Shown here: positions 1 through 64,000 of the stretch, in pieces
Numbering within the stretch: position 1 is the stretch's first letter
How the letters are laid out: every line of letters begins with the position of its first letter
Assembly (NCBI GenBank): GCA_009691765.1
Contig: SIAO01000004.1
Coordinates: 85,419-149,418, forward strand
DNA: 64,000 nt
Source of the DNA: Planctomycetota bacterium
Lineage (GTDB): Bacteria > Planctomycetota > GCA-002687715
Direction of reading: 5' to 3'
Notes under the pieces: model-generated
Database searches by the model: none
Told to the model about the DNA's origin: nothing
What the model saw: only the letters and a program-made list of their open reading frames with translations
Program-made: the position numbers and the translations under genes

Positions 1-1528
1 CAGACTTGCCTGCCGGGTTGTTGATGCTCTCGAAGGAACCCGTGAAGAACGCGGAGGACTTCAAGCGTTCATGGAAAGTGTTGAAGCGCTGCAAGGGATC
101 GCCCTGGCGCTCCGCAAGGCAGTAGCCTTGGATGCTGACGATCTCTCCCGTGCTCTTGCGCCCAGCGGTCGCACGTGCGTCCTGCGCCTTCACGCTCAGA
201 GTATTCAGCCACATGCTAGCGCCAGCAGCATCCGACTCGCTCGTGACCTGCCACAGTTCATCCAGCTTGCGCGTCCAAGGCACGCGCGAAGAAGCGATCT
301 CGCGGATGATGCGCCCGCGCTCGTCGATGTCGCTCTTCTCGGCGCGTAGACCGGCGAGGTGTAGAAGCCGCGCTTCACGGCTCTTCACAACACGCAACAG
401 ATCCTGTTTGCGCTTGATGGCCGCCTCCAGCGGACCAAAACCACACATGACCCATGCCCCAGAGCTTGCCGTGACAAGCAGAAAAACCAGTGCACAGGCC
501 GCTACCGTTTTCGGTGACCAACGCCGAGCATTACGGCGAGACTCTGGCAGCAGATCCGGCGCACCAACTCCGCTGCCGCGCGCAAGTGCGAGTTTCGCAG
601 CGCCGACCGCGGCAACAAGCGCTGCACGATCTTGCGCCGAAAGCGCAGCTGCACTCCCTTGGCATTCAAGGCCTGCACAAGCGTCCATGAGATCCACGGG
701 CAAATGCAGCACCGTAGTGAGCTGCAGAGAGAGACCGGGTGCACTAGCGCCGTCACCTGCCAGCAACACGCGCGTTGTCGGCGGGGCGGATGTGCTGCTT
801 TGCGCAGTCAATAGAAGTTCCGCCTCTGCTGCGAGTTCCACGGCAACAGAACTGATGCACTCTGCTTGCGAGGCATCGGCGCCACTGCGGAGCGAGGCAA
901 ACGCTTGCTGCGGTGAGATAGAGCAAGCCGCGGCTGCAAGACGCGCCATTTCGGTCAAGCCCACGGAAAGGTGACGCGAGGCACACACTTTCCCAGCTTG
1001 CGCGAGAACCAATTCCGTTCCGTCGGCAGAGATTTCCACCAACAAGATCCGCTCCTGCCCGGGCGCTGCCGCGGCGAGTGCGAGGGAATGGGCCGTCACG
1101 AAAAGTGGCCGGAGTCCAGAGGATTCCGGACACGCGAGTGCCGTCTCGAGAATGGCGCGAGGAACCACGGCCACGCTATGTTGCCCAGAGGCGTCAAGAC
1201 AAGCGGCACCAGCCAGCTCATCCGCACCAAAAGGCAACTCCCGCGTCGCGAGATTGATGCCTGCTGATACAGGATCTTCGCCTAGAGCAATTTCAACGTG
1301 CTGCACCCATGCAGCTCCTTGGGGCAAGACCAGCGCACAGCGGCGCTCTTTCACGCCCGTGCCTTTCAAGAGCTCCTGAAGGACCGCGGCTGCATTGCTC
1401 TGCGCTGGCACAGCGCGGACGGCGGCCGCTGCAAGCACGAGGATTCCTCCTTGCTCACGCAGCTCTACGACCTTCACTGAGGCGGAGTCGGCATCGACGC
1501 TGACAAAAGACGAAGAACGCACAAACAT
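1..1528 (-). CDS. PilM/PilN-like (GspL-like) fused type IV pilus / T2SS inner-membrane assembly protein, 3' part outside window
   Basis: Not in the ORF track because there is no in-window stop. Manual translation of the minus strand from the ATG at 1528 gives more than 500 aa with no stop to position 1. The N-terminus VSVDADSASVKVVELREQGG matches the PilM actin-like fold. A TM segment and coiled-coil periplasmic part (PilN-like) follow. A perfect AAGGAG SD sits 5 nt upstream. Confidence 0.5.
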   Translation of the reverse strand, partial: MFVRSSSFVSVDADSASVKVVELREQGGILVLAAAAVRAVPAQSNAAAVLQELLKGTGVKERRCALVLPQGAAWVQHVEIALGEDPVSAGINLATRELPFGADELAGAACLDASGQHSVAVVPRAILETALACPESSGLRPLFVTAHSLALAAAAPGQERILLVEISADGTELVLAQAGKVCASRHLSVGLTEMARLAAAACSISPQQAFASLRSGADASQAECISSVAVELAAEAELLLTAQSSTSAPPTTRVLLAGDGASAPGLSLQLTTVLHLPVDLMDACAGLECQGSAAALSAQDRAALVAAVGAAKLALARGSGVGAPDLLPESRRNARRWSPKTVAACALVFLLVTASSGAWVMCGFGPLEAAIKRKQDLLRVVKSREARLLHLAGLRAEKSDIDERGRIIREIASSRVPWTRKLDELWQVTSESDAAGASMWLNTLSVKAQDARATAGRKSTGEIVSIQGYCLAERQGDPLQRFNTFHERLKSSAFFTGSFESINNPAGKS

Positions 1529-1660
1529 GAAGACTCCTTGCGCAACACAGCGGCGGAAAAAAATGCTGCGCGTGCAGTTCCTGCAGAGGTTCTTCGGACC
1601 CCACGGACGCGGGCTTGAACTGCTCCACGGCGCACCTTGGGTGCAACGAGCGTGCTGCGC

Positions 1661-3397
1661 TCAACCTCGGCGCGTGGCGCGCTTAGGGCGTTCACCGTGG
1701 AAGGCATCAAGCAGCTTGTCGGCCGCAAGCGGGCCGGGGGCGGCCAACATCGCTTCAGCGAGTTCCCTACAAGCCGGAACATTGCAGGCACGTGTCGCTT
1801 CAGCGATATCGCGCAAACGACTTGGCGCCATAGACAAGCTCGTGAAACCAAGTCCGATCAGCAATGGTGTGTAGCGACTCATCCCTGCCACTTCGCCACA
1901 AACCGTGATGCTCTTGCGCGCAGTGCGTGCGGCTTGGACAGCAAGTTGCATCAGTCTCAGCACACCAGGATGGTGCGGCACAAAGAGAGCCGCAACTTCC
2001 GGATTCGTACGGTCTACTGCGAGCGCATACTGGATGAGGTCGTTACTTCCAATGCTCACAAAGTCAGCCTCGGCGAAAAGTGAATCCGCCAAGAGCGCCG
2101 TAGCAGGGAGTTCCAACATGGCGCCGACAGGCAAGTCCTCGCGAAAAGGCAAACCCTCGCGGCGAAGCTCTTCCATGGCGTCGCGCAATGCTGCTCGCGC
2201 GCGACCGAACTCTTCAACATCTGTAACCATGGGGAACAGAACTTTGGCATTGCCATGCACGCCGGCGCGCAGCAACGCGCGCAACTGAGTCTTGAAGATG
2301 TCGCCGTAGGCGAAGCTCAAACGCAGTGAACGCAATCCGAGGGCCGGATTCGGTTCACGCCCCGCTTGAATGCGCGGATCCCACTTGTCGGATCCGAAGT
2401 CCATCGTGCGAATCACCACAGGGCGCGGCGCCATGGAGCGCAAGAGTCGCGCATAGTGCTGCAACTGCATATCTTCGCTGGGAGCATGCTCGCGTCCAAG
2501 AAAGAGATACTCCGTGCGGTGCAGGCCGATGCCGGACACACCGAGAGATTTGAGCTCGCGCGCTCCAAGATCGGAATCGATGTTGCCGTGCAACTCGATC
2601 TGCGTGCCATCGCGCGTGCACGCCTCGCCCACTTCGCCGTGCGCCTTCTGCTGCAAGCGACGCATGCGCGACTGAGCATTGCGCAAGGTGGCAGCGTCGG
2701 GGGCCACCACAAGATCGCCAAAGAATCCGTCCACAATCACGGTCGCACCAGCAGTCACGGTGCCGAGCGCAGAACCAAGCCCCACCAAAGCTGGGATTCC
2801 AAGGTGACGCGCCAAAATGGCCGTGTGCGAAGCTGGACCGCCGTGAGCCGTCGCAAAACCTACGACGCGACTGCGATCGAGCGATGCCGCCTGCGTTGGG
2901 GTCAAGTCGTCCGCGATGATGACGCTGTTCTTGGGCAACTTGTTCGCGAGCGTGAGCGCAGCCACGCCCTGCAGACGTTCCACAAGACGCCTTTGAATGT
3001 CGAGCAAATCTGGAATGCGGCTCGGCAACGGCTCCGGAAGGCCTCGCAGCTCATCGGTAAGCGCCCGAAAATGGCGCACCACTGCTGAAGCGGCTTCACT
3101 GCGGTCCTCGCTGATCAAGCGCCGGATGGGGCGAAGAATTGAGATCTCGTCTCCGAGAAAGGCGAGGTAGGTGTTGATGATCTCGCTGACATCACCGAGG
3201 GCGGCACGCGTGGCTTCCTTGAGCGTCTCGATCTCCGCAGCCACCGCCACTACGGCAGCATCGAAACGTGCCAACTCTCGCGGCACTTGGCCCCGCGACA
3301 CTTGAACTTCTGGAACCTCGCGATCGACGGAACCAACGATCACCGCCACGCCGCGCGCGATGCCGTCAGAAACTGTTATGCCCTTGAGGCGTTCCAT
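1661..3397 (-). CDS. ptsI: phosphoenolpyruvate-protein phosphotransferase (PTS enzyme I)
   Basis: GGPASHTAILAR active-site His motif and GSNDLIQY. Standard EI size with no GAF domain. Likely start MERLKGITVSDG at 3397, 4 nt after the ptsH stop. The maximal ORF extends to 3427. Confidence 0.9.
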   Translation of the reverse strand: MERLKGITVSDGIARGVAVIVGSVDREVPEVQVSRGQVPRELARFDAAVVAVAAEIETLKEATRAALGDVSEIINTYLAFLGDEISILRPIRRLISEDRSEAASAVVRHFRALTDELRGLPEPLPSRIPDLLDIQRRLVERLQGVAALTLANKLPKNSVIIADDLTPTQAASLDRSRVVGFATAHGGPASHTAILARHLGIPALVGLGSALGTVTAGATVIVDGFFGDLVVAPDAATLRNAQSRMRRLQQKAHGEVGEACTRDGTQIELHGNIDSDLGARELKSLGVSGIGLHRTEYLFLGREHAPSEDMQLQHYARLLRSMAPRPVVIRTMDFGSDKWDPRIQAGREPNPALGLRSLRLSFAYGDIFKTQLRALLRAGVHGNAKVLFPMVTDVEEFGRARAALRDAMEELRREGLPFREDLPVGAMLELPATALLADSLFAEADFVSIGSNDLIQYALAVDRTNPEVAALFVPHHPGVLRLMQLAVQAARTARKSITVCGEVAGMSRYTPLLIGLGFTSLSMAPSRLRDIAEATRACNVPACRELAEAMLAAPGPLAADKLLDAFHGERPKRATRRG

Positions 3398-3401
3398 GCG
3401 C

Positions 3402-3677
3402 TCACTCGCCGAAGCCACTGCCCACAAGTGTCGTCAACGCCTGCACGGCTGCATCAGCATCCATGCCGCTAGCCTCAAACGCGAGCAATGTGCCCCGCGG
3501 TGACGCGAGCATCAGCACTTCCATAATGCTCTTGCAATCGGCGCTGCGCTCGCCCACGCGCATCGTGACCACCGCCTGAAAGCGATTGGCCGTGCGCACG
3601 ATCATGGCGGAAGGACGTGCATGGAGACCCTGCTCGTTAGGCAGCGTCACGCTGGCGCGAACCAAGGGGGCGCTCAT
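3402..3677 (-). CDS. ptsH: phosphocarrier protein HPr/NPr
   Basis: GLHARPSA His15 motif, about 90 aa. Internal ATG at 3677 (MSAPLVRASVTL). ATGA overlap with the upstream yvcK-like stop. Confidence 0.85.
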   Translation of the reverse strand: MSAPLVRASVTLPNEQGLHARPSAMIVRTANRFQAVVTMRVGERSADCKSIMEVLMLASPRGTLLAFEASGMDADAAVQALTTLVGSGFGE

Positions 3678-4639
3678 GCACAGCTCTCCTGCGAAATGGC
3701 AAGCACTTCGGCAGCGAGACGTTCGCTGTCGTGGCGCACCATGCCACCAGGCAGCACCATGGACAATGGCCGCACCAAGAGCGGCACACCACAGCACGTG
3801 ATGGCCCCTCCGGGCGGCACCACTGGCGCGGCCCCGCTCTCGGCATAGCGCTCAAGAGCCTCTGTCGGCAATTGCGTGGACGAAGCCAACACCAAATCAA
3901 GGCGCTTCAAACCGGAGATCAGCATGAGGCTTTTCACATGCCGTTCGAGATCGAACCCATCAGTCTCACCGGGCTGAGTCATGATGTTGGCGACGAGGAC
4001 CACGCGGCCGCTGCAAGCGCTGAGAGCTTCCACCATGCCGGGTACAAGCAAGTTGGGCAGAATGCTTGTGTAGAGACTTCCCGGACCGAGCACCACGACT
4101 GAAGCTGAACGGATGCGTTCAGCCAACATCTCGTCGAGCATCGGCGGCAAGGGACGCAGTTCCATGTGCACAATCGGCTTGGCTGAACGCGAGATGGATT
4201 GTTCTCCCGTCGACTTGCTGCCATCGGTGTGGAGCGCCACCAGAACCACGCGCGTTTCTGTGCTCGGCAAAACTTCACCGGCACACTGCAGAATGGCGCC
4301 CGCCTGTTGCAGTGCCTGCGGAAAGCTGCCCGAGAGCTGCGTGATCACAGCGAGCATGAGATTGCCGAAAGAGTGGCCGCGCAAAATGGAATCCGTGAAG
4401 CGGTAGCTGAACATGTCTTGCAGCAACGCATCGCCTGTAGCGAGCGCGACGAGACAATTCCGCGCATCGCCAGGCGCGAGCATCTGATAGTCCTTGCGCA
4501 AGCGCCCGCTCGAGCCACCGTCATCAGCAACTGTCACGATGGCTGTGATCTCACGCGTGTGAGACTTAAGCCCGCGCAGGCACGCGGTAATGCCCGTGCC
4601 CCCACCAATCACTACGATGCGCGCGCTGCTGCGTGGCAC
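3674..4639 (-). CDS. YvcK/CofD-family gluconeogenesis factor-like protein (UPF0052)
   Basis: IVVIGGGTG and VTVADDGGSSGRLR motifs. Probable GTG start at 4639, 7 nt after the ptsN stop. The maximal ORF to 4723 would overlap ptsN by 78 nt. Confidence 0.75.
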   Translation of the reverse strand: MPRSSARIVVIGGGTGITACLRGLKSHTREITAIVTVADDGGSSGRLRKDYQMLAPGDARNCLVALATGDALLQDMFSYRFTDSILRGHSFGNLMLAVITQLSGSFPQALQQAGAILQCAGEVLPSTETRVVLVALHTDGSKSTGEQSISRSAKPIVHMELRPLPPMLDEMLAERIRSASVVVLGPGSLYTSILPNLLVPGMVEALSACSGRVVLVANIMTQPGETDGFDLERHVKSLMLISGLKRLDLVLASSTQLPTEALERYAESGAAPVVPPGGAITCCGVPLLVRPLSMVLPGGMVRHDSERLAAEVLAISQESCA

Positions 4640-4644
4640 GCCAC

Positions 4645-5112
4645 TCAGCCTTCCGCGGCCGCCTCCGCGAGCGCGTCGTAGATGGCATTCGTGTCTTGAG
4701 CAGTGAGAATAAGCTTGCGCCAAGTTTGATTGCGGATCGCTCCAGCGAGGAACGCCAAGAGCTTCAGGTATTCATCGCGGAGCGACTCAGGCCCTGCGAG
4801 GCAGATCAAGATGCGCGTGCGATCGCCGTCGAGGGCGCCGAAGTCCACGCCAGAAGGATGGCGCGCCACGAGCATGTGAATGCGCCGCAAAGAAGGATGA
4901 AACACATGCGGCAGCGCAACTCCGAATCCGAAGGCGGTCGTGCCGCGCTTCTCGCGCTGCAAGTAGGACGCCGCAACAGCATCGGAGAACTCAGGATCCG
5001 TTGCGCCACTTCGCGCCAATGCTGCAGCGACTTCTCCGAACACCTGCTCACGAGTTGATCCCGCGAGCCGCTCGATCCCCTGACGCTCAGCGACAATTGC
5101 ATCCAAATTCAT
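4645..5112 (-). CDS. ptsN: PTS IIA-Ntr nitrogen regulatory protein
   Basis: Fructose/mannitol-type EIIA with the GVALPH phosphorylation His. Start MNLDAIV; the ORF track extends to 5175. Confidence 0.8.
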   Translation of the reverse strand: MNLDAIVAERQGIERLAGSTREQVFGEVAAALARSGATDPEFSDAVAASYLQREKRGTTAFGFGVALPHVFHPSLRRIHMLVARHPSGVDFGALDGDRTRILICLAGPESLRDEYLKLLAFLAGAIRNQTWRKLILTAQDTNAIYDALAEAAAEG

Positions 5113-5228
5113 CCATGCACCTCGCGCCGTGGTCCGGCTAATGATGCCTAGCACAAACTGGCTAAGCCCTGACACGGCGTTGCACGCTAAGCCAAGGCCC
5201 GCCCACGCTCAAGCGGGGCACAAGTGCC

Positions 5229-5525
5229 CTACGGGCGATGGTCGACGAGCCGGTCCTTGAAAGCGCGAATCTGCGCAGCCAACTTCGCTTCAACGCTATC
5301 GATCACAGCACGCACAACTTCGCCTTCAGCGTGCGCAACGAAACTATGCCCCCTGGGCCCATGCACGATGGCCTCAACGCGTTGGTTTGTCTTGGTCACA
5401 TCGACCACCACTTCTGCATACTCCAGTCGTTCCGAAAGGTGCAGCGTCTTTTCCAGCTTCGCGCAAATGTAGTCGCGCACATCGTCGTCCAGATGCTGGT
5501 GGCGCCCGGTGATCTTAATCTGCAT
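5229..5525 (-). CDS. hpf: ribosome hibernation promoting factor (sigma-54 modulation protein)
   Basis: MQIKITGRH...VRDYI, the classic RaiA/HPF N-terminus. Sits immediately upstream of ptsN. Confidence 0.85.
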   Translation of the reverse strand: MQIKITGRHQHLDDDVRDYICAKLEKTLHLSERLEYAEVVVDVTKTNQRVEAIVHGPRGHSFVAHAEGEVVRAVIDSVEAKLAAQIRAFKDRLVDHRP

Positions 5526-5647
5526 GCATGCGTCCTTTGCCGACATCAGCGGCTGAAGAAGTTTCCTCTCGAAATGCCTGCGCTATTGAGTGCTAACCCA
5601 TCTGCGATTCCTGCCATGCCTATGTACGGCCGCGAGTGCAGGAGTGC

Positions 5648-6454
5648 TTAAGCCGAATCCTCGGATTCAGGAGGAGTCCTTGGCAAGTCGTGAACTTCAG
5701 AGCTGCTGTAGTTGACCTCGACAAGAGCTAGGCCATGAGGAGGAACCGTGAAACCTGCTGCCTCGCGCGGCGCGCCTTGCAAAAGGTCCGCGATACAGCT
5801 TTCAGGGCGACGGCCTAACCCCACCTCTATAAGCGTTCCAGTGATGATGCGCACCATGTTGTAGAGAAAACCGGTTCCCGTGACATCGACGTGCAACACC
5901 ACGCCATTCTTTGTCACGGAAGCACTCAAGATGGTGCGGACACAGTTCCTCTTGCGTGGCGTTTCTTTAACGAAGGCCGCGAAATCATGCTTTCCGACAA
6001 GTGCCCGAGCCGCACGCTGCATGGCGGCGACATCCAACTTCTGCGCATAGTGAAAACTGGTGCGGCGCAACAGCGGGTGGCGCGCATGGTCATTCACAAT
6101 GGTGTAGCGATAGCGCTTCGACTTTGCGCTCTTGCGTGCATGAAACCCGTCATCGACGATTTCCACGGAAAGTACCGCCACATCCTCCGGCAGCAGCGCA
6201 TTGAGGCTCAGACGCAGCCTTATGGGAACGACGCGCTTGCTGAGCTTCACGCTCGCCACTTGGCCCCAGGCGTGCACGCCGGCATCAGTACGACCCGAAG
6301 CCTCCACATGCACTTGCTCGCGAGTGATGGTGTGCAAGGCCTCTTCGAGCAGCGCTTGAACGGACATCCCATTCGCTTGGCGCTGCCAACCCACGAAACG
6401 GGTTCCGTCGTACTGAATGACGAGCTTGAGGGTGTACTGAGTCGAAGCGCTCAT
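5648..6454 (-). CDS. truA: tRNA pseudouridine(38-40) synthase
   Basis: RTDAGVHA catalytic Asp motif and YDGT. ATG at 6454 overlaps the upstream stop (ATGA). Confidence 0.85.
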   Translation of the reverse strand: MSASTQYTLKLVIQYDGTRFVGWQRQANGMSVQALLEEALHTITREQVHVEASGRTDAGVHAWGQVASVKLSKRVVPIRLRLSLNALLPEDVAVLSVEIVDDGFHARKSAKSKRYRYTIVNDHARHPLLRRTSFHYAQKLDVAAMQRAARALVGKHDFAAFVKETPRKRNCVRTILSASVTKNGVVLHVDVTGTGFLYNMVRIITGTLIEVGLGRRPESCIADLLQGAPREAAGFTVPPHGLALVEVNYSSSEVHDLPRTPPESEDSA

Positions 6455-7170
6455 GCGCTGCCTGAAGCAGGATTCGAGAACTGCGCACCGCGCGTGATGC
6501 AACTTTGCAAACGCCGTTGCTCAACGCCAGTGCCGCGCAAATCGGCTTCCGTGAAATCGCTGTCAGCGAAGACAGTCGCTTCACAAATGGCGCCACCAAA
6601 GTTGCAGCGTGGCGCATCGCTTTCGCGAATCTCAGCATTCGTGAGATCGGCATCGGAAAAGTCTGCTGCTGCAAGGCGGCATCCGAGAATACGCACATCG
6701 GCAAGAATGGCTCCGGCACAACAAGCACGTTCGAGACTCGCTTCTTCGAGAATACAGCCCGACAGGTCGGCACTGGTGAAGTCTGCGCCTTCCGCCTTCG
6801 CACCGCGCAGCGAGCACGCCGTCAGCGTTGAACCACGAAAGCTCGCGCCCTCGAGCAGCGCGTCGGAGAGCAGCGTCTGCTCAATCAATGCATGCGAAAA
6901 CTGAGCCCCTCGAGCGCGCACGCCGCCAAGGTCTGACTCCCTGAGCACCACCATCTCAAGGGTCGCGCCTTCAAGATTCGCACCTCTCAAGCGCGTGTTG
7001 TGCATCAAGGCTCGCGTGAACAACGCCTCACGCAGATCGACCCCGGAGAGGTCTTGTTGTGAGAGATCCAAGTGACGCAAATCGGCGCCGACAAGATCCA
7101 ACTTGGAAAGTTGCCCCTTCTGGGCAAGACAGGCTTCGATTTCGCTGCGGCTGGCTGGCATGGTCAGCAT
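6451..7170 (-). CDS. pentapeptide repeat protein
   Basis: Tandem A(D/N)LxGA(N/D)L-type pentapeptide repeats throughout the protein. Confidence 0.7.
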   Translation of the reverse strand: MLTMPASRSEIEACLAQKGQLSKLDLVGADLRHLDLSQQDLSGVDLREALFTRALMHNTRLRGANLEGATLEMVVLRESDLGGVRARGAQFSHALIEQTLLSDALLEGASFRGSTLTACSLRGAKAEGADFTSADLSGCILEEASLERACCAGAILADVRILGCRLAAADFSDADLTNAEIRESDAPRCNFGGAICEATVFADSDFTEADLRGTGVEQRRLQSCITRGAQFSNPASGSA

Positions 7171-7233
7171 GGTATCCAGCCTACGTGCGCACTACAGGCT
7201 CACCGCGCTGCAGGTAGGCCCGCGCTGACCCTG

Positions 7234-8142
7234 TCACACATTGATCCATCGAGCGGCTTCTAACCATGCGGTCATGCTTGGCAGGATCCGCAGGAAGCCG
7301 CTGAAATGCGGCTCGGACAGCGCCGGCTTCACGGCTGCGCCTTTGCGATGCTCTTTGAAGAAACGGACCATGAGCGCTGAAGCATCCTTGGCATAGACAT
7401 GCGTGCCCGGGTGAATGAAAGCAACGAAATCCGCACTGCCTCCCGGATAGCGCAGTGCGCCTGGCGCCCATTCCTCGCCCTTCTGCGCACAGCAGAAAGT
7501 CTTGCGCAGAGTGCGCATGGACCGGGCTTGGCGCGCGAAAGACACAGTGTTGTCTTTGCTGCCGGCAACGTGCAACACAGCGACAGGCACGGTCACGGGT
7601 GCTTGACCGAGGGCGCCAATCGTCGCAGCGCTCGGTGCAATCGAGGCCAGATCCCCGCCACGCGCTTGCATCAGCAAATAGGCAAAAGCGCCACCATTCG
7701 AATGTCCCATGACGTGAAGCGCCGCTGGATCGAGCCAACCGCTGTTCGCAAAATCTGTGCGCAACTTGTCGAAAAACTTCAGGTCGCGATCTTCGTAACT
7801 ACCGCGATGCAACTGCCATCCCGCACCTTCGCCTTTCGGGTCAAAGGATGAAATCGTGAGCAGTCCCTGCGGATACACCACCAACGCTTCAGGCCAGAGT
7901 TTGTGCAGTCCGAAAGATCGCGCTGCTTGAGCTGATGATCCGAAGTGGCCGTGGTAGGCAAAGACGATGGGACCTATGCGGGCCTCGCCAGAAGGCATGT
8001 ATACGAGCGCTCGGCGTTTGATGCCATCGACATCCCACTCGCACTGCACGCCTTCGCGTTCCGTCTGCGCTGGCAGAATCGTGAGCAGAAGAAACAGAAT
8101 CGCGAAAGCCCTCAAGCACGGCTGCATCGGTATTCCTCGCAA
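7234..8142 (-). CDS. secreted alpha/beta-hydrolase esterase (PHB depolymerase / LpqC-like family)
   Basis: N-terminal signal peptide, GHSNGG nucleophile elbow and a HVAGSKDNTV acid region. Confidence 0.65.
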   Translation of the reverse strand: MRGIPMQPCLRAFAILFLLLTILPAQTEREGVQCEWDVDGIKRRALVYMPSGEARIGPIVFAYHGHFGSSAQAARSFGLHKLWPEALVVYPQGLLTISSFDPKGEGAGWQLHRGSYEDRDLKFFDKLRTDFANSGWLDPAALHVMGHSNGGAFAYLLMQARGGDLASIAPSAATIGALGQAPVTVPVAVLHVAGSKDNTVSFARQARSMRTLRKTFCCAQKGEEWAPGALRYPGGSADFVAFIHPGTHVYAKDASALMVRFFKEHRKGAAVKPALSEPHFSGFLRILPSMTAWLEAARWINV

Positions 8143-8214
8143 ACGGTCGAACGCAGTTCCAACACTTATACACGCAGCTTGAGCAAACCTGCCTATGGCG
8201 CTCGACTCCGCTGG

Positions 8215-11200
8215 CTACCCCGCTGCGGTATCCCCGGATGTTTCCGTCGCTTCCGTCTTGGGCGGGCGCGCACGGCGTGCGGCCAATGCCGACTCGAGCG
8301 GTGCAACGTTGGGCAACTCAGCTTCAGTGGCACGCAAGTTGCCTTGCGCATCAATCTGCTCAATACGCACACTCACGCGGCGCGAGACTCCGCGTTCGGG
8401 CATGGTGACGCCGAAAAGTCGGTCAGCGTGTTCCATGGTGCGCTTGGCATGGCTCACCACGATGAACTGACTCTTTTCACGCCATTCCGCAACAAGGCGC
8501 ACAAAGCGCTCCGTGTTTTCTTCGTCCAACGCTGCATCGACTTCATCGAGGAAAGCGCAAGGCGCGGGATGCGCACGGAAAATCGCGAACAGCAACGCAA
8601 CGGCTGTCAACGAACGCTCGCCGCCCGAAAGCAAGCTAATGCTCTGGAGTTCCTTGCCTGGTGGCTTGGCGCGGATCTCAATGCCCGATTCCAGCGGAAG
8701 ATCAGGATTCTCAAGATTGATCTCAGCGCGTCCACCACCGAACAAGCGGCGGTAAACCACACTGAAGTGTTCACGCACTGCGTTGAACGTATCGAGGAAG
8801 AGTTGCGTGCTCTGCTCTTCGATGGACTTGAGCACACGGTAGAGGTGCTCTTTCGATTTCACCAAGTCATCACGCTCGCGCAAGATGAACTCTGAGCGTT
8901 GCTCCGCAGCCTCGAGTTCCTCGACAGCGGCGAGATTCACATTGCCCAAGCGTTGGATTCGCTCTTTGAGTTCGCGCACTTCATCTTCGAGCACCACATC
9001 CGCGGCTGCGGAATCCGCAACATCTGCTGCTGGAACTTGCTCCGCTTCTTGAAGCCGCCTTGCCTCCTGCAATTCGAAGTCTGCAAGGTCAATACCGAGG
9101 TCTTCGCGCACATGGGATTGCAACGCTGAAAGCGCCGCCTTATTGGCGCCTTCAGAGGCACGCACCTCAGCGATGCTCTCCGCCAAGTCACCGAGCCGCT
9201 TTTCTGCGACATCGAGTTCGACTGATGCAGCACGCATGCGCTCGCGCACACGATCAGCGCCATGCTCCACATCCGCGAGTCGTCCAGCAACGCCGCCAAG
9301 CGCGGCTTCGGCTCCAGCCAGCTCTTGCGTTTCCAGTTCAAGCGCAGCGCGAGTTCGCTGAATGGTGCGCCCCAACTCGCTTTCTTCCGCCGACGCCGCT
9401 ACAGCGCGATCTTCGGTGTCGCGAATGCCCGCCGCGAGGAAGACTTGGCGCGCGCGCGCGGCGTCCAACTTCTCAGCCAACTTGGCTGCTGCAAGCCGGA
9501 CTTCATGCACTTCATGTTGATTGCGATCCACTTCAAACGTCTGAGCCTGCTCACGCTCGCGAGCCGCTTCGAGGATTCCCTGCGCGGCTTGGCGACCTTC
9601 CAGCAAACGCACATGCTCGCCGCGAGCCGTTTCCAAGCGCAGTTCTGCAGCTTCGATGGCTTCACGCAAGCGCATGTCTTCCGTCAAAAGCAACTCGCGA
9701 TCCTGCGCGAGGCGCTCCATTTCATTCACCAAACGCACGACTTCTTGGTCCAGTCTTGCGGCGTCACCCTCGGCCTTCACGAGCGAAACCGACAGTTCAC
9801 GCACACGCAAGCGCGCTGCATCGCGTTGTGACAGCAAAGCGCTGCAGCGCAGTTTGGCGGCATCGCGCTCCTCTGCGAGGCTCGCAAGGCGCTTCTCCAA
9901 ACGACGCGCCTCAGCTTGGAGCGTTACCAAGCCCGCAGAAGCATGACCGCCACGTGGGGTGGACAACATGCGACCAGAGCGCAGCACATCGCCATCAGCA
10001 CTCACGAGCATGGCGCCCGAGTGCTTGCCGCTGCGCAACTCCGCTTCGAATTCATCCCGAGCAAGAACACGCACACCTGCAAGCAACGCGCTCAGCACAT
10101 TGCCAATGTCCCTATTTGCTGGACGCACACCAGCAGGCAATTCCGCTTGCGCATCTTGAAAGCGGTCGAGCGGCAAAAAGATTGCACCGCCCAAACGCTT
10201 CTCACGCAAGAAGCGCAATCCTTCGACGGCTTCAGCGCCATCCGCCACAACCAGCGCTTGAGCCGCATCACCCAAAGCCGCTTCGATGCCACGCGCATCT
10301 TGGAACTCGACTTCAAAAAGATTCAGCAGCAGGCCGCGGAAGCCCGGCAAGAATTCGGGACGACGTGCTCGCTCGGCAAGGATGGCAAGAGTGCCTTCGT
10401 TGAGCCCTTCGCCGCGCCGCAGCGTATTCGTGAGCACATCTTTGCGGGCCTGTGCTCTGCTCAAATCGCTATCGAGTCGACGCTGTTCTTCGAGCGCACG
10501 ACTGGTTTCCGTTTCAAGCCGTTCGACTTCCAGCTCTGCGCCCGTGAGCCCAGAGCGCCGCTCTTCGAGCACGCTGGTGTGCTCTCCTTGCGTGCCACTG
10601 CGTTCACCGAGGAGGCCCTTGCGCTGCTCCATGTCCGCGAGGACGCGTTGCAAACGCTCGGCGCCGGCACCGAGGTTGCGTTGTTGATTGCTCAATTCGA
10701 CTTCTGCGCGAGCTTCGTCAGCTCCTGCCGCGGAAATCCCCCGCTCGAGCCCACCCATATCCTTCTCGGCAGCGGTGCGGACTTGCAAACACTCAGCGGA
10801 CTCTTGACGCGCTTGCTGTAAACGCGCCATCTCGGCCGCGAGTTGCGTGGCTGTGCTCTGCACATCGCGGGCCAACACTTCCGCTTCACGGCGAATGACG
10901 ATTTCTTCTTCCGTGAGCTCCTCGACAGCCCGGCGTGCCTCGCTAGCGTCGTTGCGCCGCGTCTTCAAACGCGCATCAGCTTCTTCGGCGTAGCGCCGTT
11001 GCAGTGCAATGGTCTCGCGCAAACTCGACAAGCGTCCTGCAAGCGTGGCATGCTCTTCACGCGCGCCGGCCACTCGTTCTACAGTTGCTCCCAGTTCACC
11101 TTCAACTGTGGACGCCGACGCCTTCGCACTCTCGCGTTGCGCTTGAGCCGCATCGCGCAAGGCATACAGCTCGCCGAGTCGCGCCGCGATCCCAGCTTCT

Positions 11201-11922
11201 GCATTCGCAAGAGCTTTCAGTCGCGCGAGAGCAAAGCGGCCTTGCACTTGCTTCAAACGCTCGGTCAGTTCGCGGTAACTGCGCGCCTTGCCCGCATGGA
11301 GTTTGAGCGAGCGAATCTGGCGCGAGATTTCTTCCACGACATCGGCGAGGCGGGCGAGATTCTCGTCCACCTTTTGCAGCTTCAACTCGGTTTCATGACG
11401 GCGGGTACGGAAGCGCGAGATACCGGCGGCTTCTTCGAACACGCGTCGGCGGTCTTGCGGGTTGTTCGCGAGCACCGCGTCGATCTTGCCCTGCTCCATG
11501 AACGCATAGCCACCATTGCCAAGCCCAGTGCCGGCAAAGAGATCGCGCACATCTTTCAGTCGAACGGGCCGACCATTCAGCAAGTACTCCGTCTCGCCGG
11601 TGCGAAACACGCGGCGCGTCACTTGCACTTCATCGCTGTCCTCGCCCAAAACACGGTCGCTGTTTTGAAAGACAAGCGTGCCTTCGCACAGGCCCATAGG
11701 CGGGCGGCGCACGGTGCCGTTGAAGATGACGTCCGTCATCTCGCGGCCACGCAGTGATGTTGGGCGCTGCTCGCCGAGCACCCACTTCACGGCGTCGATC
11801 ACATTGGATTTGCCGCAACCATTGGGGCCCACGATGCATGTGAGTCCACCGCCTTCGAAGACGAACTCCGTTCGGTCGGCAAAAGACTTGAAGCCATGCA
11901 CGATCAACCGCTGCAGCCGCAT
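8215..11922 (-). CDS. smc: chromosome partition protein Smc
   Basis: 1235 aa. N-terminal GPNGCGKSN Walker A, long coiled coils, and a C-terminal LSGGE...DEVDAALD signature with Walker B. Confidence 0.95.
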   Translation of the reverse strand: MRLQRLIVHGFKSFADRTEFVFEGGGLTCIVGPNGCGKSNVIDAVKWVLGEQRPTSLRGREMTDVIFNGTVRRPPMGLCEGTLVFQNSDRVLGEDSDEVQVTRRVFRTGETEYLLNGRPVRLKDVRDLFAGTGLGNGGYAFMEQGKIDAVLANNPQDRRRVFEEAAGISRFRTRRHETELKLQKVDENLARLADVVEEISRQIRSLKLHAGKARSYRELTERLKQVQGRFALARLKALANAEAGIAARLGELYALRDAAQAQRESAKASASTVEGELGATVERVAGAREEHATLAGRLSSLRETIALQRRYAEEADARLKTRRNDASEARRAVEELTEEEIVIRREAEVLARDVQSTATQLAAEMARLQQARQESAECLQVRTAAEKDMGGLERGISAAGADEARAEVELSNQQRNLGAGAERLQRVLADMEQRKGLLGERSGTQGEHTSVLEERRSGLTGAELEVERLETETSRALEEQRRLDSDLSRAQARKDVLTNTLRRGEGLNEGTLAILAERARRPEFLPGFRGLLLNLFEVEFQDARGIEAALGDAAQALVVADGAEAVEGLRFLREKRLGGAIFLPLDRFQDAQAELPAGVRPANRDIGNVLSALLAGVRVLARDEFEAELRSGKHSGAMLVSADGDVLRSGRMLSTPRGGHASAGLVTLQAEARRLEKRLASLAEERDAAKLRCSALLSQRDAARLRVRELSVSLVKAEGDAARLDQEVVRLVNEMERLAQDRELLLTEDMRLREAIEAAELRLETARGEHVRLLEGRQAAQGILEAAREREQAQTFEVDRNQHEVHEVRLAAAKLAEKLDAARARQVFLAAGIRDTEDRAVAASAEESELGRTIQRTRAALELETQELAGAEAALGGVAGRLADVEHGADRVRERMRAASVELDVAEKRLGDLAESIAEVRASEGANKAALSALQSHVREDLGIDLADFELQEARRLQEAEQVPAADVADSAAADVVLEDEVRELKERIQRLGNVNLAAVEELEAAEQRSEFILRERDDLVKSKEHLYRVLKSIEEQSTQLFLDTFNAVREHFSVVYRRLFGGGRAEINLENPDLPLESGIEIRAKPPGKELQSISLLSGGERSLTAVALLFAIFRAHPAPCAFLDEVDAALDEENTERFVRLVAEWREKSQFIVVSHAKRTMEHADRLFGVTMPERGVSRRVSVRIEQIDAQGNLRATEAELPNVAPLESALAARRARPPKTEATETSGDTAAG

Positions 11923-12010
11923 CGCAACACCCCATCGGGTGGCAGGGCCTTAGCCAAGGCCACTGCATTTACCCGCCCGGTGGGAGCATAGCCCCTCGCC
12001 TGCTGATTTC

Positions 12011-13783
12011 CTATCCGTGAGACTGCGCGCGGAACAGGTCGCCTTGCACCTCCAGAACGCCAGATTCCGGAGCCGGAAAGCAGACACTTTCGAGGCGCGT
12101 TCGGCTGCGTAACTGGCGCAGCATTGCAGGGATGCCTTGAGGCGGTAGCAGAGCTGCGGGCAACGGAATCGGTCCCAACATGCGCTCGCTCAGCTTCGAA
12201 GCGAGAAGCTCTCGGTTGCCACTTCCGAACAAGGGGATCTCCACGGGCAGCAAAGCTTGCGCTCCGGCAGCATGCTCCGAACTGGCTTCGAGAAAGCGGC
12301 GGCGCTGTGCGCTGTCCACCCAAAACCCGACGCGCCGCGGACGCGGTGCAGCATCGCTCGCGGCGTAGTCGAGATGGCCAAGCAAACGTGCCGCGAGACG
12401 CGGATGGTCTTGGCTGCGACCGGCACCCGCACTGACGAGCCGACTGAGCGCCGCGCCAAGACCCCAAATGCTGACATGCGTTTCTTCGTTCAGAGGCACG
12501 TCAAGACCAGTGGCTTCGTGGAGCGCGGCTCGCACGCTGGCTCCGTCCACGAGACCGCAGCGCTCCGCTTCAGCGGTGTGCACCAATCCGGCAGCCTTGC
12601 TCATGACAACATCGGCCTGCTCTGGTCCAGCAACACCTTCGAGCAGCACTGGGAGATTGAGCGCAACTTCGAGCAAAGCACTGCGCCGCTGCGTCAAAGC
12701 GTTGCGCAAGCGCACACTGTCGCCAGCGCTCACGATTTGACTCAAGAGAGCTGCTTCCTCGGCGTCCGGAATGCCGTCTTGCAGATTCCACTCAACGCGA
12801 ATCCCTAACCCGGCCGCATGCGTACCGAGCGCGTCGTGATGACTGCGCAAAGGCGCCAGATCAATCTGCACCCAGGCCCCGGCCCCTGCGCGGCGCGCAT
12901 CAGCCACAGCTTCCACCAACGCATGAACCGCTTCGGCGCCATAGCGGCGGAGCAAGGCCTCAAACCCTGGAATCCACAGATTCGAGCGCACACATGGCAA
13001 GAGGATGCGCACCAAGCGCGCGAGAGCCGGCAAAGTGCAAGGCGCATCTTCTGCTGCCAAGCCGAGGAACGCTGGGCGGAAGGGATCGCCAATTCCCGGC
13101 AACGCGATCAAACGATTTTCGACAGCGGCCGCCACGGCCCCGGAGTGAATCTCTTGAAGCATGAGCCGCTCAAGGACTTCGTTGGCGATGGCGCGATCGC
13201 ACAGCGCAGCTTGGCCGCCGGAATCGCTACAGAGTTCGCCGAGGCGTCGCGGTGACAACGACACCGTCGCCGCAGAACGCAACGTCGTGCCGTCGAGCTT
13301 CATCAATCCTGTCGCGGCCAGTTCGGTGACAAGCCCAGATGGAACGCGCTCAATTCCGAGCCGCGCAAGATGACGCTCCACGCTTGCGACCAAATCTGTC
13401 ACAAGCAACTCGGGCAGGCCGGTGCGCCGCACGAGGCTTGCTGCAAGGCGCTGCCGCGACCAAGGGGCATCGCCTCCGGGCGCATGAATCAGCAGTTTTG
13501 AAAGCAGCGTGTCGCGCAGTTCCCGCGTTTCGACGAGGCGCGCAGCAGCGTCTTCGTGGCCCGTGGCCTGCAAGACCCGCACAAACATGTCATCCAAATC
13601 ATGTTCGGCGATATCGCCGGGTGGACGATTCAGCTCAAGATGGCGCAGCACCGCGCTGGCCAGTTCGCGAGCAAGAGCGCCGTCGCGCTCACCGCATTCG
13701 CAGAGCACGACCTCAAGGTCCAGCTCCAAACGCTGCAACAACAGCGGCTCGGTAGTGCCATCACGCCTTAGGACTCGGCGCAT
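12011..13783 (-). CDS. ATP-cone domain protein of unknown function
   Basis: N-terminal ~90 aa (VLRRDGTTEPLLLQRL...VRVL...ETRELRD) fits the ATP-cone pattern. The remaining ~500 aa is Ala/Leu/Arg-rich with no recognisable RNR or other domain. Start overlaps the nrdR stop by ~20 nt. Confidence 0.55.
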   Translation of the reverse strand: MRRVLRRDGTTEPLLLQRLELDLEVVLCECGERDGALARELASAVLRHLELNRPPGDIAEHDLDDMFVRVLQATGHEDAAARLVETRELRDTLLSKLLIHAPGGDAPWSRQRLAASLVRRTGLPELLVTDLVASVERHLARLGIERVPSGLVTELAATGLMKLDGTTLRSAATVSLSPRRLGELCSDSGGQAALCDRAIANEVLERLMLQEIHSGAVAAAVENRLIALPGIGDPFRPAFLGLAAEDAPCTLPALARLVRILLPCVRSNLWIPGFEALLRRYGAEAVHALVEAVADARRAGAGAWVQIDLAPLRSHHDALGTHAAGLGIRVEWNLQDGIPDAEEAALLSQIVSAGDSVRLRNALTQRRSALLEVALNLPVLLEGVAGPEQADVVMSKAAGLVHTAEAERCGLVDGASVRAALHEATGLDVPLNEETHVSIWGLGAALSRLVSAGAGRSQDHPRLAARLLGHLDYAASDAAPRPRRVGFWVDSAQRRRFLEASSEHAAGAQALLPVEIPLFGSGNRELLASKLSERMLGPIPLPAALLPPQGIPAMLRQLRSRTRLESVCFPAPESGVLEVQGDLFRAQSHG

Positions 13784-14243
13784 CGCCACCCTCCGCGCTG
13801 AGCATCTGCCGCAGCTCCACCATGAACTCCTTGCTGTCCTTGAATTCGCGGTAAACGGACGCGAAGCGCACATAGGCCACCTGATCGAGAGTGCGCAGCT
13901 CAGCCATCACGAAGTCACCGATGATGCGGCTTGAAACTTCAGTGCCAAACATCTCACTCACGCGCGCTTCGATGCGACTGGTGACTTCTTCAAGAGTCTC
14001 GGTGGACACAGGCCGCTTGTGGCAAGCCAGCAGCAGCCCACTCAGAATCTTCTGACGATCGAAAGGCACACGCGAACCATCCTTCTTCACCACACGCAGT
14101 GGCATCTCTTCGATGCGCTCGTACGTGGTGTAGCGTCGCGAGCAATCGAGACACTCACGCCGACGCCGAATGACAGCCTGCTCGTTGCACGCACGAGAAT
14201 CGATCACTTTGTCTTCAATAGCTTTGCAAAATGGGCAGCGCAT
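13761..14243 (-). CDS. nrdR: transcriptional repressor NrdR
   Basis: MRCPFC...CLDCSRRYTTYE zinc ribbon followed by an ATP cone, 160 aa. Confidence 0.9.
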   Translation of the reverse strand: MRCPFCKAIEDKVIDSRACNEQAVIRRRRECLDCSRRYTTYERIEEMPLRVVKKDGSRVPFDRQKILSGLLLACHKRPVSTETLEEVTSRIEARVSEMFGTEVSSRIIGDFVMAELRTLDQVAYVRFASVYREFKDSKEFMVELRQMLSAEGGDAPSPKA

Positions 14244-14289
14244 GGGCGGCTCCTCATATCACCGGACGCGCGAGTGCGTCAAGCGACAC

Positions 14290-15576
14290 TCATTTGCCGA
14301 TGCAGAAACCGCTGAAAATGCGATCAAGCAACGCCGTGGGCGCATCTCTGCCACTGAGCGTGCCTGACGCCGCGAGCGCAGCATGCAAGTCTGCTGCTAC
14401 GAGCTCGCCCGCCGCCTGCGTCACAAGTCCCGCTGCCGCAGTGCGCAACGCCACCGCAACTTGTGCACAAGCCTCAGCCTGCCGCACATTGAGCAAACCG
14501 ACGCGCGCGTCACCGTGCTCGAGGGCGTCCCGAATGGCCGCTCGCAACTCCGCGAGGCCTGTGCCGCTACTCCCACTCACATGCAGCCCTTCACCACCCG
14601 CCAGAAGATCGGCGTGGGTCCAGACTCTGAGTGAACGCGCCGTCAGAAGTGCCGCAGTCTGACCAGGTCGGCGCACCTCAAGAAACAAGTCTGCTGTCGA
14701 TTCCAAGCGGCGGCGCGCAGCATGCGCTGCAAGATCCGCGACACTTTCACCAACATCGTCGCCTGCAGTGTCGACCAGCGTGATGGCGCTGCCTGCGCAA
14801 TCCAGATCCGCATGCACCGGATCGCGCGTCGTCCCTACTTCGGCCGAAACGAGAGCACGGCTGTGTCCAAGTAGAGCATTGAACAGTGTGGATTTTCCAG
14901 CGTTCGCCGGGCCGCGGAGCAAGACCAGGCGACGCGCCGCACCCGCCGTTGCCACAGTGCCTTGCGCCGCCAACGCTTCGATTTGCTGCGCGGCTTGCTC
15001 CAAACGCGCCACAGCATCCTCTGGCAATGGAATGGCCACATCTTGATCCGAGAAATCAAACCCCAGTTCCAACGGAATCAGGACATGATGCACCGCGGAT
15101 TCCAAAGCAAGGAGACGCTGACCGAGGCCGCCTGCGAGCATGGCCATGGCGGCGCAGCGCTCCGCTTCACCCTCGGCCGCAGTGAGCATGGCCACAGCTT
15201 CGGCTTGACTCAAATCGAGCTTGCCGTTGCTGAAAGCGCGGCGTGTGAACTCGCCAGGCTGCGCGAGTTCCACATTCTGCTCCAGCAACTGGCGCAGGAG
15301 TGTGGCCACGAGCAACGCTGAACCCGGCACATGCAACTCAGCGCAATCTTCACCTGTAGCGCTGCGCGGCGCGAGCCGTAGCCACAGCGTGCACGGCACA
15401 GAAAGAGAATCGAAGTGCAACTCACCTTCGTAGAGACCCGCCGCTTGCACTGGCTTGGCCGCCACGAAAATAGACTGCACTGCTGCAAGCGCTGCGGGCC
15501 CGCTCAGGCGCACGATGCTGCGCGCTGCCGGGCCGCGAGCGCTGGCCACCGCCACAATCGTGCGGCCCGCGGTCAT
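14290..15576 (-). CDS. mnmE: tRNA modification GTPase MnmE
   Basis: G domain GPANAGKSTLFNAL with DTAG, and the C-terminal CIGK hallmark. Confidence 0.9.
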   Translation of the reverse strand: MTAGRTIVAVASARGPAARSIVRLSGPAALAAVQSIFVAAKPVQAAGLYEGELHFDSLSVPCTLWLRLAPRSATGEDCAELHVPGSALLVATLLRQLLEQNVELAQPGEFTRRAFSNGKLDLSQAEAVAMLTAAEGEAERCAAMAMLAGGLGQRLLALESAVHHVLIPLELGFDFSDQDVAIPLPEDAVARLEQAAQQIEALAAQGTVATAGAARRLVLLRGPANAGKSTLFNALLGHSRALVSAEVGTTRDPVHADLDCAGSAITLVDTAGDDVGESVADLAAHAARRRLESTADLFLEVRRPGQTAALLTARSLRVWTHADLLAGGEGLHVSGSSGTGLAELRAAIRDALEHGDARVGLLNVRQAEACAQVAVALRTAAAGLVTQAAGELVAADLHAALAASGTLSGRDAPTALLDRIFSGFCIGK

Positions 15577-15579
15577 CGC

Positions 15580-17382
15580 TTAACTCGCTGCGTTTGTACG
15601 CAGCTTGCGGATGATGCGACTCTCGACGATGCCGATCGTGCTGCTCACCAGCCAATAGAGCGACAAGCCTGCGGCGTAGCCATACATCATGAACCCGAAG
15701 AGGATCGGCATGAACAGCATCATCTTGCGCTGCTGTTCCATTTGCGGATCAGTGCTCGCCGGCTTCGGCATCAGATACGAGTTCAGGAACCAAGCGATGG
15801 TCATAAGGATTGGCAGCAGGTGCAGACCCGTCAGGGCCGGAGCGCCACCCATGCACGCGCCGCAACCGGGGATCGCTCCGCAGAGCGACAGCGGATTGGA
15901 CACTGCTTCAGCAAAGCGAATCAGATGATCGGGTTGCGACAAATCCGCCACCCAGAACCACGAAGCTTGACGCAGATCGATGGAAGCGCGAAGCGCGGCA
16001 AACAACCCGAAGAAGATCGGAATCTGCAGCAACATCGGCAAGCAGCCACCGAGCGGCACCAGCTTCACCTTCTCCGCGCGCATCAACTTCATTTGCTCGG
16101 CGGCAAACAGGCGTCCGTCTTTTTCGTGCAGCTTGCGCAGCGCGTCCAACTTGGGCTTCAAGCGCGCCATGCCTTCCTGATGGCGAGCCATGGCGTCTTG
16201 CGAGCGACGATTCACAGGGAACAACACAAGACGCACACACAGCGTCAACAAGATGATCGCGAGACCCCAGTTGCCTCCGACGCTGTGGCAGACGTCGAGC
16301 ATCCACAGCACTGCGCGCCCGACCAAGCGAGCCCAACCGAGTTGATCGGTGTAGATCGAAGTGAGCGCAGCGGCGTCTTCAGCCTGCCCCGGAAAATCCG
16401 CCACGATGATCTTGGCATCGAGCGGGCCAAGGTAGAGCACGGCTTCATACACCGTTGCGGGCTGGCCGCACTGAGCGCGCGCTCCAAAACCCAATGAAGA
16501 GGATGTGCGCAGCTCCGTAGCACCACCGTCGCCACGATCGCCAGGCGGCATGGCGTGCACGATGGCCTCAACGGGGCCGGGAAAGTTCGTCAACAACAGC
16601 ACCGCGCCGAAGTAGTTCGACAGATCGGCCGTGAAGCGTCGCGTGCCTCCGAGTGGGATTCTCGATCCGCGATTGTCCTCGCCCGCCTCCTGTGCCGTGA
16701 CGATGCGCAATGCGTTGTCAACGCTGCGCAACACCGCGCGCGAAGGCGACATAGCCGAACCACCGAGCTCTTGGAACACGCCACGAGTGACTGTCAGAGT
16801 GAGTTCTGGTGACAGCACCGCATTCTCTGCGCCCCGTGCTTCGACACTGATGCGCACCGTCGCGTGACGCGTGTCTCCAGGCGGCAAGCTCACTTCCTTG
16901 CGCAGCACCAACGACGCACCGGAGCGTTCGACCGTGCGCTCCAGCTTGACGGTGCGACCATCGACACTGCGGCTCATAGTCCACGGTGTGCCGGCACCAA
17001 GATCGTCTTTCTTCTCTTCGTTCAGTTCGAGTGCGCCCGTGCCGTCTGCTTGTGCCGTCCACAACGGCAACGTGGTTTTCCCGTCACCAGCGTTCGGGTG
17101 ATAGTCCTTCAACTCTGCGGACTTGAGCAAACCACCCGCATTGGTGAACACCAAGCGCAGCCGGTCGTTCTCAAGCACCTCTTCGCGCACATCCTCAGGA
17201 CGAAGCGCCGTCACCAGCGGTTTCGCAGGCGTCGGCGTCGCCTCAACAGGTTTCTGTTCCACGGGAGTCTGAGCCGCAGGCTTGGGATTCGGTGCAGGCT
17301 CGGCTTGGTCGCTGAATGCCCACTGCCAACCGAACAACACAACGAGGCTCAGGACGAGCGCGAGCAGGAATCGCTTTTCCAT
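15580..17382 (-). CDS. yidC: membrane protein insertase YidC
   Basis: N-terminal TM, a large periplasmic domain, and a conserved C-terminal five-TM core (GCLPMLLQIPIFFGLF). Confidence 0.9.
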   Translation of the reverse strand: MEKRFLLALVLSLVVLFGWQWAFSDQAEPAPNPKPAAQTPVEQKPVEATPTPAKPLVTALRPEDVREEVLENDRLRLVFTNAGGLLKSAELKDYHPNAGDGKTTLPLWTAQADGTGALELNEEKKDDLGAGTPWTMSRSVDGRTVKLERTVERSGASLVLRKEVSLPPGDTRHATVRISVEARGAENAVLSPELTLTVTRGVFQELGGSAMSPSRAVLRSVDNALRIVTAQEAGEDNRGSRIPLGGTRRFTADLSNYFGAVLLLTNFPGPVEAIVHAMPPGDRGDGGATELRTSSSLGFGARAQCGQPATVYEAVLYLGPLDAKIIVADFPGQAEDAAALTSIYTDQLGWARLVGRAVLWMLDVCHSVGGNWGLAIILLTLCVRLVLFPVNRRSQDAMARHQEGMARLKPKLDALRKLHEKDGRLFAAEQMKLMRAEKVKLVPLGGCLPMLLQIPIFFGLFAALRASIDLRQASWFWVADLSQPDHLIRFAEAVSNPLSLCGAIPGCGACMGGAPALTGLHLLPILMTIAWFLNSYLMPKPASTDPQMEQQRKMMLFMPILFGFMMYGYAAGLSLYWLVSSTIGIVESRIIRKLRTNAAS

Positions 17383-17384
17383 AG

Positions 17385-18134
17385 CTATTGCCCAACCTGG
17401 AGGCGCTTGGCGAGAAAGTCATCGAGCTCGGCCACAGCGCGGATTTTCTTCATCGTGGTCTGATAGTCGTACGCCACACGGCGAAACTGCATCCGATCAC
17501 CATCTAAGAGAACATAGCAGGCGGTGTTTTGACCGTCCCGCGGTTGTCCAACACTTCCGACATTCACGAGCGTCTTCTCAAGCGGCAGCGTGAACCAACC
17601 GTCGAACTCCGATTGGTGCGCAAAGGTGAAGCCTTCACGAATCACGCCCGGCACGTGAGTATGCCCACCGAAGGCCACGCGTCCGTCGAAACTGCGAAAC
17701 ACGGCGGCCATCTCCGTCATGTTCAAGGAGTCCTTCGGCAGGATGTACTCCTCGATTGGCGAACGCGGCGATGCATGCACGAAGAGCTGCTCGCCTTCTT
17801 GGCGACTGTGCAACATGCGCTCGATGCGGTCCCACAGCGCATAGTTGGCCTCCCGCGAAAAGGCCTTCGAGTTGAGCTCGCACCGTGTCCAGTCGAGCGC
17901 CTTGCGCGCGCGCGGATTGAATTTCAAAGCCCCGTCTTGCAGTCCCTGCTCGTGGTTGCCGAGCAACACGAAATCGCAGCGATCCATCAGTTCGAGGGTC
18001 TCACGCGGATTAGGCCCATACCCGATGACATCGCCCAAACACACCGTGCGTTGCACGGGGAATGCGGCACTGTCTGCGAAGACGGCAGTCAGCGCTTCGA
18101 GATTGGAGTGAAGGTCGCTGATGATGGCCAGCAT
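17385..18134 (-). CDS. metallophosphoesterase (calcineurin-like, YfcE/MJ0936 family)
   Basis: Motifs DLHSN, GDVIGYGP, GNHE and GHTH. Confidence 0.75.
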   Translation of the reverse strand: MLAIISDLHSNLEALTAVFADSAAFPVQRTVCLGDVIGYGPNPRETLELMDRCDFVLLGNHEQGLQDGALKFNPRARKALDWTRCELNSKAFSREANYALWDRIERMLHSRQEGEQLFVHASPRSPIEEYILPKDSLNMTEMAAVFRSFDGRVAFGGHTHVPGVIREGFTFAHQSEFDGWFTLPLEKTLVNVGSVGQPRDGQNTACYVLLDGDRMQFRRVAYDYQTTMKKIRAVAELDDFLAKRLQVGQ

Positions 18135-18149
18135 TGGTGGAGCCGAGGT

Positions 18150-18644
18150 TTAGCAAGCTCCTGCACGCTGCACCACCACGCCTTCTATACGCAAGAGCTC
18201 TACTTTGAGGCTTGTGCCACGCGGACTACTGAAGCCGCCGAGCTTCCCGCCGCTCGCAAGAACCCTGTGACAAGGCACAATCAGCGGCCATGGATTCGTG
18301 CGCATCACTTGGCCCACGGCACGTGCCGCCGCAGGCGAACCGGCCCGTTCCGCCAACTCGGCATAGCTGAGCGTTTTCCCTCGTGGCACCTTGCGCAACG
18401 CAAGCAGAACGCGCCGTTGAAAGTCGCGGAGGTTTTCATCCGCCAACGTGATCTTGGCAGCCGCAGGATCCACCAGACCACCCTTTGCGTAGTCCTGCAA
18501 CAGACTCGCTAACTTGGCGCAACCCGCTACCGCTGGACCTTCCAGCGCCTGCCCCGGCAAACCAACACGCGAGAGTCGCTCACCTTCCCACTTCAAGGAA
18601 AACTCGCCGAGTGCCGTCGAGACGCGTTGGATGCCTTGTTGCAT
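18150..18644 (-). CDS. ogt: methylated-DNA--protein-cysteine methyltransferase
   Basis: PCHRV active-site Cys motif. Internal ATG start at 18644; the ORF track extends to 18710. Confidence 0.8.
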   Translation of the reverse strand: MQQGIQRVSTALGEFSLKWEGERLSRVGLPGQALEGPAVAGCAKLASLLQDYAKGGLVDPAAAKITLADENLRDFQRRVLLALRKVPRGKTLSYAELAERAGSPAAARAVGQVMRTNPWPLIVPCHRVLASGGKLGGFSSPRGTSLKVELLRIEGVVVQRAGAC

Positions 18645-18654
18645 GTAGTGCCTT

Positions 18655-19272
18655 TCAGGGTGTGTTGAACAACTGCGCGTCACTCTCGCGGCAGGATACA
18701 TGACGACCATCGCCGAGAATCACATGATCAAGCAGCGGTATTCCAAGCAGACGCCCGGCTTCCGCGAGCCGCCTTGTCACAAGCCGATCTTCAGGGCTCG
18801 GTTCAGGGTCGCCACTGGGGTGATTATGAGCCACGACGATGGAAGCGGCTCTGGCGAGAATCGCCCCATGAAAGACTTCGCGCGGATGGACCAAGCTGCT
18901 GAGCAGTGTGCCTCGCGTGACTTCTGCCGCCATGAGCACGCGATTGCGAGCATCTAGGCAAGCGACGCAAAACACTTCGACGCTGGCTGCACCGATCATC
19001 GGACGAAAGAAGCGCGCTGCTCGACCGGGGTCATCAAGTTTGCCGCGAGGTGCACCACGGCCTCGCTCTCGGCGTCGCGCCAGCTCGAAAGCAGCAGCGA
19101 TACGCTCGCAACACTCCGAGTTCATGCCAGCAAGAAAAGCACGTCCGCTGCTCTGCTTGCCGAGTTCCCAGAGGTCGCACTCCTGTTGCACCAAGCCCCG
19201 AGCGGCCTCTTGGCCCACGAGGCAGGCGATGAGCTCTTCGTCACTGCGTTCCAGCACGTCCCGCTTGCGCAT
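18655..19272 (-). CDS. radC: RadC-family JAB-domain protein
   Basis: HNHPSG with the ExnHxH JAMM motif. Start MRKRDVLERSDEEL. Confidence 0.8.
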   Translation of the reverse strand: MRKRDVLERSDEELIACLVGQEAARGLVQQECDLWELGKQSSGRAFLAGMNSECCERIAAAFELARRRERGRGAPRGKLDDPGRAARFFRPMIGAASVEVFCVACLDARNRVLMAAEVTRGTLLSSLVHPREVFHGAILARAASIVVAHNHPSGDPEPSPEDRLVTRRLAEAGRLLGIPLLDHVILGDGRHVSCRESDAQLFNTP

Positions 19273-19378
19273 AGTGCTCCTCTTCCGTGTCTGTCCAGAG
19301 TGAAATCGCAGGCGCGCTGTCCCGAGCTTTGAGAAAGTGCGCATTGCCGCTGCGTGGAGCGGCCCGTACGCTCACGGC

Positions 19379-19774
19379 ATGAATCTCACGCCACAACGCG
19401 AACCCGCCATCCGCGTCTCGTTGATGCCCAAAGACACCAACATCCATGGGACCATCTTTGGCGGAGTGATCCTGTCGTACATCGATCAAGCCGGAGCCGT
19501 CGCAGCACGGCCCTACGCGCCCATCCGCATGGTCACTGTGGCCATGAAGGAAGTTGTGTTCAAAGAACCCGTGCACGTAGGCGACATCATCAGTTTCTAT
19601 GCCCATGTGACTCACGTGGGCAAGACTTCAGTGACGGTGCATGTGGATGTGGTGGCCGAACGCTTCAGACCATACGGACTCAAGGTGCATGTCACGGCTG
19701 CGGATGTCATCTATGTGGCTGTTGATGACAACGGCCGCAAGATCCCAGTCGTAGCCGACGGCAGCGGCGGCTGA
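19379..19774 (+). CDS. acyl-CoA thioesterase (hotdog fold, YciA-like)
   Basis: NIHGTIFGG...ISFYAHVTHVGKTS, typical of the YciA/Acot hotdog family. Confidence 0.7.
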   Translation: MNLTPQREPAIRVSLMPKDTNIHGTIFGGVILSYIDQAGAVAARPYAPIRMVTVAMKEVVFKEPVHVGDIISFYAHVTHVGKTSVTVHVDVVAERFRPYGLKVHVTAADVIYVAVDDNGRKIPVVADGSGG

Positions 19775-21594
19775 TGTGCGGCATCGCAGGAGTCCTGCGC
19801 GAGGACGGCCTGCTCGCGGGTGAAGCCGAGCAAGCTCTCGTCGAACGCATGTTGCGCGCTCTGCAACACCGCGGCCCTGATGGCAGTGGCACGTGTCTGC
19901 ACGGACCGTTGGCCCTTGGGCACGCCCGCCTCGCACTCACAGAAACCAGCGCGGCTGGCGCGCAACCGATCGCGGACTTGCGTCGCGGTTGGCTGGTCAG
20001 TGTCAACGGCACATTTCACAATGCAGCGGAAGTGCAGCGACGCTTCGGAATGGACCGCGCTGGGTTTGATTGCGCCGTGTTGCCCGCGTTGCTCGAGCAA
20101 CATGGGCTCGCGGCCTTCACACAACTGGAAGGGCCGTTCGCCGCCGCGCTTTTTGAAACCGGGCCACAACGCTTGAGCTTGGTGCGTGGCCACCATGGTC
20201 ATAAGCCACTTTTCTACGCACGCCATCAAGGTTGGTTCTGTTTCGCTTCCGAGATTGCCGCGCTAGCGACGGTGCTGCCTGCGTTGCGTCCGGACAGCGC
20301 TGCCATTGCACAGACTTTGCGCTTCGGATGGTGCCTGCCGCCGCGCAGCCTCTTCGTTGGCATTTCAACTCTGGCTCCGGGCACGGCGCTGCAAATCGTT
20401 GCGGGCCAGCGGGAATCCACGCTGAATCTGGCGCGCCAAGACGCGAGTCACGATCCACTCACGGGTGGCCTGCTCGACCACTTGCAGCGCGCCGTGGACC
20501 GACGCTTTGCAGCGCTGGTGCGCCCCGCAGGTGTGTTGCTCAGCGGCGGACTCGATTCAGCCGCTGTGCTGCTGTGTGCTGCGCGCCACGGCGCGACGGC
20601 GTGGTGTTACGCCTCCGCCGACCCCAAGCTCGATGAGAGCAGCGCAGCGCAATCCATCGCCGCTGCATGTGGCGTGCGCTTGCATGTCCTGCGGCCAGAG
20701 TTGGTGCCACATGAGGAACTGCAACGACTCACACGGCAGTGCGGCGAAGCGCTCCCCGACCCGAGCACGTTGCAGATGTCCTCGTTGTGTCGCGCCATTG
20801 GCGACGAAGCCACCGTCCTCTTCAGCGGTGATGGCGGCGATGAACTTCTGCTGGGTTATCGCAGGCATGGTGTCGCACGCGCTGCTGCTGGATTCGGCAA
20901 ACTGCTGCCCGCAGCTCTCTGGAATCTTGTCGCCTTGTGCGCGCCGAGTTCGCGCCACGCAGCAGGCTTGCGCGCGCTCGGCCTCGGACCAGCCGCATTT
21001 GCGTCACTCGCCGCTCTCGCACCACCTGCGCAGTTGTCCGCCTTGTTGTCGCACCAAGCACCGGATGAGCGCGACCCATTCACATCCCACTTCAAGACGG
21101 CATTGAGCGAAGATGCCGCTGCACGCGCCGGACGAGCCGACTTGGAACTCGGTTTGGCCCACGGACTGATGACCAAGGCAGATCGCGCCGCGATGAGCAG
21201 CAGCCATGAGATCTGGGCTCCGTTCTTGGATGAAGCTGTGGTGCGTCACTGCCAAGCCTTGCCGGGCAGCGCACGGCGTAGTTTTTCGCGTGGCAAGCTC
21301 CCGTTGCGCCAAGCTCTTGCCGCACATTTGCCGAGGGCCATCGTGAACGCCCCCAAACGCGGTTTCGCTGCTCCGCTCAACGCATGGTTGCAACACGCAG
21401 ATACCAGAGAGTTTGCAGGAGCGATGTTGAGCGCTGAAGCTGCCGCGTTTGAAGGGGTGCTGCAAGTTCCAGCGCCGCGCTTGATGGATCTTTGCTCAGT
21501 ACGTGCTCTACAACCCGTGCTGTGGGCAGCGCTCTCGGTCGCCGTGGCTCTTCACACCGCGAAAGTCGCGACAAGCTCAAGGCTCTCCGCGTAA
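19774..21594 (+). CDS. asparagine synthetase (glutamine-hydrolysing) family amidotransferase
   Basis: MCGIAG N-terminal Cys nucleophile and the SGGLDS PP-loop. ATGA overlap with the thioesterase stop. Confidence 0.8.
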   Translation: MCGIAGVLREDGLLAGEAEQALVERMLRALQHRGPDGSGTCLHGPLALGHARLALTETSAAGAQPIADLRRGWLVSVNGTFHNAAEVQRRFGMDRAGFDCAVLPALLEQHGLAAFTQLEGPFAAALFETGPQRLSLVRGHHGHKPLFYARHQGWFCFASEIAALATVLPALRPDSAAIAQTLRFGWCLPPRSLFVGISTLAPGTALQIVAGQRESTLNLARQDASHDPLTGGLLDHLQRAVDRRFAALVRPAGVLLSGGLDSAAVLLCAARHGATAWCYASADPKLDESSAAQSIAAACGVRLHVLRPELVPHEELQRLTRQCGEALPDPSTLQMSSLCRAIGDEATVLFSGDGGDELLLGYRRHGVARAAAGFGKLLPAALWNLVALCAPSSRHAAGLRALGLGPAAFASLAALAPPAQLSALLSHQAPDERDPFTSHFKTALSEDAAARAGRADLELGLAHGLMTKADRAAMSSSHEIWAPFLDEAVVRHCQALPGSARRSFSRGKLPLRQALAAHLPRAIVNAPKRGFAAPLNAWLQHADTREFAGAMLSAEAAAFEGVLQVPAPRLMDLCSVRALQPVLWAALSVAVALHTAKVATSSRLSA

Positions 21595-22685
21595 CACTGA
21601 GCCAGAGCTTCCACGGCCGGGCCCGGCGCGAAATCACGAGCGACCAACTCGCGCGCTCGCAGCACAAGGCCATCACGCAGCGTTGCATCGTTCAGCACGC
21701 GGTCGATGGCGTCCGCCACCAACGCCGGATTCCCTGCTGGCACTAAGAGTGCGTGCACGCCGTCCTCACACACGTTTTGCAGTCCTGGCGCGACGAGGCT
21801 CACGACAGGACGCCCCAGCGCCATGGCTTCGAGCAACGCGAGTGGCGCGTGGTCGGTCACGCGTGCATTGAGGAACACATCGGCCGCCATCAAGACACCA
21901 GCGGGGTCGTCCGTCGGACCCGGCAAGTGCACATGCTCGGCGCAACCGGCGCGCTGCGCAGCGTGCATGAGCCGCCGCCCGGCAACACCGCTACCGTAGG
22001 CACTGAGCTCGAGGTTTGAGTGATAGCGTCGCAAGATCGCAACGCTCTCCGCCACCCAAGCGAGGTCGTCCTGTTCGTGAAAGTTGGCGAGCATCACCAC
22101 GCGCGGATTGCCTGGCAGCACTGGCAAACTCACTTGATGCGAGCATCGGTGTGGCGCGACGACTGCGGGCAGAAGTCGCAAACGGCGAGGGTGAATCCCG
22201 TGGCGTGCCGCCAAACGCGACGCTTCGTCACCGTTGGAAGCAGTGACGACATCGGCGCCGCGCAACGCACCACCGAGCAACAAGCGCAAAGCAGCAGCAG
22301 TGCGCAACTCACTGCGGGGCGTCACGAACACCCGCGGTACTCGCGCAAGACGTGCCGCTGCAGGCGCCAGGAAAGCCGCCGCCGCACCGATCCCATGGAC
22401 GCAATCCGGGCGCAAACGCTGCAAACACGTGAGCAAGCGCAACAGAGCCAAGGTGCCACCTCGCAACGACGTCGGCTCCTGCCCACCTTCCAAAATGTGG
22501 ACCGCTGCACCCGCAGACTGCAACTCGATGGCCATGTCTGTGCCAGCGCCTAGGCTCACCACGTGGCACTGAAAACGCAGGTGGAGTAGCGGATTACCAA
22601 GCCACGCGTGCAACAACATGGTGCTGCCGCTGCGCTCCAAACCATCCGTGACGAAACATAGTTTGTGGCGCTCTGACAAGGACAA
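21552..22685 (-). CDS. glycosyltransferase family 4
   Basis: GT-B C-terminal EAMALGRPVV / E-x7-E region. Convergent 43-nt overlap with the asnB-like gene. Confidence 0.75.
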   Translation of the reverse strand: MSLSERHKLCFVTDGLERSGSTMLLHAWLGNPLLHLRFQCHVVSLGAGTDMAIELQSAGAAVHILEGGQEPTSLRGGTLALLRLLTCLQRLRPDCVHGIGAAAAFLAPAAARLARVPRVFVTPRSELRTAAALRLLLGGALRGADVVTASNGDEASRLAARHGIHPRRLRLLPAVVAPHRCSHQVSLPVLPGNPRVVMLANFHEQDDLAWVAESVAILRRYHSNLELSAYGSGVAGRRLMHAAQRAGCAEHVHLPGPTDDPAGVLMAADVFLNARVTDHAPLALLEAMALGRPVVSLVAPGLQNVCEDGVHALLVPAGNPALVADAIDRVLNDATLRDGLVLRARELVARDFAPGPAVEALAQCYAESLELVATFAV

Positions 22686-22777
22686 CTCCGCGTAGGTCGT
22701 CGGGATTGTAGGCAGGGCTGCCGCGAGCGTCCAAGGTGCGTTGCGTAGAAGGGGTCCGCGCCGTTACTCTGGAGGCC

Positions 22778-24178
22778 ATGTTGCGCCTATATTTCTCGCT
22801 GCTTGCGTTCGCTGCCATGCTTCCGGCCCAAGTGGGCTACGGCACGCTCTTGCAATCACTCTCGCCGATTCAAACTGCTGGACTCACAGCGGTAAGCCTG
22901 CCCGGCAACCCGAGCATCACCACCAACGAAATCGTGGCCCTGAGTCAAGGTGAACCCAATGGCTCGGGGCGCTCGCTGTTCAATGCTCAGTCTTTGGGCC
23001 TACTCTTCGGCGATCGCAACGGCGACGGCTTTCCGTTCGACTGGCCGGACATCGACGCCTTGGAAGTCGTAGCGCCGCCGCCCAACACATTGCAGCCCTC
23101 ACCCTTCGACTTGCGCTTCTCGTTCGGTGCCAATGTCCTCGCCGCCAACGGCAGCACCTTGGTGAACACCGGAGACATCGTGAGGCTCACCGGTATTGGC
23201 ACCTACGCCATTCACATTCCGCGCGGCGCGTTCCAAGCGGCCATCGGCACGAACGCCGCTTTGAATGTTGACGCCTATGCCGAACTGGCGGACGGCGCTG
23301 TGCTGGTTTCGTTCGCAGGCGCTGGCACTGGAAACAACATCATCAATCCGCTGAACGGCCAGACCGGAAACCTGCTGAGTTGGACTGGCGCTGACGTGTT
23401 CGTCATTCGCCCGCCCTTTGGCGCGCTGCCAGCGTTGTTTGCATATCGCCAAAGCGACCTCGCCCAAGTGGTGAACTTCTACTACGGCGGCAGCTACGTG
23501 CTCTCTGAGGTCAGCGATATTGAAGAACAACCCAATGTTGGTTGGGTGTCTAACCAAACATGGGACCCAGCCGGCGTGTATCAAGGCGGACAACGCCCGC
23601 GGCTGCTTTGGACTGTCGCTGGCGACGAAAATGTTTTCTGCTGGAGCAGCACGCTGAATCCGCTCAGCACGAGCCACAATTTCTACGCATTAATTGGCGG
23701 CACCACCGGATCGAGCATGGGCTACGCCACCAATCTCGGCGGCTACCGCGTCGTGGCCGACGCGCTGGCCATCTGGCCGCGCACCATGACGACCTCCACG
23801 CGCATGACCATTGATGCTTCTTCGCTGACGCCAACTGCCGGAAGCTCGATTTACTTCGATGTGCGCTCCCGCGAAGCTGGTGGCACATTCTTCGAATTGG
23901 TGCTCTCTGGCACGACGAGTCCTGGCATGGGCATCACGCTCGGGACGAACGGCTTCATGCATTTGATGGCGCCCTACACCGATCCTTTGCTGCTCTGGAG
24001 CATCAGTCCGGCGGTGGCGCCGTTGTTCATCACCGGTGGAGCGAGTGCTCAAGGCACCGGTGGGTCCATCACATTCACGTTGCCCGCAAACGCAGCAGGT
24101 TTAGCGCTTGTGGTGCAGGCCGTGCGCGTCGGCAATGGCTGGCCCTTGTCCGCACCACTCTTCTTCAAAGTGCTGTGA
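22778..24178 (+). CDS. secreted hypothetical protein (Gly/Thr/Ser/Asn-rich, beta-rich)
   Basis: Signal peptide MLRLYFSLLAFAAMLPAQV and no recognisable domain. GGAGG sits upstream of the ATG. Confidence 0.5.
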   Translation: MLRLYFSLLAFAAMLPAQVGYGTLLQSLSPIQTAGLTAVSLPGNPSITTNEIVALSQGEPNGSGRSLFNAQSLGLLFGDRNGDGFPFDWPDIDALEVVAPPPNTLQPSPFDLRFSFGANVLAANGSTLVNTGDIVRLTGIGTYAIHIPRGAFQAAIGTNAALNVDAYAELADGAVLVSFAGAGTGNNIINPLNGQTGNLLSWTGADVFVIRPPFGALPALFAYRQSDLAQVVNFYYGGSYVLSEVSDIEEQPNVGWVSNQTWDPAGVYQGGQRPRLLWTVAGDENVFCWSSTLNPLSTSHNFYALIGGTTGSSMGYATNLGGYRVVADALAIWPRTMTTSTRMTIDASSLTPTAGSSIYFDVRSREAGGTFFELVLSGTTSPGMGITLGTNGFMHLMAPYTDPLLLWSISPAVAPLFITGGASAQGTGGSITFTLPANAAGLALVVQAVRVGNGWPLSAPLFFKVL

Positions 24179-24179
24179 C

Positions 24180-25406
24180 TTAACGCAGCGTGCTGCGAAA
24201 GATCCGCTCGGCTTCTTCTTGCGAGAAGCCGAAAGCGCGCGCGAAGGCCGTTTCGAAGGGCAGTTGCTCACGCAGACTCTGAAACACGGTGCGCAACGCA
24301 GCAGCACCATGGCGTTCGATCAACCACTCGGTGTAGGCCAGCGCGTGACGATAAAGCAGACTCACTTCGTCGCGATTGCTGAGCGCGCTCCAGTCTTCTG
24401 GTGATTCTCGCAACGGCTTGCGCGTTTCTTCTTTGGTGAGCACCTTGGTGTCGCTGGTAGCGCGACCTTCGTGATGTTGCGCCAATCCCTCATGCAGCCA
24501 CGTCGGGCAAGCCGGCGCGAGCGTGCGTAGAAACCAGTGCACCATTTCGTGAGTCAATGTGCGCCGCAACTGATCTTCCTCGCGCTCGCGGCGTTCCAAG
24601 GGGATGCGCACGCGCCCATCGAAGCGTCCGCCAGACCATTCAGGCGCGCCAGCACTCAGCAAGTACGACTTGCGCGCCAAGAGCACGATGACAAGCCCGC
24701 GCTGCGGCCGCGCACCAAGAGAGACTTCGATGCTCGACGCCGCACGCTGTGCTGCATCGAGAACTTCGCGAGCACGCTCACGTTCTTCAAGCCCCGGATA
24801 CTTCACGGTGAAGCCTGCACCAACTTCGCGAAGAAAGCCGCCCTCGGTTTCCGCTTCTGTCTGCCAACGCGAGAGCAACACCTTGAGTCCTGCGATATCA
24901 ATGAGAGTTGCAGCCTCAGGCGCTGTGAGCGCGGCTTGCGCAGCACTCACGGCTTCGTCCAACAAATCTTCGTCGTAGGCCAAGAGTGCACGCGAACTCA
25001 GCACACGCGCGTCCCCTGCTGCTGCACTCTTCACATCAGGCAGCACGCACCGCGCTTGCGCAAGCTCACCGCGACGACGCAAGATGTCGAGGAGTAGCGC
25101 GATTGCATTCGGATCTTGTGCTTCCAGTTGCAACGCTCGGCGCACATCGGTTTCAGCCGCAATCGAACGCCCTGCTGCGACATGTTCGCGCGCGCGGCGC
25201 ACAAGCACGACGCAGAGATTGGTGCGGATGGTCTCAGCTTTGCTGTCGCTCAGCCACGCCTGTTCGAACAGTTCCACAGCCTTGTCGAGTTTTCCGGCCG
25301 CGGCTGCTGTAACGCCTTCTTGGTTGAGTTCGAAAGCACGCTCTTCCGCCTGGGCTACAAGGCCGCCTGAAAGCAGCACACATAACAGCCAGTGCGCATA
25401 ACGCAT
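24180..25406 (-). CDS. secreted TPR-like protein with HExxH zinc-metallopeptidase motif
   Basis: Signal peptide, TPR-like helical repeats, and HEMVHW...EGLAQHHE (zincin-like). The start overlaps the kinase stop (TAATG). Confidence 0.55.
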   Translation of the reverse strand: MRYAHWLLCVLLSGGLVAQAEERAFELNQEGVTAAAAGKLDKAVELFEQAWLSDSKAETIRTNLCVVLVRRAREHVAAGRSIAAETDVRRALQLEAQDPNAIALLLDILRRRGELAQARCVLPDVKSAAAGDARVLSSRALLAYDEDLLDEAVSAAQAALTAPEAATLIDIAGLKVLLSRWQTEAETEGGFLREVGAGFTVKYPGLEERERAREVLDAAQRAASSIEVSLGARPQRGLVIVLLARKSYLLSAGAPEWSGGRFDGRVRIPLERREREEDQLRRTLTHEMVHWFLRTLAPACPTWLHEGLAQHHEGRATSDTKVLTKEETRKPLRESPEDWSALSNRDEVSLLYRHALAYTEWLIERHGAAALRTVFQSLREQLPFETAFARAFGFSQEEAERIFRSTLR

Positions 25407-26455
25407 TAGCGCAGGCGTCTTAGACGCGGGTCGCTCTTGGGTGTGGGCGGTGGTGCCGAACCGATGCCAGTCTGCGCCATGATGTCTTCCACGAGTGCCT
25501 GCGGACTCGCGTAACGCACCTCGCGCTCCAAGGCCATCATCTTCTGAATGAAATAATGCATGCGCTGCGAGATACCGAGAGCCTTCAATTCCGGCGAGCG
25601 CAGTTCGTCCAACAAGCGCCGTGCCATGCCTTCATCGTCCGTGGGGCCTTCAAAAGGCAGGCGCCCCACCACGAGGTGATAAAGACTCGCTCCGAGCGCA
25701 TAAATGTCAGCGCGCGGGTCGAGGCCAGAACCCGTCGCCTGCTCCGGCGCAATGTAGGCACGTGTTCCAGCAGTGGTCTCACCCGCCGCGTGATCGAGCT
25801 TCACTGCGAGCCCAAGATCGCAGAGCTTCACTCGCCCTTGCGGATCCAACAGGATGTTCGCCGGCTTCACATCGCGATGCAGGAAGCCGTGTTCGTGCAT
25901 ATGAGTGAGCGCGCGCGCCACCTGCACAATGACCGCGAGCGCTTTCTCTTCGGTGAAGCGGCCGCGGCGGTCCAGTTCTTCTTGCGCGGAACAACCCGGA
26001 AAGCACTCCATCACGAAATAAATCAAGCCTTCATGCTCGTGCAGATACCAACCTTTCACGAGGTTGGGATGCTCGAGGCGACAGAGCAGCTCTCCTTCTG
26101 CACGGAACTCCGCTGCGGAACGAGGATCTCGAGCCAGGCGCGGATGCAGGATCTTGACGGCCACATCGCAGCGAGCCTCAATGTCGCGCGCCCGAATGAC
26201 ACGACCCATTCCTCCGCGAGCCAATTGAGGCCCCAAAAGTAGCCCGGGAAGCAACTTCTCCGGCGGGTGCTCGCCCTGCAACAAGGCTGCTTCACCTGCC
26301 GTGATCCAATGTTTACGCAAACAAATGTCCGCCACGCCGAGCACATGACCGCGCTGTTGTAATTCGGCCTGCTTCGCCAAAACCGCGCGCGCCGTAGCTT
26401 CATCGAGCAACCCTTCCATCACGAGCCGCGCTGCGAGTTTGCCACCACCATCCAT
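25406..26455 (-). CDS. serine/threonine protein kinase
   Basis: G-loop LARGGMGRV, VAVKIL, HRDVKPANILL, DLGLA and APE motifs. No TM segment. Confidence 0.85.
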   Translation of the reverse strand: MDGGGKLAARLVMEGLLDEATARAVLAKQAELQQRGHVLGVADICLRKHWITAGEAALLQGEHPPEKLLPGLLLGPQLARGGMGRVIRARDIEARCDVAVKILHPRLARDPRSAAEFRAEGELLCRLEHPNLVKGWYLHEHEGLIYFVMECFPGCSAQEELDRRGRFTEEKALAVIVQVARALTHMHEHGFLHRDVKPANILLDPQGRVKLCDLGLAVKLDHAAGETTAGTRAYIAPEQATGSGLDPRADIYALGASLYHLVVGRLPFEGPTDDEGMARRLLDELRSPELKALGISQRMHYFIQKMMALEREVRYASPQALVEDIMAQTGIGSAPPPTPKSDPRLRRLR

Positions 26456-26469
26456 GTTGCGATGCTACC

Positions 26470-26560
26470 GAGGCTGCAGAGCATGTGTCAATAAAAGCAA
26501 AAAATCCGTAATCGGGAATGTGCTCGCAACAGCCTCTAATACATACGCCGTCGTTTTCCG
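26470..26560 (+). promoter_or_regulatory. AT-rich divergent promoter region between the Ser/Thr kinase and the ClpB-D2-like ATPase
   Basis: Locally AT-rich stretch in a 65% GC genome. TGTCAA-N15/17-CGTAAT/TAATCG sigma70-like elements are oriented toward the plus-strand gene. Confidence 0.35.
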
Positions 26561-26647
26561 AAACAGAACCAGAAGCGAGGTTCGCGCAAGGGACGGCGCG
26601 GGCCCGAGTTTGGTTGGTTGGTCATAGTCAAGCGAGGAATCGACACA

Positions 26648-27988
26648 ATGGCGATCGGTGACGTCAATCTCGTGCTGAAATATTGCGAGGCACTCGATGA
26701 GTTCCTGCGCATCCGCGTGTGTTCAGAAACTGAAGCCAAGGCACTACTTGCCAATGGTTGCAGTGGAGACCGCGCCGCTTACCAGTTACACGTCATGCAG
26801 CACACGCTGCTGGATTTCAATCCTGGGCTCAGTGCACGATTGGAAAGCGTGAAACTTCAGGGCACTGTGGCGGACATTGATGAGGTTCTCTACCTCCTGA
26901 GTGTGGACGTCAATCCCGGCCTCGATATCCATCAGGTCTCTATCCCGCTCATGCTCGCGGATGTCTGCAAAGATGAGGAACTTGACGCGCTGTCACAGCC
27001 GGCGCCCAAGTCGAAGAAGCAGCTCGAACGCGTCATGGTCATGGACCGCGAGCTCAAGAAGCGCATTGTGGGCCAAGACTCGGCGGTCGAGATCGTGAGC
27101 CGCGCCATGAAGAAGGCCGCCGTCGGCCTGCGCGATCCGCGCCGCCCCATCGGCGCCTTCCTCTGCGTCGGCCATGTTGGCGTGGGCAAAACCGAATTGG
27201 CCAAGTCGCTCACCGAATACCTCTACGGCACGCAAACCAAACTGATCCGCGTGGATTGCTCGGAGTACGCACTGCCGCACGAATACGCGAAGCTCATCGG
27301 TTCTCCCCCGGGCTACATCGGGCACAACGAAGGCGGCTATCTCACGGAAGCGGCCAAGGAGATGGACGAGTTCGTAGTGCTCTTCGATGAAATCGAGAAA
27401 GCGCACAGCAAGATGCACAACATCCTGCTGCAACTTCTTGACGAAGGCATGGTCACGGATTCCAAGGGCTTCAAAGTTTCCTTCCGCAATGCGTTGGTGC
27501 TGATGACCAGCAACATCGGTGTGCGCGAAGTGGAGGACGCACGCGGCGCCATCGGCTTCGATTCTGATGCACGCGAGAACACGAGCTACGAACGTCACCG
27601 CAGCGCCATCGATGAGGCACTCAAGAAATGCTTCCGACCAGAGTTCTTGAACCGCCTCGACGAAGTGATCGTGTTCAACACTCTGACGCGTGATGACAGC
27701 GTGCGCATCGTGGACATCATGCTCGGCGAAATGGGTCGTATCGCGAAACGAGCCGGCATCAACTTGCACTTCGACGCCAGCGTGAAACGCACCTTGGCAG
27801 AGAAGGGCTGGCGCAAAGAGTGTGGCGCGCGCGAACTACGCCGCACGCTCAAGCAACAAATCGAAACGCCGCTCACGGACTTGCTGCTCGACGGCACCAT
27901 CCGTGAAGGCATGGATGTGCGCGTGCGTGCACGCGCCGGTGAAATCAGTTTCGAGCCGCAACATCTCGAAACTCCCAGCAACGTCTGA
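26648..27988 (+). CDS. single-module ClpB/Hsp104 D2-type AAA+ ATPase with novel N-terminal domain
   Basis: RIVGQDSAV, P-loop GHVGVGKTELAK, Walker B VVLFDEIEKAH, and the ClpB C-terminal PEFLNRLDEVIVF small domain. The first ~130 aa are unrecognised. ATG at 26648 is preceded by GAGGAA; the track ORF begins at TTG 26618. Confidence 0.7.
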   Translation: MAIGDVNLVLKYCEALDEFLRIRVCSETEAKALLANGCSGDRAAYQLHVMQHTLLDFNPGLSARLESVKLQGTVADIDEVLYLLSVDVNPGLDIHQVSIPLMLADVCKDEELDALSQPAPKSKKQLERVMVMDRELKKRIVGQDSAVEIVSRAMKKAAVGLRDPRRPIGAFLCVGHVGVGKTELAKSLTEYLYGTQTKLIRVDCSEYALPHEYAKLIGSPPGYIGHNEGGYLTEAAKEMDEFVVLFDEIEKAHSKMHNILLQLLDEGMVTDSKGFKVSFRNALVLMTSNIGVREVEDARGAIGFDSDARENTSYERHRSAIDEALKKCFRPEFLNRLDEVIVFNTLTRDDSVRIVDIMLGEMGRIAKRAGINLHFDASVKRTLAEKGWRKECGARELRRTLKQQIETPLTDLLLDGTIREGMDVRVRARAGEISFEPQHLETPSNV

Positions 27989-27997
27989 GCCCCGAAC

Positions 27998-29293
27998 TTA
28001 CGGGTAGATGCGGTTGAGCGTGCGCGGGAACGGAATGCACTCGCGCACGTGTTCACGGCCGCAGATCCACGCAACGGTGCGTTCCAATCCGAGACCGAAA
28101 CCTCCGTGCGGAACGCTGCCGTAGCGGCGCAGGTCGAGATACCACGCAAACGATTCCTCGGGCAAACCGTGGGCCTTGATGCGCCCGAGCAGCACATCGA
28201 GATCGTCTTCGCGCTGACTGCCGCCCGCGAGTTCGCCGGAGCCTTCCGGCCCGATCATGTCCATGCCTAACGCAAAGCGACCTGTGGCTGCGTCACGCTT
28301 CATGTAGAAGGCCTTCACTTCGTGCGGCCAACTGTGCACCATCACCGGCATGCCGAAATGTTCGCCGAGAGCGGTCTCGTCAGGGGCGCCTAGGTCGTTG
28401 CCGTAGACAAAGCCCGTACCGAGTTTTTGCAACAACGCAGCCGCTTCGTCGTAAGTGATGCGCGGGAACGGCGCCTTGATGCACTCGAGCTTGCTGACAT
28501 CGCGTTCGAGATCCGCAAGATCTTTGCGGTGATGCTTCAAGACCTCAGCGACCACGGAACACACCAACCCTTCCGCGAGATTCATCACATCTGCGAGCGT
28601 TGCGTAGGCCACTTCCGGCTCCACCATCCAAAATTCTGTGAGATGGCGGCGCGTCTTGCTTTTCTCCGCACGGAACACGGGCCCGAACACATAGATCTTG
28701 CCGAGCGCCATGGCCGCGGCTTCGCCGTAGAGCTGACCGCTCTGCGTCAAATAGGCCTTGGCTTCATCGAAGTAGTTCACTTCGAACAGTGTGGAAGTGC
28801 CTTCGCAAGCGTTCGGCGTGAAGATGGGTGCGTCCATCAAAGTGAAATCGCGATCATCGAAATAGTCGCGGATGGCCCGCACCACGCGACTACGGATGCG
28901 CATAACTGCGGCTTGCTTCTTACTGCGCAGCCACAGATGCCGGTGAGTCATCAAAAAATCCGGACCGTGCTCTTGGTGCGCGATCGGGTAATCCTTCACA
29001 TCCTGCAAAACTTGCAGGTCTTGCAAGCCGAGTTCGTACCCGCCAGGGGCACGCGCGTCTTCGCGCACCACACCCGTGACAATCACCGACGACTCTTGGC
29101 CGATGCGCCCGGCCACATCAAAGAGCTCGTCAGCAACCTCGCCTTTCATAACCACGCTTTGCACGATGCCCGTGCCGTCGCGCAACAACAAAAAGTGCAG
29201 TTTGCCTTTGGAACGGCGGCTATAGAGCCAGCCCTTCAAGACCACCACCTTGCCCACGTGGGCGCCAAAATCGCGGATGTAGACCTGTGACAT
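27998..29293 (-). CDS. asnS: asparagine--tRNA ligase
   Basis: Class II aaRS motifs FRAE and GLGLER. Near-colinear with Thermus-type AsnRS across its full length (431 aa). Confidence 0.85.
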   Translation of the reverse strand: MSQVYIRDFGAHVGKVVVLKGWLYSRRSKGKLHFLLLRDGTGIVQSVVMKGEVADELFDVAGRIGQESSVIVTGVVREDARAPGGYELGLQDLQVLQDVKDYPIAHQEHGPDFLMTHRHLWLRSKKQAAVMRIRSRVVRAIRDYFDDRDFTLMDAPIFTPNACEGTSTLFEVNYFDEAKAYLTQSGQLYGEAAAMALGKIYVFGPVFRAEKSKTRRHLTEFWMVEPEVAYATLADVMNLAEGLVCSVVAEVLKHHRKDLADLERDVSKLECIKAPFPRITYDEAAALLQKLGTGFVYGNDLGAPDETALGEHFGMPVMVHSWPHEVKAFYMKRDAATGRFALGMDMIGPEGSGELAGGSQREDDLDVLLGRIKAHGLPEESFAWYLDLRRYGSVPHGGFGLGLERTVAWICGREHVRECIPFPRTLNRIYP

Positions 29294-29302
29294 GGTTGTG
29301 CA

Positions 29303-29830
29303 TCAGGGGAACAGGAAAGTTGGTGCGGTCATGCTGGCCGTAGCCACAGCATCATCTTTGATGAGGATCGCACCGTACCGAGTTTGATCGCCATGAGCGG
29401 CGCTCACAAGGAAGCGTTCACCGCCATCGCGTGCTTCGCGCTTCAAGAAGACGATACTGGCGTAGCCTTCAGCCACGAGCCAGCGACGTGCGATGTCTTC
29501 AGCCTCGGGTGGTGTTGCTGCGCCGCGCTCGACCGCATAACGCAGGTCCTTGCGCACTTCTTTCAACTCGCCGCGCAACGTCTCAACAGCCGCCAGCGCA
29601 TCGCGTTGAGCAACGCGCACCTCTGCGAGCAGGCGCTGCACCTCGCCGTCAGGTGTCGAAGGCACGACCACCGGTGGCCGCGCCACCAAGTCATTCAAGC
29701 GCCGCTCCACACCCTCGATGCGTTCCGCTGTGTTCATGCGCACGCGCTTCATGGCCTCGATCTGCCGCCAAAGCAGAGCTACGCCCACGACCAGCGCGAC
29801 GAACAAAACGATGTCCATGACAGGCGGCAT
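29303..29830 (-). CDS. membrane-anchored hypothetical protein
   Basis: N-terminal TM helix followed by a coiled-coil/charged region. Forms a 3-gene minus-strand run with asnS. Confidence 0.45.
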   Translation of the reverse strand: MPPVMDIVLFVALVVGVALLWRQIEAMKRVRMNTAERIEGVERRLNDLVARPPVVVPSTPDGEVQRLLAEVRVAQRDALAAVETLRGELKEVRKDLRYAVERGAATPPEAEDIARRWLVAEGYASIVFLKREARDGGERFLVSAAHGDQTRYGAILIKDDAVATASMTAPTFLFP

Positions 29831-30031
29831 GGCGCCAGCGTAGCAAGCTCAGGTTCCGCATGCCCTGAGGGGGTGGAGCATTCCGTCCGCCGGGGCAAAA
29901 GTGAGCGCGAGTAGAGCATGGTCCTGTGGGGGTGGATCATTTCGTTCGAGGCCGCCGAGCCGAAATGCGGAACCCCTTCAGGACATACGCAACCCACGTG
30001 AACTAGCATGTTCGCGCCGTATGCTGCCGAC

Positions 30032-31411
30032 ATGCGCATCCTGAACTTGCTCGCCCTCGGTCTCTTCACTAGCTTGTTGTGCGCGCAACCGGGCATGGAG
30101 CTGTATAGGCAGCAGTGTTCGGCGTGCCACGGCGAGCGCGGGAGAGGTGACGGACCCGCAGCGCGCTTCCTCGACCCGAAACCCCGCGACTTTCGCAGCG
30201 GCTATTTCCGCTTCATTTCTGCCAGCAACTCGGTGCCAACCGATGGTGATCTTTGGGAAGCCATCTCAGCCGGGCTGCCGGGCTCGGCGATGCTCTCTTT
30301 CGCACACCTTCCTCCGGAGCAGCGCACCATGCTCGTGGACATCGTTCGCGGATTCCGCCGTGACGGGCTGCGCGAGCGCTTCGCAACCGCGATCCAAGAC
30401 CCTGCTGCCCTTGAAGCTGCTGTGCTTGAAGCCGACACGCCAGGGCCGCTCGTAGACATGCCGGCGGAAACGCCGAACACCGTCGATGCACGCGCCAACG
30501 GTGCGCTGCTCTTCACACGGCTCTGTTCCGCATGTCATGGCGCTGATGGACGCGGCGTCTACGACCCCGCGCGGCTCACGGCAGAAGGTGATGTCGCGCA
30601 GCCTCGCGACCTCACTCGCGGCGTGCTCAAGGGCGGCGTTGAAGATGTGCGGCTATGGCAGCGCATTCGTGCGGGCATTCCCGGAACGCCCATGCCAGCA
30701 GTGCCGCAGCGCGAACTCTCCGATGCTGACACATGGGACTTGGTCCACTATGTCCAGGCTCTCATTCCGCGTGGCCAACAAGAGCTCCACGACCCGATGC
30801 CATGGACCATCGCAGTGCCGCGCCACAAGGGAACGCTGCCGACCAGCGCCGACGATCCGGCCTTCGCAGCGCTCAAACCCACGTGGGTCGCGTTGGCGCC
30901 GTTTCAGAGCCACACTCGCACCGTCGAAGGCGTGTCGGTGCGCGCGCTCCACGATGGCGAACACATCGCGCTGCGTCTCGAGTATGCCGACCGCACCTAC
31001 GATGTCGCTGGCGCCAAAGCGGTTGCACCCGATGGCGTAGCCGTACGCGTCACGAGCACCGCTGTGCCGCCGGTTTTGCCTATTCCAGGTAGCCCTTTGC
31101 CTGTAGACCGCGCGCTGTGGTTGGCGAGCGCCAAGCCCGCAGCGGACGACCCTGTGTTCGACAAGCTCACGCCGCGTTTCGAAAACCCTGACGGTGTGTG
31201 CCGCTCGCCCATCGGCCCCGAGCATGTCGGCCGCGCACAATGGCGCGATGGTGTTTGGACCGTGCTGATGGTGTTGCGACCGGAGCGCGCAGGGCACATT
31301 GCAGAAACCGTGAACATGCCCGTGAGCTTCGCGATCTTTGATGGCAGCGTTGCGCGCGGCCCACTGCCAGCAGCGTTTTCGCATTGGCAACGCTTGCACT
31401 TCGAGCGCTGA
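30032..31411 (+). CDS. diheme class I c-type cytochrome with C-terminal uncharacterised domain
   Basis: Signal peptide and two CSACHG (CxxCH) heme-binding motifs about 140 aa apart, plus a C-terminal domain of ~200 aa with no recognisable family. Confidence 0.7.
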   Translation: MRILNLLALGLFTSLLCAQPGMELYRQQCSACHGERGRGDGPAARFLDPKPRDFRSGYFRFISASNSVPTDGDLWEAISAGLPGSAMLSFAHLPPEQRTMLVDIVRGFRRDGLRERFATAIQDPAALEAAVLEADTPGPLVDMPAETPNTVDARANGALLFTRLCSACHGADGRGVYDPARLTAEGDVAQPRDLTRGVLKGGVEDVRLWQRIRAGIPGTPMPAVPQRELSDADTWDLVHYVQALIPRGQQELHDPMPWTIAVPRHKGTLPTSADDPAFAALKPTWVALAPFQSHTRTVEGVSVRALHDGEHIALRLEYADRTYDVAGAKAVAPDGVAVRVTSTAVPPVLPIPGSPLPVDRALWLASAKPAADDPVFDKLTPRFENPDGVCRSPIGPEHVGRAQWRDGVWTVLMVLRPERAGHIAETVNMPVSFAIFDGSVARGPLPAAFSHWQRLHFER

Positions 31412-31412
31412 C

Positions 31413-32615
31413 CTAACGCGGAGCTTGCACGAAAGCTGCTACCGCCTTGGCGATCACTGCTGCAGCTCGTTCGTTGGGATGCCCTGTGCCATTCACGAAC
31501 AGAGCTGCCGTGTCTTCACCTTGCTGCAAGGCCGCGAGCAGTGGCGGGCCCAAGTCTTCAAAAGGCAGATTCTTGTTGCGAAGAAGGTGCATGAGTGGCT
31601 CGAACACCGAAGGCGTTCCGCTTGCGTAGCGGGGCAAGTCATCGGCCTGTGGCAACAACAGCACCAAGGGCTGCACACCAGCGGCGCGCATGTTGCTGAC
31701 GAAGCGTTCAAGGATGGCTGCTGTGATCTGCACGGCTTCTCCACCGCTGCCACAAAGCCGTTGCAACTCTTCGTGCCGCTCACGGTGTTCGCGACGCGAA
31801 CGCATGTAGCGGCTAAAACGCGAAGCATCGCTCCATGGATCTGCGTAGAACCCCGGGCGAAAACAAAGATCGATTTCAGCGAAAGAGCTTTGCTCGAAGG
31901 CGCGCACTGTCGCAGCGACCTCAGGCACCGGCACTGTGGGTTGATTCAACACTTCGAGCGCGTTGCTGCGCAGCGCGAAGCGTGGTTTGGTCCATGGGAA
32001 ATCGGTCCAGTGCAAATAGAACGCTCGCACGATGTTCACATTGCGTAGCAAGTCGTCGCGGCACAGGGCCAGCACGGCGTACTTCGGATGCAACTTGGGC
32101 AACAACATTTCCGCTCGCAATAGCGCTTGATCCGTGCCGTAACCTGAAACGCCGGCGTTGTGCACCCTGTGCTCGGTCCCAAGGAGTTGCTGCAACTGCG
32201 CACTCCACGTGGAAACCCAAGGCAACTCGTCGCCGTGCGTGAAGGAATCTCCCGCGAGCAACACCGCAGCGGCCGTCGCAGACGGTTGAACCACATTGGT
32301 CGCGGCACTCGCTGCGTCAGCGCAACGCAGGCCCAACGCATCAGCGCAGAACAAGCCGTCGACCGAGCGCCCACTCGCTTTGATGGTCCAGCCCAAGTGC
32401 GCGTCAGCAATGATGTAGTCGGAGACATTGGGAGCGCGCAGAAGTGTCGCTTCATGTGCTGCTGTCAGGCGTTCGAACGGCAGCAGTTTCAAACCAAACA
32501 GTGTTGCGTGACCTTCCACATTGCGCGTGAGCACACGTAACCCGAGCTCGAGCAACAAGACGCTGAACAGAACTGCAAACACGATGCGCAATACGAGACC
32601 GCGGCGGATTTTCAT
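31413..32615 (-). CDS. membrane-anchored SGNH/GDSL-like hydrolase (AlgX/AlgJ-like)
   Basis: N-terminal TM and a GDSFTHG block. Start MKIRRG at 32615 sits right after the upstream stop. Confidence 0.55.
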   Translation of the reverse strand: MKIRRGLVLRIVFAVLFSVLLLELGLRVLTRNVEGHATLFGLKLLPFERLTAAHEATLLRAPNVSDYIIADAHLGWTIKASGRSVDGLFCADALGLRCADAASAATNVVQPSATAAAVLLAGDSFTHGDELPWVSTWSAQLQQLLGTEHRVHNAGVSGYGTDQALLRAEMLLPKLHPKYAVLALCRDDLLRNVNIVRAFYLHWTDFPWTKPRFALRSNALEVLNQPTVPVPEVAATVRAFEQSSFAEIDLCFRPGFYADPWSDASRFSRYMRSRREHRERHEELQRLCGSGGEAVQITAAILERFVSNMRAAGVQPLVLLLPQADDLPRYASGTPSVFEPLMHLLRNKNLPFEDLGPPLLAALQQGEDTAALFVNGTGHPNERAAAVIAKAVAAFVQAPR

Positions 32616-33994
32616 GCACGCCTCCATGCACGCAGGCGCAAGAGCAACCAAAGCACACACAACAAACCGCAAAGTAGAAGCAGCGTTCGCGACCATGAAG
32701 CCACTGAATCAGCGCGCTGCGTGGGGGCCGTGAAGCTATCAAACTGCACTCGTGCTCCAGCGCTGGCGTCCGCGTCGAGGACGCCCTTGGACTGCCATGC
32801 TTGCTGTGGACGCAACAAAGCCAATAAGTCGGCACACAACAATGGCAGCGCCGCCGTTCCGTCCAGAGTGGCGGGATCTGCGAGCAGAACGAACTCCTCT
32901 GCGCGGCGCACCAGCAACGGCGCGGCTCCATGCGTGAGCAATGTGTCCACTTCTTTCGGAGCCGCCGCCAAAGCGAGCGTCAGCATTTCGCCAGCACAAG
33001 CATGCGCCGCCGAACCCGCCAACACTGCCTCCCGCGGGGCAGCCGTCGCGGCCTTGTGCACCACGAGCCGATGAGTGCCAGCACCAGCACCCACACGCAA
33101 ATCACACAGGCCATCTCCGCGCTGCAAGATCACTCTCTCTTGAGCAGCAAACGCCTTGTGCAACGCTTCTTCTCCGCGCAACGGAAGTCCGATGCGCAAC
33201 GGTTGTGCGGAAACACTAAGCTCAGCAGCATCGTCGTCGGGCAGTGCATCTGCGGGTTCGATGCGCGCCACAATCACCTCGCCTAGGGCAGGATGCACAT
33301 TCGCAACAATCTCAGTGCGACGCGGTTTGTCCAACGGAAACTCGAGCAGGGGCTTTTCGATGCCAGCACTGTTGCGCAAAACCACATGCACTGTTCGCGC
33401 CACACCTACGCCGCGTTGCGCCGCGCTGATGAGCAGCCGCCCTTCACTATCGAGCCCCAAAGCTGTGATGCCTGCATTGGGTTGGTCGTCTCCGACAAGC
33501 ACGAGGCCAACACCCTTGGGCACAGCACTCGGTGCTTGGTCAAGAACCAGCACCACTTGCTCCCCTGCCGCAACGTGCTGGGCACAGTCACGCACTGGGT
33601 CTTGCACATGCAACACGCGCCGCGGCACGCCCAACCTCACTTCAACAGTTCTCAACGCACGCACTGCGGCCGTCTCGCCTTTGAGGCATGTCAGCAAACT
33701 CGCGCGCTGGCTGACGAGAACCGTCAGTGGTGCCGCTGCACCCGTGGACTGCATTCCCGCAAGTGAGAGCAACGCTGCCAGCAGCGCCGCGAACAAGATC
33801 CCATGCTGCCAACGCACACGCCATGCGTGTTGCGCAGGGCACGAACGCAGCGCTCGTTCGAGCAACAAGTGTGTTGTGAGCAGCTTGCGTTTGGGCCGCG
33901 AATTCACCCACAGCAGTAGCACCGCAGGCAACAACAACCACAGCCATTCGGGGCGCGCAAAACTCACGCAAGCACTCCGCCACGCCGAGCGCAA
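32612..33994 (-). CDS. BatA-like protein with N-terminal double-transmembrane domain
   Basis: N-terminal PEWLWLLLPAVLLLW...RPKRK is a BatA_N-type anchor, and there is a C-terminal TM. Lies downstream of the DUF58 gene. Confidence 0.5.
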   Translation of the reverse strand: MRSAWRSACVSFARPEWLWLLLPAVLLLWVNSRPKRKLLTTHLLLERALRSCPAQHAWRVRWQHGILFAALLAALLSLAGMQSTGAAAPLTVLVSQRASLLTCLKGETAAVRALRTVEVRLGVPRRVLHVQDPVRDCAQHVAAGEQVVLVLDQAPSAVPKGVGLVLVGDDQPNAGITALGLDSEGRLLISAAQRGVGVARTVHVVLRNSAGIEKPLLEFPLDKPRRTEIVANVHPALGEVIVARIEPADALPDDDAAELSVSAQPLRIGLPLRGEEALHKAFAAQERVILQRGDGLCDLRVGAGAGTHRLVVHKAATAAPREAVLAGSAAHACAGEMLTLALAAAPKEVDTLLTHGAAPLLVRRAEEFVLLADPATLDGTAALPLLCADLLALLRPQQAWQSKGVLDADASAGARVQFDSFTAPTQRADSVASWSRTLLLLCGLLCVLWLLLRLRAWRRA

Positions 33995-34821
33995 TGTTGC
34001 ACAGCGTGCTCGAACGGTTGGGCATCACTCTGGTGCACGCAACCCACGCGATGAGCCCGCGCCAGAACAGACACATCTTCTTCATGTTGCGTCAAAGCAG
34101 CGAGATAGGCATTCTGCAAGTTGCTGTCTACGGTCGCATCGAAGGGCGCTTCACCTTCGGCACCTTGGATGGAGTAACGGCCCTCTTCCAAGTGACGCTC
34201 CGCGTCCGCCGAGACCACCACCACAACAGCATCGTCTGAACGACCCAGCGCTGCAAACGCGGCTGCAGGCAAAGGAGCGACGAGCGCGTCTGTCAGCAAG
34301 AACGCAGCGCGACCAGCGGCGCTACGTGGCGGCAAGCGCTCGATACTGCCAAGCCACGTGCGCCCAGCAGGCGCTTCGAGATTCTCGACCGTACGGAACA
34401 ACGCATTGAGGCGGTTCTCGCCGCGCCAACGCCCAAGCGTGATGAGCCCGCCTTCGCCAGGCAAGCACAGCACCACTTCGCTTCCAGCCACAAGTCCGAG
34501 AAATCCGAGAGCCACAGTCAATTCGCGGCTGATGCGATCCTTGCCACCCGCTGCATCGAGCATGGAACCAGAACGATCGAGCAGCAACAAAACTTCGGGT
34601 GCTTCGCCGCGCCCAAACTCTTTCACATGCAGTTGGTCGAGACGCGCAAAGATGTTCCAATCCACACGGCGCAGATCATCGCCCTGAACAAAAGGGCGAT
34701 GACCGCGGAATTCGCTTTGACCGCCGGGCAGTGCAGCTCCTTGACCACCGCCTCCTTGACGGAGCAAACGCGGCAATCCCAACACTCTGGCGCGAAAATC
34801 TGCAGGGAACGCGAAGGCCAT
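33964..34821 (-). CDS. DUF58 domain protein (MoxR-associated family)
   Basis: EFRGHRPFVQGDDLRRVDWNIFAR signature, followed by a degenerate VWA-like region. Confidence 0.7.
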   Translation of the reverse strand: MAFAFPADFRARVLGLPRLLRQGGGGQGAALPGGQSEFRGHRPFVQGDDLRRVDWNIFARLDQLHVKEFGRGEAPEVLLLLDRSGSMLDAAGGKDRISRELTVALGFLGLVAGSEVVLCLPGEGGLITLGRWRGENRLNALFRTVENLEAPAGRTWLGSIERLPPRSAAGRAAFLLTDALVAPLPAAAFAALGRSDDAVVVVVSADAERHLEEGRYSIQGAEGEAPFDATVDSNLQNAYLAALTQHEEDVSVLARAHRVGCVHQSDAQPFEHAVQHCARRGGVLA

Positions 34822-34871
34822 GACGGCATCGTACCGACCGCAGCGCTGCTGCGCGGCGGCAGCGTGGCCGC

Positions 34872-36770
34872 TCAGCGCGCAACTTTGCTGAGCAGGGTCT
34901 CGCGAATCCGCTGAGCAATCCCAGTCGGATCAAGGCGCAATTCCACCAAAAGCTCTGCGCGTGTGCCGTGGGGCACCAGGGCATCAGGCAATGCGATAGG
35001 ACGAATGCGTTCTGCTCCGTAGCCCAGCATGGCGCATTCTTCGAGCGCAGCGGCTGCGAATCCGCCACGAATGGTGTGTTCTTCCAAAGTGAACACGTGC
35101 TGATAACGCGTGCACAGCTCGCCGAGAGTTTTGGTGTCCATGGGGCGCACGAAGCGCGCATTCACGACCGTAATGTGGATGCCTTCGCGTGCCAGGATTT
35201 CGGCGGCTTCCATGGCTGGATAGACCATGTGACCGAGCGCGAAAACGGCAGCATCAGCGCCAGTGCAGAGCGTTTCGGAAAGGCCCGCGAGCATTTCGCG
35301 ACGCACGGGGTACTCCTGCGCAAGGTCTGGAGCTGCCGCGCGCGGATAGCGGATGGCCGCAGCCTGCCCGCAATCGAGCGCGAGATCAAACATGGCTGCG
35401 AACTCGCTCGCATCGCGTGGCGCCATCACCATGATGTTTGGGAATGTGCGCATGTAGGCAATGTCGTAGCTGCCGTTGTGCGTCGCGCCGTCGGGGCCCA
35501 CGACGCCGGCGCGATCCACACAGAAGACCACAGGGAGATTATTCAGCGACACTTCATGGAACACCTGATCGAAAGCGCGTTGCAGGAAAGTGCTGAAGAT
35601 GGCGCAGACCGGCTTCTTGCCTGCTTTGGCCAAGCCCGCTGCGAACGCCACAGCGTGTTGCTCGCAAATGCCGACATCATAGGTGCGCTTCGGAAACACT
35701 TTCTTGAAACGCGTCACGGCAGTGTTGTCCGGCATCGCAGCCGTAATCACCTCGAGCGCTTCGTCGCGCTGGCCGCGAGCGATAGCCACATCCGCAAACA
35801 CATCGCTCCAATTGCGTGTTCCTTGACGGACATACTCTTGCGGCGCAGGTACTGAGGGTGCCAACTTCGGAGAAACACCATGCCACTTGATGGGGTCTTT
35901 GATCGCGTCCGGATGCCCATGTCCCTTTTCAGTGATCACGTGCAGCAAACGGAAGCCCTTCTGGCGCTTCATGTCGGAGAGGATTGCGATGAGGTGCTTC
36001 AAGTCGTGGCCGTTGACCGGCCCGAAATAGCGCGGACCTAACGCTTCAAAGAAATATCCAGGCTTGATGGCTGAGAGCACTGCGTCGCGTGCATCGACGA
36101 GGTCATGGTCGATGCGCTCGCCTACCATAGGGATGGCCTGAATGAAGCGGTGCGCCGTTTCCTTTAACTCGTTATAGAAACTGCCCGCACGCACACGCGA
36201 GAGGTATTCGCTGAAAGCCCCCACCGACTTCGAGATGCTCATCTCGTTGTCATTGAGGATGACGAGCACGTCTTTTTGCAGCTCGCCACCGTGGTTCAGC
36301 GCCTCGAAGGCAACGCCGGTGGCAATCGAGGCATCGCCAACGACTGCAACAAACTTGCGCCCATTGTCCTTGTCTGGGTCTTCCGCGGCCGCCATGCCCA
36401 ACGCTGTTGAAATCGCCGTGCCTGCATGAGCGAAGTGGAACAAGTCGTAGGGACTCTCAGCAGGATTTGTGTATCCGGCGAGCCCGTGCCGCTGACGAAT
36501 GGTGTGAAAGCTATCGCGCCGACCCGTGAGAATTTTGTGCGGGTAGCACTGATGTGAAACATCGAAGATCAAACGGTCGTGGAGGAAATCAAACACGCAA
36601 TGCAGTGCGATGGTGAGTTCCACGACGCCGAGGCCGCTCGCAAGATGCCCGCCATTCTTGGCAAGCGTTGTGCAGATCAGTTCCCGAATCTCTGCCGCAA
36701 CAACTGGCAGATCTTCCACCGGAAGCGCGCGGAGATCAGCGGGGTCATTGATGCGTTGCAGGATTCCCAT
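34872..36770 (-). CDS. dxs: 1-deoxy-D-xylulose-5-phosphate synthase
   Basis: 632 aa with the GHxxxSxSA TPP motif (GHLASGLG) and transketolase-like domains. Confidence 0.95.
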   Translation of the reverse strand: MGILQRINDPADLRALPVEDLPVVAAEIRELICTTLAKNGGHLASGLGVVELTIALHCVFDFLHDRLIFDVSHQCYPHKILTGRRDSFHTIRQRHGLAGYTNPAESPYDLFHFAHAGTAISTALGMAAAEDPDKDNGRKFVAVVGDASIATGVAFEALNHGGELQKDVLVILNDNEMSISKSVGAFSEYLSRVRAGSFYNELKETAHRFIQAIPMVGERIDHDLVDARDAVLSAIKPGYFFEALGPRYFGPVNGHDLKHLIAILSDMKRQKGFRLLHVITEKGHGHPDAIKDPIKWHGVSPKLAPSVPAPQEYVRQGTRNWSDVFADVAIARGQRDEALEVITAAMPDNTAVTRFKKVFPKRTYDVGICEQHAVAFAAGLAKAGKKPVCAIFSTFLQRAFDQVFHEVSLNNLPVVFCVDRAGVVGPDGATHNGSYDIAYMRTFPNIMVMAPRDASEFAAMFDLALDCGQAAAIRYPRAAAPDLAQEYPVRREMLAGLSETLCTGADAAVFALGHMVYPAMEAAEILAREGIHITVVNARFVRPMDTKTLGELCTRYQHVFTLEEHTIRGGFAAAALEECAMLGYGAERIRPIALPDALVPHGTRAELLVELRLDPTGIAQRIRETLLSKVAR

Positions 36771-37669
36771 CAGTGATTCCTCCCCGTGATGAACAAAGCC
36801 AATGCACGCAACACACCTTGCGGATCATGCGGCGTGATGACATCCACGGCTTCTTGCACCAAGCGTTGCGCATCTTGTCGCGCAACTTCCTCCCCGACCA
36901 CTCTTGGCCAAGTGAGTTTGCCGCGCTCAAGGTCTTTGCGTGTGCGCTTGCCGACTTGTTCCGCCGTCGCAGTGATGTCCAACAAGTCGTCCGTGATTTG
37001 AAAAGCGATTCCGATGCGTTCGCCGTACTGCACCATGGCTCGTGTGCAGGCCGCATCCGCGCGCGCGCACACCGCCCCCATCTCGCAGCTCGCACGGATG
37101 AGCGCAGCCGTCTTGCGGCGATGAATTTCCTCGACGGCCGCGATATTCGGTTGCGACCCCTCAGCCAGCAAATCCAGCACTTGGCCACCGATCATGCCTT
37201 GCGTGCCCGTGGCCCGACCAAGAATGACGATGAGCGGCGCCACAAGGTCTTGCTGCGGAGTTTCACGCGCGATGATTTCGAAAGCGAGGCAAGCGAGTGC
37301 ATCACCAGCGAGGATGGCCGTGGCTTCCCCGAAACGCACATGGTTGGTGGGCAATCCGCGGCGCAAATCGTCGTCGTCCATGGCGGGCAAATCGTCATGC
37401 ACGAGACTGAAGGCGTGAATCAGTTCGAGGGCTGCCGCGCTCGGCAACAAAGTGGCGCTGTCCGCACCACACGCGCGACCCGCAGCGAGGAGCAACGCAG
37501 GCCGCAAGCGTTTGCCGGGTGCGAGCGCAGACCAACGCATTGATTCATGAATGATGCCGGGCACCGACGAAGGCCCCGGGAGCCAGCGTTCGAGCGCTGC
37601 ATCCACTTCTTTCGCCGCGGCGGCTACGAAGCCTGCTGTGTCAATGTCCTTGATGATCGCCATCGGCAT
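36770..37669 (-). CDS. ispA: farnesyl/geranylgeranyl diphosphate synthase
   Basis: FARM LVHDDLPAMDDDDLRRG and SARM FQITDDLLD motifs. The stop overlaps the dxs start. Confidence 0.9.
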   Translation of the reverse strand: MPMAIIKDIDTAGFVAAAAKEVDAALERWLPGPSSVPGIIHESMRWSALAPGKRLRPALLLAAGRACGADSATLLPSAAALELIHAFSLVHDDLPAMDDDDLRRGLPTNHVRFGEATAILAGDALACLAFEIIARETPQQDLVAPLIVILGRATGTQGMIGGQVLDLLAEGSQPNIAAVEEIHRRKTAALIRASCEMGAVCARADAACTRAMVQYGERIGIAFQITDDLLDITATAEQVGKRTRKDLERGKLTWPRVVGEEVARQDAQRLVQEAVDVITPHDPQGVLRALALFITGRNH

Positions 37670-37880
37670 CAGCGGGAGTTTCTGTGTCTCGCGTAAGAGT
37701 TTCGAGTCGCTGTTCGTAGGCCGCAAGTTCGGCCACGAGCTCTTGATGCAAACGCCGACCCTCTTCAAAACGCGCGACCGAATCTTCGAGGCTCAGAGTT
37801 CCTGCATCCAACTGCTGCACAATGGCAGCCAGCTCGTCTTGCCGTGCTTGGAATGACTTCTTAGATGTTTCCTTGGGCAT
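37641..37880 (-). CDS. xseB: exodeoxyribonuclease VII small subunit
   Basis: About 80 aa, SFQARQDELAAIVQQLDAGTLSLEDSVARFEEG. Internal start at 37880, 5 nt after the xseA stop. Confidence 0.85.
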   Translation of the reverse strand: MPKETSKKSFQARQDELAAIVQQLDAGTLSLEDSVARFEEGRRLHQELVAELAAYEQRLETLTRDTETPADADGDHQGH

Positions 37881-37884
37881 GGCG

Positions 37885-39198
37885 TTACAGGTTAGCAGGG
37901 GCCTGTTGTCCGGGCGAATCGGCTGCAAGCGCCTGCGAACGCAGTGCCACTCCAGATGCAAACAACGTACTGATGACGGACCCCACCGGCACTTCGCCAG
38001 CGCTGCGCACAATGCGACCGTCGGCGTGGCGCGTCAGCGTGAAGCCGCGCGCCATGACCGCCAGCGGATTGAGTGCCATGAGCGAACCCGCAGCTCGTTC
38101 GAGCACAGCCTTGCGCGTAGCGACGCAGTGCAACGGCAACGAATAAAGCTGTTGGCGCAAGCGCTCTAGTCTCTGCTGCTGCGCGCTCCATTGCCGCCGC
38201 GGACTAGCGCCAATAAGGCATTCGAAAAGTGTGTTGAGACGCGGACGCCGCTTCATGGCGACGCTGCGCGCGGCATGGTGCAATCGTTCCCGTACAGCCT
38301 CCAACCCAAATGTGAATTCGCGCAATGTGCGGCGCAGCGTGCGCAGCGAGCGTGTCTCGTAGGCCTCGAGTTGTTGTTGCAAGTCCGCCAAAGCGGGCAC
38401 CGCGCGTTCCCCGCCTTCCGTGGGTGTGAACGCACGCACATCGGCGACAAGATCGGCCAGCGTGACGTCGATCTCGTGGCCCACAGCGCTGATCACCGGC
38501 AAGCGCGTGGCAGCAATGGCGCGCACCAAAGTCTCGTCGTTGAAGGCCCAAAGGTCTTCCACCGAACCACCGCCGCGCCCGATGATGATGACGTCAACAT
38601 CGGCGTGTCGATCCACGCGACGCAGTGCTGCGCAGAGTTCTGCAACGGCTTCGGCGCCTTGTACGCGCGCTGGAGCCAGCACGATGGGCATGCCGGGGAA
38701 CCGTTTCCAGATGGCTTTCTTGATGTCTTCAATCGCGGCGCCCGTGGCCGAAGTCACCACACCGACACTGCGCGGCAAGAATGGCAACGCGCGCTTGCGT
38801 TCAGGAGCGGTTAGGCCTTCAGCATCCAGTTTCGCTTTCAACGCGAGAAACGCCTGACGGATGGCGCCTTCGCCTTCTGGCTGAATGCTGCGTACCACGA
38901 GCTGGTAGCTGCCACGCGCTGGATACACCGACACGGTGCCGCGCAAGATGACGCGCGCGCCATCCACGGGCTTGAAGCGGCTGGCCCGTGCAGCACCAGC
39001 GAACAAGGCACAGGCAACGCTGGCTTCAGCGTCTTTCAAATTGAAGTAGGTGTGACCGCTCGGTTGCACGATCGCGCGCGAGATTTCGCCGCACACGCAA
39101 ACGTCACCCAACTGCTCTTCAAGCAAGTCCCGTGCCAACTGATTCAGTTCCAGCACGCTCAGTGGCCGTGCCGCGGCGCTCTTGCCCATGAAACTCAT
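37885..39198 (-). CDS. xseA: exodeoxyribonuclease VII large subunit
   Basis: N-terminal OB fold, IGRGGGSVEDLWAFNDE catalytic region and a coiled-coil C-terminus. ATGA overlap with the upstream gene. Confidence 0.9.
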   Translation of the reverse strand: MSFMGKSAAARPLSVLELNQLARDLLEEQLGDVCVCGEISRAIVQPSGHTYFNLKDAEASVACALFAGAARASRFKPVDGARVILRGTVSVYPARGSYQLVVRSIQPEGEGAIRQAFLALKAKLDAEGLTAPERKRALPFLPRSVGVVTSATGAAIEDIKKAIWKRFPGMPIVLAPARVQGAEAVAELCAALRRVDRHADVDVIIIGRGGGSVEDLWAFNDETLVRAIAATRLPVISAVGHEIDVTLADLVADVRAFTPTEGGERAVPALADLQQQLEAYETRSLRTLRRTLREFTFGLEAVRERLHHAARSVAMKRRPRLNTLFECLIGASPRRQWSAQQQRLERLRQQLYSLPLHCVATRKAVLERAAGSLMALNPLAVMARGFTLTRHADGRIVRSAGEVPVGSVISTLFASGVALRSQALAADSPGQQAPANL

Positions 39199-40412
39199 CG
39201 TGCTGCAGCCAACGTGAACGGCAAACGCGCACTGGTCCACGCATCAGATTCCACGCCCACGAGCACAATCTGATAACGCTCGTTGAAGAACGGCGAACGC
39301 ACGGGACGAGCCACGCCCTGATGAAACGTGACATTGCCGCGCTGGAAAGTAAGTTCCAAGAGTCGTGTTCGCGCTGTGAGAGCAATGCTGAGTTTGTCAG
39401 CTTCCACCACGCGGGAGAGTTGGTCGTCCCTGCTGCGCACTTCAACGACCACACCAAGGAGCCCTGTTTCGTCCACGCCAGTGCAGGAACGCACAACATG
39501 CTTCTCGTAACCACTGTGACGCGCGAGCAAAGCATTGACGGTGGCGATAAACGCATCATCTACCGCTTGCGGCGCTGGCGATGCTGTGCCTACTGGCGCT
39601 GCGTCTTTGGCCCCACTGCCGTGAGTCAGCATGGATACAGGATGCGGCAAAGCTGCGCGAGCATTCTCCAGAGCCTTGTTCAATTCTGCGACGAGCTTTT
39701 GATCAGCCAACGCACGCTCAGTAAGCCGCGCGAGCTCCATGTCACTCTGACGCAAGCGATCGTTCAGAGTCTGTTCACGCTGCACACCGCTTTCGCTCCG
39801 CGCTTCGGCACTGGCGAGGTTCTTGCGCGCCTCGTCACGTTCACGCTCCAAACGCGCGCGTTCAAACGCGTTGGCTTCGAAGGCCGAACGGAGTTTCTGA
39901 ACTTCTTCGAGCAGCACTTCGCGCTCGCGACCTTCCACGCCTTGCAAGCGTTGTTCCAGCAATGTGAGCGCCTGCTCACGCTCTTTGTCGTTGGCAAACT
40001 CGCGGCCGAGCCCTTCACTGACGTCTTTGCCAAAATGCAGCACCGAAAAAGTCACCGCTCCAGCGAGCACCACGAAACCGAGCGCCACAACCAGCAGCAG
40101 ACGCTTGCGCGCTGGGCGTGAGTCTTCCAGCGTGTTGACCAACTGCTCTTGGGACTGGCGCATGGCGGCGAAGGAGTCGTTCAACGCCTGCGCGGAACGA
40201 ATCATCAAGTCCGAACGGCCGCGGTCGCGGACTTCTTCACCCAACTTCTTTTGCTCTTCGTGCAGACGCCGCAACACTTCGGCCTGCATCTGCAACGCTG
40301 TCGTCAAACCCTCGACGGGCGCCACATCGCGACGCGGCTGTACCGCTGGTGCCTGATCGCCGACCGGCCCTTGAACATCGTCATCGCTCTTGCCGTGATG
40401 TGCTTCGCTCAC
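39195..40412 (-). CDS. coiled-coil membrane protein, hypothetical
   Basis: Single TM (LLLVVALGFVVLAGAVTFSVL) followed by a long E/R/L-rich coiled coil. Confidence 0.45.
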   Translation of the reverse strand: MSEAHHGKSDDDVQGPVGDQAPAVQPRRDVAPVEGLTTALQMQAEVLRRLHEEQKKLGEEVRDRGRSDLMIRSAQALNDSFAAMRQSQEQLVNTLEDSRPARKRLLLVVALGFVVLAGAVTFSVLHFGKDVSEGLGREFANDKEREQALTLLEQRLQGVEGREREVLLEEVQKLRSAFEANAFERARLERERDEARKNLASAEARSESGVQREQTLNDRLRQSDMELARLTERALADQKLVAELNKALENARAALPHPVSMLTHGSGAKDAAPVGTASPAPQAVDDAFIATVNALLARHSGYEKHVVRSCTGVDETGLLGVVVEVRSRDDQLSRVVEADKLSIALTARTRLLELTFQRGNVTFHQGVARPVRSPFFNERYQIVLVGVESDAWTSARLPFTLAAAR

Positions 40413-40996
40413 AAACCGCCTCCGCCAGCGCTCGGGACGCGCAATAACGCTGACAACTCCACGGTTCCGAGATTATCGAGAGCATGCCGCGGAAAGCGCC
40501 GCGCCTTCAACGCCACACCATTCAGCCATCCTGAAGTGCTGTCGCCAAAGGCCACGCCCGTGGCCGCGACGAGACTGCAACGACGCTGCGTCCCAGGTTG
40601 CAAGGGGCGCAACACTGCGCCTTCGAGAACAGTGCCCCAGACGCTCCCGTCTTGGGCGCCGACACGCAAACTCACGCTGCCGTCGCTAGTCTCAAGCCGC
40701 GCTTGAGCCAGATCTACAACGAGTTCGGTCTTCCCCTGATTCTCGAGCAACACATCGACTCGCGCCTCGCCACCCCAAGCACTCGCTTCCAATTCACGGC
40801 GCTGTGGTGAGTGATGACGTTGCATCACTAACACTGCGAGCCCATTGGATTCACCAAACAACACGATGACTTCTGCGGGCTCGGCGTAAAACGGCGCCGG
40901 CGGCGCTTCGTCTTTCGCTTCCGTCAGCATTGCTACACGCAACAGCAGCACTGCACTGAGCAGCGCCATCGTGATCAACAACAAAATGCGCGGCAT
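40409..40996 (-). CDS. membrane-anchored hypothetical protein
   Basis: Start MPRILLLITMALLSAVLLL gives a signal-anchor. ATGA-type overlap with the next gene. Confidence 0.4.
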   Translation of the reverse strand: MPRILLLITMALLSAVLLLRVAMLTEAKDEAPPAPFYAEPAEVIVLFGESNGLAVLVMQRHHSPQRRELEASAWGGEARVDVLLENQGKTELVVDLAQARLETSDGSVSLRVGAQDGSVWGTVLEGAVLRPLQPGTQRRCSLVAATGVAFGDSTSGWLNGVALKARRFPRHALDNLGTVELSALLRVPSAGGGGL

Positions 40997-41003
40997 CAGA
41001 CGC

Positions 41004-41753
41004 TCACCATTCGGTCGCCTTCTTGCCCGTATCGTTCCACCACTTCTGCCAAGCGGGCGCGCCCTCCACACCTGCCTTCACATTGGTCAGCAATTTCAAA
41101 CTGCCTTCCATGGCGCGGTTGATCTTTTGCAAGTTGTTCTTGGCGGTGGTGTCGCGCGGATCGTTCGCAGCACTCCACGCGCTGCTGTAAATCTTGAGCA
41201 TGGAATCCACAGCTTCCTTGCGCACAGACACAGGGCTCTCCTTGTAGTACCCAAGCGCTTCGCTAGCCGAGCCGCGCACGTCCCAATCTTTGTACTGCAA
41301 GTACTTGGTCAACACACTGAGATGTTTGCTGGAGTGCAACTTGCCGAGCGCCACCAAGACTTGACTGTGATACGTGAGATCGTCCGCCGTTGTCTTCTTC
41401 GCGACTTCATCCACCAAAACCTTCGCGGAGGTATCTGCGTCCTTGTCTTTCTCGCCGCCACCCATGAGCGCGATAGACTCGACGACGACACCGCGAGTCT
41501 TGCTCGTCTTGCTGCCGAGACACTTGGGCAAGAGCGTGTGGACTTCTTTGCGCTGCGCCGCATCAACTGCGGCCCACTTCTCCGCAACGAGTTTCACGAA
41601 GTGCTCGATGTCGCCATCGGACTTGCCTTTGACCGCAGTGCGCAGCCCTGTCAACGCTTCGGTCGCGGCGGCCTTATCGGCATCGGACACTTGAGCGGAA
41701 ACAGCCACGAGCAACAACAGCAAACACGACAGAGATCGGAGCATGAGGATCAT
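41004..41753 (-). CDS. secreted HEAT-repeat protein
   Basis: Signal peptide and PBS-lyase/HEAT-like repeats (DWDVRGSASEALG). Lys-rich. Confidence 0.5.
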   Translation of the reverse strand: MILMLRSLSCLLLLLVAVSAQVSDADKAAATEALTGLRTAVKGKSDGDIEHFVKLVAEKWAAVDAAQRKEVHTLLPKCLGSKTSKTRGVVVESIALMGGGEKDKDADTSAKVLVDEVAKKTTADDLTYHSQVLVALGKLHSSKHLSVLTKYLQYKDWDVRGSASEALGYYKESPVSVRKEAVDSMLKIYSSAWSAANDPRDTTAKNNLQKINRAMEGSLKLLTNVKAGVEGAPAWQKWWNDTGKKATEW

Positions 41754-41816
41754 GATGTGCAGTCTCCTGCGGGGTGCCTGATTTTCAGGCTCTTAGGCTA
41801 CGGCTGCAAGTGGGCT

Positions 41817-42638
41817 TCAGCCCAAGAAAGCCGAATAGGCCGCCCGGAGGCGACAAGTGGTAGGCCCATCTACGTTAGCCAGTGGGGTGCCCTCGAACGA
41901 AGCCAAAGCTCGCACGCCACGCACTGAGCCTGAAATGAAGGCTTCACTATAGCCATGCAGGTCCTGAACCGTGAACGGGGTTTCGTGGCAAGGGATGCCC
42001 TCGCGGCGCGCCAGTTCGAGCAGGACTTCCCGAGTGATGCCCGGCAGAATCGGCAGGCTGAGCGGCGCCGTGAACAAGGCGCCACCTTTCACGAGGAACA
42101 CGGAGGACCGTGTGCCTTCGAGGATTGCTCCATCCGGCAAAGTGAACAGAACTTCGTCGAGTCCGCGGCTGGCACCTTCCAAATGCGCCAAACGCGCCTG
42201 CAAGTTGTTGAGAGTCTTGTGCGCCGCCAAAGGGCGCGGCCCTTGGAACGCACGAGCAGCGAGGCCCACCTGAGCGGGCAACATGCGGTCTGCGGGCAGC
42301 GGATCGGAGACGATGAGGCGGCGCGTGCGCCCGGAGTCATGAAGCAACACCACGCGCAGCAGGCCAGAACCGTGAGACATGCGCGTAACAACGGAGCCAA
42401 CCTCAGCGCTCAACAATTCCGCTGACGGAGGCGCAGGCAGGCCGAGCATGTGAGCAGAAGCCAGCAAGCGGCCGAGATGACGCTGCAACAACGGCGCGTG
42501 GCCACGCAGCACGAGCATGGTCTCGTAAAGCCCTTCGCCAGCATTCAGCGCAGGATCACGAACTCCAAGCGCGACCGTAGGCGACACGAGAAAATCGCCG
42601 TCCACAAGCACTGGATATTGCGCTCCGTCTATTGCCAT
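41817..42638 (-). CDS. pabC: aminodeoxychorismate lyase / class IV aminotransferase
   Basis: Fold-type IV PLP enzyme (EVLFTLPDGAILEGTRSSVFLV). Overlaps the pabB stop. Confidence 0.7.
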   Translation of the reverse strand: MAIDGAQYPVLVDGDFLVSPTVALGVRDPALNAGEGLYETMLVLRGHAPLLQRHLGRLLASAHMLGLPAPPSAELLSAEVGSVVTRMSHGSGLLRVVLLHDSGRTRRLIVSDPLPADRMLPAQVGLAARAFQGPRPLAAHKTLNNLQARLAHLEGASRGLDEVLFTLPDGAILEGTRSSVFLVKGGALFTAPLSLPILPGITREVLLELARREGIPCHETPFTVQDLHGYSEAFISGSVRGVRALASFEGTPLANVDGPTTCRLRAAYSAFLG

Positions 42639-43972
42639 GCCGAAAGCAACGCCGCCAATTTGTGGCGCGTCTCCTCTTCTTCACGTTGCGGATCTGAATC
42701 CAGCACGATGCCACCGCCTCCATGGAGAATCATGGAATCACCTGCCGTAAACGCAGAGCGGATGATGATGTTCCAATCACTGCGGCCATCGTAGCCAATC
42801 CAACCGAGCGTGCCGCAATACGGCCCACGCTGCTGCGCTTCCAGGGCGTCGATGATTTCCATGGCACGAATACGCGGAGCACCGGTGATGGAACCGCCCG
42901 GCAAAGTGGCGCGCAAAAGCGTTGCCACCGATTCCCCCGGCAGCAGGCGCCCGCGTATTTCTGCGACGAGGTGATGCACCGTGGCGTGCTGCTCCAATTC
43001 CATCGCACTCAACACCTCGACGCTGCCGACGCGACACACGCGCGAGAGATCGTTGCGCAGAATGTCCACGATCATGGCCAGCTCGGCGCGGTCTTTCACC
43101 GAGTGTTGCAATGCCGTCGCTGCTGCTTGATCTTCGTGCTGCGTGCGCCCGCGCGGCGCTGTGCCCTTGATGGGGCGCGTCGTCACTATGTCGCCGTCCA
43201 CACGCAAGAACCGCTCGGGCGAGAAACACAGCAACGCTTCACCCTGCGCTTCGAGATAACCACCAAAGGTTGGCGGATTCAACGTACGTAAGTGGCGGTA
43301 GCACGCGACGGTGTCAGCCGGCCGCGGCATGCGCCACGCTTGCGCCAGATTCGCTTGATAAATGTCGCCGGCGAGAATGTGCTCGCGAGCTGCGGCGACG
43401 CGCACGTGGTGTGCAGCAGCATTCGGTGGGATGAGCGCCCCTCGCGGCGGCGACCACAGCACTCGCGGAGGCGGTGTTGCGAGCAAGCGCAGCACGCTTG
43501 CGGCGAGTTCGCGAGTTTGCTGCGTCTCTGCAGCATCGTGCGGCGCCTCGCAAACGAGCAAGGTGCCTTGGCCGCTCACTTCATCACGCACGAGCACGAC
43601 GCGGACTTCCAGCAATAGTGCGTCTGGGAGGTTAGTGATGCGCGCATGGCGTGAGGGCAAACGCTCCACCAAATGGCGTGTCTCATAGGACAACAAGGCC
43701 ACCCATCCTCCGGGGAAGGGCCCGTCTGATGGATCCATGCGCGGCGCCCGCGCGAGTTCACTCTCAAGAGCCGCTAATGGATCGCCAACATCTCCCTGCT
43801 GCCATGTGAAAACACGGCGCTGCGAAAACGCCAGCATGCTGGTGCGACCGAAGCGCCCGCCCGCACCGCTATCGAAAAGCACTGGGTTGAGCGCATGCAG
43901 TTGCGCGAGCAGTGCGCCAGCATCGGGCACAGCTCCTAGCGCATGAGTCTGCAAACGCAGCGTTGCGGTCAT
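42629..43972 (-). CDS. pabB: aminodeoxychorismate synthase component I
   Basis: Chorismate-binding family: PIKGTAPRG, LRNDLSRV and GGSITGAPRIRAMEII. Confidence 0.8.
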   Translation of the reverse strand: MTATLRLQTHALGAVPDAGALLAQLHALNPVLFDSGAGGRFGRTSMLAFSQRRVFTWQQGDVGDPLAALESELARAPRMDPSDGPFPGGWVALLSYETRHLVERLPSRHARITNLPDALLLEVRVVLVRDEVSGQGTLLVCEAPHDAAETQQTRELAASVLRLLATPPPRVLWSPPRGALIPPNAAAHHVRVAAAREHILAGDIYQANLAQAWRMPRPADTVACYRHLRTLNPPTFGGYLEAQGEALLCFSPERFLRVDGDIVTTRPIKGTAPRGRTQHEDQAAATALQHSVKDRAELAMIVDILRNDLSRVCRVGSVEVLSAMELEQHATVHHLVAEIRGRLLPGESVATLLRATLPGGSITGAPRIRAMEIIDALEAQQRGPYCGTLGWIGYDGRSDWNIIIRSAFTAGDSMILHGGGGIVLDSDPQREEEETRHKLAALLSAWQ

Positions 43973-43997
43973 GCGGCGAGTCTATCGCTTCAGGCGT

Positions 43998-44972
43998 ATG
44001 CTCTCGCTCGTGAAGCACGCCGCTGAGTATTTACGCCATCTCGAACACGCGCGTGGCGCTTCGGAACTCACGGTCAGCGCCTACGCACGCGACCTCGCGC
44101 AACTTTCACAAGTGCACGGCGGACAAGCGTGTGACCCCACGCGACTGACCACAGCGAACTTGAAAGCGCACGTCGTGGCTTTGCTCGGACGCGGCTTGGG
44201 ACGCGCGTCCGTGGCCAGACATGTTTCCTCTATCCGCGGTTTGTATCGCTGGTTGTTGGCGAGTGGCAAAGTCACTGCCGATCCAACAACCGCAATCCGC
44301 GTGCCGCGCCCTCGCCGCGCTTTGCCACGCGCGCTGTCGAATACAGATTTGCAACGCCTGCTTGCCGCTCCCGTGGGAGAAAACTTCGTCGACACTCGCG
44401 ACCGGGCGGTGCTGGAAGTGCTCTACAGCTCTGGAATGCGTGTGGCCGAACTCGCGGGGCTGGAACTCGAAGCCATTGATTCCAGCGGCGGAATCGTGCG
44501 AGTCCTTGGCAAGGGTCGCAAAGAACGCTTGTGCTTTCTTGGAAGCCACGCACTGGAAGCGCTTGAAGCATGGTGGCCCTTACGCAAATCCATGTGCCGC
44601 GGCCGCGAGCGCCAACGCGTGTTCTTGAACCGCCTTGGAACGCCGCTCACGGATCGTAGTGTGCGGCGCATTCTTGAGCGCTGCATTCGGCGCGCTGGCA
44701 TGCCGCGCGGCATCTCACCGCACACGCTGCGCCACACTTTCGCGACGCATTTACTGCTGGCAGGTGCCGGGCTGAAAGAAGTGCAAGAAATGCTGGGCCA
44801 CCGCCAGCTCTCCAGCACGCAGATCTACACACACGTCACGCCATCACATTTGAAAACGGTGTATGAGGCAGCGCACCCGCGAGCAAAACTCAGTCGGAAG
44901 CTTCTTCGTGGTGGCGCAGATACCACGCCAGCATCGTCCCGACGCAACGCTCGCACCAAGAGTGCTCCGTAA
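43998..44972 (+). CDS. xerC: tyrosine recombinase XerC/XerD
   Basis: R...HxxR...Y catalytic tetrad (HTLRHTFATHLL...IYTHV) and an N-terminal SAM-like domain. The track ORF starts at 43971. Confidence 0.8.
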   Translation: MLSLVKHAAEYLRHLEHARGASELTVSAYARDLAQLSQVHGGQACDPTRLTTANLKAHVVALLGRGLGRASVARHVSSIRGLYRWLLASGKVTADPTTAIRVPRPRRALPRALSNTDLQRLLAAPVGENFVDTRDRAVLEVLYSSGMRVAELAGLELEAIDSSGGIVRVLGKGRKERLCFLGSHALEALEAWWPLRKSMCRGRERQRVFLNRLGTPLTDRSVRRILERCIRRAGMPRGISPHTLRHTFATHLLLAGAGLKEVQEMLGHRQLSSTQIYTHVTPSHLKTVYEAAHPRAKLSRKLLRGGADTTPASSRRNARTKSAP

Positions 44973-47151
44973 TCAGGCGCGTGCCGAAAGCCGTTGCGGC
45001 CTCGCGGCGCTCCTTGTCTAATTCTTGGCCTGTGCCCATGAGCACCTGCATGGAGTCGCGCACCAATTGCAAAACTTTCGACTCGCGTTCGCGATAGAAG
45101 CTGCGTTCCAGAGCACGGAACTGAACTTGGAATAGCTCGCGCAGCACCAGCGGTGCCTCGGGGTTGCCAAGGCGGAAAGCAGCAATGCGCCGAATGATGT
45201 TGCTGCGAAACTCCTCAGCGCCGCTGCTGACACCCATGAGGCGTTCAACATCTTCCATCAGGCGCCGGTCCGGCTGACGCGCCTCACGAGTCCGTGGGTC
45301 GGCCACGCTCTCGCCAGTGCCGAAAGCTTTAATTTCGCGGATCCAATCGGCGAAGAGGCGATCCGCTTCGCGCTCGTCCACCAATTGCGATGCACTGCGT
45401 AATTCGCGAGAGAGTGCACGGATAAGCTCCTCGCGCGCCGTGGTAATAAACGCCTCAGACTGACCATAGGCGCCATTCGCAGGCACACGCAAGAAGGCAT
45501 AGAGCGTCGGATCGCTGAGCAAGCGTGGTAGTGCCTCCAGCAAATCCATAGGCAGAATGCACTCGCCGTGTTTCTCCACCGCTACTTCCGAAAGCAAGTT
45601 CAGCATTTCGCGCGGCGAAGCACCGCAGCGGCCTTCGTACGCCGCTTCAACGCATTCTTCGAACTCATCTTCGGCTCCGTCCCATTCAGTCGCTATGACC
45701 TCTGCTGACTCGCGCAGTAATTGCTGTTCCTGCTCGTCGAGATTGTCCGGCAGCGTGCCATCTTCGTAGAAGCGTGCCTTCTCGATGGGCGCGAGTTTGC
45801 GCACCACTTTGGCCAGCACACCTTCGTAGGCCGCCACATCTGGACGACGCAATCGTGTGAGCACCGCGAATAACGCTGTGACCATAGACGCGTGCGGCGC
45901 CACATGACTGCTGCGCGCCACGGATGCCAAATGGCGCTCGTAGATTTGCGCTTCGTCGGACCAGCGTCGCAAATACGGCACGCGCACGAATTCCATGCGC
46001 CCCTTGAAACTTGGGAAACTCGGATCGCGCTTGAAGGCCGCGAGGTACTTCTCGTCGGAGGTCCCGACGAACAAGAGATCCAGTGCCACCGTCATGGAGG
46101 GCAAGTTCACAAAACCGCGCTCGACGGTGGTCAGCAGATACTTGTTCGCTTCCAAGGCGCGCTTCAAGAAATCGCTGTATTCCGCCACGCCGTGATTGGC
46201 ATCGACCAAGTCGCCGTGCGCTTCGTGCATCTCCTCGTGTGAGAGCACCGCGGGCAGCCCCTCCATCGATGCGTGCGTAAGCATGCGCGTGCCAGCGTCC
46301 ACGGTTGTCTGCGGTTCGATGGTCACCGCGCCAGTGCGGTAGCGATGCGAGATGTAATAACGCTCTACGCGCACATGGCGCAGCACTTGGCGCCAATCGC
46401 CTTTGTAACTGCGCAACAAAGCCTCATAGAGCACCTTATTCTTGGGCGACAATTCACCTTTCAAGAGCAACTCGCTCGGCACATAGCGTGCGCGATCTTC
46501 TTCCGTGGCTGCTTCGAGTGCCTCATTGATGATCTCGACGCGCCGCTTCTTGGGGATGAGCAACCATGGCGGGTCTTTCATCTCGCAAGGCAGGCGACTG
46601 CTAATCAAGCGGTCATCCATGTTTGCGAGAGAGCTGTCCTCTGCGGCACTGAGCTTGCCGCCGAATCCAAGCTCTCCCTTGTCGCCGCGTTCGCAAAAAA
46701 CCCACGAGAAACGAAATAGCGGGCAGGCTTCGTCGCGGCTGTAGGCTTCAAGCCCAGAGCGGATGCAGTCAACAAGGCTGCTCTTCGAAGCGCCATTGGG
46801 GCCATGCAGCAACACGAAGCGGTCACAGCGCCCGCGCTCCGCAAAGCCCGAGATCACTTCATAAATGCGGTTCTGCACCGGCTCTTGACCAAAGACTTGA
46901 GCTGCGCCATCTCCGCCTGGGTCATCGAACAGCATGAAGCGCCGTTGCTTGCCACCCAGCCCATCCACTTCGTAGGCGCCGTAATGCTCGAACATGTCGC
47001 GCAGCACTTGGTGCACATTGCGTGTGAGCGTGTACGGCCGCAGCAGTAAGAGCTCGAGGTACTCCTCGAAAGAGAGCTGCACACGCTTGGCGGCGAAGGC
47101 TTCCTTCGACATTTGCGCGATGCGCTCGATGGTCTTGTCAGCTTGCATAGC
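44890..47151 (-). CDS. prkA: PrkA-family serine protein kinase (AAA-like)
   Basis: MQADKTIERIAQMSKEAFAAKRVQLSFEEYL and LLHGPNGASKSS are colinear with YeaG/PrkA. Confidence 0.85.
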   Translation of the reverse strand, partial: AMQADKTIERIAQMSKEAFAAKRVQLSFEEYLELLLLRPYTLTRNVHQVLRDMFEHYGAYEVDGLGGKQRRFMLFDDPGGDGAAQVFGQEPVQNRIYEVISGFAERGRCDRFVLLHGPNGASKSSLVDCIRSGLEAYSRDEACPLFRFSWVFCERGDKGELGFGGKLSAAEDSSLANMDDRLISSRLPCEMKDPPWLLIPKKRRVEIINEALEAATEEDRARYVPSELLLKGELSPKNKVLYEALLRSYKGDWRQVLRHVRVERYYISHRYRTGAVTIEPQTTVDAGTRMLTHASMEGLPAVLSHEEMHEAHGDLVDANHGVAEYSDFLKRALEANKYLLTTVERGFVNLPSMTVALDLLFVGTSDEKYLAAFKRDPSFPSFKGRMEFVRVPYLRRWSDEAQIYERHLASVARSSHVAPHASMVTALFAVLTRLRRPDVAAYEGVLAKVVRKLAPIEKARFYEDGTLPDNLDEQEQQLLRESAEVIATEWDGAEDEFEECVEAAYEGRCGASPREMLNLLSEVAVEKHGECILPMDLLEALPRLLSDPTLYAFLRVPANGAYGQSEAFITTAREELIRALSRELRSASQLVDEREADRLFADWIREIKAFGTGESVADPRTREARQPDRRLMEDVERLMGVSSGAEEFRSNIIRRIAAFRLGNPEAPLVLRELFQVQFRALERSFYRERESKVLQLVRDSMQVLMGTGQELDKERREAATAFGTRLITEHSWCERCVGTMLAWYLRHHEEASD

Positions 47152-47518
47152 GCAGCCCTCATCAAGCAGATACGCAGCCGCAACCCGAGCGAACAGACGC
47201 AACCTGCCGTGGTGGACTTATCGGCGCGGCGGGGTGGGTTTGCAGTAGAAAAACAATTTCCGCTCACACCTATTTGGGCTGCCATAACTCAAAGCTGCGA
47301 GACCGGTTGGGAACCCCGACTTTGCCCTGCACCCAAGATTCGGGTGAGTGAAACCCCGTCTCATTGGTCACAAGATGCCTCACCAAGCCACTCTCCAAGG
47401 CGGTGTTGGTCATCGTGGTGTATTGCGCCTGAAAACACCGACGAATAGCAGTAGCGAGTCGGCGACCAGTTTCACTGAAACAGAACCAACGCCGCCAGTC
47501 GATACCCGCATTCCGCCA

Positions 47519-47558
47519 CAAAAAACAACGCCCGCACTCGTGGTGACGGGTGCGGGCG
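47519..47558 (-). terminator. rho-independent terminator downstream of tRNA-Glu
   Basis: Perfect 9-bp stem cgcccgcac/gtgcgggcg with a 12-nt loop. On the minus strand it is followed by TTGTTTTTTG. Confidence 0.65.
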
Positions 47559-47567
47559 ATGAAATCA

Positions 47568-47642
47568 TGACCCCGACGGGATTTGAACCCGTGTTACCAG
47601 GATGAAAACCTGATGTCCTAGACCTGGCTAGACGACGGGGCC
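47568..47642 (-). tRNA. tRNA-Glu (UUC)
   Basis: A cloverleaf can be drawn: acceptor GGCCCCG/CGGGGTC, anticodon loop TTTTCAT, T-loop GGTTCAAAT. CCA is not encoded. Confidence 0.85.
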
Positions 47643-47745
47643 GAGCGGAGACAGGGTATCAAGGCCTCCTGCCTGTTCCAGATGCGAGGAGCCAATGCCG
47701 CGATGAACCAAACCAACCCTCTGCACAGCCTGTAACATCAGGCCA

Positions 47746-49053
47746 ATGGCATACTTCGTACTCCTCTGGGTGCTCTGTCTCTTTCTCTCCGGAATCTGCA
47801 AGCAGCAGGATGGCTTCGAGCCCCTCTTTGATGGCAAGAGCCTCGACGGCTGGGTCAATGTTCAGTGCGCACCTTCCACTTGGACCGTGAAAGACGGCAT
47901 GGTCGTCTGCTCTGGCCTGCCCACTGGGATCCTGCGCACGGCTCGCATGTACGAGAACTTCGAGCTGGAGCTGGATTACCGCCACTTGAAAGCTGGCGGC
48001 AACGCTGGGCTGTTTCTGTGGTCAGATGCGCTCACGGCCCGTGGCCAGCCGTTCAGTCGCTCTATCGAAGTGCAGGTGATGGACGGCGTGGAAAACCCTG
48101 GGTTCTACACCTCGCATGGCGACATCTTCTCGATCCACGGTGCGCACATGGTGCCTGACCGCAAGCACCCCCACGGCTGGGCACGCTGCTTGCCCAGCGA
48201 ACAACGCACCAAACCTTCCCCTGAGTGGAATCACTATCGCGTGATCGTCAACAACGGCACCATCAAGCTACATGTGAACGGTGCTGAAGTCAGTGGCGCC
48301 AGCGCTTGCACGCCGCGCAAGGGCTACATCTGCTTGGAGTCTGAAGGCAGCGAGTGCCACTTCAAGAACCTGCGCATTCGCGAGCTGCCCGACGCGGTGC
48401 CAGCTCTCGAAGCCTCCATGATTGCTACCGCAGACGAGGGCTTCCGCAGTCTCTACGACGGCGCATCACTGACAGGCTGGCGCGAGGCAGCCGACAAAAC
48501 CGGCCACTGGAAATCCAACGATTGGCAATTGGTTTACGACGGCCAAGGCAGCGACTTGTGGAGCACCGAAGAGTTTGGCGACTTTGAAATGTTGGTGGAT
48601 TGGCGCCTGCCCGCGAAGCCAAAGGAAATGCAACGGCCCGTGCTCGCCGCGGATGGCGGCACGGCGAAAGATGCTGATGGCAAGGAGCGCACCGTGACGG
48701 TGCAAGACGCTGGTGACTCTGGCATCTATTTGCGCGGCAGCACCAAAGCGCAAGTGAACATTTGGTGTTGGCCTTGCGGCTCGGGCGAGACTTGGGGTTA
48801 CCGCACAGACCCCGCCACCGACGCAGGCACGCGCGCAAGTTTTGCCCCGCGTGAACGCGCCGACGCACCACTCGGCGAATGGAATCGCTTCCGCATCCGC
48901 CTGAAGGGCGAGAAACTGGATGTGGACCTCAACGGCAAACGCGTGCTGGAAGGCGCCGTTCTGAAGGGCCTCCCCGCACGCGGTCCGCTGGGCTTACAAA
49001 ACCACGGCGACGCCATCGAATTCGCCAACATCTACATTCGCCCGCTGAACTGA
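47746..49053 (+). CDS. secreted tandem DUF1080 (3-keto-disaccharide hydrolase-like) protein
   Basis: Signal peptide and two copies of the FDGKSLDGW...FELELDYR...GNAGLFLW type LamG-like domain. Confidence 0.75.
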   Translation: MAYFVLLWVLCLFLSGICKQQDGFEPLFDGKSLDGWVNVQCAPSTWTVKDGMVVCSGLPTGILRTARMYENFELELDYRHLKAGGNAGLFLWSDALTARGQPFSRSIEVQVMDGVENPGFYTSHGDIFSIHGAHMVPDRKHPHGWARCLPSEQRTKPSPEWNHYRVIVNNGTIKLHVNGAEVSGASACTPRKGYICLESEGSECHFKNLRIRELPDAVPALEASMIATADEGFRSLYDGASLTGWREAADKTGHWKSNDWQLVYDGQGSDLWSTEEFGDFEMLVDWRLPAKPKEMQRPVLAADGGTAKDADGKERTVTVQDAGDSGIYLRGSTKAQVNIWCWPCGSGETWGYRTDPATDAGTRASFAPRERADAPLGEWNRFRIRLKGEKLDVDLNGKRVLEGAVLKGLPARGPLGLQNHGDAIEFANIYIRPLN

Positions 49054-49077
49054 GCGCAGGCGCCACCCTTGAAGAAA

Positions 49078-49150
49078 TAAGGCCGGCGGGGGTCGAACCC
49101 GCGACCTACGGATTAAAAATCCGGTGCTCTACCAACTGAGCTACGGCCTC
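49078..49150 (-). tRNA. tRNA-Lys (UUU)
   Basis: D-arm GCTCAGTTGGTAGAGC, anticodon loop TTTTTAA, T-arm GCGGGTTCGACCCCCGC. CCA is not encoded. Confidence 0.85.
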
Positions 49151-49207
49151 GTTGGGCCAGGCAGATTGCCCAGCCACTTCTCGCGACAGCGTTGAACGCG
49201 CAAGCGC

Positions 49208-49774
49208 TCAAATCGTCGTGAGTTCGTCAGATTTCTTCTTCAGACACGCATCGATCTGCGTCTCTGATTTTTTGGTCAGGTCTTGGATCTTGGCTTCAAG
49301 ATCCTTCTCTTGGTCTTCGGTGATCTTCACATCCTTCTTGGACTGCTGCGCAGACTTGTTGCAGTCGCGGCGCACGTTGCGCACCGCAATGCGCTGCTGC
49401 TCACCCAAATCCTTGATGTGCGCGACCAGCTTCTTGCGCTGCTCTTCCGTCATCATGGGCACTGGCAGACGAATGATCTTGCCGTCGCTCTGCGGCGTGA
49501 TGCCGAGGTTGCTGGCGAGAATGGCCTTCTCGATGCTGGACACTGCGGACGCATCGAAGGGCTTGATCACGATGGTCTTGGCATCGGACACGCTCACCTG
49601 CGCCAACTGCGAAATGGGCGTCATCGAGCCGTAATAATCCACCTTGATGTGATCGACGAGCCCCGGTGAAGCGCGGCCTGTGCGAATGCCGCGCATATCT
49701 TCTTCGAGGCGCGCCACGGCCTTGGCCATGCGCTCACTCGCTTCCTTCAAAATGCCGTTGTAGCTGAAGTCCAT
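49208..49774 (-). CDS. frr: ribosome recycling factor
   Basis: RRF family, with RTGRASPGLVDHIKVDYYG near the N-terminus. Start MDFSYN. Confidence 0.9.
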   Translation of the reverse strand: MDFSYNGILKEASERMAKAVARLEEDMRGIRTGRASPGLVDHIKVDYYGSMTPISQLAQVSVSDAKTIVIKPFDASAVSSIEKAILASNLGITPQSDGKIIRLPVPMMTEEQRKKLVAHIKDLGEQQRIAVRNVRRDCNKSAQQSKKDVKITEDQEKDLEAKIQDLTKKSETQIDACLKKKSDELTTI

Positions 49775-49784
49775 AGAGTCCTCC

Positions 49785-50549
49785 TCAGTCGCTGACCAGC
49801 GTACCCACTTCGGCACCGGAGAGCACCTTCACAAGGTTGCCCTGCACGGACATGTCAAACACCACGATGGGCAAGCGATGCTCCATGCAAGTGGTGATGG
49901 CCGTCTTGTCCATCACTTCAAGCCCTTGGGTGATGACATCGATGTAGTTGATGCGCGCGTAGCGCTTCGCGTTCGGATTCTTGCGCGGGTCGCTGTCATA
50001 CACGCCATCCACCTTGGTGGCTTTGAGCAGCACTTCGCAATCCAGTTCTTTAGCGCGCACAGCTGCAGCCGTGTCGGTTGTGAAGAACGGGCGCCCCGTA
50101 CCGCACGAGAGGATCACGACACGTCCCTTCTCAAGGTGACGCATAGCGCGACGGCGGATGAACGGTTCCATCACTTCGCGAATGTCGATGCCAGAGCACA
50201 CTCGCGTAGGTACGCCGAGTTTTTCCAGCGCATCCTGCAAAGCCATGGAATTGATGGCTGTCGCCAACATGCCCATTTGGTCGGCCGTGGCACGATTGAT
50301 GCCGAGTGGTGCGATTTGGGCACCGCGCATGATGTTGCCGCCACCGAGCACAACGGCGATTTGAGCGCCAGTCACATGCGCCGTCTTCACCAATTCAGCA
50401 GCACGCCGCACGGCGACAAGGTCGATGCCGTGACCACCCGGTTCACACAGCGATTCACCGGAGAGCTTCAGCAGCACTCGCTTCCAGCGCAGCGCGGGCT
50501 TTGCGCCGGTGTCACTCACCGATGCGCACTCGCGCGAAGCCCGTAACAC
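49785..50549 (-). CDS. pyrH: UMP kinase
   Basis: KRVLLKLSGE and GGGN motifs of the amino-acid kinase fold. The start is uncertain; the ORF overlaps the tsf stop. Confidence 0.9.
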   Translation of the reverse strand: MLRASRECASVSDTGAKPALRWKRVLLKLSGESLCEPGGHGIDLVAVRRAAELVKTAHVTGAQIAVVLGGGNIMRGAQIAPLGINRATADQMGMLATAINSMALQDALEKLGVPTRVCSGIDIREVMEPFIRRRAMRHLEKGRVVILSCGTGRPFFTTDTAAAVRAKELDCEVLLKATKVDGVYDSDPRKNPNAKRYARINYIDVITQGLEVMDKTAITTCMEHRLPIVVFDMSVQGNLVKVLSGAEVGTLVSD

Positions 50550-51381
50550 GCACGTTGCTCACTTCGCACTGGCGCGCACGCTCGGCGAGCCACACGGCAA
50601 CGGTCTTGTCGGGATCGAGCACATAGGGCTGTTCGAGGAGCGCGCGCTCGGCCACGAACTTCTGCAAGCGCCCGCCCACCATCTTCTCAGCGATGGCTTG
50701 CGGCTTGCCGGATTCGATGGCTTGCTTCACGCAAATCTCGCGCTCGGCATCGAGTTCCTTCTGCGGAATCCCGGAAGCGTCCACAGCCAACGGTGCAGGC
50801 ACCGCCGCCACAACGTGCATGCAGAGTTCGCGCAACACCTTGCCGAACTCCGCGCTGCCCGTGCCGCCTTCGGCCGTCACTTCCACAATGCCGCCACTGC
50901 GGCCGTCGAAGTGCTGGTAGGCACCAGCAATGCCATCGAAGCGCGCGACGCGTCGCAGGCCCATCGTTTCGCGGATGGTGTTGCTCGCATCATCGAGCAA
51001 CGCTTGCACCGTGCCGCTGCCGCTGCGAGCCGCCAAGACGGCTTCAGCCGTGGCGCCAGCAGCAGACATGCTCATGACCGAGGTGATGGCCGCTTCGGCC
51101 AACGCTTGGAACTTGTCGTTGCGTGCGGAGAAGTCTGTCTCGCAAGAGAGCAGCACTGCTGCTGCACCGCGGTTCTCGGCGCCGGCGCGTGCGCGCACCA
51201 CGCCTTCAGCAGCATCGCGATCGGCGCGCTTCGCCATCTTGGCGATGCCACGCTCGCGCAACACTTTGATGGCGCCTTCAATGTCGCCAGCCACCGCGTC
51301 CAACGCGCTCTTGCATTCCATCATCGGCGCTTGCGTGCGTTCACGCAGTTCTTTCACCATTGCAGCGGTCACCGTAGCCAT
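50512..51381 (-). CDS. tsf: elongation factor Ts
   Basis: N-terminal UBA-like MVKELRERTQAPMMECKSAL, then the EF-Ts dimerisation domain. Confidence 0.9.
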   Translation of the reverse strand: MATVTAAMVKELRERTQAPMMECKSALDAVAGDIEGAIKVLRERGIAKMAKRADRDAAEGVVRARAGAENRGAAAVLLSCETDFSARNDKFQALAEAAITSVMSMSAAGATAEAVLAARSGSGTVQALLDDASNTIRETMGLRRVARFDGIAGAYQHFDGRSGGIVEVTAEGGTGSAEFGKVLRELCMHVVAAVPAPLAVDASGIPQKELDAEREICVKQAIESGKPQAIAEKMVGGRLQKFVAERALLEQPYVLDPDKTVAVWLAERARQCEVSNVRVTGFARVRIGE

Positions 51382-51446
51382 AAGCGTCTCTCCGTCGTTC
51401 TCACACTGTCTCCAACACATGCACACAACGACTCACACCAAGAAGC

Positions 51447-52367
51447 TCACTCTGCGGGCTTGGCTTCCGGGGCATCCGGAGCGGCTGCCACAGGCGTGCC
51501 TTCAGTGGCCGTCTTCGCGGCGCGTTCCGCACGCAAACGCTGCTGAGCCGCCTTGAGGGCGTCCATCTCGGCCGCGCGGCGCTCGGCGCTCTTGCGCGTG
51601 GCATCTTGCTCCTTCTTCTCTTCCTCACGACGCTGCGCTTCGTCGTCGGCGCGACGCTTCTCTTCCGCGGCTTGCCACTGCGCATAGGCGGTGTTGCCTG
51701 CTGCTACAGCTTCAGCAAGCGCCTTCACCAGCACTTGAATGGAGCGCATGCTGTCGTCATTGCCCGGGATGGGAATGTCCACCATCCTCGGGTCGCAATC
51801 GGTGTCGAGGATGGCGATCACTGGAATGCCCAGCTTGTTCGCCTCGCGCACGGCGTTGTGTTCCTTCTTGGGGTCCACGATCACGAGCGCACCTGGCAGG
51901 CGCTCCATGGTGCGCAGGCCATCGAGATTGCGGAACATCTTGCGCTTGTCGCGCATGATGGAGGCTTGCTCTTTCTTGGGCCGCTCAGCGAAGGACTCGT
52001 CGAGCAAAATCGCTTCGAGTTCCATCAGCGCCTTCATGCGCGCGCGAATGGTCGTGAAGTTGGTGAGCGTTCCGCCCAGCCAGCGTTCGGTGACCATCGG
52101 CATTTTCACGAGGCCTGCACACTCCTGAATCACCGGAGAAGCCTGACGCTTCGTACCCACGAACAACACTTGATTGCCTTCGGCGGCCAAGCGGTGCAGG
52201 AAGGTGGTGGCCTTGATCAGACCGCGGAGCGACTCACGCAGATCGATGATGTGGATCAGGTTGCGCTTGCCGAAGATGAAAGGCTTCATCCTCGGGTTCC
52301 AGCGCGAGGCGCGGCAACCGAAATGCACGCCGGCTTCGAGCAGATCTTTCACTGGGACTGCAATCAT
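51447..52367 (-). CDS. rpsB: 30S ribosomal protein S2 with long C-terminal extension
   Basis: VHFGCRASRWNPRMKPFIFGKRN... S2 core (~240 aa) plus a Glu/Ala/Lys/Arg-rich tail of ~65 aa. Confidence 0.9.
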   Translation of the reverse strand: MIAVPVKDLLEAGVHFGCRASRWNPRMKPFIFGKRNLIHIIDLRESLRGLIKATTFLHRLAAEGNQVLFVGTKRQASPVIQECAGLVKMPMVTERWLGGTLTNFTTIRARMKALMELEAILLDESFAERPKKEQASIMRDKRKMFRNLDGLRTMERLPGALVIVDPKKEHNAVREANKLGIPVIAILDTDCDPRMVDIPIPGNDDSMRSIQVLVKALAEAVAAGNTAYAQWQAAEEKRRADDEAQRREEEKKEQDATRKSAERRAAEMDALKAAQQRLRAERAAKTATEGTPVAAAPDAPEAKPAE

Positions 52368-52566
52368 GGCGAACTCCCTCTCGTGGCCCCATAGTGGCTT
52401 CCTTGACGCAGGAAACCGGGGCCGTCGAATGGTCTTTGGATTTGGGCTTGAGCACCCTGCTCCTCCACCATGGAGGGCTTGGTTTCAAGCTTGGCGAGTC
52501 TATCTGCCGGACCTCGGCCCGCAACCGGCGCTGCGATGGAAAGCGCTCGGGTGCTACGCTCGCGCC

Positions 52567-53787
52567 ATGCAATTGGCCGGAGGGTTGTTCATCTCTGCGG
52601 GTGAACCTTCCGGGGACCTCCATGCCGCCAATCTGCTGCTGGCTTTGCAGCGTCAGAGACCAGCCCTGCGAGCTCGAGGCCTTGGTGGCCCACGCTTGGC
52701 AGCCGCAGGAATGACCCTGCACCACGATCTCGCCAGCAACGCGGTCATGGGGCTGTTCCCAGTGATCGCGGCCCTGCCGCGCCTGCGCCGCGTGTTCCGA
52801 GACGCGGTGCGCCACTTCGACGAACAACGGCCTGACGCGCTGCTGCTCGTGGATTATCCGGGCTTCAATCTGCGCCTTGCTGCCGAAGCGAAGAAGCGGG
52901 GCATCCCAGTGGTTTGGTACATCGCGCCCAAAGTCTGGGCTTGGGCGCGCTGGCGCGTGAAACGCATCGCGCAATGTGTGGATCAATTGCTGGTGATCCT
53001 GCCCTTCGAAGAAGCTTGGTTCCGTGCCGTCGGTTTACAGACCGTGCATGTGGGCTCTCCGGTAGTGGACCACTGGTTCAACAACCCGCCGGATGCAGCG
53101 CGCGTCAGTGCGTTGCGTGCCGGAGCGCCGTTTTGCGTAGCCCTGTTTCCCGGCAGCCGTCCTCATGTGGTCCGAAACTTGTTGCCCGTGTTCCTCGATG
53201 CGGCCGCACGCTTCGAGCAGGCATGGTGCGCGCAACAACGGAGCGCCGCAATGGGAACGAGTGCAGCCAACGCGTCGACAGCAACCGCCACCGACATGCG
53301 CCCGCGCTTTCTGGTGTCACAGTCCGGCGCTGCCGGAGCGGACTTGATTGCTGCTGCTTCGGCACGCGGACTCAGAGTTGAAGCATGTACAGGCTCAGCT
53401 CTCGAACTCATGCACGCCGCAGACTTGAGCCTTGCCGCGAGCGGCACGGTGACGCTTGAACTCGCATTGAGCGGCAAGCCTTTCGTCGTGGGCTACCGCC
53501 TATCAGCTCCCATCTGGCCCATCGCAAAGTTGTTGGTCAAAGTGCCGCACATCGCGCCTGTGAATCTGGTTGCAGAAGCTCGAGTCGTGCCCGAACATGT
53601 TTCGGTGCGTTCGTTCGCAGCAGCAGCAGCCGACGATTTGCTACGCCTGAGTTCAGGCGCGGCGCGCGAGCGCTGCAGCGCAGATCTTGTCGAAGTTGCG
53701 CGCAGACTTGGGCCACCTGGAACTGCCGAGCGTGCTGCACGCGAAGTCCTGAGGTTCTTGGATTCTCACCCCTCAAAGCAGACTTGA
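52567..53787 (+). CDS. lpxB: lipid-A-disaccharide synthase
   Basis: ISAGEPSGDLHAANL and the GT19 fold. ATG at 52567; the track ORF's 131-aa upstream extension would overlap rpsB and is rejected. Confidence 0.85.
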   Translation: MQLAGGLFISAGEPSGDLHAANLLLALQRQRPALRARGLGGPRLAAAGMTLHHDLASNAVMGLFPVIAALPRLRRVFRDAVRHFDEQRPDALLLVDYPGFNLRLAAEAKKRGIPVVWYIAPKVWAWARWRVKRIAQCVDQLLVILPFEEAWFRAVGLQTVHVGSPVVDHWFNNPPDAARVSALRAGAPFCVALFPGSRPHVVRNLLPVFLDAAARFEQAWCAQQRSAAMGTSAANASTATATDMRPRFLVSQSGAAGADLIAAASARGLRVEACTGSALELMHAADLSLAASGTVTLELALSGKPFVVGYRLSAPIWPIAKLLVKVPHIAPVNLVAEARVVPEHVSVRSFAAAAADDLLRLSSGAARERCSADLVEVARRLGPPGTAERAAREVLRFLDSHPSKQT

Positions 53788-53827
53788 GCTTGGCAATCAC
53801 ACAGCTTTCGACTGCGGGTGCGCTAAT

Positions 53828-54619
53828 TCAACCTTGCAGGGCGCGGCCAGCGGCACTGCGCTCGGAGCGGCGCAAAAAAGCCACGAGATACGCCACTTCG
53901 GCAGTCAGATAAGGGCTTTGCTCGATCTCTGTGAGGATCTCGGAGCGCGGGCGCGCTGTGCGGAAAATGGTGCGATAGGCCTCGCGAATCGCCTCCATTT
54001 GCCCCGATGAATAGCCAGCACGCTGCATGCCCACTGTGTTCACTTTGCGCACCTTAGACGGATGGCCTTCCACCACCATGAACGGAGGCACATCGTGCAC
54101 CACGCGGGTGAGCCCGCCGACATAGGAGTGCTTACCCACAGTGGCAAACTGCTGCACTGCGGCGGCGCCGTTCAAGATGGCACGATCTTCGATCACCACA
54201 TGCCCAGCGAGAAGTGCATTGTTGGCCATCACCACATAATCGCCCAAGACACAATCGTGCCCCACGTGACAGCACGACATCAGCAAGTTGTGCGAGCCGA
54301 CGCGCGTCCAGCCATCGCCTTTCAACGTGCCGCGATTGATCTGTGCGAATTCACGGACGACATTGTGATCTCCCATGGCGAGCCAAGTGATTTCACCCTT
54401 CCAAGTGAGATCTTGCGGCGCACCACCCACGGCTGCGTGACCGTGAATGACATTGTGCGCACCCATGTGAACATGTGGCCCCACCATGGCGTGAGGGCCG
54501 ATGCTCGAACCCTCGCCGATGATGGTGTCTTCACCGATGACCGCATAGGGCCCGATAGCAACGTCCATGCCCAGTTTGGCGTCAGGATGCACAAGGGCTG
54601 TCGGATGAATGCTGCTCAT
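53828..54619 (-). CDS. lpxA: acyl-ACP--UDP-N-acetylglucosamine O-acyltransferase
   Basis: Left-handed beta-helix hexapeptide repeats, start MSSIHPTALVH, and a C-terminal LpxA helical domain. ATGA overlap with lpxC/fabZ. Confidence 0.9.
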   Translation of the reverse strand: MSSIHPTALVHPDAKLGMDVAIGPYAVIGEDTIIGEGSSIGPHAMVGPHVHMGAHNVIHGHAAVGGAPQDLTWKGEITWLAMGDHNVVREFAQINRGTLKGDGWTRVGSHNLLMSCCHVGHDCVLGDYVVMANNALLAGHVVIEDRAILNGAAAVQQFATVGKHSYVGGLTRVVHDVPPFMVVEGHPSKVRKVNTVGMQRAGYSSGQMEAIREAYRTIFRTARPRSEILTEIEQSPYLTAEVAYLVAFLRRSERSAAGRALQG

Positions 54620-55920
54620 GCGTCCATCAACATGAATTTCATCACGGCTTGGCAAGAGAGCTCACCATTGACCGTGGCGCGGCCTTCAACCTTGCCCGAA
54701 CGATCGCGCAAAGAAACGGTTTCGCATTCAAGACGCAACTGATCACCTGGAACCACCGGCCTGCGGAACTTCACGTGGTCAATCGCAACCATCACCGCCA
54801 CACGGCCAGTGTTTTGCAAACGACGCAGCAGCAACACACCCGCCAGCTGCGCGAGTGCTTCGATTTGCAACACACCGGGCATGATGGGTTGTCCCGGCCA
54901 GTGCCCCTGAAAGTGTGGTTCATTGAACGACACGCTCTTCAAGCCCACAGCGCGCTGCCAACCTTCAAGCTCGATCACGCGGTCCACAAACAAGAAGGGA
55001 TAGCGGTGCGGCAAGATCTTGAGGATCTCGCGAATGTCGAGCCCCGTGTCGTTCTGGATGACCCCGCGCGCTTCAAGTTCGCGCTGACGAGCCGCGAGCT
55101 TCTTCACCAGATCTTGGTTTTCGCTATGCCCGCTGCGCGTTGCGACCACACGCCCCTGCAAATCGCACCCAAGCAACGCGAGATCGCCGAGCAAGTCCAG
55201 CAACTTATGCCGTGCTGGTTCGTCGGGGAAGCGCAGTGTGTTTTCTTTGACGCCATCAGGCCCAAGCACCAAGGTGTTGCGCGTATTGGCGCCCTTGCCC
55301 AGACCCATTTCCTGCAGCGCCTTGGCTTCGGCTTCGAGACAGAAGGTGCGCGCCGGCGCCACCTCCGACAAGAAAGTCTCTTCCTTCAACGCCAGCGCTA
55401 CGCATTGTGTGCCCAACCCGACAACTCCGGGATAGTGCAGTGTGTAGGAGAGGTTCAAGCCTTCAGCAGCGGGATAAGCAGCAATACTCGCTTCCCCATC
55501 CTGCACCGCGACGGGCTGATCGAGCGTGAAGCACTTGCGTGGCGCCTTTTGTTCCAAGCGCCCAGCTCCACGAATCACTTCTGCGTAGGGCAAACTGGAA
55601 CCATCGAGGCCGGGCACTTCAGCACCGTCAATCTCGACATCAACATTGTCGACGCCAAGCGCATAAAGGCTGGCCGTGAGATGCTCCACCGTGTGCACAT
55701 CGGCGTCGCCGAGCGCGATGGCCGTGCGCCTTTCACGTTGCACCACATTCTCGATACGCAGTGGAATACGCGGACGGCCTAGGAGATCGGTGCGCACAAA
55801 CACAATGCCGTTGCCTGCCTCCGCTGGCCGCAGCGTGACGCTGCATTCCACGCCACTGTGCAGACCGATGCCACGCACCGACACCGCACTCTTCAATGTA
55901 CGTTGATTGCGCAGGGTCAT
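54616..55920 (-). CDS. lpxC: bifunctional UDP-3-O-acyl-GlcNAc deacetylase / 3-hydroxyacyl-ACP dehydratase (LpxC-FabZ fusion)
   Basis: N-terminal LpxC motifs (TLKSAVSVRGIGLHSG, HKLLDLLGDLAL) and a C-terminal FabZ hotdog (LPHRYPFLFVDRV). ATGA overlaps on both sides. Confidence 0.9.
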   Translation of the reverse strand: MTLRNQRTLKSAVSVRGIGLHSGVECSVTLRPAEAGNGIVFVRTDLLGRPRIPLRIENVVQRERRTAIALGDADVHTVEHLTASLYALGVDNVDVEIDGAEVPGLDGSSLPYAEVIRGAGRLEQKAPRKCFTLDQPVAVQDGEASIAAYPAAEGLNLSYTLHYPGVVGLGTQCVALALKEETFLSEVAPARTFCLEAEAKALQEMGLGKGANTRNTLVLGPDGVKENTLRFPDEPARHKLLDLLGDLALLGCDLQGRVVATRSGHSENQDLVKKLAARQRELEARGVIQNDTGLDIREILKILPHRYPFLFVDRVIELEGWQRAVGLKSVSFNEPHFQGHWPGQPIMPGVLQIEALAQLAGVLLLRRLQNTGRVAVMVAIDHVKFRRPVVPGDQLRLECETVSLRDRSGKVEGRATVNGELSCQAVMKFMLMDA

Positions 55921-56942
55921 GCTTCTGCCTCGGGTGTCACGCGCTTCTCAATCGCGTTCAAGCGGCGCCACATCTCAGGCAAACGCGCTTGGAGCACGCG
56001 CACGCGCAGGCCTTCTGCGAGCGGAATGGCCGGAATGCCCATGTATTGCCCAGGTCCATCCAGTTCGGTCGTCGTGGCGCTGTAACCAGCAATCTGAGTA
56101 TTCGCTGCGATGTTCAAGTGCCCGCCAATGCCGACGTGCCCACCAAAGACACTCCGGTCGCCGAGGACTGTAGAGCCTGCGATACCAACCAACGCGGCGA
56201 GCAAGCAATCCTCACCGACTTGCACGTTGTGAGCGATCTGCACCAAATTGTCGATCTTGGTGCCGCGCCCGATGCGCGTGGCGTCAAAACGCGCGCGGTC
56301 CACGCACGCGCACGCACCAATTTCCACGTCGTCGCCAACAATGACGGTTCCGGTATGCGGAATCTTGGTGTGTCGGCCCTGCGCATCGGTGGCGAAACCA
56401 AACCCATCGGCACCAATCACGCTGCCAGACTGCACAGTGACGCGATCGCCGAGTTGGACGTGGTGTTCAATCACAACGCGCGCATGGATGACGCAATCGG
56501 TGCCGATCACAGCTTCAGCGCCGATGACGGCACCGGGGCCCACAGAAGTGCGCGGACCGATGCGTGCACCAGCGCCCACAAAGGCAAGTGCAGCTACGGA
56601 AGCGGTGCTGTCAACAATGGCACCATGCTCCACGACAGCACGCTCGTGCACACCTGCTGGCGGCCGGGCCGCAGCCAGCATGTGCTCGACAATGCTGGCG
56701 AACGCAAGATTCGGATTGGGCACAATAATCGTGACACCACGAAAGCCCGCGAGTGGCGAATCCAGAATTGCTGCACTGACTTTGGAAGCGAGCAACGCAG
56801 AGCGCCAGCGCTCGCCACTAGCAAAGGTGATATCGCCCGCCGTCGCTGTTTCGGCCCCTGCGAATCCGTTGATGGTGCAGTCGGCGTCTCCAAACACCTC
56901 TCCCTGCACCAGCGCTGCCAGATTTCGGACAGAAAATCCCAT
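55917..56942 (-). CDS. lpxD: UDP-3-O-acylglucosamine N-acyltransferase
   Basis: N-terminal LpxD domain and hexapeptide-repeat LbH. Confidence 0.9.
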   Translation of the reverse strand: MGFSVRNLAALVQGEVFGDADCTINGFAGAETATAGDITFASGERWRSALLASKVSAAILDSPLAGFRGVTIIVPNPNLAFASIVEHMLAAARPPAGVHERAVVEHGAIVDSTASVAALAFVGAGARIGPRTSVGPGAVIGAEAVIGTDCVIHARVVIEHHVQLGDRVTVQSGSVIGADGFGFATDAQGRHTKIPHTGTVIVGDDVEIGACACVDRARFDATRIGRGTKIDNLVQIAHNVQVGEDCLLAALVGIAGSTVLGDRSVFGGHVGIGGHLNIAANTQIAGYSATTTELDGPGQYMGIPAIPLAEGLRVRVLQARLPEMWRRLNAIEKRVTPEAEA

Positions 56943-56947
56943 GCTTG

Positions 56948-57484
56948 TCAGCGGTTCAGACGCTGCACCACCTCAGCAGTGAGGTCCAATTTCTCATCGC
57001 GCCACAGCACGCTGCGCAATTGAATGCCGGCCCATACATCGTTGCGTGTACGTCCGCCAAGCTCTTCATTGCTCAGCAGCAATACGGCCGAGAGCCCCTT
57101 ACTCGCTCCGATGGCAGCAACTTCGCGCTGCACTTCCTTATAGACCTTCTTCAGATGCTCAACGAGCTCGCGCTCTTGCTGCAGCAGCGCGCCCTTCTCC
57201 TGCAAGTCAATCTCGACGCGCTCAATAGCCAGATCGCGTTCCTTCTGGAGGCGATCCAACGCAGGAGCATCGGAGAGCTCCAAAGCTTCGAGCTTTTGCT
57301 GCAAACCTTGGCGCTTCAGGCGCACCTGCTCGGTGTTTTGCTTCAGGCGGTTCTCGAGTTGTGTCGTGATGTCCGCCGTCTTCTTGTATTCAAGAACGAC
57401 GCGTTCGATATTCACAAAAGCCACACCTTGTGCGGCAAGAATGCTGGAACAGGCAAGCACCATCAACAAAGCTGCACTGCGCAT
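56948..57484 (-). CDS. skp: periplasmic chaperone Skp (OmpH)
   Basis: Signal peptide and a coiled-coil OmpH fold, located between bamA and lpxD. Confidence 0.8.
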   Translation of the reverse strand: MRSAALLMVLACSSILAAQGVAFVNIERVVLEYKKTADITTQLENRLKQNTEQVRLKRQGLQQKLEALELSDAPALDRLQKERDLAIERVEIDLQEKGALLQQERELVEHLKKVYKEVQREVAAIGASKGLSAVLLLSNEELGGRTRNDVWAGIQLRSVLWRDEKLDLTAEVVQRLNR

Positions 57485-57495
57485 GGGCTCCCCCT

Positions 57496-59961
57496 TCAGA
57501 AGTTTGAGCCGAACGAGAACGAGATCAACTGCGTTTCATCCCCATCTTGCTTCAGAAGAGGAATGCCAAAGTCAATCGCAATGGGACGATCACCGAGGAA
57601 AGGTATCACGAGGCGCACACCCGCCCCAACGGAGACGCGCGGGCTGGTGATGTCAGCGGAACTCCAGCTTTCTGCGACGGAACCGGTGTCAACGAAGAGC
57701 ACACCGCGCAACGATTCTTCGGCAACGGGGAACAAGTACTCCGCACTGGCCAACCACATCGCTTTGCCACCAATCGGATCTTCGCCATCGTGCGGACCTG
57801 CGCCGCGGAAGCGAAAGCCACGGATGGTGCCGGAACCACCAGCGAACAAGCGGTCGAAGATGGGGACATCGCGGGTGTCGCCCAACTCCAGCGCATGTCC
57901 GATGGTGCCACTCAATTGCAGCACATGGGCACGCTCGTCGACGTTTTCGCCGAGACGGAAATAGCGATCCGCGCGCAGCGTGGTGGTGGCGTAGGAGAGC
58001 GCACCCCACAGTCCGGCGTACTTCGCCGTGGCGGAGAGTTCATAGCCAGTGGTGGGATCGAGCAAGTTGTCGACGCGGCGCAAGCGAGATGCCAATTGCA
58101 CCGAAGCCACTTCGTTGCGCCCTTCGAAATCGAAGGCCAACTGCGGCGCGCCAACGCCAATTCCAGAAACATCGGCGACCTCATCACGCAAAGTGAGGTC
58201 GACGCGGAAGTCATCGCCGAATTCGCGGCCCACGGTGAAGGCCAAACCTTCGTGCCCTTCTTGCCAGTCTTCGCGCAGCCACTCGGTGAGATAGAGCTCG
58301 CCAGTGAGAGACCACTGCGAATCAAAGGCGCGTTGATCGCCCCACAGCACGCGCCCACGCGTGACCACGGTGCCAGGCTGAAAACTCAAGATGAAGATCT
58401 GACCGCCGCCGGTGAAGGACTCGAGCGTTTCTCCAAAGGACTCGGGCGTGTCCAGCGGATCGAAGTTGGTCTTGGTCCAAGTGACGTCGCCGATAAACCC
58501 GGCATTGGTTGAAACACCGATAGCGAAGCGCAGTGCGCCCGTGTCAGTTTCCTGCACATCCACCACAATGTCTTGCACGTTTTCGCGCTTGGTATCTCGC
58601 AGTTGCACGTAGGCGTCGCGATAAATTTGAAAGTCTTCGAAGGGGATTTCTGGCGTTTCGAACGTCACCCCCGCTTGCGGCGACCAATAGCGTAATGAAC
58701 GGATCTTCTGTTCAGAACGACGCAGCTTCTGAAGATTCAGTGGATCACCGGTGAACAACTCGATTTCGCGACGGATGATTCTGTCTTGCGTTTCGACGTT
58801 ACCGCGAATCTCGATCTCGCCGACATGCACCAGCTCGCCTTCAGCGATCGCGATCAAGACGTCGACTTGATCACTGTCGAGATCAATCGTGCTCTTGTCG
58901 CTTGCGAGCGCATTGATGTGCCCAATCTCCTGATAACGCTCCGTGAGATTGCGCAGGTCGCGCCCGAGGTCGCCGTCGGTTCCGGTCGCATATGCAGCCC
59001 CAATCTGTGTGCGCATGGCGCCGCGCAATTCGGTTGCATCGAACAGTGTGACGCCTTCAAGCGTCACCGAGCGCACGCTGTACAAGCGCCCTTCTTCCAC
59101 CAAGATCATCAAGTCCACGCGTTCGTGGTCTGGCGTCGGAACCCACTCCATCAGCGTGGCGCGCGCGTCGAGATGCCCCTGCCCACGCATCCAAGCGCTG
59201 ATGCCGACCACATCGCGGCGCACTTGTTCCAGCACAAACTCCTTGCTGCTCCAGAAACCGGGTTCAGCGCACCACAACATCTGCTCGAGCAATTGATCTT
59301 TGTTGAAAGCCACAAGGCCTTCAAAGATCACTTCGCGAACCTTCACTTTCACGCCTTCGATGATGTTGAAGAGCACGATGTCGCCGCTGCGTTCGGTTTC
59401 CTTCACGAAGCGCACGCTGACGTAATGGAACCCCCGCTCGCGGTACCACCGTTCCAGTTCTTGACGGTCCAGTTCCAGCGTGAAATCGTCCACCAGATTG
59501 CCTGCACGCGTGCGAATGATTGGCAAGAACTCATCGCGTCCGAATTCGAGTGCGCCGAGAAAGACGAGCCCCATCACACGCCGATTTTCTTCACCTTGCA
59601 GCGTGATCACCACACCACCGGATGCATCGAGCGTCGCGAGCACGCTTGGAATCACCGCGAACAGCTTGGGCAAACGCGCTGCGGGCTCAACAGGCTTCGG
59701 ACGATTCGGATCGACAGGTGCTGGATCTTGCCAGCCAGAGAGTCGCCGCACATCGCGATCCAGTGCTTCACGCGCAAAGGGTGCGCCGACCTTGACAGTC
59801 ATCACCGCCATCACAGCGTCGGGTGTGAGTGTGCGCAGACCCTCAAAACGAATGGAATGCACAGGCTTGCCTTCGAGCTCTTGCCCGTCACCTTGAGCGA
59901 ACACCACGCTCGGGACGAGACACAACAGCAGGCACATTGCCATTCGAAGCAGGTTCGACAT
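57496..59961 (-). CDS. bamA: outer membrane protein assembly factor BamA
   Basis: Signal peptide (MSNLLRMAMCLLLCLVPSVVFA), POTRA repeats and a C-terminal beta-barrel ending in F. ATG at 59961; the track ORF extends to 60120. Confidence 0.9.
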   Translation of the reverse strand: MSNLLRMAMCLLLCLVPSVVFAQGDGQELEGKPVHSIRFEGLRTLTPDAVMAVMTVKVGAPFAREALDRDVRRLSGWQDPAPVDPNRPKPVEPAARLPKLFAVIPSVLATLDASGGVVITLQGEENRRVMGLVFLGALEFGRDEFLPIIRTRAGNLVDDFTLELDRQELERWYRERGFHYVSVRFVKETERSGDIVLFNIIEGVKVKVREVIFEGLVAFNKDQLLEQMLWCAEPGFWSSKEFVLEQVRRDVVGISAWMRGQGHLDARATLMEWVPTPDHERVDLMILVEEGRLYSVRSVTLEGVTLFDATELRGAMRTQIGAAYATGTDGDLGRDLRNLTERYQEIGHINALASDKSTIDLDSDQVDVLIAIAEGELVHVGEIEIRGNVETQDRIIRREIELFTGDPLNLQKLRRSEQKIRSLRYWSPQAGVTFETPEIPFEDFQIYRDAYVQLRDTKRENVQDIVVDVQETDTGALRFAIGVSTNAGFIGDVTWTKTNFDPLDTPESFGETLESFTGGGQIFILSFQPGTVVTRGRVLWGDQRAFDSQWSLTGELYLTEWLREDWQEGHEGLAFTVGREFGDDFRVDLTLRDEVADVSGIGVGAPQLAFDFEGRNEVASVQLASRLRRVDNLLDPTTGYELSATAKYAGLWGALSYATTTLRADRYFRLGENVDERAHVLQLSGTIGHALELGDTRDVPIFDRLFAGGSGTIRGFRFRGAGPHDGEDPIGGKAMWLASAEYLFPVAEESLRGVLFVDTGSVAESWSSADITSPRVSVGAGVRLVIPFLGDRPIAIDFGIPLLKQDGDETQLISFSFGSNF

Positions 59962-60016
59962 GCGGTTCTCCAGCGGACAGAGAGTCAAAGGTCGCGGCAT
60001 AACTCTGTAAAGGGGC

Positions 60017-61348
60017 TCAATTCTCTGGGCCGCCATCTGCGGCATTCTCAAAGCGCAGGCGCGCAGGGAAAAACTGCAATTCCACCTTGCCGGTTGGGCC
60101 GTTGCGGTGCTTAGCCACAAGAACTTCCGTCAAGCTGCCTTCGTTGCTCGGCGTGAGATCGCCTTTGTAATAGTCCTCGCGGTACAGAAACATGATCACG
60201 TCTGCATCCTGCTCAATAGCGCCAGATTCGCGCAAGTCAGACAAGCGCGGGCGGTGATCTTCGCGGCTATCCACAGCGCGATTCAACTGAGACAGCGCGA
60301 CGACACAGCACTTCAACTCGCGCGCAAGTTCTTTCAGCCCGCGCGAAATCTGCGCGATTTCCTGTTGGCGATTCTCTGCCGCTGGAGGCGGCGCCACCAT
60401 TTGCAAGTAATCCACGATCAAGAGGTCGAGGCCTCCCAGTTGACGCGCAAGCCGCCGTGCCTTGGTGCGGATGCCCATCGGCGTCAACGCCGCCGATGCG
60501 TCCACGTGGAAGCGTGCGCTGCCCAAGCGTGATGCCGCATCGGAGAGCTTGGCCCAATCGCGTTCAGACAGCGTGCCCTTGTTGATGCGTGTGGCTTCAA
60601 CGCGCGCTTGAGCGCACACCAAATTCTGCACGATCTGCTCTTCTGAAACTTCGAGCGAGATGAACAACGCTCGAGTCTTCTGCTCGGCGAGACACGCGTT
60701 CAACGCAATGTTCAAAGCAAACGTGGTCTTACCCATGCTGGGACGCGCCGCGATGACCACGAGGTCGCCACGCTGCAATCCGTTGGTCATGGCGTTCAGC
60801 TTGTAATAGCCCGTGTCCACGCCGGTCACCGCACCGCGACTCTCGGAGAGTTTCTCAATGCGATCGAATGTGCTTTGCAGCAATTCACCGACGTGAAAAG
60901 TGCCCTTGGCGTTTTCGTTTTCGCCGATGGCGAAGACGCGCGCTTCCGCATCGTCAAGAATCTCCGTGACTGGCGCAGACGAGCTCAAGGCTTGCTGGCG
61001 CACATGATCGCCAATCTCCGCCAACTGCCGCCGCAGAGATTTTTCACGAACGATCTTTGCGTAATGTGGCGCGTGCAGCGCTGAAGGCAAAAGCTCGAGC
61101 AATTGGCCAAGGAACGGACGTCCGCCCATCGCGGCCAAGCGGCCTTGCGATTCGAGCTCGGCAGCCAAAGTGACGGCGTCGAGCGGCACACTACGCGCGT
61201 GCAAATCCACGATGACCCGAAAGAGCACTGCGTGATTTTCGTGGAAGAAATCGTCGGCAGTGATGATGCTGAGCACATCATCGAGCATCTTGGGGTCGAT
61301 GAGTACCGCACCGAGAACGCTCATCTCGGCGTCGACACTCTGCGGCAT
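60017..61348 (-). CDS. dnaB: replicative DNA helicase
   Basis: DnaB N-terminal domain, Walker A GKT and RecA-like C-terminal domain; no intein. Start MPQSVDAEMSVLGAVL. Confidence 0.9.
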   Translation of the reverse strand: MPQSVDAEMSVLGAVLIDPKMLDDVLSIITADDFFHENHAVLFRVIVDLHARSVPLDAVTLAAELESQGRLAAMGGRPFLGQLLELLPSALHAPHYAKIVREKSLRRQLAEIGDHVRQQALSSSAPVTEILDDAEARVFAIGENENAKGTFHVGELLQSTFDRIEKLSESRGAVTGVDTGYYKLNAMTNGLQRGDLVVIAARPSMGKTTFALNIALNACLAEQKTRALFISLEVSEEQIVQNLVCAQARVEATRINKGTLSERDWAKLSDAASRLGSARFHVDASAALTPMGIRTKARRLARQLGGLDLLIVDYLQMVAPPPAAENRQQEIAQISRGLKELARELKCCVVALSQLNRAVDSREDHRPRLSDLRESGAIEQDADVIMFLYREDYYKGDLTPSNEGSLTEVLVAKHRNGPTGKVELQFFPARLRFENAADGGPEN

Positions 61349-61445
61349 GACAACTTTGAGCGCGTCTTCCGCCACGCAACCCCTCCCAGAGTGCACACAC
61401 TCTGCGGAGCCGAGTTACTGGCCCCGCAGGCTGTTTTCCAACCCG

Positions 61446-61949
61446 TCAGACTGCAGACGTCGGAGCTTCGGGCGTTTCCTGCCCTGGCACCCAATCGCCG
61501 CGCCCTTCGGCACGAACCTTCAAGGTCATGCTCACCTGCACGGAATCGTGCAGCACCAAGGAAATCGCGTGGTCGCCCACGAGCTTCACTGGGCCAGCAA
61601 GTTTGAAGACGCGAGCCTCGAGCGGGAAGCCCTTGGCGGCCGACGCCTCGACGATCTCACGCACTCCGATGGAGCCGTAAAGATTGCCAGCTTCGGAAGC
61701 CTTCGCCACGAGGGTGACTTCGAAACCCGCGAGCCGTGCCGCAAGTTCTTGAAGTTCCGCGAGTAACTTGGCTTCTTCGGCCAGCCACTGTGCGCGGACC
61801 TTTTCGATGCGGCGCACGTTGTCCGCCGTGGCGGACACAGCCGCTCCGGTGGGAATGAGGAAGTTGCGGGCATAGCCCTCGCGAACGCGCACTTTCATGC
61901 CGCGCTTGCCGAGATGGTCAATGTCCCTCACAAGTAGCAGTTCAACCAT
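61446..61949 (-). CDS. rplI: 50S ribosomal protein L9
   Basis: MVELLLVRDIDHLGKRG...GYARNFLIP. Confidence 0.9.
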   Translation of the reverse strand: MVELLLVRDIDHLGKRGMKVRVREGYARNFLIPTGAAVSATADNVRRIEKVRAQWLAEEAKLLAELQELAARLAGFEVTLVAKASEAGNLYGSIGVREIVEASAAKGFPLEARVFKLAGPVKLVGDHAISLVLHDSVQVSMTLKVRAEGRGDWVPGQETPEAPTSAV

Positions 61950-61959
61950 GGGTGCCTCC

Positions 61960-62292
61960 TCAGCCTACGTAGGACAACAGCGCGAGAAAGCGCGCCCGCT
62001 TAACTGCGTACTTGATGGCCTTCTGATGGCGCGGGCAGCCGCTGGAACGCTTGCGCGAAACCAACTTGCCCTGACCAGTGACCATGCGTTGCAGCAGGTC
62101 GAGGTTCTTGTAGTCGATGCCCACAGCGGGATCGAGGCGTGTATCTGCCGGTTCGGTCGGCACAGGTGCGCCTTCCACGGGCTTCGGCTTCTTCAGTGCA
62201 GCGCAGAACCTGCAGGGCAGGCGCTCCGTGAACTTCTTCAGCTTGTTTTTCTTCTTCCGGCGCTCTTTGAGTTTGTTTTTGATGCCTGGCAT
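61960..62292 (-). CDS. rpsR: 30S ribosomal protein S18 (N-terminally extended)
   Basis: IDYKNLDLLQRMVTGQGKLVSRKRSGCPRHQKAIKYAVKRARFLALL. Confidence 0.85.
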   Translation of the reverse strand: MPGIKNKLKERRKKKNKLKKFTERLPCRFCAALKKPKPVEGAPVPTEPADTRLDPAVGIDYKNLDLLQRMVTGQGKLVSRKRSSGCPRHQKAIKYAVKRARFLALLSYVG

Positions 62293-62303
62293 GTGTGTCT
62301 CCT

Positions 62304-62780
62304 TCAGTTGCCGGAATCGAATCGTTCGGAATCACCGCGCGAATCGTCGTCGTAACGCTCGCGGTAACCACCGCGGCGCTCGCCACCACCGCCACCTTCG
62401 TCCCACGACTCATCGTCGCGACGACGCGGCTCACGCCGTGGGCGGAGTGCATCGATTTCGGCGAAGTTACGCCACATGGGGAACTCTTCTACGCGCACAA
62501 CGAGCGCACGCATGACGTCTTCGCTGATATTCACAGCGTGACTGAGACCTGCGACGGAAGTGGGCGGAGCTTCAAAGTGCGCGAGGATGTACGTCGCGCG
62601 CTTCTGGTCCTTGATGGGGTACGCGAGCTTGCGTTCGTCCCACAAATCCACTTTGACCGGCTGGCCGTGGTGCTTTTGGATGAGGCCGGTCACGAGTTGC
62701 GTGCCGCCTCCATTTTCAGCGTTCACCTTGCTGTTGTGCAAGACAAACATGCCTTCGTATTTACAGAGCTTTGCAGACAC
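62304..62780 (-). CDS. rpsF: 30S ribosomal protein S6 with acidic/RG-rich C-terminal tail
   Basis: KYEGMFVL...DLWDERKLAYPI matches the S6 N-terminus. Start uncertain: GTG at 62780 or 62813, or ATG at 62750. Confidence 0.8.
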   Translation of the reverse strand: MSAKLCKYEGMFVLHNSKVNAENGGGTQLVTGLIQKHHGQPVKVDLWDERKLAYPIKDQKRATYILAHFEAPPTSVAGLSHAVNISEDVMRALVVRVEEFPMWRNFAEIDALRPRREPRRRDDESWDEGGGGGERRGGYRERYDDDSRGDSERFDSGN

Positions 62781-62861
62781 GCAAGACCCTCCATGGGCCT
62801 GGTCGCCTCCCACGGTCGCGTGGCCCGCTGCAGGGATTCCCGCAGACCTTCGGACAACGCG

Positions 62862-62886
62862 GCCCCTGAAATTCTGCTTCAGGGGC
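62862..62886 (-). promoter_or_regulatory. stable hairpin in the rpsF 5' UTR (candidate S6:S18 autoregulatory leader)
   Basis: Perfect 9-bp inverted repeat gcccctgaa/ttcaggggc with a 7-nt loop, 50-80 nt upstream of the rpsF start. A second imperfect hairpin lies at 62828-62846. No U-run follows. Confidence 0.4.
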
Positions 62887-62944
62887 GAGCGGCGACACCT
62901 CGCACTTCCCGCATCACGCTGGTCTTAGACCAGCAGGATGCAGG

Positions 62945-63595
62945 CTATTTCTTGTCCTTGCCCTTCTCAGGAGCAGCCGCGTCTTCAACGGGCTTCTTCT
63001 CCGTGAGCACCACTGGCTCGGTGGGTGCGCCCTCAACAGGCGTTTCCACAATAATGGACTTGTAGTGGTAACTGACCAACGTCTTGTGCGGCGGATCCGC
63101 CAACGTGACGCCAGCAGGCAGCACAATGTCCTTGGCTTCAACGTGCCCGCCAACCTTCAAATCCGCGATGTTGCACGTGAGTGCACCAGGGATTTCGCGC
63201 GGCAAACACGAAATGTGGATGTCACGGTTGATGAACTCAAGCAGTGCACCAGTGACCGGGATTGGAGGATTAAGGAACTCAACGGCCACGTTCAAGACGA
63301 CGGGCTTCTTGTCGTCCACGCGCATGAAGTCGAGGTGCACGATCTTGTCACCGAGCGAGTTGAAACCGATGTCCTTCAGCAGGCACATCTGAGTCTTGTC
63401 ACCCACTTTGAATTCAAACATGCGTGCGCCTTTGCGCAGCACCATGTCGAAAGCATGAGTCTCCAAGCTGATGTGACGCGATTCGCGCCCCAATCCGTAG
63501 AGCACTGCCGGAATTCGCCCGGCCTTGCGCATGCGTTTGCATTCTTGGGAACCCGTGATCTCACGGAACTCCACTGGCAACATCACGACTTCCAT
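62945..63595 (-). CDS. rplY: 50S ribosomal protein L25 / general stress protein Ctc
   Basis: LPVEFREITGS...RKAGRIPAVLYG plus the C-terminal Ctc-type domain. Confidence 0.85.
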   Translation of the reverse strand: MEVVMLPVEFREITGSQECKRMRKAGRIPAVLYGLGRESRHISLETHAFDMVLRKGARMFEFKVGDKTQMCLLKDIGFNSLGDKIVHLDFMRVDDKKPVVLNVAVEFLNPPIPVTGALLEFINRDIHISCLPREIPGALTCNIADLKVGGHVEAKDIVLPAGVTLADPPHKTLVSYHYKSIIVETPVEGAPTEPVVLTEKKPVEDAAAPEKGKDKK

Positions 63596-63625
63596 CGCTC
63601 CGCTCTCCTCAACACTCGGCGCCAC

Positions 63626-64000
63626 TCAAGAGTGACGCTGTTTCAACTTCTTGGCGAGCGGCCGTGCTGGCACACCCACCACTGTGGCGCCCTTGGGCAC
63701 ATTATGCCCGCGGGTCACCACCGCACCGGCGCCGGTCCGAGCTCCGTCACCCACCGTCACGGGGGCCACAAAGATCGTGCCAGCACCCACCGACACTCCG
63801 GCTCCGATGCGGGTTCGGTGCTTCACGACCCCGTCAAAGTTCGCCGTAATTGTCCCTGCACCCACATTCACATCTGCGCCAACTTCCGCGTCGCCGATGT
63901 AACTGAGATGCATTGCTTTGGCCCGTTGCCCAAGGCGGCTTGCCTTAACCTCGACGAAATTGCCCACACGAGCACCTTCTTCGAGCTGGGCCCCATCTCT
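63626..64000 (-). CDS. glmU: bifunctional GlmU (C-terminal acetyltransferase part; 5' part outside window)
   Basis: Hexapeptide Lb[29 protein letters not shown]. The reading frame stays open to the window edge. Confidence 0.8.

Follow-up and report, generated by a model that had tools for sequence, protein, structure and literature searches.

A predicted non-catalytic paralogue of the class III ribonucleotide reductase NrdD is encoded in conserved overlap with nrdR in Planctomycetota

NrdR is regarded as a self-sufficient ATP/dATP-sensing repressor and is under study as a target for antibacterials. ATP-cones mediate homotypic oligomerisation that depends on nucleotides. Those of NrdR dimerise, and the nucleotide-dependent oligomers decide DNA binding (PMC9110341); the variable C-terminal part of the protein is termed 'of unknown function' in the same source. 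In ribonucleotide reductases (RNRs) the cones drive inhibitory oligomers, as described in two reports (PMC5794259, PMC11226230). Cone-driven RNR assemblies are exemplified by Leeuwenhoekiella blandensis NrdB (5olk) and by the NrdD tetramers of Prevotella copri (8p28), in which a mobile ATP-cone mediates nucleotide-dependent contacts and regulates its own enzyme. The class III catalytic subunit NrdD (PF13597, TIGR02487; 9d3x, 4u3e, 8p23, 1h79) combines an N-terminal ATP-cone with a ten-stranded alpha/beta barrel, a finger loop and an NLP motif.

A gene that combines elements of these systems, hereafter gene X, follows nrdR in a 64-kb stretch of planctomycetotal DNA (the window; Table 1). Its product shares with NrdD the N-terminal cone, barrel, finger loop and NLP motif, colinear over about 430 alignment columns, and most of its family also shares the AHxxGxxHxHxL motif. 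Unlike NrdD, X lacks the radical cysteine(s), the Zn-Cys4 ribbon, the glycyl-radical domain and an adjacent activase, scores below every curated cut-off, and has family-specific motifs in the substrate region and a Q-x-x-L-F tail in the place of the radical domain. Unlike NrdR, it is four times larger, contains an RNR barrel and has no Zn-ribbon, and thus no evident DNA-binding domain. Nucleotide-dependent contacts through a mobile cone, as in 5olk and 8p28, are predicted for X as well, but here the carrier has no predicted activity of its own and presumably acts on a transcription factor.

Table 1. Features of the nrdR-X locus (positions within the 64-kb window).
Feature	Position	Strand	Description
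yidC	15580-17382	minus	Upstream of nrdR; Pfam
mnmE	14290-15576	minus	Upstream of nrdR; Pfam
nrdR	13761-14243	minus	160 aa; Zn-ribbon and ATP-cone repressor of RNR genes
Shine-Dalgarno GGAGGG of X	13789-13794	minus	Within the nrdR 3' end; 5-nt spacer to ATG
nrdR/X overlap	13761-13783	minus	23 nt; last nrdR codons including TGA and first X codons
Gene X	12011-13783	minus	590 aa; predicted catalytically dead class III RNR (NrdD) paralogue with ATP-cone(s)
ATP-cone 1 of X	13511-13777	minus	Residues 3-91; basic VLRRDG hairpin kept
Probable second, degenerate ATP-cone of X	13289-13492	minus	Residues 98-165; beta-hairpin followed by helices (model secondary structure)
RNR/glycyl-radical-enzyme type alpha/beta barrel core of X	12065-13216	minus	Residues ~190-573
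Finger-loop remnant and NLP motif of X	12650-12724	minus	GDSVRLRNALTQRRSALLEVALNLP; from the translation and comparison with genuine NrdD
C-terminal short linear motif of X	12032-12055	minus	LEVQGDLF; family consensus FEVQEELF
smc	8215-11922	minus	88 nt downstream of X; Pfam SMC_N and SMC_hinge on one gene

The upstream protein scored 183.4 bits against the NrdR model TIGR00244 (equivalog cut-off 124.65), with 67.4 bits for its zinc ribbon (Zn_ribbon_NrdR, PF22811) and 84 bits for its ATP-cone (PF03477). For X, the mechanical open reading frame spans 12011-13873, and the ATG at 13783 was chosen as the start that fits both the relatives and the called genes. Read directly from the sequence, this ATG and the end of the nrdR TGA (13761-13763) bound an overlap of 23 nt, and the nrdR stop falls within the X codons for the conserved RRDG motif. 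An identical GGAGGGTGGCG-ATG is found at the start of X in locus L001, and a similar overlap is present in L001, L003, L004, L007 and L016. The initial annotation had described nrdR as translationally coupled to a second ATP-cone protein; the overlap and the GGAGGG, with both genes on the same strand, bear this out and establish a layout from which NrdR and X are predicted to be made from one mRNA by overlapping, Shine-Dalgarno-coupled translation. Neither an RNR gene nor an NrdR box (acaCwAtATaTwGtgt, up to 3 mismatches) was found across the 64-kb window, the genuine nrd genes being located elsewhere in the genome, and promoter and terminator scans of the window returned chance levels.

Gene-neighbourhood comparison showed that the pair is conserved, as the initial annotation had proposed to check. 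nrdR lies directly upstream of X in all nine loci of the Planctomycetota clade. It holds the same position next to four of five NrdD-like relatives of greater divergence and to 5/5 relatives made up solely of ATP-cones (~200 aa). The overlap of nrdR and X is found again in independent genomes whose X proteins share 26-30% identity, which argues that the arrangement is more than chance. The nrdR-X pair is thus conserved across Planctomycetota and beyond, in many uncultured bacteria, the genomes sampled being almost entirely metagenome-assembled. Further upstream, yidC and mnmE keep their synteny in L001, L003, L004, L007, L014, L027 and L029, and mnmE is separated from nrdR by only 46 nt, which makes co-transcription of yidC/mnmE with nrdR possible.

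The first ~90 residues of X had been read as an ATP-cone from sequence inspection, and a profile search agreed: residues 3-91 matched PF03477 over profile positions 2-87 of 88 with 30.6 bits (E 5e-7), a modest margin of 4.8 bits above the gathering cut-off of 25.8. The X cone also aligned to the NrdD cone with an hhalign probability of 95%, and among PDB sequences the X-family cone matched 5olk best (E 7.5e-5, 24-sequence profile). In the cone alignment, R6, R7 and R18 of the basic hairpin are kept, while several canonical positions carry other residues (K-R to R-R, P-F to P-L and K-I to R-L); nucleotide binding is therefore no more than plausible. X probably holds a second, degenerate cone at residues 98-165. 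The equivalent stretch in the relatives P0021, P0041 and P0100 matches the ATP-cone of 2-phosphoglycerate kinase models (E 3e-5 for P0021), and the stretch aligns to the first cone colinearly but weakly (E 0.004, probability 9%).

The remainder of X, about 500 residues, had by implication been taken as unrelated to RNR. Structure prediction and profile comparison overturned this view. An AlphaFold model built with a 24-sequence alignment (a 2-sequence alignment gave a pLDDT of only 47) matched the class III RNR fold in Foldseek with an E-value of 3e-12. When the X-family core was aligned with 40 genuine NrdD cores, all of the CCRL type and with cones removed, hhalign returned an E-value of 7.2e-6 over 430 colinear columns and stopped exactly at the start of the NrdD Zn-ribbon; with NrdD of the E. 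coli/phage type, the whole X family aligned through the ATP-cone alone. A profile search of 1.84 billion representatives gave 169 matches, and among the long distant ones an ATP-cone was present in 64/64 and Pfam NRDD matched 37 of the 64 at E <= 1e-3. These relatives matched TIGR02487 with E-values of 1e-15 to 1e-40, ending near position 485 of 581, and a profile built from them retrieved genuine NrdDs at ~1e-60. X is thus shown to be a paralogue of the catalytic subunit of anaerobic (class III) RNR. The initial annotation had held that a match of this region to an RNR fold would refute its reading; such a match was found, yet the coupling to nrdR and the missing catalytic motifs that it described both stand.

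The kinship is visible solely by profile chaining and hhalign. X itself matched neither PF13597 (NRDD) nor any NCBIfam model, and its relatives scored 15-139 bits on TIGR02487, below the cut-off of 326. Searches of PDB sequences with single- and two-sequence queries gave nothing useful, and the 24-sequence profile returned only cone matches and sub-threshold matches to NrdD motifs. A word-indexed protein search recovered X itself, one relative at 66% identity and one further relative, probably because the Ala/Leu/Arg-rich composition of X defeats the word filter. There were no matches in PADLOC or PHROGs, and a cluster look-up returned 'hypothetical protein' only. Some relatives, such as P0157, are automatically annotated as 'anaerobic ribonucleoside-triphosphate reductase', a label that would assign a class III RNR to the genome in error.

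Comparison with genuine NrdD then located what has been lost from the barrel. In the finger loop X has SVRLR (DSVRLRN in the window protein, [VI]RR across the family) where NrdD has its radical cysteine pair (SMCCRLRLD; MGCRSF in the E. coli type), while the following NLP motif (N376, L377 and P378) is nearly invariant in the 24-sequence alignment. Cysteine occurs in at most 3 of the 24 family members at any alignment column, and P0009 has no cysteine at all. A CxxC pair of the Zn-Cys4 site is found in almost no relative and in no member of the X clade. None of 150 relatives contains the RxxGY glycyl-radical motif, and none of their alignments to the NrdD HMM extends past position ~600 of 702, so that the Zn/glycyl-radical part is never reached; because the motif expression also missed many NrdD-annotated sequences, the absence of the glycyl-radical domain rests on the HMM coverage and the hhalign end points. 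The substrate-region motifs EATPAE, YYTNS and GGT have given way to unrelated conserved motifs, and in the window's own sub-clade the AHxxGxxHxHGL motif is also degenerate (VENRLIALPGI). No NrdG/radical-SAM activase gene was found in the flanks of the window locus, L001, L014, L016, L017 or L018. HMM searches, alignment and the cysteine census thus agree with the earlier reading that X has no glycyl-radical motif, zinc ribbon or RNR catalytic motif. As judged from its sequence, X has no thiyl-radical cysteine, Zn-Cys4 site or glycyl-radical domain and is predicted to be incapable of acting as an NrdD.

Where NrdD would continue into its Zn-ribbon and glycyl-radical domain, X ends in a short linear motif. 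Q580 and F584 are invariant and E578 and L583 nearly so across the 24 sequences (with L or M at the L position), and residues 574-590 are disordered in the model (pLDDT < 50). Qxx[LM]F is present in the last 25 residues of 26/26 clade members, against 0/119 of the sequences that the NrdD-type profile retrieved. NrdR carries the motif instead in cone-only systems: a GQ[QK][DNQ]LF tail, followed by at most 11 further residues, occurs in 4/5 of these systems and in no NrdR paired with a long X. The relative P0040, which is unlinked to nrdR, has QGDLF at its N-terminus. G581 of VQGDLF was also considered as a degenerate glycyl-radical glycine and rejected, since most relatives carry Glu there.

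The tail resembles the motif Q-phi-x-L-F of beta-clamp binders such as polymerases, Hda and MutS. As in those proteins, it is a short disordered peptide that may stand at either end of the protein, with Q at position 1, L or M at position 4, F at position 5 and an acidic residue at position 3. The clamp motif depends chiefly on positions 1, 4 and 5, with a favourable effect of an acidic residue at position 3 (bioRxiv 10.64898/2026.05.27.728225). The aliphatic residue of position 2 is absent, however, being Gly or Glu in X and Gln or Lys in the NrdR tails; the MutL peptide QEMIVP, with Glu at position 2, did not bind clamps (bioRxiv 10.64898/2026.05.27.728225). A clamp-using transcription factor has been reported, MuC of phage Mu (PMC12867686). 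No link between NrdR and the clamp was found in the literature searched, the coverage of which was incomplete.

Taken together, these observations favour two of the guesses made in the initial annotation, a 'degenerate RNR-derived regulator' and an 'NrdR partner'; we infer the partner or antagonist function from the conserved coupling. With slightly better than even confidence, X is read as an RNR-derived, non-enzymatic, nucleotide-responsive accessory subunit of NrdR whose tail serves to dock another partner, for which the beta clamp is a candidate. Because ATP-cones are homotypic and NrdR DNA binding is set by an ATP/dATP-dependent oligomer, the cone(s) of X would most likely co-assemble with that of NrdR and could shift the balance between its DNA-binding and non-binding assemblies, as a co-repressor or an anti-repressor. 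The two-cone relatives are equally coupled to nrdR, which suggests that the cones do the work in X and that the dead barrel is a scaffold. More speculatively, the Q-x-x-L-F tail may anchor the complex to a third component. This could be the cone of the partner itself or, given the resemblance of the tail to Q-phi-x-L-F, the beta sliding clamp, in which case the control of dNTP supply would be tied to ongoing replication. Since the C-terminal part has an RNR fold, the arrangement is best seen as the descendant of an ordinary nrdR-nrdD operon in which the enzyme died but was kept, rather than as a wholly new protein; an ancestral nrdR operon for an NrdD-type gene is plausible. No description of a glycyl-radical-less NrdD paralogue beside nrdR was found in the literature, within the same incomplete coverage.

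Against the accessory-subunit reading, gene coupling shows co-expression, not complex formation. In addition, smc is an equally conserved neighbour in Planctomycetota, coming after X in 11/11 loci of the clade as well as in L014 and L016, so X could serve chromosome biology instead. X might then be an ATP/dATP-sensing scaffold that acts at the beta clamp or SMC through its tail, independently of NrdR, and shares the nrdR transcript for its expression programme only. This alternative is unlikely, although the clamp-like tail and the N-terminal motif of P0040, outside any nrdR context, fit it. In L018 and L019 rsgA replaces smc downstream, yet nrdR is still directly upstream; the presence of the motif on NrdR itself in cone-only systems ties it to the NrdR system; and an overlap of start and stop is more typical of fixed-ratio subunits than of mere co-regulation.

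X could also regulate an RNR enzyme directly, either by forming inactive hetero-oligomers through cone-cone or dimer interfaces or through a tail that competes with the class I beta tail for alpha. FEVQEELF bears a loose resemblance to the acidic C-terminal peptides, with an aromatic last residue, by which class I beta subunits attach to alpha, and ATP-cones are known to drive inhibitory RNR oligomers. The invariant Gln is not a feature of beta-subunit tails, however, the cone-only systems carry the motif on NrdR with up to 11 residues after it, and no RNR gene occurs in the window or the flanks examined, which makes direct control of an RNR very doubtful.

It is highly improbable that X is a relic nrdD without a function of its own, persisting only through its overlap with nrdR and an essential operon. 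The loss of every catalytic feature would agree with decay, as would the shorter proteins of the window sub-clade (590 against about 670 aa), where further NrdD motifs have gone, and the cone-only relatives could be its end point. X is, however, under purifying selection: its dN/dS, 0.16, resembles the 0.12 of mnmE (nrdR, 0.08), and its open reading frames remain intact at 26-30% identity. The motifs conserved within the family (ERxWxQR, WGLxxAL, AARxLxxLDY, VRRRF and FEVQEELF) are gains rather than remnants, and a 23-nt overlap cannot constrain 1.7 kb.

That X is still an RNR or another radical enzyme, with its radical supplied in trans by a separate glycyl-radical or cofactor-bearing subunit, is scarcely credible: the preserved barrel and NLP motif, the PGCRRG finger loop kept by a few distant relatives, and NrdD-annotated proteins such as P0185 that end after the Zn-ribbon without RxxGY (so that split arrangements may exist) would favour it, but to our knowledge all known RNRs need a thiyl-radical cysteine, whereas the X family has no conserved cysteine, unrelated motifs in place of EATPAE, YYTNS and GGT, and no activase or radical-SAM gene adjoining X in the loci inspected.

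If X is indeed an accessory subunit, NrdR would in some lineages work with a partner that has gone unrecognised, a second ATP-cone protein conserved and co-translated with it, and X would be a clear bacterial case of a pathway enzyme recycled as a sensor for its own pathway. The way in which Q-x-x-L-F alternates between X and, where the partner is cone-only, NrdR leads to a directly testable hypothesis on the role of the NrdR tail. In a bolder and distinctly unlikely extension, NrdR would, in a sizeable set of bacteria, belong to a nucleotide sensor of two subunits instead of standing alone, the other subunit being an ATP-cone pair with or without a dead NrdD barrel, and a clamp motif on either subunit would wire repression of the RNR genes to how many sliding clamps are loaded on DNA, and so to replication in progress. 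If true, such a sensor would be the bacterial counterpart of the eukaryotic clamp-coupled control of RNR inhibitors.

X, the 590-aa ORF overlapping the 3' end of nrdR, belongs to a run of five consecutive minus-strand genes (yidC, mnmE, nrdR, X and smc; see table). By its profile match, the nrdR product is a textbook NrdR. The initial annotation had the coordinates and the nrdR-X junction right: the ATG of X lies at 13783, 23 nt upstream of the end of the nrdR stop codon, and is preceded by a GGAGGG Shine-Dalgarno sequence and a 5-nt spacer. The sole sigma-70-like promoter match in 11500-18500 (TTGGCA-16-CATCAT) falls inside nrdR, ~140 nt upstream of the X start; a single match is about what chance would give (0.7 expected). 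The window also encodes dnaB (replicative helicase) and a prkA-type AAA kinase; prkA lies near the nrdR locus in L014, a locus from another genome, as well.

Coordinates of the genes and sites discussed
Feature	Locus	Coordinates	Strand	Remark
yidC	window	15580-17382	minus	
mnmE	window	14290-15576	minus	
nrdR	window	13761-14243	minus	TIGR00244, 183 bits; Zn-ribbon + ATP-cone
X	window	12011-13783	minus	590 aa
smc	window	8215-11922	minus	
metallophosphoesterase-to-smc block	window	8215-18134		
sigma-70-like match	window	13921-13948	minus	
dnaB	window	60017-61396	minus	
prkA-type kinase	window	44890-47202	minus	
nrdR	L020	2-142		G-Q-x-x-L-F tail
nrdR	L021	4484-5008		G-Q-x-x-L-F tail
nrdR	L023	3442-3936		G-Q-x-x-L-F tail
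nrdR	L024	1265-1765		G-Q-x-x-L-F tail
cone-only gene	L020	135-713		directly after nrdR
cone-only gene	L021	5001-5600		directly after nrdR
cone-only gene	L023	4001-4591		directly after nrdR
cone-only gene	L024	1758-2399		directly after nrdR
cone-only gene	L025	1673-2308		directly after nrdR
P0040 gene	L017	6001-8283		760 aa

X is annotated by NCBI as a hypothetical protein of a Planctomycetes metagenome-assembled genome, has no match in NCBIfam, PADLOC or PHROGs, and returned a single relative (66% identical) in a word-indexed search. When 1.84 billion cluster representatives were searched exhaustively by HMM, 169 proteins were recovered at E ≤ 1e-3, and ~26 of them group with X in one clade (26-39% identity; most are 660-690 aa long). 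This clade is marked by the motifs HxxGRxHxHGL, GRVALNLP, ERxWxQR, WGLxxAL, AARxLxxLDY, VRRRF, LPVxxPLxxxNxxLL and ERLGxGLxLP, and by a terminal FEVQEELF. The ATP-cone originally read from the sequence was confirmed, residues 3-91 scoring above the Pfam threshold (30.6 vs 25.8 bits). Residues 98-165 form a probable second cone, with cone-like secondary structure in the AlphaFold model and a match of the relatives' equivalent stretch to the ATP-cone of 2-phosphoglycerate kinase models; it is graded only as probable because its direct alignment to the first cone is weak.

The initial annotation had named a match of the C-terminal region to a known RNR fold as grounds for rejecting its reading, and the profile and structural comparisons show such a match. 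The distant long relatives all carry ATP-cones, match Pfam NRDD in 37 of 64 cases and align with the NrdD model TIGR02487 at 1e-15 to 1e-40, only to about model position 485 of 581; their own profile finds genuine anaerobic reductases at ~1e-60. With the cones removed, the X-family core and the cores of 40 genuine NrdDs align colinearly along 430 columns (hhalign E 7.2e-6, probability 84%), and this alignment ends exactly at the start of the NrdD Zn-ribbon. The AlphaFold model of X, built on a 24-sequence alignment (pLDDT 82.5), finds class III RNRs as its best solved-structure matches (Foldseek E 3e-12 to 9d3x, followed by the Prevotella copri, Thermotoga maritima and T4 NrdDs). Thus, the core alignment and the predicted structure identify the C-terminal 500 residues as an RNR barrel. 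X has no new fold and is a variant of what is already known from the NrdD family and the NrdR system.

The absence of RNR catalytic and glycyl-radical motifs, already remarked on in the initial annotation, was borne out. In genuine NrdDs the NLP motif is preceded, ~28 residues earlier, by a finger loop reading SPMGCRSF or SMCCRLRLD, whereas X has DSVRLRN and its clade [VI]RR, without the cysteine; the substrate-region motifs EATPAE, YYTNS and GGT are likewise replaced by conserved motifs of the X family's own. Among 150 relatives, none aligns as far as the Zn or glycyl-radical region of an NrdD HMM or contains RxxGY, and CxxC pairs are essentially absent. By its motif content, X cannot be an enzyme of the NrdD kind, and it is very probably a dead NrdD paralogue. 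A few distant relatives lacking the glycyl-radical domain (P0100, P0135 and P0024) keep the radical cysteine in a PGCRRG or PACRSG loop, which suggests that catalytic features were lost stepwise within this group.

Several proteins that databases annotate as anaerobic RNR, P0185 (Thermodesulfatator indicus, 690 aa) among them, combine a CCRL finger loop with a CPxHGY Zn-ribbon and end soon afterwards without RxxGY, while P0179 runs on to SRIVGYY; these ends may reflect split genes, recoding or mis-called termini. P0157, a 742-aa relative from an FCB group bacterium, is named 'anaerobic ribonucleoside-triphosphate reductase' by NCBI, has no glycyl-radical motif and has no CxxC in its last 150 residues. 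The name is likely an over-annotation, of a type that would cause RNR classes to be miscounted in genomes.

X is co-translated with NrdR. Gene-neighbourhood comparison, which the initial annotation had proposed, showed that this pairing is conserved in sequences drawn almost entirely from metagenomes. Within the X clade, whose named genomes are all Planctomycetota, nrdR lies directly upstream in 9/9 loci with upstream sequence (window, L001, L003, L004, L005, L007, L026, L027, L029), usually overlapping the X start. nrdR also lies directly upstream of four of five more distant glycyl-radical-less NrdD-like proteins (L014/15, L016, L018 and L019; not L017). The order metallophosphoesterase-yidC-mnmE-nrdR-X-smc recurs in the window, L003, L004, L007, L014, L027 and L029, and is kept across Planctomycetota genomes in which X identity is below 30%; in L016, yidC and mnmE are inverted and nrdR-X-smc are still together.

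The pairing extends to much shorter proteins. Cone-only genes, complete and encoding two cones alone (175-215 aa), make up 45 of the 150 best representatives, and all five looked up (among L020-L025) directly follow nrdR with a 4- or 8-nt overlap or a 64-nt gap. The GC content of their loci (0.49 to 0.68) indicates that they are not confined to one lineage. Long and cone-only relatives are both coupled to nrdR, so what recurs is nrdR together with a second, co-translated ATP-cone protein, for which a dead barrel is optional.

X ends in 17 residues of predicted disorder that contain LEVQGDLF. Q and F never vary in the X-clade tail and E(-2) and L hardly do, after a variable linker; all 26 clade members have Qxx[LM]F within their terminal 25 residues, as do 0/119 sequences from the NrdD-type profile search. 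In four of five cone-only systems it is NrdR that bears the motif, within a lengthened C-terminal tail (APGQQDLFNE, IPGQQNLFDGG..., DPDGQKDLFDQ, VAGQQQLFQDE); the L025 NrdR lacks it, as do all 11 NrdRs paired with a long partner. P0040, an NrdD-like protein without a glycyl-radical domain and the sole relative not adjoining nrdR, carries QGDLF and also EGLFD close to the N-terminus (MSTPSRQGDLFDADPPGGEGLFDAQ...); the motif can therefore be N-terminal or C-terminal in these proteins. Given these placements, it is a property of the system as a whole and not of a single subunit. It is similar to Q-phi-x-L-F, the clamp-binding motif of bacteria, for which binding depends mainly on positions 1, 4 and 5 and is aided by an acidic residue at position 3 (bioRxiv 10.64898/2026.05.27.728225), but its position 2 is not aliphatic. 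Our literature search, of incomplete coverage, found no paper linking NrdR to the clamp, and binding of the beta clamp by this motif is doubtful.

NrdR activity is set by ATP/dATP-dependent oligomers through cone-cone contacts (PMC9110341), and all nrdR-coupled partners share the cones and nothing else. On these grounds we infer that X, by way of its cones, most probably enters a joint assembly with NrdR and modulates nrd gene repression; the barrel could act as a scaffold, and the tail could dock either the cone of the partner or another protein, for example the beta clamp. The 64-kb window itself contains no NrdR box. The original reading, in which X is an RNR-derived, probably regulatory partner of NrdR, is partly right, and we lean modestly towards the partner function.

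Action with SMC or in replication, independently of NrdR, would fit with smc being the next gene in 11/11 X-clade loci with downstream sequence, but is unlikely; in distant relatives nrdR remains directly upstream even where other neighbours differ, including in a genome of 37% GC. That this RNR-derived protein directly inhibits an RNR is improbable; the 64-kb window contains no RNR gene. That X, its catalytic motifs gone, is a functionless relic is more improbable still; a comparison of the window with L001 gives dN/dS of 0.16 (X), 0.12 (mnmE) and 0.08 (nrdR), values that are approximate because dS is near saturation, and by which X is maintained under purifying selection. Receipt of a radical in trans can be dismissed almost entirely: cysteine occurs in at most 3 of 24 sequences at every X-family alignment column, and one member, P0009 (663 aa), has none.

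As an NrdR partner, X points to an unrecognised second subunit of the NrdR system. The tail motif, in turn, points to a candidate function for the NrdR tail, the variable C-terminal part described as 'of unknown function' (PMC9110341).

Follow-up and report, generated by a model that had tools for sequence, protein, structure and literature searches.

Introduction

The well-studied classes of Clp unfoldase are ClpX, ClpA, ClpC, ClpE, ClpL, ClpB, and ClpV, joined recently by ClpI. A hydrophobic-Gly-Phe loop is the ClpP-docking element of ClpX, ClpA, and ClpC. Skd3 (human CLPB) is located in metazoan mitochondria and is not known to be a partner of ClpP. It is a stand-alone disaggregase in which a single NBD2-type module follows a non-Clp N-terminal domain with ankyrin repeats (PMC7343390). 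The isolated NBD2 of ClpB/Hsp104 is inactive, probably through a failure to form hexamers, and Skd3 depends in cis on its N-terminal domain (PMC7343390). In ClpC, an AGF tripeptide docks into the H-sites of ClpP, and its mutation abolishes binding (PMC12521514).

The McsA-McsB-ClpC system combines a protein kinase with a double-ring unfoldase and is encoded in one operon. The arginine kinase McsB adopts a phosphagen-kinase fold, and zinc fingers are present in McsA. To our knowledge, arginine phosphorylation in Firmicutes is the only firmly established case of phosphorylation-controlled proteolysis in bacteria. That pathway is described in a preprint (bioRxiv 10.1101/2022.09.15.508104).

Here, we describe a locus in which the gene for a Clp/Hsp100 ATPase with one module diverges from that for a Hanks-type Ser/Thr kinase. 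The paper collection that could be searched contained no description of this ATPase family or of the kinase-ATPase pairing, in keeping with the initial annotation of this DNA, which had called the module undescribed.

Organization of the locus

The three ORFs named in the initial annotation were found as it had placed them in the window (the whole 64-kb stretch of DNA that was analyzed):

24180..25406, minus strand: secreted TPR and gluzincin metallopeptidase, 408 aa
25406..26455, minus strand: soluble Hanks-type Ser/Thr kinase, 349 aa (Pkinase, 170 bits; cut-off, 31.7)
26456..26647, no strand: divergent intergenic region common to the kinase and the ATPase, 192 bp, 52.6% GC
26491 to 26462, minus strand: candidate sigma-70-like site for the kinase, TTGACA-18-TAGCAT
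26648..27988, plus strand: single-module Clp/Hsp100 ATPase, 446 aa counted from the conserved ATG

The intergenic region, which holds the ribosome-binding site of the ATPase as well as the candidate promoter, had been described as AT-rich; its GC content is indeed lower than that of the window (52.6% versus 60.6%), but it is not really AT-rich. Comparison of two close relatives reveals conserved blocks within it, and a search of this 192-bp leader against Rfam (E up to 1) returned no regulatory RNA and one chance snoRNA match. The RNA genes of the whole window are two tRNAs only. The surroundings consist of core genes (those for Asn/Asp-tRNA synthetase, SMC, YidC, BamA, and DnaB), and the locus showed neither companion defense genes nor integrases nor the borders of an island.

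A single Clp module behind a private N-terminal domain

When read from an upstream in-frame TTG, the ATPase ORF spans 26618..27988, but this TTG (26618) is not conserved; the start is the conserved ATG at 26648, which is preceded by AGGA as a ribosome-binding site. Counted from there, the product matches a database protein of 446 aa, P0001, at 100% identity. Its features are as follows:

26648..26947, plus strand: family-specific N-terminal domain, aa 1-100, a beta-hairpin and four helices
26948..27022, plus strand: variable, mostly acidic linker, aa ~101-125 (~25 aa), with gap-rich, poorly conserved alignment columns
27143..27667, plus strand: AAA_2 large ATPase domain (Pfam), with invariant columns
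27170-27193, plus strand: Walker A, GHVGVGKT, in the AAA_2 domain
27311-27322, plus strand: pore loop, GYIG, in the AAA_2 domain
27377-27391, plus strand: Walker B, DE, in the AAA_2 domain
27551..27559, plus strand: IGF tripeptide, aa 302-304, predicted tip of a ClpP-docking P-loop
27653-27655, plus strand: Arg finger, in the AAA_2 domain
27683..27925, plus strand: D2-small C-terminal domain (Pfam ClpB_D2-small)
27824-27832, plus strand: sensor-2 GAR, in the D2-small domain

Pfam recognizes a single AAA_2 domain (171 bits) and a ClpB_D2-small domain (70 bits) and finds no D1, M-domain, Clp_N, or ankyrin repeats. The top NCBIfam match is the ClpB model TIGR03346, which covers model positions 552-852 only; its score of 327 bits lies below the cut-off of 1232. 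No variation occurs across 29 homologues in the Walker A and B motifs, the GYIG pore loop, sensor 1, the Arg finger, or sensor 2. The initial proposal of a single D2-type Clp module with an N-domain of its own is upheld. The N-domain had been put at ~130 aa; its folded part is ~100 aa, and the remainder is the variable acidic linker. This domain is marked by the motifs VLKYCExLDEF and VNPxLEIHQV, has no Cys cluster, and differs in fold from the ankyrin domain, and fold comparison yielded no functional hint. It bears a weak likeness to tail-assembly chaperones.

Far from being an orphan, as it had been termed, the ATPase has an N-domain that occurs, fused to one AAA_2 plus D2-small module, in Planctomycetota genomes of at least 291 species. 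Full-length homologues, with lengths of 440-470 aa throughout, number more than 120, and all members of the family come from metagenome-assembled genomes. Among the longer or atypical N-domain proteins scanned, AAA_2 is present in 10/10 and D2-small also in 9/10. In databases, genes of the family currently bear no more than the label “ATP-dependent Clp protease ATP-binding subunit” or “AAA family ATPase.” We favor, with moderate confidence, the view that this ATPase defines a class of Clp/Hsp100 unfoldase that spans the Planctomycetota, a ClpC/ClpA-type D2 ring behind a private N-domain of ~100 aa. Such a class would extend the set of Clp unfoldases by a lone ClpC-type D2 ring with a ClpP-docking loop and a new substrate-side domain, and it would be a natural experiment in how a D2 ring on its own comes together and chooses its substrates.

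The Gly-Phe loop and the relationship to ClpC, ClpB, and ClpX

A hydrophobic-Gly-Phe tripeptide (MGF, IGF, VGF, CGF, LGF, or similar) is kept in 118/118 aligned family members, with an entropy of 0 bits for G and 0.19 bits for F versus 2-3.5 bits for the rest of the loop. The IGF of the ATPase aligns with the AGF of Staphylococcus aureus ClpC, whereas Thermus thermophilus ClpB has a 9-residue gap there. The best PDB match is the D2 module of S. aureus ClpC (6em8; E = 1.7e-81), with which the ATPase shares the length of the P-loop, and the pore loop, Walker motifs, Arg finger, and D2-small domain also agree with those of ClpC/ClpA. The overall similarity shows no preference for ClpC (277.7 bits) over ClpB (272.5 bits), and the putative ClpC-like assignment of the module rests on this one loop. 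Also among the structure matches is 5ofo, an engineered ClpB with the ClpA P-loop; in work attributed to Weibezahn (2004), a ClpB variant of this kind reportedly binds ClpP.

Because the loop is kept, is aligned to the AGF of ClpC, and is missing in ClpB, we predict that the ATPase is a ClpP-coupled single-ring unfoldase and not a disaggregase. The earlier description as ClpB-D2 and disaggregase-like gives way on the same grounds, the loop being of the ClpC/ClpA type and the closest solved relative being ClpC. If there were no docking partner, a strict Gly-Phe tip within a variable loop would be difficult to account for. No clpP gene was found within 6 kb at 80 ATPase loci or anywhere in the 64-kb window.

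The ATPase has the hydrophobic-Gly-Phe/Leu P-loop in D2 that characterizes the class I unfoldases ClpC, ClpA, and ClpE, but it lacks their D1 ring, M-domain, and Clp_N and has an unrelated N-domain in their place. ClpB/Hsp104, similarly, has two rings and an M-domain, in contrast to the one module found here. In its predicted working layout, the ATPase resembles ClpX, which likewise has one AAA+ ring, a small specialized N-domain, and an IGF-type loop. However, the homology with ClpX is confined to the AAA+ core (NF003745, 33.7 bits against a cut-off of 359; TIGR00382, 21.6 against 371), the C4 zinc-binding domain is missing, and the gene is not beside tig-clpP.

Divergent pairing with a Ser/Thr kinase

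The kinase domain (25490-26227, minus strand) lies between an N-terminal region of ~70 aa and a basic C-terminal tail, and no transmembrane segment was found in the protein. K101, HRD, N200, DLG, the activation-loop residues T228 and T231, and APE are invariant in six orthologues, and the kinase is predicted from these residues to be catalytically competent. The MshEN/T2SSE_N c-di-GMP motif has the consensus RLGxxLLxxGLLxxxxLxxxLxxQ, which the kinase N-terminus (KLAARLVMEGLLDEATARAVLAKQ) resembles; this candidate was rejected as unsupported, and Pfam searches up to E = 10 with three kinase orthologues gave no family related to MshEN/T2SSE_N.

The co-occurrence counts were taken from tblastn because crude clustering of ORFs under-counted genes in GC-rich loci. 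The kinase divergently adjoins the ATPase in 65/71 informative species loci, upholding the divergent pairing reported initially; the six ATPase loci that have no adjacent kinase all belong to one subclade. A divergent kinase is present in all five distinct neighborhoods of ATPase homologues, although the remaining flanks differ in the three most distant, and the adjacency holds at 43-50% protein identity. In the reciprocal direction, four contig look-ups placed the ATPase beside 4/4 distant kinase homologues. A metagenome scan with the kinase alignment provided a negative control; the matches listed were generic Hanks kinases (32-41% identity), and among these the ATPase was beside 0/80 kinase loci. 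ORF clustering, with the under-counting noted above, revealed no other widely conserved neighbor family, and most loci have neither a phosphatase nor an FHA gene alongside the pair. The conserved core is the kinase and the ATPase only. Their divergent adjacency shows co-inheritance and probably reflects co-regulation, which is short of demonstrating physical or enzymatic coupling.

A clade-specific metallopeptidase

The TAA stop of the kinase gene overlaps the ATG of the third gene as TAATG, the translational coupling that had been noted. The product of this gene has the following features:

25347-25406, minus strand: signal peptide, ending AQA|EE
~24837-25346, minus strand: TPR region
~24183-24836, minus strand: peptidase domain, ~220 aa, C-terminal to the TPR array
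24537-24551, minus strand: HExxH (H286-H290)
24489-24491, minus strand: third zinc ligand, E306

The HExxH motif (H286-H290) and E306 do not vary among 26 homologues, which, together with the signal peptide, agrees with the secreted TPR/HExxH...E protein described initially. HExxH and a downstream Glu on a thermolysin-like fold place the protein among the gluzincins of clan MA(E). It differs from the M1, M9, and M30 gluzincins and from Pfam Peptidase_MA_2 in its small domain behind a TPR array and signal peptide, and its HExxH and Glu are 15 residues apart, a smaller distance than in M1 peptidases, where it is 18. The gene is present at 36/57 loci (tblastn). In other clades, a small CxxCxxCC protein replaces or accompanies the peptidase; in this window, the kinase operon carries the peptidase only. 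The metallopeptidase gene is thus accessory to the module and specific to certain clades. The genes do recur together in other genomes, the co-occurrence for which the initial annotation had asked, and of the three-gene unit it proposed the kinase-ATPase core stands, while the peptidase does not belong to it throughout, many clades having the CxxCxxCC protein instead or in addition.

Proposed function

The best overall explanation, to which we give somewhat better than even credence, is a ClpP-coupled single-ring unfoldase with a private N-domain and a cognate kinase partner. The ATPase would most likely use ATP to unfold selected proteins and thread them into ClpP, and would be ClpX-like by layout and ClpC-like by descent. 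The N-domain may pick substrates or adaptors and probably aids assembly of the ring; an assembly role is supported by the inactivity of the isolated NBD2 and by the need of Skd3 for its N-terminal domain (PMC7343390). The kinase is taken as a functional partner because the two genes have a promoter region in common in nearly every genome. We infer that the kinase acts upon the unfoldase and in that direction, its most likely roles being to phosphorylate the unfoldase itself, or its substrates or adaptor, such that degradation would be switched on or directed.

The pair would parallel the McsA/McsB/ClpC pathway by analogy and not by homology. The two are alike in logic, each pairing a protein kinase with a Clp unfoldase that bears a ClpP-docking loop, and many relatives of this locus also have a small Cys-rich protein. 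However, no parts are homologous: a Hanks Ser/Thr kinase stands in place of the arginine kinase McsB and the CxxCxxCC protein in place of McsA, and the unfoldase is single-ring and divergently encoded. A more specific and only tentative version is proteolysis directed by Ser/Thr phosphorylation, in which the kinase, perhaps with the CxxCxxCC protein, would mark clients or the unfoldase, the N-domain would read the mark or bind the kinase, and clients would pass through the ClpC-derived ring to ClpP. Such a system would have reinvented the McsB/ClpC phospho-arginine degron pathway independently and from non-homologous parts. Because a dedicated Hanks kinase accompanies the ATPase almost without exception, the locus is a concrete candidate for phosphorylation-controlled proteolysis in bacteria.

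Alternative explanations

The ATPase could instead be a ClpP-independent single-ring disaggregase or remodeler, a bacterial counterpart of Skd3 in which the N-domain replaces the ankyrin domain and the Gly-Phe loop makes some other contact. Skd3 indeed has the same layout, with its one NBD2-type module between a non-Clp N-domain and a C-terminal domain (PMC7343390), solved Skd3 chains match at E of about 1e-47, no clpP was found within 6 kb of the ATPase loci, and the ClpB model ranks first in NCBIfam. Nevertheless, ClpC scores ~110 bits above Skd3, and the strictly conserved tip stands in a variable loop that ClpB is without, so that we regard this reading as unlikely. Somewhat less probable again is that kinase and ATPase are merely co-regulated neighbors, or a case of frozen synteny around a common promoter region, with no biochemical link. 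Divergent transcription rather than a single operon and the loss of adjacency in one subclade are compatible with this, but the arrangement persists at 43-50% identity despite changes in the other flanks, holds in both test directions, and is seen at none of the 80 generic kinases among the matches listed.

An anti-phage defense or stress-island module, as the term “defense-like” had implied, appears very improbable. PADLOC gives partial matches (PDC-M37B and DolB for the ATPase core; PD-T4-6 and mad6 for the kinase), and distant ATPase relatives lie on phage-like contigs. The PADLOC matches, however, are limited to generic parts, the AAA+ core of the ATPase (aa 128-296) and the kinase domain; PADLOC matched neither the TPR protein nor, with partner genes at the locus, any system protein at full length, and the core housekeeping surroundings, inheritance across a phylum, and lack of visible island features point elsewhere. 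We attach virtually no weight to the idea that a frameshift in a full-length clpB or clpC left the ATPase as a fragment, a possibility that the initial annotation had raised as a check. It is true that the ATPase matches D2 and nothing more, but it has its own ATG and ribosome-binding site, more than 118 homologues have the same N-domain and equal lengths (440-470 aa), and a frameshifted D1 upstream is excluded because the opposite-strand kinase starts 192 bp away, leaving no room.

With regard to ancestry, no record among known phages spans at least 80% of a long relative of the ATPase (P0235), and only generic D2 matches were obtained. The weak likeness of the N-domain to tail-assembly chaperones and the occurrence of relatives on phage-like contigs hint that the unfoldase may be of phage origin.

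An orphan no longer: a single-ring Clp ATPase beside a kinase gene

The central feature, present at the positions originally given, is a D2-type Clp ATPase gene divergent from a gene for a Hanks kinase, which is followed on its own strand by a gene for a TPR-peptidase:

26618 to 27988, plus strand: ATPase open reading frame, 456 amino acids (aa), read from a TTG at 26618
25406 to 26455, minus strand: Hanks kinase, 349 aa (Pkinase, 170 bits, Pfam)
24180 to 25406, minus strand: TPR-peptidase, 408 aa (TPR and a borderline Peptidase_MA_2 match)

The conserved start of the ATPase is not the TTG but the ATG at 26648, which is preceded by AGGA and is equivalent to the position at which all aligned homologues begin; the 446-aa product is identical to P0001, a database protein from a Planctomycetes MAG. 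Pfam assigns AAA_2 (171 bits) and ClpB_D2-small (70 bits), and the match to the NCBIfam ClpB model TIGR03346 is limited to model positions 552 to 852, so that the protein consists of the D2 module alone, as the initial annotation had it. Walker A (GxxGxGKT), the GYIG pore loop, Walker B (DE), sensor 1 (TSN), the Arg finger (FRPEFxNR), and sensor 2 (GAR) are invariant in 29 homologues.

The description of this ATPase as an orphan did not survive a protein search, which returned more than 120 full-length homologues (416 to 511 aa; 45 to 87% identity over 93 to 98% of the query), with those carrying a phylum label coming from Planctomycetota MAGs. Two N-domain patterns, scanned against one genome per species, located the N-domain in at least 291 genomes; the 80 listed are all MAGs, as are the sources of all members found to date, and those with a phylum label are all Planctomycetota. 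The family is phylum-wide, single ring, and D2 type, with intact motor elements and a private N-domain. A profile of the N-domain only retrieved just 148 proteins from 1.84 billion cluster representatives. Ten longer or atypical N-domain proteins were scanned for domains: nine carry AAA_2, accompanied in eight by D2-small; the remaining one, of 260 aa, gave no match.

Distant relatives of 590 to 1,092 aa (P0235, P0254, P0223, P0228, P0213, and P0248) combine an N-like domain at residues ~170 to 260 with one AAA_2 plus D2-small module, and their loop reads (I/V/M/A)GFG. The two contigs read, those of P0235 (L089:7001-8965) and P0254 (L090:7001-9904), look phage-like: they carry arrays of small ORFs that lack annotation and also encode Rad52/Rad22, a DNA methylase, a Holliday junction endonuclease, and UDG. 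Among the proteins scanned, P0223, P0228, and P0254 contain a LAGLIDADG intein, which in P0223 lies just after the Walker A region. A known-phage collection contains no record covering these long relatives.

A predicted ClpP-docking loop

Overall similarity to solved structures does not separate ClpC from ClpB as the nearest relative of the ATPase, since Staphylococcus aureus ClpC (6em8) scores 277.7 bits and the Thermus thermophilus ClpB D2 scores 272.5 bits; ClpA (214 bits) and human CLPB/Skd3 (~165 bits) follow. What does separate them is the sequence between sensor 1 and the Arg finger helix (...EDARGAIGFDSDAR...), where the Gly-Phe of the ATPase aligns with that of ClpC (...QDQRFA-GFGGS...), whereas ClpB has a 9-residue gap exactly over this stretch. 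In S. aureus ClpC, AGF (residues 671 to 673) forms the tip of the P-loop, which inserts into hydrophobic pockets of ClpP, the H-sites; ClpP binding is lost when AGF is mutated (PMC12521514). Across 118 full-length members aligned with MAFFT, the tripeptide is MGF in 42, IGF in 39, VGF in 15, CGF in 14, and LGF in 4, with IGY, VGL, AGF, and MGL occurring once each; every member thus has a hydrophobic residue, then Gly, and then Phe, Leu, or Tyr. This docking tripeptide of the ClpP-binding type is conserved, with a column entropy of 0 bits for Gly and 0.19 bits for Phe compared with ~2 to 3.5 bits at most surrounding loop positions, the pattern to be expected if a docking tip is under purifying selection. 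Grafting of the ClpA P-loop onto ClpB (the “BAP” variant) is reportedly sufficient for ClpP binding, and a ClpB/ClpA P-loop chimera (PDB 5ofo) is among the structure matches of the ATPase.

The proposed label of “ClpB-D2/disaggregase-like” consequently fails on the one feature by which function is decided, and the ATPase is probably best read as a single-ring ClpP partner derived from the D2 module of ClpC. We infer from the loop that it binds ClpP. The window contains no clpP gene, and none of 80 species-level loci has one within 6 kb; genes for ClpA and ClpC, too, typically lie apart from clpP. Origin as a piece of a frameshifted full-length clpB was also considered and rejected, because the upstream neighbor is the kinase gene on the opposite strand, which leaves no space for a D1 module.

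An N-domain with no convincing relative

The N-domain had been put at ~130 aa with no obvious relatives. The alignment places it at residues 1 to 100, strongly conserved (K11, Y12, D17, E18, F19, R23, L81, Y82, V88, N89, I94, and H95 are invariant), followed by a variable linker of ~25 residues, so the length was revised. The AlphaFold2 model (40-sequence alignment; pLDDT, 84.2; pTM, 0.78) predicts a beta-hairpin and then four helices. Tail assembly chaperones were again among the Foldseek matches to viral models, with TM scores of only ~0.45 to 0.54 and none with an E value of <0.001; the domain thus has no convincing relative, and a fold of this type is a weak lead. It shows no relationship to Clp_N, the zinc domain of ClpX, or ankyrin repeats. 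On its own, NBD2 of ClpB/Hsp104 is inactive, probably for want of hexamer formation, and Skd3 requires its own N-terminal domain in cis (PMC7343390). By analogy, the N-domain may support assembly, as well as recognition of clients or adaptors.

A near-obligate divergent kinase

Kinase orthologues are 39 to 58% identical and have in common the signature HYFIxKMMA...RYQSP, a ~70-aa N-terminal region, and a C-terminal tail rich in Arg; they keep all catalytic residues along with two activation loop threonines. The kinase is sensor-less, appears dedicated, and is predicted to be catalytically competent. The divergent arrangement was present in all five homologue neighborhoods read (46 to 69% identity), including the three most distant, in which the other flanking genes differ. 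Furthermore, tblastn placed a kinase orthologue directly upstream of the ATPase on the opposite strand in 65 of 71 informative loci (those of the 80 whose upstream sequence extends for 1.5 kb or more), with a median of 252 bp between aligned starts. In the reverse direction, four of the most distant kinase homologues listed (43 to 50% identity, on long contigs) all adjoin a divergent AAA_2 plus D2-small ATPase of 449 to 468 aa. As a control, 80 metagenome loci of generic Hanks kinases were examined and lacked both the ATPase and the TPR protein (0/80 for each), and clustering of neighboring ORFs gave no other widely common family. The suggested divergent pairing is confirmed, it recurs in relatives, and the linkage is near-obligate.

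The six exceptions form one subclade without the adjacent kinase (L032, L039, L056, L065, L070, and L083) with a differing neighborhood (e.g., L083:7590-9398 and L039:11347-12285): a HAMP histidine kinase directly 3' of the ATPase, together with an RNA methyltransferase of the RsmE type and, about three genes downstream, a protein with an FHA (phospho-Thr-binding) domain. A histidine kinase also follows the ATPase in L007, another of the loci.

The kinase tail (25409 to 25440, minus strand) reads RLRRLR here and RRRRxRRRR in relatives, and the ATPase linker (26948 to 27022, plus strand), which joins the N-domain to the AAA+ module, is variable and mostly acidic; their composition suggests a possible electrostatic contact or degron. 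Residues 6 to 29 of the kinase (26377 to 26440, minus strand; KLAARLVMEGLLDEATARAVLAKQ) resemble the 24-residue MshEN/T2SSE_N c-di-GMP-binding motif, as does the N terminus in relatives (RFAARLVVDGFV...LKSQ); Pfam gave no supporting match to MshEN/T2SSE_N even at E values up to 10.

Accessory genes

The kinase stop and the TPR protein start overlap as TAATG, and the TPR protein has a signal peptide and an HExxH...E motif, all as originally annotated. Its Peptidase_MA_2 score is borderline (31.2 bits; Pfam cutoff, 32.4). The family is small and fast evolving, with only 40 matches, to Planctomycetota “hypothetical proteins,” and HExxH, E306, W257, G260, D263, G264, and Y352 are invariant. Since the TPR protein has a signal peptide and the kinase and ATPase are cytoplasmic, a direct physical connection between it and either of them is unlikely. 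Just beyond the TPR-peptidase gene, and convergent with it (stops 1 nt apart), lies a gene for a 480-aa protein with a hydrophobic N terminus and no Pfam match (22736 to 24178, plus strand), found in seven close relatives only and always in this position.

Genes downstream of the kinase in the 57 loci with a kinase and enough downstream sequence
Cys-rich protein and TPR-peptidase: 20/57
Cys-rich protein only: 18/57
TPR-peptidase only (the clade of the window): 16/57
Neither: 3/57

Of the three-gene unit that had been envisaged, the kinase/ATPase pair holds, but the TPR-peptidase is present in only 20 plus 16 of these loci. A Cys-rich protein of 108 to 149 aa, absent from the window and its clade, lies directly 3' of the kinase in 38/57 relatives, for example:

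L006:6277-6726, minus strand
L008:6178-6504, minus strand
L171:5092-5466, plus strand
L173:5077-5448, plus strand
L174:5097-5465, plus strand

A Pfam scan matched it weakly (19.4 bits) to PF03692 (CxxCxxCC/YkgJ family), which precomputed tables record in three further loci, two unmarked and one as “weak.”

Possible role and precedents

The ATPase would unfold selected proteins into ClpP, its N-domain would pick clients or adaptors and aid ring assembly, and the kinase would control the unfoldase or else mark or deliver its clients. We regard some functional coupling of kinase and ATPase as quite likely, while a specific phospho-degron model is improbable. In many relatives, a Clp unfoldase that has a ClpP loop is encoded together with a kinase and a small Cys-rich protein, a gene set that mirrors McsB/McsA/ClpC, a likeness in logic without any homology; by this analogy, the Cys-rich protein could be an adaptor or activator like McsA. 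In that system, the activated kinase phosphorylates substrates and targets them to ClpC (bioRxiv 10.1101/2022.09.15.508104). The motor is of a familiar type, as is its likely protease partner; unfamiliar are the ClpC-type architecture with a single ring, the N-domain, and the linkage to the kinase. Full-text searches of open-access papers gave no description of the ATPase family, of its N-domain, or of its pairing with the kinase; the nearest comparable case is ClpI, which was defined by bioinformatics in Actinomycetota (PMC10149685).

Genomic context

The 192-bp kinase/ATPase intergenic region, previously called AT-rich, is only somewhat lower in GC than the window (52.6% versus 60.6%). It contains a candidate sigma-70-like site for the kinase (TTGACA-18-TAGCAT) and blocks conserved in two relatives that are too close for this to carry much weight; Rfam found nothing in the leader. 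A defense-like role is not supported: the module sits in the core chromosome, and PADLOC gave partial, generic matches only. Within ~8 kb are genes for asparagine synthase and a glycosyltransferase, as well as an Asn/Asp-tRNA synthetase gene that converges on that of the ATPase, and elsewhere in the window are genes for SMC, YidC, BamA, LpxB, DnaB, and PtsI. Downstream of the synthetase gene, a 175-aa protein with a hydrophobic N terminus and no Pfam match (29303 to 29830, minus strand) is conserved in five close relatives only. A PrkA-type AAA/Ser kinase protein of 770 aa (44890 to 47202, minus strand; PrkA and AAA_PrkA domains), 17 kb away, is a second, unrelated AAA+/kinase-type domain combination in the region.

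Follow-up and report, generated by a model that had tools for sequence, protein, structure and literature searches.

The intergenic region at positions 29831-30031 (201 nt) of the 64,000-nt stretch of planctomycete DNA analysed here, referred to as the window, separates a membrane protein/asnS operon on the minus strand from a cytochrome c gene on the plus strand, and carries repeated sequences between the two divergent genes. It raises the question of whether these repeats are control sites of the genes on either side or DNA of a different kind. A first-pass annotation had considered them tandem operator sites, likely to control cytochrome c expression, or a miniature structured element; the gene context that it gave, repeats between divergently transcribed genes, was borne out by our ORF and Pfam checks. 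We compared the region with orthologous loci, analysed the repeats and their predicted folds, and searched for further copies and for genes that could have mobilised them. The features are collected in Table 1.

Table 1 Features of the divergent intergenic region and its flanking genes, in window coordinates
Feature	Position	Strand	Basis and remarks
175-aa membrane protein gene	29303-29830	-	ORF; first gene of the operon with asnS
-10-like hexamer TACGCT (AGCGTA on +)	29839-29844	-	Minus-strand operon; TACGCT-N6-ATG; putative promoter element
Lineage-specific inserted block, ~135-136 nt	29847-29982	.	Ortholog comparison; boundaries uncertain by ~10 nt
Left arm of 10-bp inverted repeat, GGTTCCGCAT	29852-29861	+	Exact 10/10
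Direct repeat copy 1, CCTGAGGGGGTGGAGCATTCCGTCCG	29864-29889	+	Repeat search; folds as stem-loop H1
Direct repeat copy 2, CCTGTGGGGGTGGATCATTTCGTTCG	29923-29948	+	Repeat search; 5' arm of stem-loop H2
Inner hairpin of H2 (CATTTCG...CGAAATG)	29938-29972	.	RNA folds; also the 35-nt Logan break segment
Third, inverted partial repeat copy	29961-29984	-	3' arm of H2; includes the right arm of the inverted repeat
Right arm of 10-bp inverted repeat, ATGCGGAACC	29965-29974	+	Exact 10/10
-10-like hexamer TATGCT	30020-30025	+	Cytochrome c gene; TATGCT-N6-ATG; putative promoter element
Dihaem cytochrome c gene	30032-31411	+	Pfam: two cytochrome c domains and an EB_dh-like C-terminal domain

One Planctomycetota MAG encodes a protein with 100% identity to the cytochrome c protein, and the next homologs reach 72%, 65% and 64%. 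We compared four syntenic ortholog lineages (64-72% amino-acid identity), namely L002, L003/L004/L005, L006 and L014, where L002 and L006 are short contigs that show part of the gene order only and L014 is the one further close ortholog from a protein-guided metagenome scan, the other 79 loci being distant family members. The ortholog gene order is AAA+ ATPase, asnS, small membrane protein, cytochrome c and GDSL-like hydrolase. The AAA+ ATPase gene of the window (26618-27988, plus strand) encodes a ClpB-D2-like protein with a weak Sigma54_activat match, and its synteny with asnS, the small membrane protein and cytochrome c is kept in all orthologs examined (L003, L094 and L096).

Alignment of these loci bears on both flanking gene starts. 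For the membrane protein, a Pfam search returned no match. A -10-like box precedes its start codon at 29830 (MPPVMD...) by 6 nt, and the N-terminus MP[PS]VM[DE] is kept with synonymous changes in L002, L003 and L006; the gene probably starts here rather than at 29818, the second ATG that gene callers pick. The annotated cytochrome c ORF begins at an ATG at 30008 (467 aa). Its true start is likely 30032 (459 aa), which we favour because it fits the conserved -10 box and the ortholog alignment and gives a signal-peptide-like N-terminus, MRILNLLALG. The EB_dh-like domain refers to ethylbenzene dehydrogenase, and distant cytochrome c homologs (among P0031-P0120) are labelled 'DMSO reductase family type II enzyme heme b subunit'; at this locus the cytochrome c gene stands alone beside asnS, with no catalytic subunit nearby.

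With these starts, both genes have a -10-like hexamer in the same position. The minus-strand gene reads TACGCT-GGCGCC-ATG in the window, and hexamer and spacing are identical in L002, L003, L006 and L014. The cytochrome c gene reads TATGCT-GCCGAC-ATG, and its orthologs carry TATGGT or TAAACT at equal spacing. For leaderless mRNAs, one expects a -10 hexamer that ends 6 nt ahead of the start codon. Judged by this geometry, both flanking core promoters probably make leaderless mRNAs; the link of leaderless mRNA to a Pribnow box placed shortly before the start codon is discussed in the literature (PMC5397173). A scan of the region for sigma-70 promoters and terminators returned no promoter-like and no convincing terminator-like site.

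The distance between the two -10 hexamers sets the window apart from its relatives. It amounts to 175 nt in the window versus 39-40 nt in the four lineages, where the DNA from start codon to start codon is only ~57-75 nt long and the repeats are absent. The flanks are shared by the window and all four lineages, with GGCATGkC..AGCGTAnCA on the left and TAtGnTGCnnnCATG on the right. Therefore, the window holds ~135-136 nt of extra DNA, and all repeats lie inside it. The more distant syntenic loci L094 and L096 (53-54% identity) have intergenic regions of 131 and 221 nt, respectively, whose sequence is unrelated to the block. When the block was aligned locally with seven intergenic regions from orthologs, nothing rose above chance: the best local match, 16/17 between L094 2469-2485 (within its 131-nt intergenic region, in reverse orientation) and the inner hairpin at window positions 29946-29961, TCGAGGCCGCCGAGCC, was equalled by 6/200 shuffles and is not significant after multiple testing. 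The repeats are thus lineage-specific, being absent from L002, L003-5, L006, L014, L094 and L096, and the proposal of tandem operator sites that control the cytochrome c gene is not supported, because they are missing from every orthologous promoter examined, an absence that the first-pass annotation had itself named as refuting.

Within the block, the two direct repeats are identical at 22/26 positions over 26 nt each, with a start-to-start spacing of 59. When the 201-nt intergenic region was shuffled 300 times with dinucleotides preserved, the best 26-mer pair reached at most 20/26, and the repeats described by the first-pass annotation are real by this measure, beyond all 300 shuffles, with their spacing of 59 confirmed. 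A degenerate consensus of the repeat matches these two sites only in the 64-kb window, with 0 matches expected. When the two 59-nt periods are compared along their length, 22/26 positions agree within the 26-nt core versus 9/33 outside it, which is about the level of unrelated sequence. A simple recent 59-bp tandem duplication was rejected, as the similarity is confined to the 26-nt core and Tandem Repeats Finder reported no tandem repeat.

The 10-bp inverted repeat of the same annotation holds as an exact 10/10 match; its right arm, placed there at ~29957, lies 8 nt away at 29965. Exact inverted repeats of at least 10 nt occur in 6/300 shuffles, so that the 10-bp pair alone is marginally above chance (p ~0.02). 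The right arm is part of a third, inverted copy of the repeat, which is complementary at 18/24 positions to 29921-29944, the second repeat, with 16 nt between the two arms. Neither this third copy nor the confinement of similarity to the core is mentioned in the first-pass annotation. The pentamer TCAGG occurs at 29849-29853 and 29978-29982 in asymmetric position, overlapping the left arm by 2 nt and lying 3 nt from the right arm, and no clean target-site duplication was found flanking the 10-bp inverted repeat. The sole ORF of the block has 27 codons (29918-30001, plus strand, MVLWGWIISFEAAEPKCGTPSGHTQPT) and runs from the second repeat almost up to the cytochrome c promoter; neither a -10 box nor a Shine-Dalgarno sequence precedes it, and it is probably not expressed. 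The block itself contains no TAnnnT (-10-like) hexamer on either strand.

RNA folding of the plus strand predicts two stem-loops, H1 and H2. H1 (29861-29897) is repeat 1 folded on itself, with a folding energy of -23.1 kcal/mol (z = -3.0). H2 (29921-29984) forms where repeat 2 pairs with the inverted third copy around the inner hairpin, and the H2 region 29917-29990 folds at -35 kcal/mol (z = -3.4). For the whole region, z = -3.35 on the plus strand versus z = -2.0 on the minus strand, which folds less well because several of the pairs are G.U on the plus strand. Folded as DNA, neither strand is distinct from shuffles. The repeats differ at four positions, each neutral for the small hairpin GGGTGGA/TCCGTCC: two are C-to-T changes that keep a G.U pair, one falls in the loop and one in a bulge. 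Repeat 2 alone does not adopt the hairpin of repeat 1 in its minimum-energy fold (z = +0.46). As a description, the term miniature structured element is borne out by the two predicted stem-loops. The accompanying idea that the cores form G-rich structures is not: the canonical G-quadruplex motif (G3+N1-7)x4, four runs of three or more G separated by loops of 1-7 nt, is absent on both strands, and this reading was rejected. The region holds one relaxed two-tetrad G-quadruplex candidate only, in repeat 2. Rfam gave no relevant match for the whole window at the gathering threshold or for the region at E <= 10, where the single match was a spurious lncRNA model at 12.4 bits. ARAGORN returned two unrelated tRNAs only.

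We searched for further copies of the repeat in the source genome and in public data. Blastn-short, pattern search and whole-window repeat scans detected no second copy within the 64 kb of the window, and the 4.5 kb past its left edge contained none either. Together, these cover ~68.5 kb of the source genome; if that genome measures several Mb, we calculate that a repeat family with fewer than ~50 members would in most cases show no second copy in such an interval. A pattern scan of GTDB (185,579 species, one genome each) gave 5 matches, about the number expected by chance and evidently none from the source species; the matches stop at ~20 nt, and their sources (Cypionkella, Paracoccaceae, Methanolinea, Desulfoluna) include no Planctomycetota. 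The repeat-core pattern had 0 matches each in JGI metagenomes and IMG/VR, and like all our public pattern scans these searches demanded an exact match to a degenerate 21-26-nt pattern. Plasmids and phages gave no blastn match. The first-pass annotation had named occurrence of its 28-mer at many unrelated positions as the sign of a generic repeat, and there is no other copy in any data searched. The block is therefore neither a conserved operator, as it is absent in orthologs, nor a demonstrable generic repeat. Among the ~45 ORFs of the window, which have housekeeping functions only, none encodes a transposase, an integrase, a RAYT, a Y1-transposase domain, an IS200/IS605 tnpA or tnpB product, or a Cas protein.

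Logan assemblies of two sequencing runs provide a further view of the block, as their contigs break inside it. Left-side contigs (L012 and L013; SRR8561390 and SRR8561391, assembled independently) end at 29967, and the right-side contig L001 (SRR8561391) starts at 29943; a similar right-side contig may be the one of SRR8561390. Logan contigs are built with k = 31, place each 31-mer in one contig only and are not reported at <=150 bp (PMC12424806). The contigs overlap by 25 nt and not by 30, which implies an unreported 35-nt node at 29938-29972 with branches at both ends. In the reads of both runs, the 35-mer 29938-29972 therefore has two or more sequence contexts. These could stem from a further copy, from a strain variant, or from sequencing errors that recur at a GC-rich hairpin.

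We tentatively favour the explanation that the block is a low-copy palindromic insert of the REP/REPIN or MITE kind, or the relic of one. A block of ~135 bp would have been added in the source lineage between two conserved, back-to-back core promoters. It would comprise a hairpin-prone unit of ~24-26 nt in three copies, one of which would form its own stem-loop while the other two, as an inverted pair 16 nt apart, would form a longer one, and the 10-bp inverted repeat would lie near both block ends. Such a small, non-autonomous palindromic element, or its decayed relic, would be present in low copy and would have landed in a tolerated gap between promoters. The block is probably non-coding and not transcribed from a promoter of its own. 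Since it lies upstream of both core promoters and has no TAnnnT hexamer, it is probably part of neither mRNA and not an independent gene.

The consequence of a palindromic insert at this position would be architectural. Start sites in the relatives are ~65 nt apart, so that the upstream region of each promoter overlaps the other promoter's; in the window the start sites are ~200 nt apart. The -10 boxes would have moved from 39-40 bp to 175 bp apart, so that promoters overlapping in relatives would be separated here, and the asnS operon would have entirely new DNA upstream of its -10 box. The shared ortholog flanks, the repeat architecture, the z-scores of the stem-loops, the confinement of similarity to the 26-nt core, the lack of a TAnnnT hexamer and of an Rfam match in the block, the recurrence of the TAnnnT-N5-7-ATG geometry at other gene starts and the Logan breaks at the 35-nt node argue for an insert. 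Against it stand the lack of a second copy, the p ~0.02 of the inverted repeat, the lack of a clean target-site duplication and of any transposase, RAYT or integrase gene in the window, and the resemblance of the block ends to the nearby start of the cytochrome c gene, a hint that the block arose locally. The data show the repeats, the extra DNA compared with orthologs, the predicted folds and the lack of further copies in the sequences searched; we infer the mobility of the element, the identity of the two promoters and any effect on expression.

Comparison with known families of palindromic repeats shows what the block shares with each. Like REP/REPIN (BIME-like) sequences, it consists of an extragenic, imperfect-hairpin unit of ~24-35 nt, with repeat 1 as a self-contained stem-loop; the copies are clustered within ~130 bp in mixed orientation, and the inverted doublet 29921-29944/29961-29984 forms a long hairpin. 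In a REP family, by definition, tens to hundreds of copies occur in one genome together with a linked gene for the RAYT transposase that mobilises them. The block, in contrast, is a single cluster in 68.5 kb with no RAYT in the window and no assignable 5' GTAG-type head. With MITEs it shares a length of ~135 nt (<~600 bp), its non-coding nature, inverted repeats near the ends and restriction to one lineage; it differs in having no other copies in 68.5 kb, no clean target-site duplication and no parent IS with matching ends, and in a terminal inverted repeat that is marginally above chance. PATEs are palindrome-associated transposable elements that derive from IS200/IS605 and lack terminal inverted repeats (Dyall-Smith et al. 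2011, PMC3119063), and in the PATE HqIRS46 two near-terminal palindromes form an exact 22-bp direct repeat (PMC3119063). The block resembles them in being too short for a protein, in its directly oriented, palindrome-bearing repeats near the ends and in showing no clean target duplication. Unlike PATEs, it has a 10-bp terminal inverted repeat, its repeat 2 lacks the hairpin of repeat 1 in predicted folds, and no IS200/IS605 tnpA or tnpB is present in the window. Membership in the REP/REPIN, MITE or PATE groups is not established, because multiple copies were not found in the data reached.

An origin of the block from its own surroundings is a doubtful yet serious alternative to a mobile insert. 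In a divergent promoter of quasi-palindromic sequence, template switching or inverted and direct duplication of promoter-proximal DNA, followed by divergence, would leave neutral filler and involve no mobility. The block is single-copy in all data searched, as expected here, and segment 29838-29862 (left flank with the ancestral -10 box, and left arm) nearly repeats, in inverted orientation, the first cytochrome c codons at 30031-30054, over 21-24 nt with 18/21 identities; 2/500 shuffles score as well. The right-arm region 29943-29974 likewise resembles the cytochrome c promoter and start at 30010-30041 in direct orientation, a match equalled by 19/500 shuffles. However, part of the first match extends into the ancestral -10 box that is already present in orthologs, so that some of it is coincidence. 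Duplication would moreover require selective decay to leave similarity in the 26-nt core only, and the block has no significant similarity to any ortholog intergenic region. Preservation of the core at 85%, with a spacer at about the level of unrelated sequence, would also suit newly acquired control sites, a weaker version of the operator proposal in which the 26-nt cores act as putative regulator sites or extra weak promoters, and the position between divergent promoters fits such a role, as do the minus-strand nAnnnT hexamers AATGCT and AATGAT at 29882 and 29941, which point to the asnS operon. These hexamers have A at position 2 and T at position 6 but lack T at position 1. Two core copies between divergently transcribed genes are also what tandem operator or activator sites look like; the block differs from these in that its repeats are not conserved in orthologs and not helically phased, the 59-bp spacing corresponding to ~5.6 turns, and in that its cores are hairpin-prone instead of forming a simple dyad or half-site array. 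With the repeats absent from all orthologous promoters, no other site in 68.5 kb and no cognate DNA-binding regulator gene adjacent, we consider control sites unlikely.

Readings that assign a function to the RNA of the block are harder to reconcile with its position. That the two stem-loops act as an sRNA or a 5'-leader element expressed from the plus strand accords with the better folding of this strand (z = -3.35 vs -2.0) and with repeat differences that are neutral for the small hairpin. The block, however, is upstream of both conserved leaderless promoters and hence outside both mRNAs, and the RNA reading is weakened because it probably belongs to neither mRNA and to no gene of its own. 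It has no Rfam family at E <= 10, no TAnnnT box and no terminator-like hairpin with a T run, repeat 2 lacks the hairpin of repeat 1 in the minimum-energy fold, and no relative conserves the block, all of which makes a structured RNA improbable. The 59-nt period and the repeat length of ~26-31 nt fall within the CRISPR range and could describe a degenerate mini-array with a repeat of ~28 nt and a spacer of ~31 nt. We rejected this candidate as extremely improbable: there are two copies only, 85% identical, accompanied by an inverted third copy and a terminal inverted repeat, and no cas genes among the ~45 ORFs of the window. A more far-reaching proposal would make the block a recently evolved promoter insulator or regulatory module, in which hairpin units recruited from a mobile element or from a local duplication of the cytochrome c start uncouple the overlapping leaderless promoters and subject either cytochrome c or the asnS operon to a new regulator or to control that depends on DNA structure; we regard this, too, as quite improbable.

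If the palindromic insert is real, the locus is a case of ordinary small palindromic repeat DNA that colonises an intergenic gap in a poorly studied, uncultured planctomycete. Most likely, the block is an ordinary kind of element in an unusual and instructive position. It constitutes a natural experiment, in which a 135-bp insert splits compact, overlapping and apparently leaderless divergent promoters that are intact in relatives, and expression with versus without the block would reveal how far the promoter pair depends on shared upstream DNA. The locus also cautions that lineage-specific repeats in promoters should not be read as operators without an ortholog check.

The promoter geometry of the two flanking genes recurs elsewhere in the window. 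TAnnnT-N5-7-ATG is found at further probable starts on both strands, at 26455, 34821 and 43972 (minus) and at 47746 and 22778 (plus), none of which has a Shine-Dalgarno sequence. By our estimate, ~1 such case would be expected by chance among ~55 starts. This pattern in the sequence suggests that leaderless mRNAs are common in the source planctomycete.
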